32,000 bases of DNA, taken from the NCBI RefSeq assembly GCF_001598795.1, contig NZ_BCZP01000022.1:30001-62000 (forward strand), written 5' to 3'. Position numbers and translations under genes: made by a program. Below are positions 1 through 32,000 of the stretch, in pieces; the stretch's first letter is position 1, and each line of letters starts with the position of its first letter. The notes under the pieces were generated by a model, which was not told the DNA's origin, did not search any database, and saw nothing but the letters and a program-made list of their open reading frames with translations. This DNA is from Delftia acidovorans NBRC 14950. Its GTDB lineage: Bacteria > Pseudomonadota > Gammaproteobacteria > Burkholderiales > Burkholderiaceae_C.

Positions 1-74
1 ACAACAACGTCATGCCCAGCCTGGTGCTGAGCTACATCATCAGCCTCTACGGCATCTTCCCCAGCACCTCCTAA
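1..74 (+). CDS. Phage tail collar domain (MdpB-like) protein, C-terminal fragment; the 5' end is outside the window
   Basis: Frame 3 reads NNVMPSLVLSYIISLYGIFPSTS with stop TAA at 72-74. This tail parallels the C-termini of the next two ORFs (..NMQPSLVVNWCIAISGIFPARN* and ..NLQPYQALNFCICLYGDFPIRP*), so it is a third paralog in tandem. Confidence 0.6.
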   Translation, partial: NNVMPSLVLSYIISLYGIFPSTS

Positions 75-93
75 CGCTGGACAGGAGCATCAC

Positions 94-594
94 ATGGACC
101 CCTTCCTCGGAGAAATCCGTGCTTTCGGCTTCGGCCTGATCCCCAAAAACTGGCTGCCGTGCGACGGACGCCTAATGCCTGTCAGCACGAACCAGGCACT
201 GTTCGCCCTGCTGAGCGTCAGATATGGCGGCAACGGCACAACGACCTTCGGCCTGCCCGATCTGCGTGGCCGTGTACCCCTGGGATTCAGCGCAAACGAC
301 CAGCTCGGCCTGCTCAACGGCACGGAAACCGTCACGCTGTCGGTCAACCAGATCCCCCAGCACACTCATTCGGTGTCTTGCAGCAGCACGGTAGCCACTA
401 CCAGCGATCCCACCAATGCCGTGATGGCAGAGGCCGCTGGCGGCCTGGGCGCCTATGGCGTGCCCAACGGCTCCTTCCTGGCCCCAACTGCCGTGGCCCT
501 CGGCGGAGGCAGCCAGCCCCATCCGAACATGCAGCCCTCGCTGGTCGTGAACTGGTGCATCGCCATCAGCGGCATTTTCCCGGCGCGTAACTGA
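94..594 (+). CDS. Phage tail collar domain protein (microcystin-dependent protein MdpB-like), 166 aa
   Basis: The N-terminus MDPFLGEIRAFGFGLIPKNWLPCDGRL..NQALFALL...YGGNGTTTFGLPDLRGRVP is the hallmark of the Collar domain (Pfam PF07484, from memory). AGGAG lies 6 nt upstream of the ATG. No signal peptide. Confidence 0.85.
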   Translation: MDPFLGEIRAFGFGLIPKNWLPCDGRLMPVSTNQALFALLSVRYGGNGTTTFGLPDLRGRVPLGFSANDQLGLLNGTETVTLSVNQIPQHTHSVSCSSTVATTSDPTNAVMAEAAGGLGAYGVPNGSFLAPTAVALGGGSQPHPNMQPSLVVNWCIAISGIFPARN

Positions 595-617
595 AGACCT
601 TCCAAGGAAACATCGAC

Positions 618-1160
618 ATGGCAGATCCTTTCACCGGTGAGATCCGTGCATTCGGCTTCAACTACGCTCCGGTCAACTGGGCCTTTTGTTGGGGCCAGAG
701 CATCCCGATCCAACAGAACTCCACGCTGTATTCCATCATCGGCGTCCAGTTCGGCGGAAACGGAACCACTGACTTCCTCCTGCCCGATCTGAGGAGCAGG
801 GTGGCCATGGGCAACGGCACGGGTCCCGGCCTGTCACCGTTCGTGGTCGGGGAGGCCGTGGGCAGTCCCACAGAGACGCTGCTTCTGACTCAGTTGCCTG
901 CGCACAACCACGGAATCAACGTACAGGGCGCAGACGCCTCCGTGGCCGTGCCCGGCGACAACGTGCTGGCGAAGGGCGGCCAGGGCGTGCCTCCACGGAC
1001 CAGCGCCAAGCCGACCTACACCGTGGTCGCGCCAGATTCCACCCTGGCATCGACGGCCCTTTTTCCGACCGGCAGCAATCAGTCCCACAGCAATCTCCAG
1101 CCCTACCAGGCGCTGAATTTCTGCATCTGCCTCTACGGCGATTTTCCTATCCGTCCCTGA
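618..1160 (+). CDS. Phage tail collar domain protein (MdpB-like), divergent paralog, 180 aa
   Basis: MADPFTGEIRAFGFNYAPVNWAFCWGQ..NSTLYSIIG.QFGGNGTTDFLLPDLRSRV follows the same Collar pattern. The usual C-D/N-G-Q is replaced by CWGQ. AAGGAAA Shine-Dalgarno upstream; 23-nt gap to the previous gene. Confidence 0.85.
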   Translation: MADPFTGEIRAFGFNYAPVNWAFCWGQSIPIQQNSTLYSIIGVQFGGNGTTDFLLPDLRSRVAMGNGTGPGLSPFVVGEAVGSPTETLLLTQLPAHNHGINVQGADASVAVPGDNVLAKGGQGVPPRTSAKPTYTVVAPDSTLASTALFPTGSNQSHSNLQPYQALNFCICLYGDFPIRP

Positions 1161-1190
1161 TCACGAGCGCTGCACCGCAGTCCCATCGCC

Positions 1191-4100
1191 ATGGCAACCA
1201 ACCACTTCTTCCCGCCCCCCTCCACCTTCCGTTTTCTGAGGCTGTGGTTTGCCTGGCTCATGGGACTGCTGTTTTCTCTGGTACTGCCCGCGCAGGCGGC
1301 AGTCACCCCTGGAACGCTGGACTTCGGCAACAACCACACTCGCTATGCCAACGTTGCCACGCCCTACAACGAGCTGAACTTCAGCGGGCAGTGGGTCTAC
1401 TTCACCGAGGCAGACCTGCAGGCCACACAGAACGGCATCAACAGCAACGGTGATGCCATTACCTCGGACGCCCTCACTGGTAGCGCCGTCATCAAGCCGG
1501 TCAACGCCGGCGACCGGTTCAGCCTGGTCAGCGCCCGCATCTTCGCGTACGGTCAGATCAGCCAGTTCACATTGACCGGCTATGTCAACGGCAATCCTGT
1601 AGCAGGGGCAACGACGACGTTCCTCCGAAGCTCAGCAATGCAAACGAGCTTCGTCGAGGTCGATCTCAGCGCCCTGGCCAATGTGGACGAGGTGAGGATA
1701 TCCAACACCAATACCGGCGGCACCGAAGGCAGCGCCTTCGCGCTGGATGACCTCGTGGTGCTGGCCGGCGCCACGCCGACGCCCACGGTGACGTCCATTT
1801 CGCCCACCGCCGGCCCTGTCGGGGGCGGCGCCAGCGTGACCATCACCGGCACCGACCTGTCAGGAGCCACGGCCGTGCGCTTCGGTGCCACAACCGCCAG
1901 CTACATCGTCAACAGCAACACCCAGATCACCGCAACCGCCCCCGCAGGCAGTGCCGGCACGGTCGATGTGACCGTCTCCACGGCAGGAGGCACCAGCGCC
2001 ACCAGCGCCTCTGACCAGTTCACCTATGTGGCAGCGCCCACGGTGACATCCATCTCCCCCACGGCAGGACCTACCGGCGGCGGTACCACGGTGATCATCA
2101 CCGGCACCGGCTTCTCCGCAGCATCGCCGACCGGCGCCGTGCGCTTCGGCGCCACGAACGCCAGCTACACCATCAACAGCAACACACAGATCACCGCCAC
2201 CACGCCCGCAAACAGCGCCGGCACATACGATGTGACGGTGACCACGGCGGGCGGAACCAGCGCCACCAGCGCCGCTGACCAGTTCACCTATGTGGCTGCA
2301 CCCACGGTGACCTCCATCTCGCCCACGGCCGGCCCGACCGGGGGCGGCACCAGCGTGACCATCACCGGCACCAACTTCTCCGGCACCACGGCGGTGACCT
2401 TCGGCGCCACGGCCGCCACGGGCGTCACGGTCATCAGCAACACCCAGATCACTGCCACCGCGCCCGCAGGCGTGGGTACGGTGGATGTGCGCATCACCAC
2501 GGTGGGCGGCACCAGCGCCACCAGTGCAGCCGACCAGTTCACCTATGTGGCGGCACCGTCGGTCACCTCCATCTCGCCCACGGCAGGTCCCACCGGCGGC
2601 GGCACCACGGTGATCATCACGGGCACCGGCTTCGCCGCAGCACCTGGCACCGGCGCCGTGCGCTTCGGCGCCGCGACCGCCACCTACACCATCAACAGCA
2701 ACACCCAGATCACCGCCACCGCGCCCGCAGGCAGCGCAGGCACGGTCGATGTGACGGTGACCACGGTGGGCGGCACCAGTGCCACCAGCGCAGCCGATCA
2801 GTTCACCTATGTGTCAGCACCCACGGTGACTTCCATCTCGCCCACGGCAGGGCCCACCGCAGGAGGAACCTCGGTGGTCATCACCGGCACCAACTTCTCC
2901 GGCACCACTGCCGTGACCTTCGGCGCCACGGCCGCCACAGGCTTCACGGTCAACAGCGCCACGCAGATCACGGCCACCGCGCCTGCAGGCACGGGTACGG
3001 TTGATGTGCGCGTGACCACGGTGGGCGGCACCAGCGCCACCAGTGCGGCCGACCAGTTCACCTACGTGGCCGCGCCCACGGTGACTTCCGTCTCGCCCAC
3101 GGCAGGGCCAGCCGCAGGAGGAACCTCCGTGGTCATCACTGGCACCAACCTCTCCGGCGCCACGGCCGTGACCTTCGGCGCCACGGCCGCCACGGGCTTC
3201 ACGGTCAACAGCGCCACGCAGATCACGGCCACCGCGCCTGCAGGGTCGCCGGGCACGGTCGATGTGCGCGTCACTACGGTGGGTGGCACCAGCGCCACCA
3301 GTGCGGCAGACCAGTTCACCTATGTCACGGCGCCCACGGTGACCGCCATCTCGCCCACGGCCGGGCCTGCAGGCGGCGGCACCACGGTCACCATCACCGG
3401 CACCGGCTTTGCCGCAGCACCGGGCACCGGCGCTGTGCGCTTCGGGGCCACGAACGCTACCTACACCATCAACAGCAACACCCAGATCACGGCCACGGCG
3501 CCGGCCGGTGCTGCCGGCACGGTCGATGTCACCGTCACCACGGTGGGCGGCTCCAGCGCCACCAGCGCCGCCGACCGGTTCACCTATGTGGCAGCGCCCA
3601 CGCTGACCTCCATCTCGCCCACGGCAGGTCCCACGGCCGGAGGCACCTCGCTGACCCTCACCGGCACGAACCTCACGGGTGCCACGGCCGTGACCTTCGG
3701 TGCCACGGCAGCGAGCGGCTTCACCGTCAACAGCGCCACCAGCATCACCGCCACCGCGCCCGCAGGCGCCGCCGGCACGGTCGATGTGCGCGTGACCACG
3801 CCGGGCGGCACCACTGCTACCAGCGCGGCCGACCAGTTCACCTATGTGCCCGCACCCACGGTGACTTCCGTCTCGCCCGCAAGCGGTTCTTCGATTGGTG
3901 GCACCACGGTCACCCTGACCGGCACGAACTTCACCGGCGCCACGGCCGTGACCTTCGGCGGCACGGCCGCCACGGGCTTCACGGTCAACAGCGCCACGCA
4001 GATCACGGCCACCGCGCCTGCAGGATCGGCGGGCACGGTCGATGTGCGCGTCACAACGACTGGTGGCACCAGCGCCACCGGCGCGGCAGGCCAGTTCACC

Positions 4101-5456
4101 TATGTGGCCATCACGGTGACGCCCGCGACGCTGGCCGGCACGCCCAAGGTAGGCGTCTCGTTCAGCGAGACCCTGACCGCCAGCGGCGGCGCAACGCCCT
4201 ACACCTTTGCAATGGCCGGCGGCAGCACGCTGCCCACAGGCCTGTCGCTGTCGTCCGCCGGGGTGATCAGCGGCACGCCCACGGCGGCCGGGGCCTTCAG
4301 CTTCACGGTGCAGGCGACCGACAGCAGCAGCATCAGCGGCCAGCGCACCTACAGTGGCAGCGTGGCGGCAGCCACGGTGGTGCTGACGCCCGCAGCTTCC
4401 ACGCTGCCGGCTGCCAGGCTGAACACGGCCTATGCAGGGCAGACCTTCACTGCCAGCGGAGGCACGGCGCCCTACACCTACGCCAGCAGCGGCACGCTGC
4501 CGACCGGAATGACGCTCAACGCCAGCACCGGTGTTCTGGGCGGTACGCCCACCGCGGCGGGAAGCTTCACCTTCACCATCACGGCCACGGACTCCTCCAC
4601 GGGCACGGGTGCTCCGTTCACCTCGGGCAGCACCAGCTACACCCTGGTGGTGAACTCCACCAACGCCGACCTCAGCGCCCTGGCACTGAGCAGCGGCACG
4701 CTCGCACCGGGCTTTGGTGCAGGCACCCTGGCCTACACGGCCACCGTGCCCAACACCAGCAGCACCATCACGGTGACAGCCACCGCTGCCGGTGCGGGCG
4801 CCACGATCCTGGTCAACGGCGCAGCGGCCTCCACCCCGGTGGCGCTGAATGTGGGCAGCAATACCGTGTCCATCGAAGTCACGGCGCAGGACGGCACGAC
4901 CAAAAAGACCTATGTGGTTACGGTGACGCGTGAGCCACTGCAAAGCGCGTCCGGCCTGGGCGTGGATCTGGGCATTTCCAACAGTAGCCCCACCTGCACG
5001 CTGACTTCCACAAACTTCAGCACTTCCACCGCCGTGGCGGGTTCGTTGGGTCCTCTGCCAGCGGGCTACACCTATCCGCAGGCCGCCGTGGATTTCACGG
5101 CCAAGCAGTGCGCCCCCAGCAGCACGCTGACCGTGACCCTCACCTTCGCGTCGCCCGTGCCCGCCAACGCGCAGCTGATGAAGTACGACGCCACCGCAAC
5201 GCCCAAGTGGCAGCCCTTCACGCCCACCATCAGTGGCAACCAGGTCAGCTACACCATCGTGGACGGCGGCCTGCGCGATGACGACAAGACGGTCAACGGC
5301 GAGTTCGTCGATCCCGTCATCCTGGCCCTGCCTGGAGCCCCCGCAGGAGCGCAGAGCATCCCCACGCTGGACCGCTGGGGCCTGCTGCTGCTGTCGCTGA
5401 TGGCGGGAGCAGCCGGCTTCATGGGCATGGCGCGCAGGCAGCGTACCGGACGGTAA
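1191..5456 (+). CDS. Giant secreted or cell-surface repeat protein (1,421 aa): signal peptide, unknown N-domain, 9x IPT/TIG, 2x He_PIG-like Ig, cadherin-like beta-sandwich, choice-of-anchor-like domain, IPTL-CTERM anchor
   Basis: Signal-peptide-like N-terminus (..FRFLRLWFAWLMGLLFSLVLPAQA|A). About 160 aa of unrecognised N-terminal domain follow. Nine 85-88-aa repeats (P-T-V-T-S-I-S-P-T-A-G-P-x-G-G-G-T-x-V-x-I-T-G-T-x-F...V-D-V-x-V-T-T-x-G-G-T-S-A-T-S-A-A-D-Q-F-T-Y) are typical of IPT/TIG Ig folds. Two repeats of SGG.APYT...LPTG..L....G...GTPT.AG.F.FT..ATDSS are He_PIG-like. ADLSALALSSGTLAPGF...YTATVPN.SSTITVTATAAGAGATILVNG...VSIEVTAQDGTTKKTYVVTVTR is cadherin-like beta-sandwich type. A Cys-pair domain ends in TIVDGGLRDDDKTVNGEFVDPV, then the IPTL tail. 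There is no convincing SD at 1191, so the start is less certain than the frame. Confidence 0.9.
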   Translation: MATNHFFPPPSTFRFLRLWFAWLMGLLFSLVLPAQAAVTPGTLDFGNNHTRYANVATPYNELNFSGQWVYFTEADLQATQNGINSNGDAITSDALTGSAVIKPVNAGDRFSLVSARIFAYGQISQFTLTGYVNGNPVAGATTTFLRSSAMQTSFVEVDLSALANVDEVRISNTNTGGTEGSAFALDDLVVLAGATPTPTVTSISPTAGPVGGGASVTITGTDLSGATAVRFGATTASYIVNSNTQITATAPAGSAGTVDVTVSTAGGTSATSASDQFTYVAAPTVTSISPTAGPTGGGTTVIITGTGFSAASPTGAVRFGATNASYTINSNTQITATTPANSAGTYDVTVTTAGGTSATSAADQFTYVAAPTVTSISPTAGPTGGGTSVTITGTNFSGTTAVTFGATAATGVTVISNTQITATAPAGVGTVDVRITTVGGTSATSAADQFTYVAAPSVTSISPTAGPTGGGTTVIITGTGFAAAPGTGAVRFGAATATYTINSNTQITATAPAGSAGTVDVTVTTVGGTSATSAADQFTYVSAPTVTSISPTAGPTAGGTSVVITGTNFSGTTAVTFGATAATGFTVNSATQITATAPAGTGTVDVRVTTVGGTSATSAADQFTYVAAPTVTSVSPTAGPAAGGTSVVITGTNLSGATAVTFGATAATGFTVNSATQITATAPAGSPGTVDVRVTTVGGTSATSAADQFTYVTAPTVTAISPTAGPAGGGTTVTITGTGFAAAPGTGAVRFGATNATYTINSNTQITATAPAGAAGTVDVTVTTVGGSSATSAADRFTYVAAPTLTSISPTAGPTAGGTSLTLTGTNLTGATAVTFGATAASGFTVNSATSITATAPAGAAGTVDVRVTTPGGTTATSAADQFTYVPAPTVTSVSPASGSSIGGTTVTLTGTNFTGATAVTFGGTAATGFTVNSATQITATAPAGSAGTVDVRVTTTGGTSATGAAGQFTYVAITVTPATLAGTPKVGVSFSETLTASGGATPYTFAMAGGSTLPTGLSLSSAGVISGTPTAAGAFSFTVQATDSSSISGQRTYSGSVAAATVVLTPAASTLPAARLNTAYAGQTFTASGGTAPYTYASSGTLPTGMTLNASTGVLGGTPTAAGSFTFTITATDSSTGTGAPFTSGSTSYTLVVNSTNADLSALALSSGTLAPGFGAGTLAYTATVPNTSSTITVTATAAGAGATILVNGAAASTPVALNVGSNTVSIEVTAQDGTTKKTYVVTVTREPLQSASGLGVDLGISNSSPTCTLTSTNFSTSTAVAGSLGPLPAGYTYPQAAVDFTAKQCAPSSTLTVTLTFASPVPANAQLMKYDATATPKWQPFTPTISGNQVSYTIVDGGLRDDDKTVNGEFVDPVILALPGAPAGAQSIPTLDRWGLLLLSLMAGAAGFMGMARRQRTGR
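1782..4109 (+). repeat. In-frame tandem array of nine IPT/TIG-domain coding repeats (255-264 nt each)
   Basis: I located the unit boundaries by hand at 1782, 2037, 2301, 2556, 2820, 3075, 3333, 3597 and 3855, with the array ending at 4109. Adjacent units of the same subtype are visibly about 90% identical at DNA level, for example 2820-3074 versus 3075-3332. Confidence 0.9.
5358..5456 (+). other. IPTL-CTERM protein-sorting signal at the C-terminus of the giant protein
   Basis: ..AQS-IPTL-DRWGLLLLSLMAGAAGFMGMA-RRQRTGR*. This is the IPTL motif, a hydrophobic helix and a basic cluster, which is the tripartite layout of the IPTL-CTERM model (TIGRFAMs/NCBIfam; accession TIGR04174 from memory, verify). 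Confidence 0.75.
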
Positions 5457-5471
5457 GACGCGTCAACAAGC

Positions 5472-5512
5472 AACCCGCGCTGCTGCATGTCGGCAGCGCG
5501 GGTTTGCTTTTG
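5472..5512 (+). terminator. Rho-independent terminator candidate downstream of the giant gene
   Basis: A 12-bp perfect GC-rich stem, aacccgcgctgc (5472-5483) / gcagcgcgggtt (5493-5504), extends by 2 further pairs and is followed by tgcttttgg. It begins 16 nt after the TAA. Confidence 0.6.
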
Positions 5513-5553
5513 GTGCTCTACAGAAAGCCCCGTGGCGCGAGACAATCGCCCCC

Positions 5554-5763
5554 ATGACCACCGCGCCGATTCCCGTTTCCGCAGATCCCGCCGCCTCCGC
5601 CGACCCCATGCCCCAACCGCCCGAGCAGCCCGACCTGGACGCCTGCTGCGGCAATGGCTGCGACCCCTGCATCTTCGACAGCTATGACCTGGCCATGGAC
5701 GAGTACCGCCAGGCGCTGCGCGCCTGGAAGGCGCGCAACGAAACGCCAGCGGGCCAGGGATAG
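5554..5763 (+). CDS. Oxidoreductase-like (Oxidored-like) domain mini-protein, 69 aa
   Basis: ..PPEQPDLDACCGNGCDPCIFDSYDLAMDEYRQAL.. matches the P-x-x-P...CC-x-x-GC-x-x-C-[VI]-x-D-x-Y signature of Pfam Oxidored-like (PF09791, from memory). The start could instead be the internal Met at codon 19. Confidence 0.65.
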   Translation: MTTAPIPVSADPAASADPMPQPPEQPDLDACCGNGCDPCIFDSYDLAMDEYRQALRAWKARNETPAGQG

Positions 5764-5786
5764 GAATAGGGATAGGGGTAGCGCGA

Positions 5787-6257
5787 TCAGTCCACGCGGG
5801 CGATCAGGTCCAGCTCCACGGCCGCGCCCTTGGGCAACTGCAGCACGCCCACCGAAGTGCGCGTGTGGGCACCCACGGGGCCCAGCACCCGGGCGATGAG
5901 GTCGGAGGCGCCATCGGCCACCTCGCTTTGCTGGGTGAAATCGGGCGCCGAGCGCACATAGACGGTGATGCGTGCAACGGCGCGCACGGCATCGAGCGAG
6001 CCGGCCGCGCGCTGCACGAAGGCCAGGGCCCGCATGGCACAGATGGCGGCGGCCGTTCTGGCCGATGCCAGGTCGATCCCGGAGCCGACCGTCCCCACAT
6101 AGAGCACTTCATCGCCCACGCGGGGAATCTGCCCGCTGACGAACAGCTGCTGGCCGTCGCGCACGACGGGGCTGTAGTTGCCGCCTATCTTGATCTCGCC
6201 ATCGAAGCGGTGGCCGAGCTCGAGGGCGGCCTGGGCGAAGCGTTCATCTGCTGTCAT
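5787..6257 (-). CDS. RidA/YjgF/Endoribonuclease L-PSP family protein
   Basis: ..LFVSGQIPRVGDEVLYVGTVG...AARTAAAICAMRALAFVQ...RITVYVRSAPDFT...GAHTRTSVGVLQLPKGAAVELDLIARV has the typical RidA-family fold pattern. The ATG at 6257 (MTADERF) is preferred over the TTG at 6281 given in the ORF track. Confidence 0.85.
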   Translation of the reverse strand: MTADERFAQAALELGHRFDGEIKIGGNYSPVVRDGQQLFVSGQIPRVGDEVLYVGTVGSGIDLASARTAAAICAMRALAFVQRAAGSLDAVRAVARITVYVRSAPDFTQQSEVADGASDLIARVLGPVGAHTRTSVGVLQLPKGAAVELDLIARVD

Positions 6258-6289
6258 GGTCTGGTGTCCGGAGTAAGGCAAGCGCGCAG

Positions 6290-6563
6290 TCTAGAGCGTG
6301 TTATGCACTTTTACGTGCCCGCGAAAGCCGGGAAAGGGGCCCGGAACGAGGCGTAGCACGCGCCGCGGTTGCCACACCGCAAGCGGGCTGCAACGAAGGG
6401 CCGGGCCCCTTTCCCGGCTTTCCCGAAGGGTTGGCTCTGCGCACAGGCGCTCAGCAAAGTTGCAGCGCTTGCCAAGGCATGAGCCTTGGCGGCGCACTGC
6501 GCCTTGCGATCACCAGCGCGCAGAACCAACGCGGGTACTTAAAAGTGCATAACCCGCTCTAGA
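6290..6563. repeat. MITE-like, non-coding nested inverted-repeat element (274 bp)
   Basis: Terminal inverted repeats: tctagagcgTgttatgcacttttA (6290-6313) versus the reverse complement of 6540-6563, tctagagcgGgttatgcacttttA. That is 24 nt with 1 mismatch. Internally there is a perfect 22-bp inverted repeat, gaaagccgggaaaggggcccgg (6323-6344) / ccgggcccctttcccggctttc (6401-6422). A further small hairpin is gccaaggc-atga-gccttggc. The element fills the gap between the ABC-2 operon end and the RidA gene start. Confidence 0.55.
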
Positions 6564-6593
6564 GCCTGTGGTGCACCGGCGCCTGCGGCGGCT

Positions 6594-7409
6594 TCAACTG
6601 CCCGTGGACGCGTAATGCCTCACCCCCATGCGCCAGGCGCCCGAGGCCAACCAGAGGAAGGCAAAGCCGGCCAGCGGCGAGACCCAGCCCAGCCAGGCCG
6701 GTGCGCCCAGCGGGTCGGGCTTGCCCAGCACGGCCAGCGCCGGGTAGTAGGCCACGCAGGCCAGCGGCACGGCGAAGGTCAGCAGGCGGCGGAACCACTG
6801 CGCGTACAGGGCCAGCGGGTACTGGGCGGCCTCGACGCTGCCGTAGCTCAGCACATTGGCGGCTTCCAGGCTTTCCACGGTCCAGAACGAGAGCGCCCCC
6901 TGCAGCACCAGGATGCCCAGGAACAGCGCCACGCCGCCAGCCACGGCGAACAGCGCCACGGCGACGGCCTGGGGCGTCCACGCCACGGCGCCCTGAGCCG
7001 TGGCAAAGCCCAGCACCAGCAGGCCCTGCAGCAGGCGGCCCAGGCGGCTGATGCGCACGTCATGGCCCATGAGCTGCAGCCACACGGGGCGCGGACGCAG
7101 CAGCAGGCGGTCGAAGGCGCCCGTGCGCAGGAACTGCGTGCCCAGCACGTCGAAGCCCCGGCCCAGCGCATCGGCCAGGGCGAACATGCAGTTCACCAGG
7201 CCATAGAACACGGCCACTTCGCCGATGCGCCAGCCCTGCACCTCGCCAAAACGGTGGAACAGCGCCCAGACGGCGATGACCTCGATGCCCGTGACCAGGA
7301 ACTGGCCCAGGGTCAGCATCAGCGCCGAGGCCGGGTAGCGCGCCTGCCCGCCCAGCGAGGCCAGCGCCAGGCGCAGGAACATGGACAGCGATCCTTTGTG
7401 CTTGGCCAT
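6594..7409 (-). CDS. ABC-2 family transporter permease (DUF990 / ABC2_membrane_6 type)
   Basis: Polytopic hydrophobic protein. MAKHKGSLSMFLRLALASLGGQARYPASALMLTLGQFLV... is typical of the COG3694/COG4587 permease pair. The ATG at 7409 lies 6 nt after the stop of the upstream permease. The ORF-track start at 7493 would overlap the neighbour by 79 nt. Confidence 0.8.
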   Translation of the reverse strand: MAKHKGSLSMFLRLALASLGGQARYPASALMLTLGQFLVTGIEVIAVWALFHRFGEVQGWRIGEVAVFYGLVNCMFALADALGRGFDVLGTQFLRTGAFDRLLLRPRPVWLQLMGHDVRISRLGRLLQGLLVLGFATAQGAVAWTPQAVAVALFAVAGGVALFLGILVLQGALSFWTVESLEAANVLSYGSVEAAQYPLALYAQWFRRLLTFAVPLACVAYYPALAVLGKPDPLGAPAWLGWVSPLAGFAFLWLASGAWRMGVRHYASTGS

Positions 7410-7414
7410 GGCGC

Positions 7415-8266
7415 TCACCCGCCCTGCACTTCGAGGCCGCGCATGGTGCGCGCCATGGCCGCGCGGCCCAGGGCCACGATCACGGCAATCCACAGGGCTT
7501 GCAGCGCCAGGCAGGCCAGCATCTGCGCACCGGCCATCTGGCCGAAATAGATGCGCGCAGGGATGTCCATCACGCCGGCCAGCGGCTGCAGCAGCAGCGC
7601 GGTCTGCCAGGCATCGGGCATCAGCGCCAGCGGCAGCAGGTTGCCCGACAGCACGATGACCACGGGCGCGGCCAGCGTGTTGATGCCTTTTTCATTGAGC
7701 GCGGCGGCAGCGGCAACATTCAGCAGCATGACCAGTGCCGTGGACAGCAGCAGCGCCAGCAGCATGGACGCGGCAAAGCCCAGGCCTGCGGCCCAGCCGG
7801 CCGGCGGCTGCCAGCCCCAGTCGCCCAGCCCCATCAGCGGCAGGGCCAGCCCTGCAAACGCCACCATCAGCGCCACGCGCGGCAGCACGCGCGCGGCGAT
7901 CCAGCCAGCCGAGCGCACGAACCACAGCGCATAGGCATCCACGGGCCGCAGCCGGTCATAGGCAACGGCGCCCGTGCGCACGGCCAGGGCCACGTCGGGG
8001 TCGCCGCTCCAGGGCAGCAGCGCGAACAGGCCCTGCGCCACCCAGGTGTAGGTGATGGCGTGCTCCAGCGAAATCGGCGCGCCGGCCGATGCCGAGGCGC
8101 TGCCGTAGAACGCCGCCAGCACCATGATCTTGATGGCGCCCCACCAGCACTGCGTGGCAAAGCCCGCGTAGGCGGCCGTGCGGTACTGCAGCATCAGCAG
8201 AAAGCGCGAGGCGAAGGCGGCCTTGTAGGGGCGCAGCAGGTGTCGCAGGCGGTGGTGCGGTCCCAT
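7415..8266 (-). CDS. ABC-2 family transporter permease (DUF990 / ABC2_membrane_6 type)
   Basis: ..YKAAFASRFLLMLQYRTAAYAGFATQCWWGAIKIMVLAAFY.. is a multi-span membrane protein. The start lies 6 nt downstream of the ATPase stop, so this is an operon arrangement. Confidence 0.8.
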   Translation of the reverse strand: MGPHHRLRHLLRPYKAAFASRFLLMLQYRTAAYAGFATQCWWGAIKIMVLAAFYGSASASAGAPISLEHAITYTWVAQGLFALLPWSGDPDVALAVRTGAVAYDRLRPVDAYALWFVRSAGWIAARVLPRVALMVAFAGLALPLMGLGDWGWQPPAGWAAGLGFAASMLLALLLSTALVMLLNVAAAAALNEKGINTLAAPVVIVLSGNLLPLALMPDAWQTALLLQPLAGVMDIPARIYFGQMAGAQMLACLALQALWIAVIVALGRAAMARTMRGLEVQGG

Positions 8267-8271
8267 GGCGC

Positions 8272-9132
8272 TCAGACCTCCGAGGCACCATGCATGGCGT
8301 AGAAGCGGGCGATCACGGCCTCGATGGCCATGTCCTGCCCCTCGCCCTCGCCTTCGCCATCGCCCGTGCCATCGCGCTGCGCCGCCGCCACCTGGGCCCG
8401 CAGCGCATCGACCGCGCAGTCGGCCAGCACGCGGCCATGGCCGATGACGATGACGCGCCGCGCCAGCGCCTCGATGTCGTGCATGTCATGCGTGGTCAGC
8501 AGCACCGTGGTGCCGCGCTCGCGGTTGGCGCGCAGCACGAACTCGCGCACGGCCAGCTTGGAGGGTGCGTCCAGGCCGATGGTGGGCTCGTCCAGGAACA
8601 GGATCTCGGGCTCGTGCAGCAGGGCCGCGGCGATCTCGGCGCGCATGCGCTGGCCCAGGGACAGCTGGCGCACGGGCTGGTCCAGCAAGCGCTCCAGGCT
8701 CAGCATGGCCACCAGCTCGTCGCGGGTGCGCGCAAAGCGCAGCGGATCGACGCGGTACAGGTCGCGCAGCAGGTTGAAGCCATCGCCCACGGGCAGGTCC
8801 CACCACAGCTGCGAGCGCTGTCCGAAGACCACGCCGATGCGGCCCACATGGCGCTGGCGGTCGGCGAAGGGGTCGCGCCCGTCCACCTCCACGCGCCCGC
8901 CATCGGGCCGCAGGATGCCCGACAGGATCTTGATGGTGGTGGACTTGCCCGCGCCGTTGGGGCCGATGAAGCCCAGCAACTCGCCACGCTCCAGCGCAAA
9001 CGACACGCCATCCAGAGCCTGCACCGTGCGGTGGCGCGGACGCACCAGCGCGCGCAGCGCGCCCATCACGCCGGGGTCGCGCTCATGGATGCGGTAGGTC
9101 TTGCGGAGGTCGTGGACGAGGATCTGGGGCAT
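8272..9132 (-). CDS. ABC transporter ATP-binding protein (COG4586-type, partner of the two ABC-2 permeases)
   Basis: Walker A GPNGAGKSTTIK, signature LSLGQRMR, Walker B ILFLDEPTIGLD, H-loop TTHDM. The start is taken at the ATG MPQILVHDLRK (9132). The GTG at 9168 is the alternative. There is an acidic GDGEGEGEG linker near the C-terminus. Confidence 0.9.
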   Translation of the reverse strand: MPQILVHDLRKTYRIHERDPGVMGALRALVRPRHRTVQALDGVSFALERGELLGFIGPNGAGKSTTIKILSGILRPDGGRVEVDGRDPFADRQRHVGRIGVVFGQRSQLWWDLPVGDGFNLLRDLYRVDPLRFARTRDELVAMLSLERLLDQPVRQLSLGQRMRAEIAAALLHEPEILFLDEPTIGLDAPSKLAVREFVLRANRERGTTVLLTTHDMHDIEALARRVIVIGHGRVLADCAVDALRAQVAAAQRDGTGDGEGEGEGQDMAIEAVIARFYAMHGASEV

Positions 9133-9270
9133 GGCGCTGAGCGGTGAGGTAAGCGCAGAGGGGGGCACAGAGGGGGCGCGATTCTACACAGGACCGGGCT
9201 TTGCTATCCTGCGCGCAAATTCGCGGATGGAAATCCGCCTTGCCGCACGCACGCACAAAGGAAACACAAC

Positions 9271-11055
9271 ATGGCAGCTGAAGGCAATGCAAGCCAGCTC
9301 GTAGGAATCGTCACGCTGCTGGGGGCCGCCGTGGTGGCCGTGCCGCTGTTCAAGCGGCTGGGCCTGGGCGCCGTGCTCGGCTACCTGGCCGCCGGCCTGG
9401 CCATAGGCCCCTACGGGCTGGGCCTGGTGACGGACGCGCAGACCATCCTGCACGTGGCCGAGCTGGGCGTGGTGATGTTCCTCTTCGTCATCGGGCTGGA
9501 GATGAAGCCCTCGCACCTGTGGGATCTGCGCGGCCAGATCTTCGGGCTGGGCAGCCTGCAGGTGGTGGTGTGCGCGCTGCTGCTCACGGGCGTGGGCATG
9601 GCCTTCGGCTTTCCGTGGCAGGTGGCCTTCGTCAGCGGCGCGGGCTTCGTGCTCACCTCCACGGCCATCGTCATGCAGGTGCTGGCCGAGCGTGGCGACA
9701 TCCTGGCGCCGCGCGGCCAGCGCATCGTCTCCATCCTGCTGTTCGAGGACCTGCTCATCGTGCCGCTGCTGGCCGCCGTGGCCTTTCTGGCCCCGGCCGA
9801 TGCGGCGCCCGTGGCCACCTCGCCCCTGTGGCAACGCGCGGGCGTGGCCCTGCTGTCGCTGGGCGCGCTGGTGGGCGCGGGCCTGTGGCTGCTGAACCCG
9901 CTGTTCCGCATCCTGGCCAAGGCCAAGGCGCGCGAGGTGATGACGGCCGCCGCGCTGCTGGTGGTGCTGGGCGCCGCCCTGCTGATGGAGATGGGCGGCC
10001 TGTCCATGGCCATGGGCGCCTTCGTGGCGGGCGTGCTGCTGTCCGAATCCTCGTTCCGCCACCAGCTGGAGGCCGATGTGGAGCCCTTCCGCGGCCTGCT
10101 GCTGGGCCTGTTCTTCCTGGGCGTGGGCATGGCACTGAACCTGGAGGTGGTTGCGCTGAACTGGCGCATCGTGGGCATGGGCGTGGTGGCGCTGATGCTG
10201 GGCAAGGCGCTGTGCATCTATGCCGTGGCCCGCGTGGCGCGCAGCAGCCATGCCGATGCACTGGACCGCGCCATCCTCATGGCCCAGGGCGGGGAGTTCG
10301 CCTTCGTGCTGTTTGCCGAGGCGCTCAAGCTCGGCGTGCTCGACCCCGAGGTGCATGCCAACATGACGGCCATCGTCGTGCTGTCCATGGCCATCACGCC
10401 GCTGGTGGTGGTGCTGCACAAGCGCCTAGCCGGCGCCGAGGCCGTGTCGCTGGACGGCGTGGAGGCGCCGCAGGACCTGCGCGGCAACGTGCTGGTCATC
10501 GGCTTCGGCCGCGTGGGCCAGATCGCCAGCCAGGGGCCGCTGGCCCGTGGCGCCAAGCTGTCCATCATCGACAACGACCCCGACGTGATCCGCAACGCCG
10601 AGCCCTACGGCTTCAAGGTCTACTTCGGCGACGGCGCGCGCGCCGACATCCTGCATGCGGCCGGCGCCAGCCATGCCAGCGCCATCCTGGTCTGCGTGGA
10701 CAGCAAGGCCGCCGCCACGCGCATCGTGGAGAACGTGCGCCACGAATGCCCGCACGCCCGCCTCATCGTGCGCGCCTATGACCGCGAGCACGCGCTGGAG
10801 CTCATCCAGAAGGACGCCGACCATGTCGTGCGCGAGAGCTTCGAGTCCGCCCTGCTCATGGGCCGCCATGCCGTGCTGGCCCTGGGCGCCACCGAGGACG
10901 AGGCCCAGACGCTGGAGGCCGAAGTGCGCGGCCGCGACACCGAGCGCTTTGCGCTGGAGACCGCCGGCGGCAACTTTGCGGGGCGCGCACTGCTGCTGGG
11001 CAACATCGAGCGCATCGATCCGCCCCGGCACGACAAGCCCACCGCCATGGATTGA
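9271..11055 (+). CDS. CPA2-family monovalent cation:proton antiporter with C-terminal RCK/TrkA-N domain (KefB/KefC-like K+ efflux)
   Basis: N-terminal Na+/H+ exchanger-type membrane domain (..LLGAAVVAVPLFKRLGLGAVLGYLAAGLAIGPYGLG..). This is followed by the Rossmann motif VLVIGFGRVGQ of TrkA-N. AAAGGAAA SD upstream. Confidence 0.9.
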   Translation: MAAEGNASQLVGIVTLLGAAVVAVPLFKRLGLGAVLGYLAAGLAIGPYGLGLVTDAQTILHVAELGVVMFLFVIGLEMKPSHLWDLRGQIFGLGSLQVVVCALLLTGVGMAFGFPWQVAFVSGAGFVLTSTAIVMQVLAERGDILAPRGQRIVSILLFEDLLIVPLLAAVAFLAPADAAPVATSPLWQRAGVALLSLGALVGAGLWLLNPLFRILAKAKAREVMTAAALLVVLGAALLMEMGGLSMAMGAFVAGVLLSESSFRHQLEADVEPFRGLLLGLFFLGVGMALNLEVVALNWRIVGMGVVALMLGKALCIYAVARVARSSHADALDRAILMAQGGEFAFVLFAEALKLGVLDPEVHANMTAIVVLSMAITPLVVVLHKRLAGAEAVSLDGVEAPQDLRGNVLVIGFGRVGQIASQGPLARGAKLSIIDNDPDVIRNAEPYGFKVYFGDGARADILHAAGASHASAILVCVDSKAAATRIVENVRHECPHARLIVRAYDREHALELIQKDADHVVRESFESALLMGRHAVLALGATEDEAQTLEAEVRGRDTERFALETAGGNFAGRALLLGNIERIDPPRHDKPTAMD

Positions 11056-11077
11056 ATCAGCCCCGGGCACAGCGCGC

Positions 11078-11467
<390 letters not shown>

Positions 11468-11555
11468 GGAATGCTCCTTGTGTCGCTGCGCAGGGCACGC
11501 ACTGGACCCGCACCAGGCTGCACCGGATACACACCTGCCACCACCGGCAGGCCCT

Positions 11556-11909
11556 CTATTTCAGCCTGAAGACGACGGGCACGCGCGTCCACATGCTGTC
11601 CGGCACGCCGTCGCGCGTGCCGGGGACAAAGCGCCACGTCCGCACGGCGTCCAGCGCCTCCTGGTCGAGCAGAGGATAGCCGCTGCTGTCTGCCACATCC
11701 ACGGCCACTGCCTTTCCGCTGGCGCCCACCAGAACCCGCAGCACCACCTTGCCTTCCTGCTCCAGCCGCCTGGCTTCATTGGGATAGGCCGGCATCTTGT
11801 TCTCGCTGGCCTGCCTGTCAGGCACAGGCTGCACCACGCCTGCCGCAGCCGGGCCGCCGGCCAGCAGGCCCAGGGTCAATGCAAGGATGGCGCAGCGCAT
11901 GCGGGGCAT
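11556..11909 (-). CDS. Periplasmic TonB C-terminal domain protein (energy-transducer TonB family, C-domain only)
   Basis: Signal peptide MPRMRCAILALTLGLLAGGPAAA. Then ..PAYPNEARRLEQEGKVVLRVLVGASGKAVAVDVADSSGYPLLDQEALDAVRTWRFVP.. is the TonB_C fold signature. AGGAG lies 8 nt upstream of the ATG at 11909. The ORF-track start at 12014 overlaps the helicase gene. Confidence 0.75.
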   Translation of the reverse strand: MPRMRCAILALTLGLLAGGPAAAGVVQPVPDRQASENKMPAYPNEARRLEQEGKVVLRVLVGASGKAVAVDVADSSGYPLLDQEALDAVRTWRFVPGTRDGVPDSMWTRVPVVFRLK

Positions 11910-11989
11910 TCGGAAGGCTCCTGGATGGGGACGGGATGGGGGACTGGATGGGGGTGTGGATGGCAGTCGCGGACTGGTGCGGCCCCGGA

Positions 11990-14344
11990 TCATCGCATGC
12001 CCTCCACCCGCCACCAGCGCGGCAGCAGCGCCTGCACCTCGCCGCGCCGATAGCGGTCGTCGATGAGAAAGACCACGCCGCGGTCGCGCTCGCTGCGGAT
12101 GACGCGGCCTGCGGCCTGGACCACCTTGCGCAGCCCCGGGTAGAGGTAGCTGTAGTCATAGCCCTTGTCCGCGCCGAACTGGCGGTCCATGGCGCGCTTC
12201 ATCTCTTCGTTCACGGGATTGACCTGGGGCAGGCCCAGCGTGGCCACGAAGGCGCCGATGAGGCGCTCGCCGGGCAGGTCCACGCCCTCGGAGAACGCCC
12301 CGCCCAGCACGGCAAAGCCCACGCCCTGCCCGGCTTCGGTGAAGCGGGCCAGGAAGGCCGCGCGGCCCTCCTCGTCCATGGACGGGGTCTGCAGCCAGAC
12401 CGGCAGATCGGGATGGGCGCGCTGCAGGCATTCGGCCACGCGCTGCAGGTAGTCGAAGCTGCTGAAAAAGCACAGATAGTTGCCGGGCCGGCGCGCGTAC
12501 TGCGCGGCCACGAGGTCGGCGATGGGCCGCAGCGAACGGTCGCGGTCGCGGTAGCGCGTGGAGATGTGGCCGGCCACCTGCACATCGAGCTGGTCGGCCT
12601 GGAAGGGCGAGTCGGCCTCCAGCCAGTGCGTGCCTTCGGGCAGGCCCAGGATGTCGCGGTAGAAGTGCGGCGGGCTCAGCGTGCCCGAGAACAGCACCGA
12701 GGCATGGGCCGCCGCATGGCGTGCCGCCAGGTGGGGCGCGGGCACCACGCAGCGTATGCACAGCGTGGAGGCCGGCGTGCGACGGGGACCTGAGCGCCCG
12801 GGCAGCAGGTGGACATCGAACAGCGCATGGCCGCCGAACTGCTCGGCCAGCGCCATGAACTGCAGCGCTTCCCAATAGAAGTCCAGAACCGGGTCGCCGG
12901 GCAGCATGGGGCTGTCGGCATTGGCGTCGGCGATGGCGGCCACGGCGCGCTGCACGGCGCCCAGCAGGCCTGCGGGCACTTCCTCATGGGCCTGGTAGCT
13001 GGCGGTCTGCTCCCTGTTCAGCGCACTCCAGCTGCGGCTGAGCCGGTCCAGCGCCTTGCGCACGGCACCGGTGGCGGACTTGCGGGCGGCAGCCAGGGCG
13101 AACTGCGACAGCTCGGCCGTGTACATGCGGCGCGCGCGCTCGAGCAGGTTGTGGGCCTCGTCCACCAGCACACCCACCTTCCATTGCTGGGCCTGGGTGA
13201 GCGCGTACAGCATGGCGGCGCTGTCGTAGAAGTAGTGGTAGTCGGCCACGACCACATCGCTCCAGCGCACCAGTTCCTGGGCCAGGTAGTAGGGGCAGAT
13301 GTCGTGCGCCAGCGCCACGGCACGCACGGCAGGCGGGTCCCAGGGTGCCTGCTGCAGCGCGGCGGCGCGCGCGGCGGGCAGGCGGTCGAAGAAGCCGCGC
13401 GCCAGCGGGCAGGAGTCGCCGTGGCAGGCCTTGTCGGGGTGCTCGCAGGCCTTGTCGCGCGCCAGGATGGCGAGCACGCGCAGCCTTGCGGGCGGTGCGG
13501 GTGGCGAGGGCAGCGGTTGTGGCGCAGCCGGTTCCTGCGGCGGTGGTTGGTGCTGCTCGGCGATCTGCCGGTTCACGCTGGCCAGCGCCTGCAGCGCCAG
13601 GCCATGGCCCGTGCCCTTGGCCGTGAGGAAGAACAGCCGGTCCAGGCCCTGGTCGGGCATGGCCTTGAGCATGGGGAAGATGGTGCCCAGCGTCTTGCCG
13701 ATGCCCGTGGGCGCCTGCGCCATCAGGCACTGGCCGCCCTGCTGCGCGCGCGCCACGCGGTAGACGGCCACGGCCAGCTCGCGCTGGCCCGCGCGAAAGC
13801 CCTGCATGGGAAAGCGCAGCGCGGCCAGCGCCGCCTCGCGCGCCGCGCGGTGGGCGGCCTCGCTGCGCGCCCAGTCCAGGAACAGCGCGCATTGCTGCTC
13901 GAAGAAGGCGCGCAGCGTGGCCGCGTCTTCCTCCTGCACCAGCACGGTTTCCTCCGAGTTGCCCACGTTGAAATACACCAGCGCCACGCGCAGCCGCTGC
14001 AGGCCGCGCGCCTGGCACAGCAGATGGGCGTAGATGCGCGCCTGGGCCCAGTGCAGGGCGCGGTGGTGGGCGCGCACGCCCTCGATCTGGCCGCGGTAGG
14101 TCTTGATTTCCTCCAGCTGGCCGGCCTGGGGGTCGAAGCCGTCGGCGCGGCCGCGCACGCGCAGGTCGCCGTACTCACCGGCCAGGCTGATCTCGGTCTC
14201 GTAGTCCTTGCCCCTGCGCGACTGCACCAGGCTGTGTCCGGCCATGCCCTCCAGCGCGCTGGGCGCGGGCGTGAAGCGCAGGTCCAGGTCGCCCGCGCGC
14301 GCCGTGAACTCGCACAGCGCGCGCACGGCCACGGTGTAGCTCAC
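11990..14344 (-). CDS. Fusion of an N-terminal PD-(D/E)XK-like nuclease module with an XPD/DinG-family (Rad3-like, FeS) ATP-dependent DNA helicase, 784 aa
   Basis: Nuclease-like motif ..RADGFD-x7-LEEIKTY... Walker A AQAPTGIGKT and DEAH box VLVDEAHNL. Four Cys lie between them (ACEHPDKACHGDSCP ... DICPYY), as in XPD/DinG FeS helicases. The C-terminal helicase domain is ..GGAFSEGVDLPGERLIGAFVATLGLPQ...QAAGRVIRSERDRGVVFLIDDRY. The start is taken at the GTG at 14344, which overlaps the upstream TGA (GTGA). The rest of the 951-aa ORF-track ORF overlaps the FAN1-like gene. Confidence 0.85.
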   Translation of the reverse strand: MSYTVAVRALCEFTARAGDLDLRFTPAPSALEGMAGHSLVQSRRGKDYETEISLAGEYGDLRVRGRADGFDPQAGQLEEIKTYRGQIEGVRAHHRALHWAQARIYAHLLCQARGLQRLRVALVYFNVGNSEETVLVQEEDAATLRAFFEQQCALFLDWARSEAAHRAAREAALAALRFPMQGFRAGQRELAVAVYRVARAQQGGQCLMAQAPTGIGKTLGTIFPMLKAMPDQGLDRLFFLTAKGTGHGLALQALASVNRQIAEQHQPPPQEPAAPQPLPSPPAPPARLRVLAILARDKACEHPDKACHGDSCPLARGFFDRLPAARAAALQQAPWDPPAVRAVALAHDICPYYLAQELVRWSDVVVADYHYFYDSAAMLYALTQAQQWKVGVLVDEAHNLLERARRMYTAELSQFALAAARKSATGAVRKALDRLSRSWSALNREQTASYQAHEEVPAGLLGAVQRAVAAIADANADSPMLPGDPVLDFYWEALQFMALAEQFGGHALFDVHLLPGRSGPRRTPASTLCIRCVVPAPHLAARHAAAHASVLFSGTLSPPHFYRDILGLPEGTHWLEADSPFQADQLDVQVAGHISTRYRDRDRSLRPIADLVAAQYARRPGNYLCFFSSFDYLQRVAECLQRAHPDLPVWLQTPSMDEEGRAAFLARFTEAGQGVGFAVLGGAFSEGVDLPGERLIGAFVATLGLPQVNPVNEEMKRAMDRQFGADKGYDYSYLYPGLRKVVQAAGRVIRSERDRGVVFLIDDRYRRGEVQALLPRWWRVEGMR

Positions 14345-16017
14345 GCGGCCTCTCCCAGCGGCTGGCCGCGCCACTGGACATGGCACACGCGCACGGGAAT
14401 GCCGTGCTCGGCACAGTACTGCAGCCAGCGGATCTGGTTGTCCTGCAGCTTGTCGCCGGGGGCCTTGGCCTCGACCAGTTCGTAGCGGCGCTCGGCCGGC
14501 CAGAAACGCACCAGATCGGGAAAGCCCGTGCGGTTGGCCTGCACGTCGCGCAGCAGCCGCGCAAAGAACAGCTTGAGGTGGGCGGCCGGAATGCAGTCCA
14601 GCGCCAGCGCCAGCAGCGGCGCGCTCAGCGTGCCCCAGAACACGAAGGGCGACTGCAGACCCTGCTTGTCGGCATGGCGCTGCACGATGACCTCGCGCCA
14701 GCTGCCATCGTCCAGATGCGCCAGGCATTCCTCGAACAAGGCTGCGCGGCGCTGCACGAAGTCGGGCGCGGACAGGTCGGCCGGGCCGCTCTGGAACGGG
14801 TGGAAGAAAGCGCCCGGCAGCGGCGCGAAGATGGCCGGCCAGCACAGCAGGCCGAACAGCGAGTTGATGAGCGCGTTCTCCACGTAGAACACCGGCGCGG
14901 CGTCGCTGTGCCAGTGGTCGCGCAGCACGTACTCGACGGAGCTGGGCCGCGCCGGCAGCTCCAGCTCCACGTCCATGCGCATCTGCGCCACCACGGGCGC
15001 CAGCGCCGCCGCACGCCCGCGCGCGCCCTGCCCCAGGCTGCGGCGCAGGCGCGGCAGCATGCGCGCCACGCGCTGCAGCTCCTCGTCGCTCTCGGGCTGG
15101 GCCTGGGCGGCCTGGGCCAGCGCCATGGCATCGGCAAAGCGCTCCATGCGCTCGTACACGCGCATGCGCCGGTGGCGGGCGCCGGGGTAGCGGCTTTGCG
15201 CATAGGCCTGCTCGGCACGCTCCCAGTCCTGCATGCGCTCGCAGGCCTGGCCTATGCGCAGCAGCACCTTGGCGCGGCGCTGCTCCAGCCAGGCATTGCC
15301 GCTGGCGCAGCCGGCCACCTGCTGCAGCAGCGCATCGATCTCCACGCCCTCATCCAGCGCCGCGCGGCAGGCCTGCAGGGCCAGGTAGCCATCGACATCG
15401 GCACGCGACTGGAAGGCCCGCGACGCCGCATCGAAGGCCACGGCCTCGTAGCGGAACACGCCCAGGTCGGCCAGCACGAATTCCGACCAGTCCTGGTAGA
15501 GATTGCCGAAGAACATCAGCCGAAAGCGCTCGCACAGCGCGCCCACCATCACGCGCCAGGCGGCTTCGCCGGCTGCGACGCCCTGGGGCTGCCACTGCGC
15601 ATAGGGCCTGGGCGCCTCATGCAGGGGCTGCAGGGCCTGCAAAAGCTCGGCCTTGCGCAGGCCTGAATGAATGGGTGCGCCTGCGAACAGCTGCAGCAGC
15701 TCGGGCTTGGTGTGCAGCGCAAACAGCTCCTCCAGCGCCATGGGGTGGCCCGCGTCCAGCCAGCCCAGCTCCAGCAGGGGCGCGGCTGCCTCGGCAATGC
15801 CGGGGATCTCTTCGTACACCAGCTTGCCGGCCCGAAACCACGGCCCGCGCCGCATCAGCAAACGCACCATCAGCGCCCGCGAGGGCTGGGGCAGCTGCGT
15901 GAACCGGGTGAGGAATGCCTGCTCGGGCGCGTCCAGCAGATCGCCGTAACGCTGGCCAATCCAGTCCAGCGCACGCTGGAAGTTGTGCAAGTAGTAGAAG
16001 CGGTGGGGAGGGAGCAT
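14341..16017 (-). CDS. FAN1-like VRR-NUC domain nuclease (bacterial Fanconi-associated nuclease 1 homolog type), 558 aa
   Basis: The C-terminus ..GFPDLVRFWPAERRYELVEAKAPGDKLQDNQIRWLQYCAEHGIPVRVCHV carries the VRR-NUC PD-(D/E)XK motif (PD...E-x-K). A long helical, TPR-like middle region and the N-terminus MLPPHRFYYLHNFQRALDWI fit the roughly 560-aa bacterial FAN1 architecture. Confidence 0.85.
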   Translation of the reverse strand: MLPPHRFYYLHNFQRALDWIGQRYGDLLDAPEQAFLTRFTQLPQPSRALMVRLLMRRGPWFRAGKLVYEEIPGIAEAAAPLLELGWLDAGHPMALEELFALHTKPELLQLFAGAPIHSGLRKAELLQALQPLHEAPRPYAQWQPQGVAAGEAAWRVMVGALCERFRLMFFGNLYQDWSEFVLADLGVFRYEAVAFDAASRAFQSRADVDGYLALQACRAALDEGVEIDALLQQVAGCASGNAWLEQRRAKVLLRIGQACERMQDWERAEQAYAQSRYPGARHRRMRVYERMERFADAMALAQAAQAQPESDEELQRVARMLPRLRRSLGQGARGRAAALAPVVAQMRMDVELELPARPSSVEYVLRDHWHSDAAPVFYVENALINSLFGLLCWPAIFAPLPGAFFHPFQSGPADLSAPDFVQRRAALFEECLAHLDDGSWREVIVQRHADKQGLQSPFVFWGTLSAPLLALALDCIPAAHLKLFFARLLRDVQANRTGFPDLVRFWPAERRYELVEAKAPGDKLQDNQIRWLQYCAEHGIPVRVCHVQWRGQPLGEAA

Positions 16018-16052
16018 GGGCCTGGCAGATCGGGCAGCCAGGCCGCTCGAAA

Positions 16053-16070
16053 ACTGTATCTTTATACAGT
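16053..16070 (-). promoter_or_regulatory. LexA (SOS) box upstream of the FAN1-like/helicase operon, overlapping a candidate sigma70 promoter
   Basis: aCTGTatctttatACAGt is an exact CTGT-N8-ACAG with an AT-rich spacer, 36 nt upstream of the ATG at 16017. On the minus strand, TTGATA (16081-16076), a 17-nt spacer and TACAGT (16058-16053) form a plausible -35/-10, with the -10 inside the box. Confidence 0.7.
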
Positions 16071-16126
16071 CATCATATCAAACCCGGTAGTGCTCACTTC
16101 GCGCAACGGACTTGCCCCGGGCAGGC

Positions 16127-16939
16127 TCATCCGGCCAGGAAGCCGCCATCGGTCGCCAGGCAGTGCCCGACCACAAAGGCCGCCTCGTCCGACATCAGCC
16201 AGACGACGGCCGTGGCCACCTCCTGCGGATGGCCCATGCGCCGCAGCGGCAGGCCCGCCGCCACGGCATGCATGTCGGCAATGCCCGAGCCCAGCATCAT
16301 GTCCGTGACCACGCGACCAGGGGCAACGGCGTTGATGCGGATGCCGCGCGGCGCGTACTCCATGGCGGCGGCGCGGGTCAGCGACAGGGCCGCCGCCTTG
16401 GAGGCGCCGTACAGCGACAGGCCCGGGTTGGGATTGCGTATGCCGCTGACGCTGGTGTTGTTCACGATGGTGCCGCCGCCCGCGGCCAGCATGGCCGCCA
16501 GTTCATGGCGCATGGCGTGGAAGACCGCACGCACATTCGTGTCGAAGACCTGGGAGAAGACCGCGTCATCCTGCTCGGCCAGCGCGGCGCGCCGCTCCTG
16601 GAAGCCCGCATTGTTGAAGGCCGCGTCCAGCCGCCCGAAGCGCGCCACGGCCTGCTCCACCACCGCCGCCATGTCCTCCTGCCGCGTTGCATCGCAGGCC
16701 AGGAAAAGGCCGTCCGCCCCCTGCTGTCGGATTTCCTGCTCCAGCTGCAGGCCCAGCTCACGGCGGCGCCCCGTGACCACCACGGCGGCAGCGCCCTCCT
16801 CGGCCATGCGCAGGGCGGTGGCCCGGCCTATGCCGCTGGTGGCGCCCACCACCAGGCAGACACGCCCCCGGAGCCGCCCCGATGGTGCAAGGGCCGGCAG
16901 GGGGCCGGCCAGTTCCAACTGACGCTGCTGCATGTCCAT
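16127..16939 (-). CDS. SDR family NAD(P)-dependent oxidoreductase
   Basis: Cofactor motif VVGATSGIGRA, NNAG, and catalytic S...YGASKAA (Y-x3-K). The ATG MDMQQRQ at 16939 has GAAGGA about 9 nt upstream. The ORF-track start at 17110 overlaps the upstream hydrolase gene. Confidence 0.9.
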   Translation of the reverse strand: MDMQQRQLELAGPLPALAPSGRLRGRVCLVVGATSGIGRATALRMAEEGAAAVVVTGRRRELGLQLEQEIRQQGADGLFLACDATRQEDMAAVVEQAVARFGRLDAAFNNAGFQERRAALAEQDDAVFSQVFDTNVRAVFHAMRHELAAMLAAGGGTIVNNTSVSGIRNPNPGLSLYGASKAAALSLTRAAAMEYAPRGIRINAVAPGRVVTDMMLGSGIADMHAVAAGLPLRRMGHPQEVATAVVWLMSDEAAFVVGHCLATDGGFLAG

Positions 16940-16951
16940 GGCGATGTTCCT

Positions 16952-16986
16952 TCGCAATTTGGTTGCATGGTACAACCAAATTGCGA
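16952..16986. promoter_or_regulatory. Perfect 14-7-14 inverted repeat between the hydrolase and SDR genes (operator or RNA hairpin candidate)
   Basis: tcgcaatttggttg (16952-16965), catggta, caaccaaattgcga (16973-16986). It is AT-rich for this genome and abuts the SDR Shine-Dalgarno sequence on the minus strand. No T-tract follows, so it is not a classic terminator. Confidence 0.4.
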
Positions 16987-17021
16987 AACATGCCAGACAG
17001 CCAAACGCGCGTGTTCCCCGC

Positions 17022-18881
17022 CTAGACCGCCACCACCGGCAGCACGATGCGCGAGGCATGGCAGCCGCCCAGGTGCACGCTGTTGACCGCCACCTGCCTG
17101 GGCCCCGCACTGCCCTCAGGCGCGCCTGTGTTGGGGTTCACGTCGAAGCGCGGGAAGTTGCTGCTGGAGATGTCCAGGCGGATGCGGTGGCCCTTGCGGA
17201 ACAGGTTGGAGGTGGGCATGGGCTCGATGGTGATGGAGACCACCTCGCCGGGAGTCATCAGCTCGGGCTGCTCCCATGAGTTGCGGTAGCGGCAGCGCAG
17301 GATGCCGTCGGTGATGTTCATCGCATAGCCCTGCGGATGGTCGGCGCTGGGCGGGTACTGGTCGATGAGCTTGGCGGTGAAGTCTGTGTCGGGCGCGGAC
17401 GAGGACACCTGCAGCTCGATGGTGATGGTGCCCGTGACCTCCAGGTCTTGCTGCAGCGGCTCGGTCTGGAACACCAGCACGTCGCCGCGCTCGGACAGCG
17501 GGCCGTAGGGCGGGCGGGCGGCGAAGGTGTTCTCTTGCGTGACCTGGTCGTAGGCGCCTGCGAACATCAGCGGCTCGCCCGAGGTGATGGAGCCGCCCCG
17601 GGTGGGTACGGGGCAGGCCGGGTCGAAGCGGTAGCTGCGCACGCCCGGCTGCGGCGCGGGCTCGCGGGCCAGCCTGCCGTCGGCGTGCAGGTGCCAGGCC
17701 GTGGCCTGCGTGCCGGGCACGGGCCAGTGGTCGGCGCTGCGCCAGGCCCCGCCGTGGTCCAGCCGGCCCTGGGCCGTGCGCGCGCCCGATCCGCCGCCCA
17801 TGCGGAAGTAGCGCACGGCGGCTTGCTGGCGCGCGGGCATGGGTCGGCCCTTGAGCCAGTGGTCGAACCAGGCCAGGCGCATGGCCACGTAGTCGTCGGC
17901 CAGCGCGCCGTCGAGCACGGCATCGGGCCCGAAATCCACATCGCCCGCATGCGGGACGCTGCGCTCGCCATGGGTCCAGGGGCCCAGCACCATGCGGACC
18001 CGGCCATCGCCGCGCGACAGGCCCAGGTAGTTGTCCGTGGTGGTCTGCGCATACGGGTCCCACCAGCCGCACATCAGCATCACGGCCAGGCCGTCGAAGG
18101 CGCCGTAGTGGCCGGCGGCGTACAGCTCGGGCTGGCGCCAGTAGTCGTCAAAGCTGCCGCGCTCCCACTGGCTGAACAGGTAGTCCTCGTACTCGGGCGC
18201 CCACTGCAGCGGCGAGTCGCCGCGCGACCAGGGCAGGCGCAGGCACCACTGGCCGATGTCGGCCTGCTCCAGTGCCTGGCGCGCTGCGGGCTCCAGGTGG
18301 TTGCTGCCGCTGCGCGCATTGCGCAGGGCCCAGACGGCCTGCTTCAGCTCGAAGGCACCGCCATGGCGTATGCCGCCTCGGTAGGCATTCGCAAAGCCGC
18401 CGCATTCCAGGAACATGGCCTTGAGGCCCGGCGGCCTTTGCGTGGCCAGCGCAGTCTGCGTGTGCGCGGCGTAGGACAGGCCGTAGGTGCCCACGCTGCC
18501 GTTGCACCAGGGCTGCTCCATGATCCATTGCAGGGTGTCGGCGCCATCGTGGGCCTCGCCCAGGTATTTGGTGAACTGGCCTTCGGAGCCGAAGCGGCCC
18601 CGGCAGTCCTGCACGACCACGGCATAGCCTTCGCGCGCAAAGCGGGCCGCCACCTCGCCGCGGCGCATGGGAAGGGGGTTGGCCGCGCTGCGCTCGCGGC
18701 GCGTTTCCTCGTTCTTGCCGTAGGGCGTGCGCTCCAGCAGCACGGGCAGCGGGCCGGGATGGTGGGGGTCGAGGTTCTCGGGCAGATACAGGTCGGTGGC
18801 CAGGCGCACGCCGTCGCGCATGGGCACAACGAGGCTATGGCGGACCACGCCGCCCAGGTGGGTGATTGATGTGTGGCTCAT
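17022..18881 (-). CDS. CocE/NonD family hydrolase (X-Pro dipeptidyl-peptidase S15-like alpha/beta hydrolase), 619 aa
   Basis: ..VPMRDGVRLATDLYLP....PLPVLLERTPYGK......GYAVVVQDCRGRFGSEG.F......DG.DT..W...QPWCNGSVGTYGLSYAA.TQ.. is the family signature, including the nucleophile motif G-x-S-Y. The C-terminal beta-sandwich domain is ..GHRIRLDISSSNFPRFD.NPNTG. Confidence 0.9.
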   Translation of the reverse strand: MSHTSITHLGGVVRHSLVVPMRDGVRLATDLYLPENLDPHHPGPLPVLLERTPYGKNEETRRERSAANPLPMRRGEVAARFAREGYAVVVQDCRGRFGSEGQFTKYLGEAHDGADTLQWIMEQPWCNGSVGTYGLSYAAHTQTALATQRPPGLKAMFLECGGFANAYRGGIRHGGAFELKQAVWALRNARSGSNHLEPAARQALEQADIGQWCLRLPWSRGDSPLQWAPEYEDYLFSQWERGSFDDYWRQPELYAAGHYGAFDGLAVMLMCGWWDPYAQTTTDNYLGLSRGDGRVRMVLGPWTHGERSVPHAGDVDFGPDAVLDGALADDYVAMRLAWFDHWLKGRPMPARQQAAVRYFRMGGGSGARTAQGRLDHGGAWRSADHWPVPGTQATAWHLHADGRLAREPAPQPGVRSYRFDPACPVPTRGGSITSGEPLMFAGAYDQVTQENTFAARPPYGPLSERGDVLVFQTEPLQQDLEVTGTITIELQVSSSAPDTDFTAKLIDQYPPSADHPQGYAMNITDGILRCRYRNSWEQPELMTPGEVVSITIEPMPTSNLFRKGHRIRLDISSSNFPRFDVNPNTGAPEGSAGPRQVAVNSVHLGGCHASRIVLPVVAV

Positions 18882-18892
18882 GCTGCTGGCGC

Positions 18893-19870
18893 TCAGTCGA
18901 GCTTGAGGTTGCGTTCCTTGACCAGCTTGGCCCAGCGCGCCGTGTCTTCCTGCATGAAGCGCGCCAGCTCCTGGGGCGTGGTGGGCGCGGGCTCGGCGCC
19001 CTGCGCCTCCAGCAACCTGGCCACTTCACGGTCCTGCAGCGAGCGCACCAGCGCGGCATTGACCTTGGCCACCACCGCAGGCGGTGTGCCGGTGGGCGCG
19101 AACAGGGCATACCAGATGTCGTATTCGAAGTCCTTGACGCCCGCCTCGGCCATGGTGGGCACCTGCGGCAGGGCACGCGAGCGCGTGGCGCTGGCCACGG
19201 CCAGCGGCGTGAGCTTGCCGGCCTTGATCTGCAGCACCACGCTGGGCACGGCATTGATGCCCAGCTGCACATGGCCGCCCACCAGTTCGTTGACGGCGGG
19301 CGCGCCGCCCTTGTAGGGAATCTGCAGCATGCGCGTGCCCGTGGCGGCCTGGAACATTTCCATGGACAGATGGCCTGGCGTGCCGTTGCCGCTGGAGCTG
19401 TAGTTCAGCGCACCGGGGTTCTTGCGCGCCAGCGCCACCAGCTCCTGCACGGTGCTCACATTGAGGCTGGGGTGCGTGGTGAGGATGGGCACGTTGATCA
19501 GCACACGCCCCACGGGCACGAAGTCGCGCGAGGGGTTGTAGGACAGCTTGCTGGACAGCAGCGGCGCCGTCACCATGCCCGAGCCCGCGCCCAGCAGCAG
19601 GGTGTAGCCATCGGCCGGCGCGGAGGACACCAGCTGAAAGCCATGCACGCCGGGGCGGTTGTCGATGACCACGGGCTGGCGCCACAGCTCGGACATCTTG
19701 CGGGCCACCACGCGCATGGCGGCATCGGCTGCGGCACCGGCGGGGAATGGCACGACGATGCGCACGGGCTTTTCCGGGAATTCGGCCGCATGGCCGGGCA
19801 AGGGCGCCAGGCCCAGCGCAAGGCCCAGTGCCAGGAAAGCCAAGGACAGGAAGCGTTGGAAGTGGGTCAT
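18893..19870 (-). CDS. Bug-family (TctC-like) tripartite tricarboxylate transporter substrate-binding protein
   Basis: Signal peptide, then FPEKPVRIVVPFPAGAAADAAMRVVARKMSELWRQPVVIDNRPGVHG...ADGYTLLL... has the canonical Bug/TctC N-terminal pattern. The ATG at 19870 (MTHFQRF) has GGAGA upstream. Confidence 0.9.
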   Translation of the reverse strand: MTHFQRFLSLAFLALGLALGLAPLPGHAAEFPEKPVRIVVPFPAGAAADAAMRVVARKMSELWRQPVVIDNRPGVHGFQLVSSAPADGYTLLLGAGSGMVTAPLLSSKLSYNPSRDFVPVGRVLINVPILTTHPSLNVSTVQELVALARKNPGALNYSSSGNGTPGHLSMEMFQAATGTRMLQIPYKGGAPAVNELVGGHVQLGINAVPSVVLQIKAGKLTPLAVASATRSRALPQVPTMAEAGVKDFEYDIWYALFAPTGTPPAVVAKVNAALVRSLQDREVARLLEAQGAEPAPTTPQELARFMQEDTARWAKLVKERNLKLD

Positions 19871-19906
19871 GGGAATCTCCATTCTTGATGCGGGTGTGCA
19901 GGACGG

Positions 19907-20923
19907 TCAGAAGTCATGGCGCACGCCCGCGCCGATGGCGCGCACGGCCACGTTGGGGCGGCTGGAGTCCACGCCGTCGTGGTCCACGAAGGCCTGCAGT
20001 TCGGTGCGCTTGGACAGCGCATAGGTATAGGCCAGCTGCTGGCGCCTGCGCTTGCCGGTCAGCGAGGTCTGCACGTCGCGCTGCATCAGGTTGAGCACCA
20101 CGGCGTGTGCGCCATGGCGCAGCCGCGTGCCAAGCATCCAGTAGTCCACGTCGGCGCGCGAGACGCCGGGCTTGTGGTTGAAGCGGTCGCGGCCCAGCAG
20201 CACATAGGGCTCGATGGCACCAAAGCTGTAGCGCAGTCCCATCTGCCATTTGCTGTCGAACTCGTTGGCCAGCAGGCCCCCGGCGCGCGTGTCCTTGGCG
20301 TAGCCCAGGCCGGCCGTCCACGGGCCTGCGGCGTAGCTCAGGCCCAGGTCCAGCGATCTGGCGTCGTCCTCCAGCCCTGGGGCCTTGGCATCGCCGCGCA
20401 GGTAGTAGCGCGCACGGAACACCGTGCCGCCCCATGACGGGCTTTGGTAGCCCAGCGAATTGGAGGTGCGGTTGCGCGCATTGAGCATGGAGGTGCCGAT
20501 GGCCGTGGCCCCGGCGTCATTGGCCGCGAACGAGGTGATGCCCGTGACCTGCGAGTACAGCGGCGAGCCCGTGGGATTGGCCGAGTCCAGCCGGCCCAGG
20601 GCCACCGTGCCCAGGCTGCCGCGCAGTGCCACGTAGCTGTTGCGAAAGGCCGGCGTGGTCAGCAAGCCCGTGTCCGCATCCAGCCCCATCTCCATGCCGA
20701 ACAGCGCCTGCAGGCCGCCGCCCAGCTCCTCCTTGCCGCGAAAGCCCAGGCGCGAGGCGTTGTCGCGCTCTTCCATGGTGGAGCCGGCATTGCCGGTCTT
20801 GAGGTGGTTCACGGTCAGCCGGATCTGGCCGTAGACCTGCATGTCCTGCGCATGCGCAATCGGGTGGCCCAGGGCCGCGATGGACAGGCTGCAGACGGCG
20901 GCAATGCTTGGCAGGGCCTTCAT
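19907..20923 (-). CDS. Outer-membrane porin (Gram-negative general porin family)
   Basis: Signal peptide MKALPSIAAVCSLSIAALGHPIAHA. Then ..VYGQIRLTVNHLKTG......SRLGFRGKEELGGGLQALFGMEMGLDADTG.. and a C-terminal ..AGVRHDF with terminal Phe. AAGGAG SD upstream. Confidence 0.85.
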   Translation of the reverse strand: MKALPSIAAVCSLSIAALGHPIAHAQDMQVYGQIRLTVNHLKTGNAGSTMEERDNASRLGFRGKEELGGGLQALFGMEMGLDADTGLLTTPAFRNSYVALRGSLGTVALGRLDSANPTGSPLYSQVTGITSFAANDAGATAIGTSMLNARNRTSNSLGYQSPSWGGTVFRARYYLRGDAKAPGLEDDARSLDLGLSYAAGPWTAGLGYAKDTRAGGLLANEFDSKWQMGLRYSFGAIEPYVLLGRDRFNHKPGVSRADVDYWMLGTRLRHGAHAVVLNLMQRDVQTSLTGKRRRQQLAYTYALSKRTELQAFVDHDGVDSSRPNVAVRAIGAGVRHDF

Positions 20924-21088
20924 GGAATCTTGCTCCTTGTGTTGTGCGTGTTCTGACGCCGCCGATTCTCAGGAGCCCCCGCATCCACCACAACGGTATG
21001 ACGGACGCGTATTACCCTATGCGATTCGTGATGCGCCGTGCGCGCCCCCGGCCGCGCTGCCATCATGCAAGCACCGCCTGTACAACCC

Positions 21089-22015
21089 ATGAATTTCAAG
21101 CAACTCGAAGCCTTCCAGGCCATCATGCTCAGCGGCTCCACCACGGGTGCGGCCGAGCGCCTGGGGCTGTCCCAGCCCGGCATCAGCCGCCTGCTGGCCC
21201 AGCTGGAGCAGGACCTGGGCCTGCGGCTTTTCATCCGCGAAAAAGGCCGCCTGGTGCCCACGCAGGAGGCCGAGGCCCTGCTGCACGACGCCCAGGTGCT
21301 CATGGATTCGGCCCAGTGCTTTCGCCGCCATGCCGAGCAGTTGCGGCTGGGCGGCTTCAAGCGCCGGCTGCTCAAGGTGGCCGTGCCCGGCACCCTGGCC
21401 ACCTCGCTGATGCCGGCCATTGCCCACCAGTTCATGCAGGCGCATCCCGACGTGGTGCTGGAAGTGCTGTCGGGCTCCTATACCGAGACCGAGCGGGCCC
21501 TGCTGAGCCGCGACGCCGACATCGGCCTGGTGCGCCTGCCCATGACCATGCCCGGCCTGCGCACGCGGGCCTGCCTGGAGTCCGAGGCCGTCTGCATCAT
21601 GCCCAAAGGCCATGCGCTGCAGGCGTTGGACGAGGTGACGCCGTCAGATCTGGTGGACGCCCCGCTGATCCTGCTGGGCCGCCAGCGCGAGATCCGCCAG
21701 GAGATCGACATGGCCTTTCGCCATGCGCGCGTGCAGCCGCGCGTGGCCGTGGAGGTGCATTCCGTGGGCGAGGCCTGCGCCCATGTGGCGCAGGGCCTGG
21801 GCGTGTCCATGGTCAACGGCCTGCTGGCCAGCTACTGCCAGCCCGGCGCCCTGTCCAGCCGCCCGTTCAGGCCGCGCATCCGCTACCAGCTGGCCATTGC
21901 CTCGCTGGAGGCGGCGGTGCCGTCGCCCCTGCAGGACACACTGATCGCCCTGCTGGTCCAGGCCATCGTGGCCACCGGGCATGCCGCCCCGGTGGGCGAC
22001 ATGCCGAAGGCCTGA
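21089..22015 (+). CDS. LysR family transcriptional regulator, divergent from the porin-led cluster
   Basis: MNFKQLEAFQAIMLSGSTTGAAERLGLSQPGISRLLAQLEQDLGLRLFIREKGRLVPTQEAEAL is a LysR HTH domain. A LysR substrate-binding domain follows. The start is chosen at the canonical MNFKQL rather than the ORF-track start at 21038. Confidence 0.9.
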   Translation: MNFKQLEAFQAIMLSGSTTGAAERLGLSQPGISRLLAQLEQDLGLRLFIREKGRLVPTQEAEALLHDAQVLMDSAQCFRRHAEQLRLGGFKRRLLKVAVPGTLATSLMPAIAHQFMQAHPDVVLEVLSGSYTETERALLSRDADIGLVRLPMTMPGLRTRACLESEAVCIMPKGHALQALDEVTPSDLVDAPLILLGRQREIRQEIDMAFRHARVQPRVAVEVHSVGEACAHVAQGLGVSMVNGLLASYCQPGALSSRPFRPRIRYQLAIASLEAAVPSPLQDTLIALLVQAIVATGHAAPVGDMPKA

Positions 22016-22036
22016 TGCCCCGGTGATGCCGGCCGC

Positions 22037-22780
22037 TCAGTGCATCCAGCGCTGGTGCAGCCAGCGCGCCGCATGGTCCAGCGCATAGCCCAGGGCGCCG
22101 ATCAGCACAACGGCGGCCATCAGCTCCGAATACGCCAGGCGGTCGCGCGTGTCGAGGATGAAGTAGCCCAGGCCGGCCGATACGCCCAGCATTTCTGCGG
22201 GCACCAGCACGATCCAGATGATGCCGATGGCCAGGCGCACGCCCGTGAGGATCTGGGCCGTGATGCCGGGCAGCACCACGCGCAGCACGGTCTCGGTGCG
22301 CGTGGCCGACAGGCTGCGCGCCAGCAGCAGCCAGTTGCGGTCCAGCTGGGCCACGCCGGCCGCCGTGCTCAGCAAGATGGGCCAGACGGCGGCGAAGGCC
22401 AGCAGGAAGTACACGGGCGCGTCGCCCACGCCCAGCACCATCACGGCAATGGGCATCCACGACAGCGGCGAGATCATGCGTAGGAACTGGAACACGGGCG
22501 AGAACGCCTGCGAGAACCCGCGCGACAGGCCCACCAGCACGCCCAGCGGCACGCCGACCACGAAGGCCAGCAGCAGGCCCACGGCCACGCGCTGCAGGCT
22601 CAGCAGGGTGTGCATCCAGATGTCGGCGCCCGTCAGCAGCTGGCCCAGCGCCTGCAGGGAAGGCCAGGGCGCAAAGGCCGCAGCCACGGGCGTGCTGCGC
22701 GCCAGCAGCGCGCCGCCCACCCACCACAGGGCCAGGACCAGGGCCGCGCCCAGCAGCGGCAATCCAATACGTCGCAACAC
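22037..22780 (-). CDS. ABC transporter permease, NitT/TauT (nitrate/sulfonate/taurine/bicarbonate) family
   Basis: BPD_transp_1 pattern ..LLLARSLSATRTETVLRVVLPGITAQILTGVRLAIGIIWIVLVPAEML... The start is assigned to the in-frame GTG at 22780, 6 nt after the stop of the binding-protein gene. The upstream part of the 396-aa ORF overlaps that gene. Confidence 0.85.
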   Translation of the reverse strand: MLRRIGLPLLGAALVLALWWVGGALLARSTPVAAAFAPWPSLQALGQLLTGADIWMHTLLSLQRVAVGLLLAFVVGVPLGVLVGLSRGFSQAFSPVFQFLRMISPLSWMPIAVMVLGVGDAPVYFLLAFAAVWPILLSTAAGVAQLDRNWLLLARSLSATRTETVLRVVLPGITAQILTGVRLAIGIIWIVLVPAEMLGVSAGLGYFILDTRDRLAYSELMAAVVLIGALGYALDHAARWLHQRWMH

Positions 22781-22785
22781 CTGGC

Positions 22786-24027
22786 TCAGACCACGATGGT
22801 TTCGCGGCGCGAGAAATCGGCCGGAATGCCGAAGACCTGCGGGCCGCCTACGGCCTGGATGGCCTTGCGCACGAAGCGGTCGTCCACCAGGTCGGTGGCC
22901 GCAAACCTGGGCTCCAGCTTGTCGAGGAAGCGCGTGTCGCCCTCGACCTTGGTGGCCTTGATGGCGCGCACCAGCTGCTCGGTGTACGAGGGATAGGGAT
23001 AGGGCTGGAAGTCGATGCGCCGCTGGTGCCAGCCCTTGTTGACGACCACGCCGCTGGCCTCGTAGCTGGCGTAGTCGGTGGCGGCCAGCACCTTGGACAG
23101 CGTCTGCTGCGGATGGGGCGTGTAGCGGCGCTCGCCGGTGCTCGACAGCAGGCGCGCGGCGGCCAGGCGGTTGTCGCGCGTCCACAGCTGGGCCTTGACC
23201 ACGGCATTGGTCACGCGCTGGGCCCATTCGGGCTTGTCGGCGATATCGCGCTCGGCCAGGAAGGTGACGCAGCAGGCGTGGTCCTTCCAGACATCGCCCG
23301 AGAAGCGCAGCATCTTGCCCACGCCCGCGATCTCGGCGGCGGCGTTGAAGGGCTCGGCCACGATGAAGCCCGCAATCGACTTGCCGGCCAGTGCCGAGAC
23401 CATTTCAGCCGGTGCCAGCACGACGAGGTTGACCTCGTTGGCCGCAATGGCGCCGCCGCGCGCGCGGGTCACGGCCGTGAGGCCGGCCTTGCGCAGCACG
23501 TCCTGCAGCAGGATGTTGTGGATGGAGTACCAGAACGGGATCGCCACGGTCTTGCCGCCCAGGTCCTGCACCTTCTGGATCTCGGGCAGCACGGTCAGGC
23601 CCGAGCCGTTGACGTGGTTCCAGGCCACGATCTTGGCGGGGAACTTGGCGCCGTAGCGCACCCACAGCGTGGAGGGCGTGAGCAGGTGGATGACGTTGAC
23701 CTGGCCCGAGACGAAGGCCTCGACGATCTGGGCCCAGGAGCGGAACAGGCGCGGCGCCTCGGCCTTGAGGCCTTCGGCCTCGAACAGGCCGTTGCCGTGG
23801 GCCACCAGCAGCGGCGTGGCGTCGGTGATGGGCAGGTAGCCGATCTTCACGGGCTGGTCATCGCCCTTGAAGGCCTGGGCGCGCGCATCGCCTGCGGCCA
23901 GCAGCGGCGCGGCCACCGAGGCCGTGGCCAATGCGCCCAGGCGCAGCATGTCGCGCCGCGTGAGGCCGCAGCCGCAGTCCGACGAGGCGCAGATGTGGGT
24001 GTAGGAAGGGTGGTCCTGGAAGCTCAT
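22786..24027 (-). CDS. ABC transporter periplasmic substrate-binding protein, NrtA/SsuA/CmpA-like, with Tat signal
   Basis: Twin-arginine signal ..CGCGLTRRDMLRLGALATASVAAPLLAAGDARA. Then ..VKIGYLPITDATPLLVAHGNGLFEAEGL......F.SWAQIVEAF.SGQV...H.L... is typical of NrtA-like binding proteins of about 410 aa. Confidence 0.85.
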   Translation of the reverse strand: MSFQDHPSYTHICASSDCGCGLTRRDMLRLGALATASVAAPLLAAGDARAQAFKGDDQPVKIGYLPITDATPLLVAHGNGLFEAEGLKAEAPRLFRSWAQIVEAFVSGQVNVIHLLTPSTLWVRYGAKFPAKIVAWNHVNGSGLTVLPEIQKVQDLGGKTVAIPFWYSIHNILLQDVLRKAGLTAVTRARGGAIAANEVNLVVLAPAEMVSALAGKSIAGFIVAEPFNAAAEIAGVGKMLRFSGDVWKDHACCVTFLAERDIADKPEWAQRVTNAVVKAQLWTRDNRLAAARLLSSTGERRYTPHPQQTLSKVLAATDYASYEASGVVVNKGWHQRRIDFQPYPYPSYTEQLVRAIKATKVEGDTRFLDKLEPRFAATDLVDDRFVRKAIQAVGGPQVFGIPADFSRRETIVV

Positions 24028-24120
24028 GCGAAAGACCTTTCAGAAGAGCATGGTTGAAGTCGAAGAAATGGCGGATCTGCAAGCGGATGGGCAGGCGGGC
24101 AGGCAGGCAGGCGAGGGAGA

Positions 24121-24936
24121 TCAGGCCTGGGCCGCATGGCGCACGCCGTGCAGGGCCGAGAGGATGTCCAGCCGCAGCGCGGTCACGGCAGCGGCCTGGT
24201 CCTCGCGCGGGCGCGCTATGTCCACGCGCCATTCGCGCACGATGTGGCCGGGCCGCCCGCCCATCAGCAGGATGCGGTCGCCCACAAGGATGGCCTCGTC
24301 GATGTCATGCGTGACCAGCAGCGCGGCCGTGTGCCAGCGGTGGACCACGTCCACCATCAGCTCCTGCATCTCGGCGCGCGTGATGGCGTCCAGGGCCGAG
24401 AACGGCTCGTCAGCCAGCAGCAGCTGCGGCTCGCGGGCCAGGGCACGCGCCAGGGCCACGCGCTGGGCCATGCCGCCCGACAGCTGCGAGGGGTAGAGCG
24501 CGCCGCTGCCGCCCAGGCCCACGGCCTGCAGCGCCTGCTCCACGCGCTGGCGGCGGGCCTCGGCCTCCAGCTTCGGCTGGCGCTCAAAGTCCAGGCCGAA
24601 GCCCACGTTGCGCCGCGCGTCCAGCCAGGGCAGCAGGCTGGGCTGCTGGAACACGAAGCCCGCGCGCGGGTGCGGCGCGGTCAGCGGCTGGCCGAGGAAC
24701 TGGAGCTCGCCCCGGCTCCAGGCGCCGCCGTCCGGCGATTCGAGGCCGCCGAGCACGCGCAGCAGCGAGGACTTGCCGCAGCCGCTGCCGCCGAGCAGGC
24801 AGACGATCTCGCGCGGGGCAATGCTCAGGGAGATGTCCTCGAACACGGCCTTGCCGGGCGCATAGCCAAAGCCCGCGCCGCGTGCCTGCAGCACGGGCGC
24901 GGGAGCGTCAGGGGAGAAAGCTTCCGTCTGGGTCAT
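24121..24936 (-). CDS. ABC transporter ATP-binding protein, NitT/TauT family
   Basis: Walker A GGSGCGKSSLL, Q-loop FVFQQPSLLPW, signature LSGGMAQRVALARAL, Walker B LLLADEPFSALD, H-loop VTHDIDEA. The ATG at 24936 overlaps the TGA of the upstream gene (ATGA). Confidence 0.9.
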   Translation of the reverse strand: MTQTEAFSPDAPAPVLQARGAGFGYAPGKAVFEDISLSIAPREIVCLLGGSGCGKSSLLRVLGGLESPDGGAWSRGELQFLGQPLTAPHPRAGFVFQQPSLLPWLDARRNVGFGLDFERQPKLEAEARRQRVEQALQAVGLGGSGALYPSQLSGGMAQRVALARALAREPQLLLADEPFSALDAITRAEMQELMVDVVHRWHTAALLVTHDIDEAILVGDRILLMGGRPGHIVREWRVDIARPREDQAAAVTALRLDILSALHGVRHAAQA

Positions 24937-26039
24937 GAACTGGTGGTTGCCAGGGCCGCGCCAGCCAGCGCGCCCTGTAGCTGCGTGACGCTGGGCGTCA
25001 CGATGGGGATGAAGGCCGCCTCGCGCCAACGGCGCGCAAATCCCAGCGGCTGGTCGCGATGATAAGCGCGCCCGCCGCTGGCGTGCAGTTCCAGCTGCAG
25101 GGACTGCTGCACGATGTCGTTCAATTCCAGGCGCAGGCGGAACAGGGCTTGAGGTCGGTCAAGAAAACGCCCGTCGGACAGACCGGCATGCAGCGTGGCC
25201 GTGGCCAGTTCCAGCGCGTGGCGCTGCTGCTGCAGCGGGCCGCCCAGCACATCGCGCCCGGCGCCGGCACGGGCCGAGGCCGCCGCCAGCGAGGCGCGCG
25301 CCAGCCCGATGCACAGCCCCAGCTGCAGGCCCATGAAGGCGGGCCGCACGCGCGGCAGGAAATGGTTGGCGTCGGCATGGATCACATCGGCCGGACCGAT
25401 CTGCAGCCCCTCGATGGACAGCGCCGCCGTATGGCTGCCGCGCAGCGCGATCAGGTCCAGGTCGGCGCTGCGCTGCAGGCCCGCCGCATCGCCGGGCAGC
25501 GCGGCCACGAAGGGCTTTGCACCGTCGCTGCGCGAGGCGGCAACGGCCACCACGAAGCGACCCGGCGGCACCAGGTTGGTGGCCCAGGGCACGCGCCCGC
25601 GCAGTTCAAGGTCGTCGGCGTTGCCGGAGCCGGCGTGCCCTGCAGCACCGACGGGAGCGGCCTCGACCTGCAGGGCCTCGATGCCGCCCAGGTACTTCAT
25701 GGCGTTGGACAGGCCCGTGGCGCCCGCCTGCGTGCCCTGCAGCAGGCCCGGCAGCCAGCGCTGGCGCAGCGCCGCGTTGGGCGACTGCAGCAGGTATTCG
25801 ACAAAGGCGCGCTGCGCCCAGAACACGAAGCCCGCCGTCAGCGAATGCCCGGCCACGCCGGCAATGGCCTCCAGCGCATCGCCCAGGCTGCCGCCCTGCC
25901 CGCCCTCGGCCACGGGCACGCCCAGGCCGAACAGGCCGTGCTGCGCCAGCCGGGGCAGCACTTCGTGCGCATGCGCGGGGCCTTCGTCCAGGGAGTCGGC
26001 ATGGGCGTCCAGCCACTGCCGCAGCGAATCAGCCAGCAT
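24933..26039 (-). CDS. Acyl-CoA dehydrogenase-like flavoprotein family protein
   Basis: Size (368 aa) and three-part pattern fit the ACAD fold: ..LAQHGLFGLGVPVAEGGQGGSL..., then a middle beta-domain ..L.LRGRVPWATN.., then a C-terminal helical domain ..HASGGRAYHRDQPLGFARRWREAAFIPIVTPS... AGGAGA SD before the ATG at 26039. The substrate cannot be inferred. Confidence 0.7.
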   Translation of the reverse strand: MLADSLRQWLDAHADSLDEGPAHAHEVLPRLAQHGLFGLGVPVAEGGQGGSLGDALEAIAGVAGHSLTAGFVFWAQRAFVEYLLQSPNAALRQRWLPGLLQGTQAGATGLSNAMKYLGGIEALQVEAAPVGAAGHAGSGNADDLELRGRVPWATNLVPPGRFVVAVAASRSDGAKPFVAALPGDAAGLQRSADLDLIALRGSHTAALSIEGLQIGPADVIHADANHFLPRVRPAFMGLQLGLCIGLARASLAAASARAGAGRDVLGGPLQQQRHALELATATLHAGLSDGRFLDRPQALFRLRLELNDIVQQSLQLELHASGGRAYHRDQPLGFARRWREAAFIPIVTPSVTQLQGALAGAALATTSS

Positions 26040-26613
26040 GTGCGTTCTCCTGCGGTTGTCGGAACTGTTCGGGCAGATAGGGCTGCAGCTGCGGGTTGAC
26101 GGGGCTTTGCGCCAGGCTGTTGGCAAAGTTGCACAGCGTGGCCAGGCTGATGCCCAGCACCACCTCCAGCGCCTGCTGCTCGCTCAGGCCTGCTGCATGG
26201 AAGACAGCCAGGGCCTCGTCGGCGACGGCGCCGCGCGTGGCGATCACGGCTTCGGCAAAGCGGCGCACGGCGTCCAGGCGCGGCTGGCCCGTGTCGCGGC
26301 CGTCCTGCAGCGCCACCACCTCGGCCTGGGTCAGGCCGGCCTGCTTGAAGGCCAGCTTGGTGTGGCCGGCCACGCAGAAGTCGCAGCCATGGATGCGCGC
26401 CGCCGTGATCTGCACCACCTCGCGCTCGGCCAGCGTGAGCTGGGCGCGCGCGTTGATCTGGCCCACGGTCACATAGGTCTCCAGCGCCTGGGGCGAGTTG
26501 GCCAGGATGGCGATCAGGTTGGGCAGGAATCCGTTGCCGGCCAGGGCGCGCTCCACGAAGGGGCGGCTGGCTTCAGGAGCGGTTTGCGGGGTGTGCAGGG
26601 TCAGGCGTGCCAT
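26029..26613 (-). CDS. Carboxymuconolactone decarboxylase (CMD) / AhpD-like family protein
   Basis: ..LTLAEREVVQITAARIHGCDFCVAGHTKLA.. is the AhpD-like C-x-x-C-x-x-H core within a CMD-type helical protein of 194 aa. It overlaps the next gene by 11 nt. Confidence 0.85.
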   Translation of the reverse strand: MARLTLHTPQTAPEASRPFVERALAGNGFLPNLIAILANSPQALETYVTVGQINARAQLTLAEREVVQITAARIHGCDFCVAGHTKLAFKQAGLTQAEVVALQDGRDTGQPRLDAVRRFAEAVIATRGAVADEALAVFHAAGLSEQQALEVVLGISLATLCNFANSLAQSPVNPQLQPYLPEQFRQPQENAHAG

Positions 26614-26743
26614 GGTGCTTTGCAGGAATGAAGGAATGCCTTCATGATCGGCCGCGCCCCTCTTGCCATCAATGCCGCCGCGTCGCGGATTTATGCCCGA
26701 ACGTGTCAACCCGCAGGCAGATGCAGCGGGCTCGGATGGCGGC

Positions 26744-27685
26744 TCAGCAGCAGCGTGCCTGCGCGCGCTGCCAGGCGCCGGGCTGCTCGCCCATCACGCG
26801 CTTGAAGGCGCGCGAGAAGGCCGCATAGGACTCGTAGCCCACGGCCTCGGCCACCTGCCCTATCGCCTCGCCCTGGGCCAGCCGGCGTGCCGCCAGCTGC
26901 ATGCGCAGCAGCAGCAGGAATTGCTGGGGCGGCTGGCCGCAGGCCTCGGCGAACTGCCGAAAGAACGTGGCGCGCGACAGGCACACGCGCGCGGCCATGT
27001 CGGCCACGCTCCAGTTGTGGGCCGGCTCGCGCAGCAGCTCGGCCACCAGCGGCGCAAAGCCCGGCCGGCGCAGCAGGCTCCAGATGCCGCGCGCCCGCGC
27101 ATCGCCATGCGCCAGCTGGCGCAGGCCGTAGAAGAACAGCAGGCCCACCAGCCGGTCCATCACGGCCGAGGGCTCGGTGCCCGTGCGCAGCGCCTCGGCG
27201 CGCATCAGGTCGAACAGCATGGAGGCACCGCTCATCGCATGGTCGTCGCCGCGCAGCACCAGGTGGTCGGGGAAGGCATCGACCAGCAGGCCGCGCATGG
27301 GCCCCTCGAAGGTGAAGAAGCCGCAGGCCAGCGCCGTCTCTCCTATGCCGGCATCGCCGGTGGCGGGACGCATGGCCTGCGGGGCGCAGGCCATGTCCGG
27401 GTCGGCATAGGGCGAGATGAAATGCGGCACGTCGCGCGAGAGGAACACGCCATCGCGCGGCTGCAGCTCCACCGAGGGCTGGCCCGGCAGGTGCAGCCAG
27501 CAGCGCCCGTCCAGGATCAGGTGAAAGCTGGCCCGCGCGCGCCCCGCCGTGGAGGCCCGCCAGCGCCCGCAGTACTGCCCCACGTGGAACACGCTGGCGC
27601 GCCATTGCAGGCCGTTGAGCAGGCCGTCGATGACGCGATCGACCTGCGCTTCGGCCGCGCTGTCGGGGACTGGGTCGGGTAGCAC
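26744..27685 (-). CDS. AraC family transcriptional regulator with N-terminal cupin (Cupin_6-type) sensor domain
   Basis: The C-terminal double HTH is ..WSVADMAARVCLSRATFFRQFAEACGQPPQQFLLLLRMQLAARRL...IGQVAEAVGYESYAAFSRAFKRVMG.PG... The N-terminal cupin pattern is ..FHVGQYCGRWRAS......FHLILDGRCWL... The start is uncertain. The GTG at 27685 is preferred because the region up to the ATG at 27802 is AT-richer and looks non-coding. Confidence 0.75.
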   Translation of the reverse strand: MLPDPVPDSAAEAQVDRVIDGLLNGLQWRASVFHVGQYCGRWRASTAGRARASFHLILDGRCWLHLPGQPSVELQPRDGVFLSRDVPHFISPYADPDMACAPQAMRPATGDAGIGETALACGFFTFEGPMRGLLVDAFPDHLVLRGDDHAMSGASMLFDLMRAEALRTGTEPSAVMDRLVGLLFFYGLRQLAHGDARARGIWSLLRRPGFAPLVAELLREPAHNWSVADMAARVCLSRATFFRQFAEACGQPPQQFLLLLRMQLAARRLAQGEAIGQVAEAVGYESYAAFSRAFKRVMGEQPGAWQRAQARCC

Positions 27686-27839
27686 GGTGGTACAGGCAAG
27701 GCAGTGGAGGGAATGCGGCCGGCCAGTATCGCCACGATGCAGGCGCGGGGGAACGAATCTTTGGGCATATGCTTGTGCCGCAATCGATATCTGGATCTGC
27801 ATCCAAGTCCGCCCGGCCCGACCTTGGTCCGGTCGTGCC

Positions 27840-28625
27840 TCAGCGCTGGAAGCCCGAAGGCGGCACCCCGAAATGCCTTTTGAACATGGCCGTGAACGCG
27901 CTCTGGCTGGCGTAGCCGCAATCGAGGGCGATGTCGATGATGCGCTCGCCCGCCGCAATGCGGCCCAGCGCGAACATCAGCCGCGCCTGCTCGCGCCACT
28001 GGGCGAAGGGCATGCCGGTTTCCTTCACGAACAGGCGCTGCAGCGTCTTGGCGCTCACGCCCAGGCGCTGCGCCCAGTGTTCGGCGGTGGCGGTGTCGGC
28101 AGGCTCGCGCATCAGGGCCTCGCAGACCTGGCACAGCCGCGCATCGGTGGACAGGGGCAGGTGCAGGGGCAGCACCTCGGCGGCGCGCAGTTCATCGACC
28201 AGCAGGTGCATCAGGCGCTCGTCGCGGCTGCCTTCGGCATAGTCCAGCGGCACGCCGACGGCGGCCACCACCAGCTCGCGCAGCAGGGGCGACACGTTGA
28301 CCACGCAGGTGCGCGCGGGCAGGTCCGCAAAGGCCGAGGCGTCGATGTAGGCCGTGCGCATCTTCACGTCGCCCGACATGCGCACATCGTGCTCGACGTC
28401 GGCCTCTATCCACAGCCCCCGGTTGGGCGGCACCAGCCAGGAGCCGGAATGCAGCTGCACCGACATCACGCCTTCGATCGCATACAGCAGCTGGCCGCGC
28501 GGGTGGGAGTGCCAGCCCGTGCTGGTGCCATGCGCCCAGTTGGCCTCCATGGCGGCCATGGGGCGCCCGGTCTGGTGGTACTTGAGGTATATGCGCGGCA
28601 GTTCTGCGGCCATGGGGCTTCCCAT
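27840..28625 (-). CDS. AraC family transcriptional regulator with N-terminal AraC-type cupin domain
   Basis: Cupin ..WHSHPRGQLLYAIEGVMSVQLHSGSWLVPPNRGLWI... The C-terminal HTH is ..AEHWAQRLGVSAKTLQRLFVKETGMPFAQWREQARLMFALGRIAAGERIIDIALDCGYASQSAFTAMFKRHFGVPPS... The ATG at 28613 is an alternative start. Confidence 0.85.
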   Translation of the reverse strand: MGSPMAAELPRIYLKYHQTGRPMAAMEANWAHGTSTGWHSHPRGQLLYAIEGVMSVQLHSGSWLVPPNRGLWIEADVEHDVRMSGDVKMRTAYIDASAFADLPARTCVVNVSPLLRELVVAAVGVPLDYAEGSRDERLMHLLVDELRAAEVLPLHLPLSTDARLCQVCEALMREPADTATAEHWAQRLGVSAKTLQRLFVKETGMPFAQWREQARLMFALGRIAAGERIIDIALDCGYASQSAFTAMFKRHFGVPPSGFQR

Positions 28626-28630
28626 CCTGT

Positions 28631-28660
28631 GCGGTTCTATGCGGTTCTATGCGGCTCTCT
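28631..28660. promoter_or_regulatory. Three tandem 10-bp direct repeats in the AraC/MFS divergent intergenic region (operator candidate)
   Basis: gcggttctat gcggttctat gcggctctct, which is 2 perfect copies plus 1 copy with 3 mismatches. It begins 6 nt upstream of the AraC ATG at 28625. AraC-type regulators commonly bind direct repeats. Confidence 0.35.
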
Positions 28661-28794
28661 GTCCCGATCTCGACAATTGAAGTCAGTATAGAGAGAGACA
28701 GACGGACACCAAACGCCTATCTTCGGTCCCACGGCCCATTGACCTTCGTCAACGCCGGACCCTGACCGTGCCGCCCTGCGGGGCCCTTTCCTCC

Positions 28795-30063
28795 ATGACA
28801 AGCAACACCACCACTCTTGGCGCCCCGGGCGAGCTGGGCGCGCCTGCAACGCACGCCCATCCGGCGCCCGCCCATCCAGCACCCGGCCATGCCGCGCAGG
28901 GCTTTTTGCTGCGCATCGTCGGCGCCGCCGCCTTTGCCCACCTGCTCAACGACCTGATCCAGGCCGTGCTGCCGGCCGTCTATCCCATGCTCAAGACGGA
29001 GTTCTCGCTGAGCTTCGCACAGATCGGCTGGATCTCCCTGGTCTACCAGGTCACGGCCTCGCTGCTGCAGCCCTGGATCGGCCTGTACACCGACAAGCAT
29101 CCCAAGCCCTACCTGCTGCCGCTGGGCATGGTGGTGACGCTGGTGGGCGTGGGCCTGCTGGCCCTGTCCACCAGCTACCCCATGCTGCTGGCCGCCGCGT
29201 CGCTGATCGGCGTGGGCTCGTCCACCTTCCACCCAGAGGCCTCGCGCGTGGCGCGGCTGGCCTCGGGCGGGCGCTTCGGCACGGCGCAATCGACCTTCCA
29301 GGTGGGCGGCAACACGGGCTCGGCCATCGGCCCGCTGATGGTGGCGGCCATCGTCATTCCGTTTGGCCAGCACGCGATCGCCTGGTTCATGCTGGTGGCG
29401 TTGCTGGCCATCTGGGTGCTGCTGCGCATCACGCACTGGCGCCTGCACCACGCGCCGGCCAAGGTGGTGGCGGCCGGCCAGCATGCGCTGACGGCGCTGA
29501 ACCGCTCGCAGGTCATCCGCGCGGTGACCGTGATCTGCGTGCTGATGTTCGCCAAGTTCGTCTACATCGCGGCCTTTGCCAACTACTTCACCTTCTATCT
29601 GATCGAGCGCTTTGCCCTGCCCGTGCAGCAGTCGCAGCTGTACCTGTTCGCCTTCCTGGCGGCCGTGGCGGCGGGCACCTTCGCGGGCGGCCCGGTGGGC
29701 GACCGCATAGGGCGCAAGGCCGTGATCTGGGTGTCCTTCCTGGGCGTGGCGCCGTTTGCGCTGCTGCTGCCGCATGCCGACCTGTTCTGGACGGCCGTGC
29801 TGTCCATCGTCATCGGCCTGGTCATGTCCTCGGCCTTTGCGGCGCTGGTGGTCTACGCCCAGGAGGCCGTGCCCGGCCGCGTGGGCCTGGTCTCGGGGCT
29901 GATGTTCGGCCTCATGTTCGGCATTGGCGGCCTGGGGGCTGCCGGCATGGGCAACCTGGCCGACACCCACGGCATCGTCTGGGTGTACAGCCTGGTGGCC
30001 TACCTGCCGCTGCTGGGGCTGGCAACGGCATTTCTGCCGGAAACGCGCGCCCGGCGACGCTGA
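28795..30063 (+). CDS. fsr: MFS transporter, Fsr (fosmidomycin-resistance) family
   Basis: ..FAHLLNDLIQAVLPAVYPMLKTEFSLSFAQIGWISLVYQVTASLLQPWIGLYTDKHPKPYLLPLGM.. closely parallels the conserved N-terminal block of E. coli Fsr (recalled from memory). It has 12-TM-like hydrophobicity. The ATG at 28795 is preferred over the GTG at 28768. Confidence 0.8.
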   Translation: MTSNTTTLGAPGELGAPATHAHPAPAHPAPGHAAQGFLLRIVGAAAFAHLLNDLIQAVLPAVYPMLKTEFSLSFAQIGWISLVYQVTASLLQPWIGLYTDKHPKPYLLPLGMVVTLVGVGLLALSTSYPMLLAAASLIGVGSSTFHPEASRVARLASGGRFGTAQSTFQVGGNTGSAIGPLMVAAIVIPFGQHAIAWFMLVALLAIWVLLRITHWRLHHAPAKVVAAGQHALTALNRSQVIRAVTVICVLMFAKFVYIAAFANYFTFYLIERFALPVQQSQLYLFAFLAAVAAGTFAGGPVGDRIGRKAVIWVSFLGVAPFALLLPHADLFWTAVLSIVIGLVMSSAFAALVVYAQEAVPGRVGLVSGLMFGLMFGIGGLGAAGMGNLADTHGIVWVYSLVAYLPLLGLATAFLPETRARRR

Positions 30064-30072
30064 GGCGCAGCC

Positions 30073-31101
30073 TCAATCCGGCTGTATGCCCGCCTGCCGG
30101 ATCACGGCGGACCAGCGCGCCACCTCCTCGGCGATCTGGGCACGCGCCTCGGCAGGCGTGGTGAAGGTGGGCATGGCGCCCTGGGCAACCAGGGCATCCT
30201 TCACTTCCTGCTGCCCCATCACCTCCTTGAGCGCGCCGCTGAGCCGGGCGACGATGGGAGCGGGTGTGCCCGCAGGCGCCAGCAGGCCGAACATCGACGT
30301 CACCTCAAAGCCCGACAGCCCGGCCTCGGCCGTTGTGGGAATGTCGGCAATGGAGGGCACGCGCTGCGCCGTGGTCACGGCCAGGGCGCGCAGGCGGCCA
30401 CCCTTGATGAAGCCCTGCGTGGCGGGCAGGGTGTCGAACACCACATCCACCTGGCCGCCCATCAGATCGTTGAGCGCCGGCGTGCTGCCCTTGTAGGGCA
30501 CGTGGGTCAGCGGCACGCCCGCCTGCCGCTTGAACAGCTCGGCCGCCAGGTGCTGGGGCGAGCCATTGCCCGAGGAGCCGTAGTTCAGCCCGGCCGGCCT
30601 GGTTTTGGCCAGCGCGATGAGCTCCGCGAGATTGGCCGACTTCACCGACGGGCCCACGGTCACCACCAGCGGCACGCGGCCCACCACGCCAATGGGCGCA
30701 AAGCTCTTGTCCATGGTGAAGCCTGCCGTGGACGCCATGAGCACGCTGTTGATGGAATGGCTGGTCAGCGCGCCCAGCAGCAGCGTATAGCCATCGGGCC
30801 TTTCCTTGGCCACGGCGGCGGCGCCCAGGTTGCCCGCCGCGCCGGCCCGGTTCTCCACCACCACGGGCTGGCCCAGCGCCAGCGAGAGCCTTTGCCCCAC
30901 CACGCGCCCGATCACGTCGGTGGCGCCCCCGGGCGTGTAGGGAACGACCAGCTTGATGGGCCGGGCCGGATAGGCGCCGTCGGCCAGCGCGGGCGTGGCC
31001 AGGCCTGAGCCCAGCGCCAGCGAGGCCAGCAGCGCCGCAGCCAGGGCGGCGCGCCGGTTGGGCGCATGAATGCGACGGATGCGGGATGCAGCAACAACCA
31101 T
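30073..31101 (-). CDS. Bug-family (TctC-like) tripartite tricarboxylate transporter substrate-binding protein
   Basis: Signal peptide ..RRAALAAALLASLALGSGLATPALA. Then YPARPIKLVVPYTPGGATDVIGRVVGQRLSLALGQPVVVENRAGAAGNLGAAAVAKERPDGYTLLL. A strong AGGAGG SD precedes the ATG at 31101. Confidence 0.9.
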   Translation of the reverse strand: MVVAASRIRRIHAPNRRAALAAALLASLALGSGLATPALADGAYPARPIKLVVPYTPGGATDVIGRVVGQRLSLALGQPVVVENRAGAAGNLGAAAVAKERPDGYTLLLGALTSHSINSVLMASTAGFTMDKSFAPIGVVGRVPLVVTVGPSVKSANLAELIALAKTRPAGLNYGSSGNGSPQHLAAELFKRQAGVPLTHVPYKGSTPALNDLMGGQVDVVFDTLPATQGFIKGGRLRALAVTTAQRVPSIADIPTTAEAGLSGFEVTSMFGLLAPAGTPAPIVARLSGALKEVMGQQEVKDALVAQGAMPTFTTPAEARAQIAEEVARWSAVIRQAGIQPD

Positions 31102-31182
31102 GGGTGTCTCCTCCTTTTGTCTTGTGTCGGAAAAACATGCCCGGCACGCACGCCGGGCACGGCTGCATGGTTGGCCAGATAG

Positions 31183-31194
31183 ATTATTAATAAT
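31183..31194. promoter_or_regulatory. Perfect 12-bp AT palindrome inside an AT-rich island of the Bug/dehydratase divergent promoter region
   Basis: attattaataat is its own reverse complement. It is embedded in agatagattattaataatataggtgataacgacgataataatcc (about 31179-31222). A further ataataat half-site follows downstream. The island stands out against flanks of roughly 70% GC. Confidence 0.35.
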
Positions 31195-31304
31195 ATAGGT
31201 GATAACGACGATAATAATCCGCGGCATCCGCCGCTATCCTGCCCCTCGACAAGGCAGCGCCTGCCTTCCGACCCCGCCCAGACCCTCTGCAAAGCACCCC
31301 ACCC

Positions 31305-32000
31305 ATGACCGACCCCAAGACTCCCGATGGCGCTCCAGGCCATGACATCGCCCCCGCCGATGCGGCCACGGGCATCTCCAAGGGCCTGACCAACTACGGC
31401 GACCGGGGCTTTTCGCTGTTCCTGCGCAAGGCCTTCATCAAGGGCGCGGGCTATACGGACTCGGCGCTGCAGCGCCCCGTCATCGGCATTGCCAACACGG
31501 GCAGCAGCTACAACCCCTGCCACGGCAACGCGCCCCAGCTGATCGAGGCCGTCAAGCGCGGCGTCATGCTGGCAGGCGGCCTGCCCATGGACTTCCCCAC
31601 CATTTCGGTGCACGAAAGCTTCTCGGCGCCGACCAGCATGTACCTGCGCAACCTCATGTCCATGGACACCGAGGAGATGATCCGCGCCCAGCCCATGGAT
31701 GCCGTCGTGCTCATCGGCGGCTGCGACAAGACGGTGCCGGCCCAGTTGATGGGCGCGGCCTCGGCGGGCATCCCGGCCATCCAGCTGATCACCGGGTCGA
31801 TGCTCACCGGCTCGCACCGCAGCGAGCGCGTGGGCGCCTGCACCGATTGCCGCCGCTACTGGGGCAAGTTCCGCGCCGAAGAGATCGACGCCGAAGAGAT
31901 CGCCGACGTGAACAACCAGCTGGTGGCCAGCGTGGGCACCTGCTCGGTCATGGGCACGGCCAGCACCATGGCCTGCATTGCCGAGGCGCTGGGCATGACC
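31305..32000 (+). CDS. IlvD/Edd family dehydratase (sugar-acid / dihydroxy-acid dehydratase family); the 3' end is outside the window
   Basis: My translation from the ATG at 31305 is MTDPKTPDG...GLTNYGDRGFSLFLRKAFIKGAGYTDSALQRPVIGIANTGSSYNPCHGNAPQLIEAVKRGVMLAGGLPMDFPTISVHESF.APTSMYLRNLMSMDTEEMIRAQPMDAVVLIGGCDKTVPAQLMGAAS... This is the conserved IlvD/Edd N-terminal region, including the CDK motif. The ORF is open to the window end, so it is absent from the ORF track. Confidence 0.9.
   Translation, partial: MTDPKTPDGAPGHDIAPADAATGISKGLTNYGDRGFSLFLRKAFIKGAGYTDSALQRPVIGIANTGSSYNPCHGNAPQLIEAVKRGVMLAGGLPMDFPTISVHESFSAPTSMYLRNLMSMDTEEMIRAQPMDAVVLIGGCDKTVPAQLMGAASAGIPAIQLITGSMLTGSHRSERVGACTDCRRYWGKFRAEEIDAEEIADVNNQLVASVGTCSVMGTASTMACIAEALGMT

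Follow-up and report, generated by a model that had tools for sequence, protein, structure and literature searches.

A tandem trio of phage-type collar genes beside an anchored surface protein in Delftia acidovorans points to an undescribed surface-recognition device

Introduction

The structures closest to the proteins described here belong to phage tail fibres. T4 gp12 (1OCY, 5IV5), the A-1(L) fibre (8KEC) and T4 gp37 (2XGF) share with them the Collar sequence and the LPD(L/M)RG, GG and HxH motifs. A gp12-type fibre also has a shaft and a baseplate-binding part, and its homotrimer is formed from a single gene. By sequence, the nearest phage relatives are minor tail proteins of Arthrobacter and Microbacterium phages, with 35-39% identity across almost all 166 residues; these phages have ordinary tail modules, with mostly one matching place per record, two in some, and a typed trio in none.

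Small, stand-alone Collar proteins outside prophages have also been described, namely RhiB of the Rhizobium leguminosarum rhiABC operon, MrpB of Microcystis and COG4675, 'microcystin-dependent protein MdpB'. RhiB and MrpB are encoded by single collar genes paired with RhiA and MrpA under quorum-sensing or microcystin-related regulation, and their published descriptions set them apart from the present locus, reporting no typed trio, GNAT, DUF6916 or adhesin partner. We considered MrpC of Microcystis as a precedent for a collar-adhesin pair and dropped it, as it is a pilin without stated linkage to mrpB. More distant parallels come from phage and tailocin fibre tips with cognate chaperones, in which a hypervariable binding domain co-varies with a small adjacent accessory protein, and from Myxococcus TraA-like polymorphic receptors, which combine a variable distal domain, a repeat stalk and a C-terminal sorting signal. 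The resemblance of both to the Delftia unit lies in these general features. The phage Collar domain is reused in a bacterial appendage in the shufflon PilV-tail-collar fusion, where it is diversified and proposed to determine specificity (PMC9881135). There the collar forms one polypeptide with a pilin and owes its variation to DNA inversion, whereas the Delftia collars are separate, signal-less proteins carried on allelic cassettes.

Here we analyze a 32,000-nt stretch of the Delftia acidovorans NBRC 14950 genome (the window), in which collar genes adjoin a giant surface protein gene. Unlike gp12-type fibres, the Delftia collars are about 170 residues long, begin at the collar and have neither shaft nor baseplate-binding part; three distinct paralogs, rather than one gene, occur in a cellular context with a GNAT acetyltransferase and a DUF6916 protein. 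We found no description of this module, including its collar-adhesin link, in the literature on DUF6916, PF21880, COG4675, IPTL-CTERM and tail collar proteins. A collar trio beside an anchored surface protein points to an undescribed surface-recognition device.

Results

The window opens inside a chromosomal unit of five genes: a GNAT-DUF6916 fusion, collar genes of types 1, 2 and 3, and the gene for the giant surface protein, the last four on the + strand. The window holds the 3' end of the type-1 gene (1..74), which in full spans 8936-9457 of the extended locus (L001), encodes 173 residues and starts 448 nt 5' of the window. The type-2 gene (94..594, 166 aa), the type-3 gene (618..1160, 180 aa) and the giant gene (1191..5456, 1,421 aa, identified by its ORF and domain matches) follow, with intergenic gaps of 19, 23 and 30 nt from collar 1 onwards. 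The original prediction had placed the ends of three Collar paralogs at 74, 594 and 1160, followed by a giant ORF, and the re-derived coordinates and gaps agree. A terminator-like hairpin with a T-rich tail (5472..5504, +; 14 pairs, 10 of them G-C) lies 16 nt past the stop codon of the giant gene, and no comparable hairpin was found between the start of the GNAT-DUF6916 gene and this point. Because of a 4-nt overlap between the fusion gene and collar 1, the gaps of 19-30 nt and the sole strong terminator 3' of the giant gene, the fusion gene, the three collar genes and the giant gene probably form a single transcript unit.

In the source genome, the 9 kb upstream encode a fimbrial protein, two TctC proteins, dehydrogenases, RraA, LysR and the GNAT-DUF6916 protein; the LysR gene is the regulatory neighbour of the unit. 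Downstream genes in the window have Pfam matches only to transport, regulatory and metabolic families. No tail tube, sheath, baseplate, tape-measure, integrase or lysis genes were found either in these 9 kb or in the 26 kb of the window that lie beyond the unit. The claim that other phage genes are missing thus held on both sides, with no tail module upstream and no phage families among the downstream Pfam matches.

All three collars match Pfam Collar (PF07484) far above the cut-off of 24 bits, at 98.1 bits for collar 1, which the type-1 HMM scores at 236 bits versus 207, and at 83.9 and 81.7 bits for collars 2 and 3. In each copy (163-186 aa at the loci compared), the Collar domain begins at residue 6-7, which leaves no space for a signal peptide, in line with the earlier view of the collars as signal-less; none is present in the type-2 protein. 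The same view held collars 2 and 3 to be clearly diverged, which they are, at 42% identity rather than about 45%; the type-3 protein carries a 'GTGPGL' insert, and CWGQ replaces CDGR. A shared N-x-Q-P...N..I...G.F-P tail was found in collars 2 and 3 only: collar 1 ends N-V-M-P-SLVL-S-YI-I-SLY-G-I-F-P, with M for Q and S for N.

The type-2 residues H90 and H92 (the HxH motif) and H143 are invariant in alignments of 15 and 76 sequences, and the HxH and collar motifs are thus conserved. In gp12 and gp37, HxH coordinates a metal on the trimer axis. An AF2 monomer model of the type-2 collar (pLDDT 76.6) matched the cyanophage A-1(L) tail fibre (8kec), T4 gp12 (1ocy) and the T4 gp37 tip in Foldseek with probabilities of 0.97-1.0, all of them trimeric fibre tips. 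The TM-scores were low (0.30-0.35) because a monomer model was set against an intertwined trimer. The type-3 sequence matched T4 gp12 in the PDB with E=0.008. Collars also match PHROGs tail-protein families; their homologues are named 'microcystin-dependent protein' by JGI or carry 'phage tail protein' labels, and NCBIfam has no model for them. From their sequences, the collars are stand-alone equivalents of the T4 gp12-like collar plus head tips of phage tail fibres, without a shaft and with a putative HxH metal-staple motif.

Of 80 related loci, 70 carry three collars in tandem. At least eight phyla are represented, and the 80 loci, which were retrieved by type-2-specific peptide patterns or a type-2-only alignment, are phylogenetically non-independent. 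The trio is spread far beyond a chance arrangement, since it recurs in this form at 70 of the 80 related loci of other species. Related loci number at least 591 in species-representative genomes but only 7 among 2.9 million viral contigs, which speaks against a prophage. UPGMA on raw identity left the collar types unseparated; iterative typing and an NJ tree resolved them into near-pure clades, with F scores of 0.92-0.96. Each trio locus holds exactly one collar per type, and duplications are of entire trios that retain their types. The nearest relative of a collar was of the same type in 198 of 210 cases and a paralog from the same locus in none (0/210). The collars had been proposed to be distinct paralogs rather than redundant copies, and these three ancient types, one of each per locus, bear this out. 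The one-of-each-type pattern is what an obligate 1:1:1 unit would predict, and the data accord equally with three separate homotrimers and with a single heterotrimer.

At 62 of 70 trio loci, the collars have a dedicated GNAT acetyltransferase and DUF6916 in their vicinity, with the GNAT gene within 1.5 kb at 55 of the 70 and DUF6916 within 2.5 kb at 45. In Delftia, these two core components are fused in one gene just upstream of the window, out of sight of the original prediction. Unbiased clustering of neighbouring genes returned only two large families, the GNATs (52 loci) and giant repeat proteins (34 loci), and no recurrent secretion or transport gene. Against the equivalog of the nearest named GNAT, the ribosomal-protein N-terminal acetyltransferase RimI, the module's GNAT scores 31.4 bits, below the cut-off of 86.4; the family HMM gives 150-230 bits. 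The protein is a generic GNAT and belongs to its own, module-specific subfamily. The DUF6916 profile gave a marginal match to the neck adaptor of phage 812 in the PDB (E=0.029), tblastn found no match to DUF6916 in phages, and a word-indexed protein search with it returned essentially none. Neither protein has a signal peptide. GNATs require acetyl-CoA, so at least part of the module acts in the cytoplasm. The three collars, the GNAT and DUF6916 form an ancient cellular module found across many phyla.

The giant surface protein begins with a Sec-type signal peptide (aa 1-36, ...LPAQA|A; 1191..1298, +), as judged from a basic n-region, a hydrophobic core and an AQA-A motif in its sequence. The N-terminal tip domain (aa 36-200; 1296..1790, +) is hypervariable and is predicted to have a jelly-roll, CBM-like fold (AF2 pLDDT 84.7, pTM 0.82), with Foldseek matches to DUF4465, CBM35, CBM61, CBM22 and Cry domain III. 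A full HMMER scan of 1.84 billion proteins found only 10 cluster representatives related to it, and a word-indexed protein search with the N-terminal 220 residues gave essentially no matches. Beyond the tip lie nine tandem IPT/TIG repeats with a period of 85-88 residues (aa 198-973; 1782..4109, +; Pfam TIG in nine stretches, 448 bits, and NCBIfam CoaZ_rpt_PGGG), two He_PIG Ig-like domains (4110..4673, +; Pfam, best-scoring stretch aa 974-1058) and a Cadherin-like β-sandwich domain (aa 1162-1248; 4674..4934, +; Pfam). The C-terminal region comprises a choice-of-anchor U domain (aa 1290-1379; 5058..5327, +; NCBIfam) and an IPTL-CTERM sorting signal, SIPTLDRWGLLLLSLMAGAAGFMGMARR (aa 1388-1415; 5352..5435, +), above the cut-offs of both PF18203 (34.5 bits; cut-off 20.8) and TIGR04174 (30.4; 20.5). 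With this C-terminal signal and the signal peptide read from its sequence, the protein falls among the IPTL-CTERM surface proteins, and the HMM searches for TIG, He_PIG, Cadherin-like and IPTL-CTERM domains upheld its earlier description as a multi-Ig, IPTL-CTERM protein. No features of polymorphic toxins or contact-dependent inhibition were found: the protein contains only Ig-like, CBM-like and anchor domains, and its variable part is the N-terminal CBM-like domain.

Giant surface protein genes adjoin the trio well outside Delftia. Based on crude ORF calling, an ORF of at least 800 residues lies within 300 nt of the trio at 25 of 70 loci and within 1.5 kb at 38, against a background of 2.9% (binomial P ~6e-14). 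These giant neighbours are mostly adhesin-like, with Big_9, Cadherin, He_PIG, SLH, RTX, autotransporter or T9SS-tail domains, and most have signal peptides. Small PEP-CTERM proteins adjoin 13 further trio loci, as compared with 4 of 1,339 background ORFs, and for about 30% of trios no surface-protein gene could be recognised within 1.5 kb. In a reciprocal search from the C-terminal domain of one giant protein, a collar gene starts within 400 nt downstream at 59 of 79 metagenome loci (75%), and the full trio is present at 35 of 49. The same association occurs in unrelated genomic contexts and with different anchors in Acidovorax, in Paenibacillus and at a further locus, L106, and the rare Delftia tip domain recurs on an autotransporter, again preceded by the module. 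The module is therefore non-randomly placed beside genes for exported, envelope-anchored proteins, whether giant Ig, cadherin or β-helix proteins or small PEP-CTERM proteins.

The original prediction had tied the trio to IPTL-CTERM proteins by position only. The link to surface proteins stood, whereas its specificity for IPTL-CTERM did not, as other partners carry SLH, T9SS-tail, autotransporter or PEP-CTERM anchors. ORF enrichment, reciprocal recovery, recurrence of the tip on an autotransporter and co-variation in Delftia (below) carry the adhesin link beyond mere position. A partner domain common to all modules was considered and dropped: an HMM of the Delftia tip domain matched no partner proteins outside Delftia and L106, hhalign of the tip against the small PEP-CTERM proteins gave a probability below 1%, and no single domain is common to the giant proteins across phyla.

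Comparison of the source locus with a second Delftia locus (L010) delimited a hypervariable block. Nucleotide identity is 97-99% in the flanking genes and 100% in the GNAT part of the fusion, versus 86% in its DUF6916 part, 77%, 75% and 73% in collars 1, 2 and 3, and 63% in the adhesin tip, and returns to 96% in the C-terminal region of the adhesin. The block in Delftia strains thus consists of DUF6916, the three collars and the CBM-like tip (63-86% nucleotide identity) and ends inside the adhesin gene, 3' of the tip and repeats. Synonymous divergence (dS) is 0.25-1.24 within the block, compared with 0.04-0.10 outside it, with dN/dS of 0.29-0.47. One syntenic site holds five alleles, and the tip domain shares 45-73% amino acid identity between Delftia alleles. 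In Delftia, DUF6916, the collars and the distal adhesin tip are passed on and diversify together, as a single allelic block. Instead of co-adaptation, this co-variation could reflect simple linkage inside a recombined segment; dN/dS is below 1.

Discussion

The original observation was confirmed overall, and the tests that could have refuted its interpretation favoured it where they were run. We read the locus as a fibre-tip module that bacteria have domesticated, that is probably heterotrimeric and that acts together with anchored surface proteins. This is the best of the readings considered, and one to which we give about an even chance. Under it, one copy of each collar would combine (1:1:1) into a trimeric knob that is stapled by metal and binds a ligand. 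DUF6916 may be an assembly factor or adaptor of the collars, because it co-varies with them, and the invariant GNAT would modify a feature that does not vary, such as, possibly, the N-termini of the collars, which are strictly conserved. The knob and the tip of the anchored stalk protein would together recognise a surface ligand, probably glycan in nature, in a strain-specific manner, for adhesion, self/non-self recognition or phage interaction. As the giant protein is Sec-exported and the collars, GNAT and DUF6916 are signal-less, physical contact between them would need an additional export step. We speculate, more tentatively, that bacteria of many phyla share a hitherto overlooked system of surface recognition based on such a heterotrimeric knob, built from the three anciently diverged paralogs, matured by GNAT and DUF6916, exported and docked on the end domain of an anchored stalk, with allelic cassettes setting strain-specific recognition in kin discrimination, cell-cell cohesion or control of phage adsorption.

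An alternative that we hold to be unlikely keeps the module and lets it work apart from the surface protein. Its collars would associate with GNAT and DUF6916 in the cytoplasm, in a complex that is perhaps stress- or quorum-regulated like RhiB and MrpB, and the surface genes would be neighbours only through shared variable, co-regulated or horizontally exchanged islands; in a variant, the collars would be intracellular chaperones for the adhesin end domain before export. The missing signal peptides, with the Collar domain starting at residue 6-7 in every copy, would fit such a complex, as would the cytoplasmic chemistry implied by a GNAT, the absence of a recurrent secretion gene and the roughly 30% of trios without a surface-protein neighbour. 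RhiB and MrpB, moreover, are known only as regulated proteins, and COG4675 proteins are present in soil metaproteomes. Mere neighbourhood sits poorly, however, with the enrichment of surface ORFs (P ~6e-14), the 75% reciprocal recovery and the reappearance of a rare tip domain with the module on a different scaffold. The variable block also ends within the adhesin gene, past the tip and repeats, and a metal-stapled fibre-tip fold is typical of extracellular binders.

Less probable still is a device for interaction with phages, in which the collars would bind the cell's own surface receptor or an adhesin used by phages, act as a mask or decoy and diversify in an arms race. Deep allelic divergence of collars and tip in near-identical backgrounds would be expected of such a device, and relatedness in fold and sequence to the receptor-binding tips of phages and the minor tail proteins of actinophages is compatible with it. 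Yet dN/dS values of 0.3-0.5 indicate old, constrained alleles rather than rapid positive selection, the GNAT-DUF6916 protein and three collars match no defence model in PADLOC-DB 2.0, and the module has neither an export signal nor, beyond the generic GNAT, an effector or abortive-infection domain. A decaying prophage or tailocin remnant, with leftover tail-fibre genes beside an adhesin by accident, is effectively refuted: database names such as 'phage tail protein', PHROG tail-protein matches and five trio-bearing IMG/VR contigs speak for it, but the ORFs are intact and under purifying selection, the 9 kb of upstream and 26 kb of downstream sequence contain no other phage genes, 70 of 80 species of many phyla share the trio with GNAT and DUF6916, and identity across phyla (45-55%) exceeds that to phage homologues (35-39%).

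Thousands of genes annotated as 'phage tail protein' or 'microcystin-dependent protein' have been dismissed as debris of prophages or have lacked an explanation. A large share of these genes constitutes a conserved cellular module, linked to surface adhesins and, within a genus, highly polymorphic. Recognizing it would correct prophage predictors that count collar genes as viral, as with the five trio contigs already in IMG/VR. If the coupling to surface proteins is functional, it would represent a widespread bacterial domestication of a phage receptor-binding device. It would also offer a way into the specificity of giant adhesins, few of which have known ligands, and a candidate locus for strain recognition in bacteria of soil and water, the opportunist Delftia among them.

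Organization of the Delftia locus

The window opens on four co-oriented genes separated by 19, 23 and 30 nt, at exactly the positions originally predicted: the 3' end of collar1 (1-74), collar2 (94-594, 166 aa), collar3 (618-1160, 180 aa) and a gene for a 1,421-aa giant protein (1191-5456). Pfam Collar matches collar2 and collar3 at 83.9 and 81.7 bits (cut-off 24), beginning at residue 6-7 in both, which leaves no room for a signal peptide and bears out the prediction that the collars lack one. The complete copies are clearly diverged, as predicted, but with a computed identity of 42% rather than about 45%; both end in the predicted common tail pattern, from which collar1 deviates at two positions. 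The giant protein comprises, from its N-terminus, a putative Sec-type signal peptide, an unassigned 165-aa N-terminal domain (hereafter, the tip), nine TIG repeats (aa 198-973), two He_PIG domains, a Cadherin-like domain, a choice-of-anchor U domain and an IPTL-CTERM tail, with the anticipated TIG, He_PIG, Cadherin-like and IPTL-CTERM families all matched by HMM. Antisense ORFs inside the TIG region (2814-4943, minus strand, one of 709 aa, and minus-strand ORFs of 84-85 aa at 2288-4099) share the period of the TIG unit and look like artefacts of GC-rich repeats rather than genes.

An identical collar3 protein is encoded on a 6.78-Mb Delftia contig (GCA_000741825.1, locus L001), in which position 9384 corresponds to window position 1. 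In L001, collar1 is complete (173 aa), and its start overlaps by 4 nt the end of a gene encoding a 280-aa GNAT-DUF6916 fusion (L001 8097-8939, 444-1,286 nt upstream of window position 1). Further upstream are genes for LysR, FMN dehydrogenase, RraA and 2-hydroxyacid dehydrogenase, two TctC genes and a fimbrial gene. The last (L001 622-1626, ~7 kb upstream of the module) encodes a chaperone-usher-type adhesin with a Fimbrial domain and a weak MrkD-like receptor-binding domain, and is absent from the corresponding position of D. tsuruhatensis (L096). A strong terminator-like hairpin follows the giant gene (5472-5504), and none comparable was found within the five-gene stretch, so the fusion gene, the three collars and the giant gene likely form one operon.

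The collars resemble phage fibre tips

By sequence, the sole solved relative of the collars is gp12, the short tail fibre of T4 (E=0.008). For an AlphaFold model of collar2 (pLDDT 76.6), Foldseek gave probabilities of 0.97-1.0 against the tail fibre of cyanophage A-1(L), the receptor-binding domain of gp12 and the tip of gp37; TM-scores were low, as expected for a single chain of an intertwined trimer. PHROGs matches were to tail and tail-fibre families, and at 35-39% identity minor tail proteins of Arthrobacter and Microbacterium phages align with a collar over nearly its full length. In collar alignments, an HxH motif and a third histidine do not vary; in gp12 and gp37, HxH motifs hold a metal on the trimer axis. 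Taken together, these matches and the invariant HxH motif identify the collars as putative complete fibre tips without a shaft. The only named relatives found were RhiB and MrpB, the function of neither being known. The Collar domain family is itself already known, and bacteria are likewise known to use phage fibre domains at their surfaces, a PilV-collar fusion being one example.

Three collar types recur across bacteria

A protein search with a collar returned more than 6,200 clusters of relatives, and a scan of one genome per species found at least 591 related loci, the best 80 of which were analysed. These come from Proteobacteria, Firmicutes, Actinobacteria, Acidobacteria, Chloroflexi, Bacteroidota, Myxococcota, Gemmatimonadota and others. 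Of the 80, 66 hold a tandem array of just three collars, all in one orientation and 163-186 aa long; two trios occur in one, a trio with a split or partial copy in three and a lone collar in ten. These fractions describe relatives of the type-2 collar, by whose peptide patterns the scan was run, rather than Collar proteins at large.

When the 210 collars of the 70 loci were compared, 198 were closest to a collar of their own type and none to a paralog from its own locus. Each type forms a near-pure clade in a neighbour-joining tree (F 0.92-0.96) and bears its own marks, such as a five-residue insert or LPNLxG versus LPDLRGR. Gene order varies (2-1-3 in 40 loci; 1-2-3, the Delftia order, in 19; 1-3-2 in nine; 3-1-2 in two), yet one collar of each type is kept per locus, and the unit of duplication is the entire trio (L072, L102). 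On these comparisons, the trio is an ancient, widespread cellular module. An obligate three-part assembly would predict such strict retention of one of each across phyla, which fits one heterotrimer or three cooperating homotrimers alike.

Lone collars obtain almost the same score from each of the three type HMMs and may represent a homotrimeric state predating triplication; the family GNAT adjoins the collar in several of these ten loci (L030, L031, L039, L048, L051, L053, L078, L081, L088 and L089). Two loci filed as viral, L099 (1-5456, an IMG/VR contig) and L102 (5693-8909), consist nearly entirely of tandem collars, nine and six respectively, arranged in repeated trios; both are probably pieces of cellular DNA misfiled owing to the 'phage tail' label. 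One complete trio, accompanied by GNAT and preceded by a 1,173-aa ORF, lies in a contig assigned to an archaeon (L063 4578-6157, a MAG labelled Candidatus Bathyarchaeia) and reflects either horizontal transfer or a binning error. Frameshift-split single collars in otherwise complete trios (L036 8229-9274; L080 10548-11045) suggest occasional decay.

GNAT and DUF6916 accompany the trio

The three typed fibre-tip paralogs form a conserved cellular module with GNAT and DUF6916. At 55 of the 70 trios, a family-specific GNAT HMM (scores of 150-230 bits) placed this gene within 1.5 kb, and at 39 within 150 nt; DUF6916, a domain of ~95 aa, was found by HMM within 2.5 kb of 45, and one or the other is present at 62. 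Most lineages encode the two separately; in Delftia, Acidovorax and Simplicispira they are fused. The closest named relative of the GNAT is RimI, with a score far under cut-off. The alignment pattern of DUF6916 suggests a mostly beta fold, with no solved relative found beyond a marginal match to the phage 812 neck adaptor (E=0.029). Five Acidobacteria loci (L033, L043, L050, L054, L076) each carry two GNAT and two DUF6916 genes upstream of the trio, in the recurring order GNAT / DUF6916(+) / GNAT / DUF6916(-). In Nitrosomonas (L018, L037), small PEP-CTERM proteins lie on either side of the trio, near which no family GNAT or DUF6916 was detectable.

The module lies beside genes for surface proteins

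Placement of the module beside genes for exported, anchored surface proteins is non-random. By crude ORF calls over phylogenetically non-independent loci, 25 of the 70 trios have an ORF of 800 aa or more no further than 300 nt away, 38 have one within 1.5 kb and 43 within 3 kb; among genes more than 4 kb away, 10 of 347 (2.9%) reach this length (binomial P about 6e-14). Most of these long ORFs have signal peptides, and their domains include Big_9, Cadherin-like, He_PIG, Big_12, beta-helix, RTX, SLH, autotransporter and T9SS-tail. When all neighbours within 4 kb were clustered without bias, only two families were large: GNAT, at 52 loci, and giant repeat proteins, at 34. Where no giant protein is present, the locus often encodes a signal-peptide protein of 200-260 aa with a PEP-CTERM end; small PEP-CTERM proteins occur at 13 of 70 loci versus 4 of 1,339 background ORFs. 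In Acidovorax YS12, within an unrelated neighbourhood, GNAT-DUF6916 and three collars are joined by a 1,166-aa TIG/Big_9/fn3/IPTL-CTERM protein, and in Paenibacillus curdlanolyticus a 2,140-aa cadherin/SLH protein precedes GNAT and three collars.

Nine giant proteins encoded directly upstream of trios, from four phyla, have in common a ~130-aa C-terminal domain, preceded in some (L056, L082) by a right-handed beta-helix. Searching metagenomes with this domain yielded 80 loci, 79 with enough sequence; under the same limits of ORF calling and non-independence, a collar gene starts within 400 nt downstream in 59 of the 79, and a full trio is present in 35 of 49, with GNAT and DUF6916 usually next. 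The effect is large in both directions, and the link originally drawn from gene position in the window holds well beyond it.

Block-wise variation in Delftia

In Delftia, where the module occupies one syntenic site in five genomes or contigs, it diversifies block-wise together with the adhesin tip. Between L001 and a second locus, L010, nucleotide identity is 97-99% in flanking genes and 100% in the GNAT half of the fusion gene, falls to 86% in the DUF6916 half, 77%, 75% and 73% in collars 1, 2 and 3 and 63% in the first 200 codons of the giant gene, and recovers to 85% in the TIG repeats, 96% in the last 460 codons and 98-99% in downstream genes. The step from 100% to 86% places a recombination breakpoint inside the fusion gene. 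This trough, from DUF6916 through the collars to the tip, is repeated in 10 of 10 allele pairs; each of three strains whose LysR is 99% identical has a cassette of its own, and collar2 falls into at least six allele classes at 62-77% identity. Synonymous divergence is 0.25-1.24 in the variable block versus 0.04-0.10 outside, and dN/dS is 0.29-0.47. The cassettes are old alleles swapped or maintained as a unit, not the product of recent positive selection. The giant protein of L096 is shorter (1,165 aa), so repeat number varies. In L003 (1248-5601), from another Delftia assembly (GCA_903469625.1), ORF calling divides the giant gene into two, of 756 and 661 aa; the break lies inside the TIG repeats and is thus probably an assembly collapse or frameshift.

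The tip is a rare domain: a search of 1.84 billion proteins found 10 cluster representatives. Its confident model (pLDDT 84.7, pTM 0.82) predicts a jelly-roll resembling carbohydrate-binding modules (DUF4465, CBM35/61/22, Cry domain III). One of the tip's few relatives occurs in L106, in a genomic context different from that of Delftia, at the N-terminal end of a 1,506-aa He_PIG/Big_9 autotransporter whose gene directly follows GNAT, DUF6916 and three collars. Since L106 repeats tip and module with another scaffold and context, it is the tip, rather than stalk or anchor, that travels with the module.

Possible roles of the module

We infer that the three collars would join 1:1:1. DUF6916 may be a collar assembly factor or adaptor, because it co-varies with the collars and GNAT does not; GNAT could act on an invariant feature, for example the conserved collar N-termini. 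The topology is in conflict: the surface-protein partners are Sec substrates, whereas the module proteins carry no export signals, and neither a recurrent secretion gene nearby nor a transporter recurring within 4 kb of trios was found. A module working in the cytoplasm, its surface-protein genes merely co-located in the genome, would suit this topology; given the two-way association and the shared variation with the tip, we consider it unlikely. A phage-interaction or decoy role, which the fibre-like collars might invite, seems improbable, and the module proteins had zero matches among the PADLOC models searched. That the collars are a prophage remnant, despite their phage relatives, is effectively excluded: in the 9 kb upstream of the window, L001 has no other phage gene and no prophage tail module, and the remaining 22 predicted window genes match only transport, regulatory and metabolic Pfam families, so that, as originally remarked, nothing else there is phage-like.

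In the literature searched, DUF6916 is unmentioned and the module undescribed, including its typed trio with GNAT and DUF6916, its hypervariable cassette and, as the original prediction supposed, its association with surface proteins. Collar knob and adhesin tip would jointly recognise a ligand in a strain-specific manner; more tentatively, we propose that the module may be a distinct, widespread recognition system.
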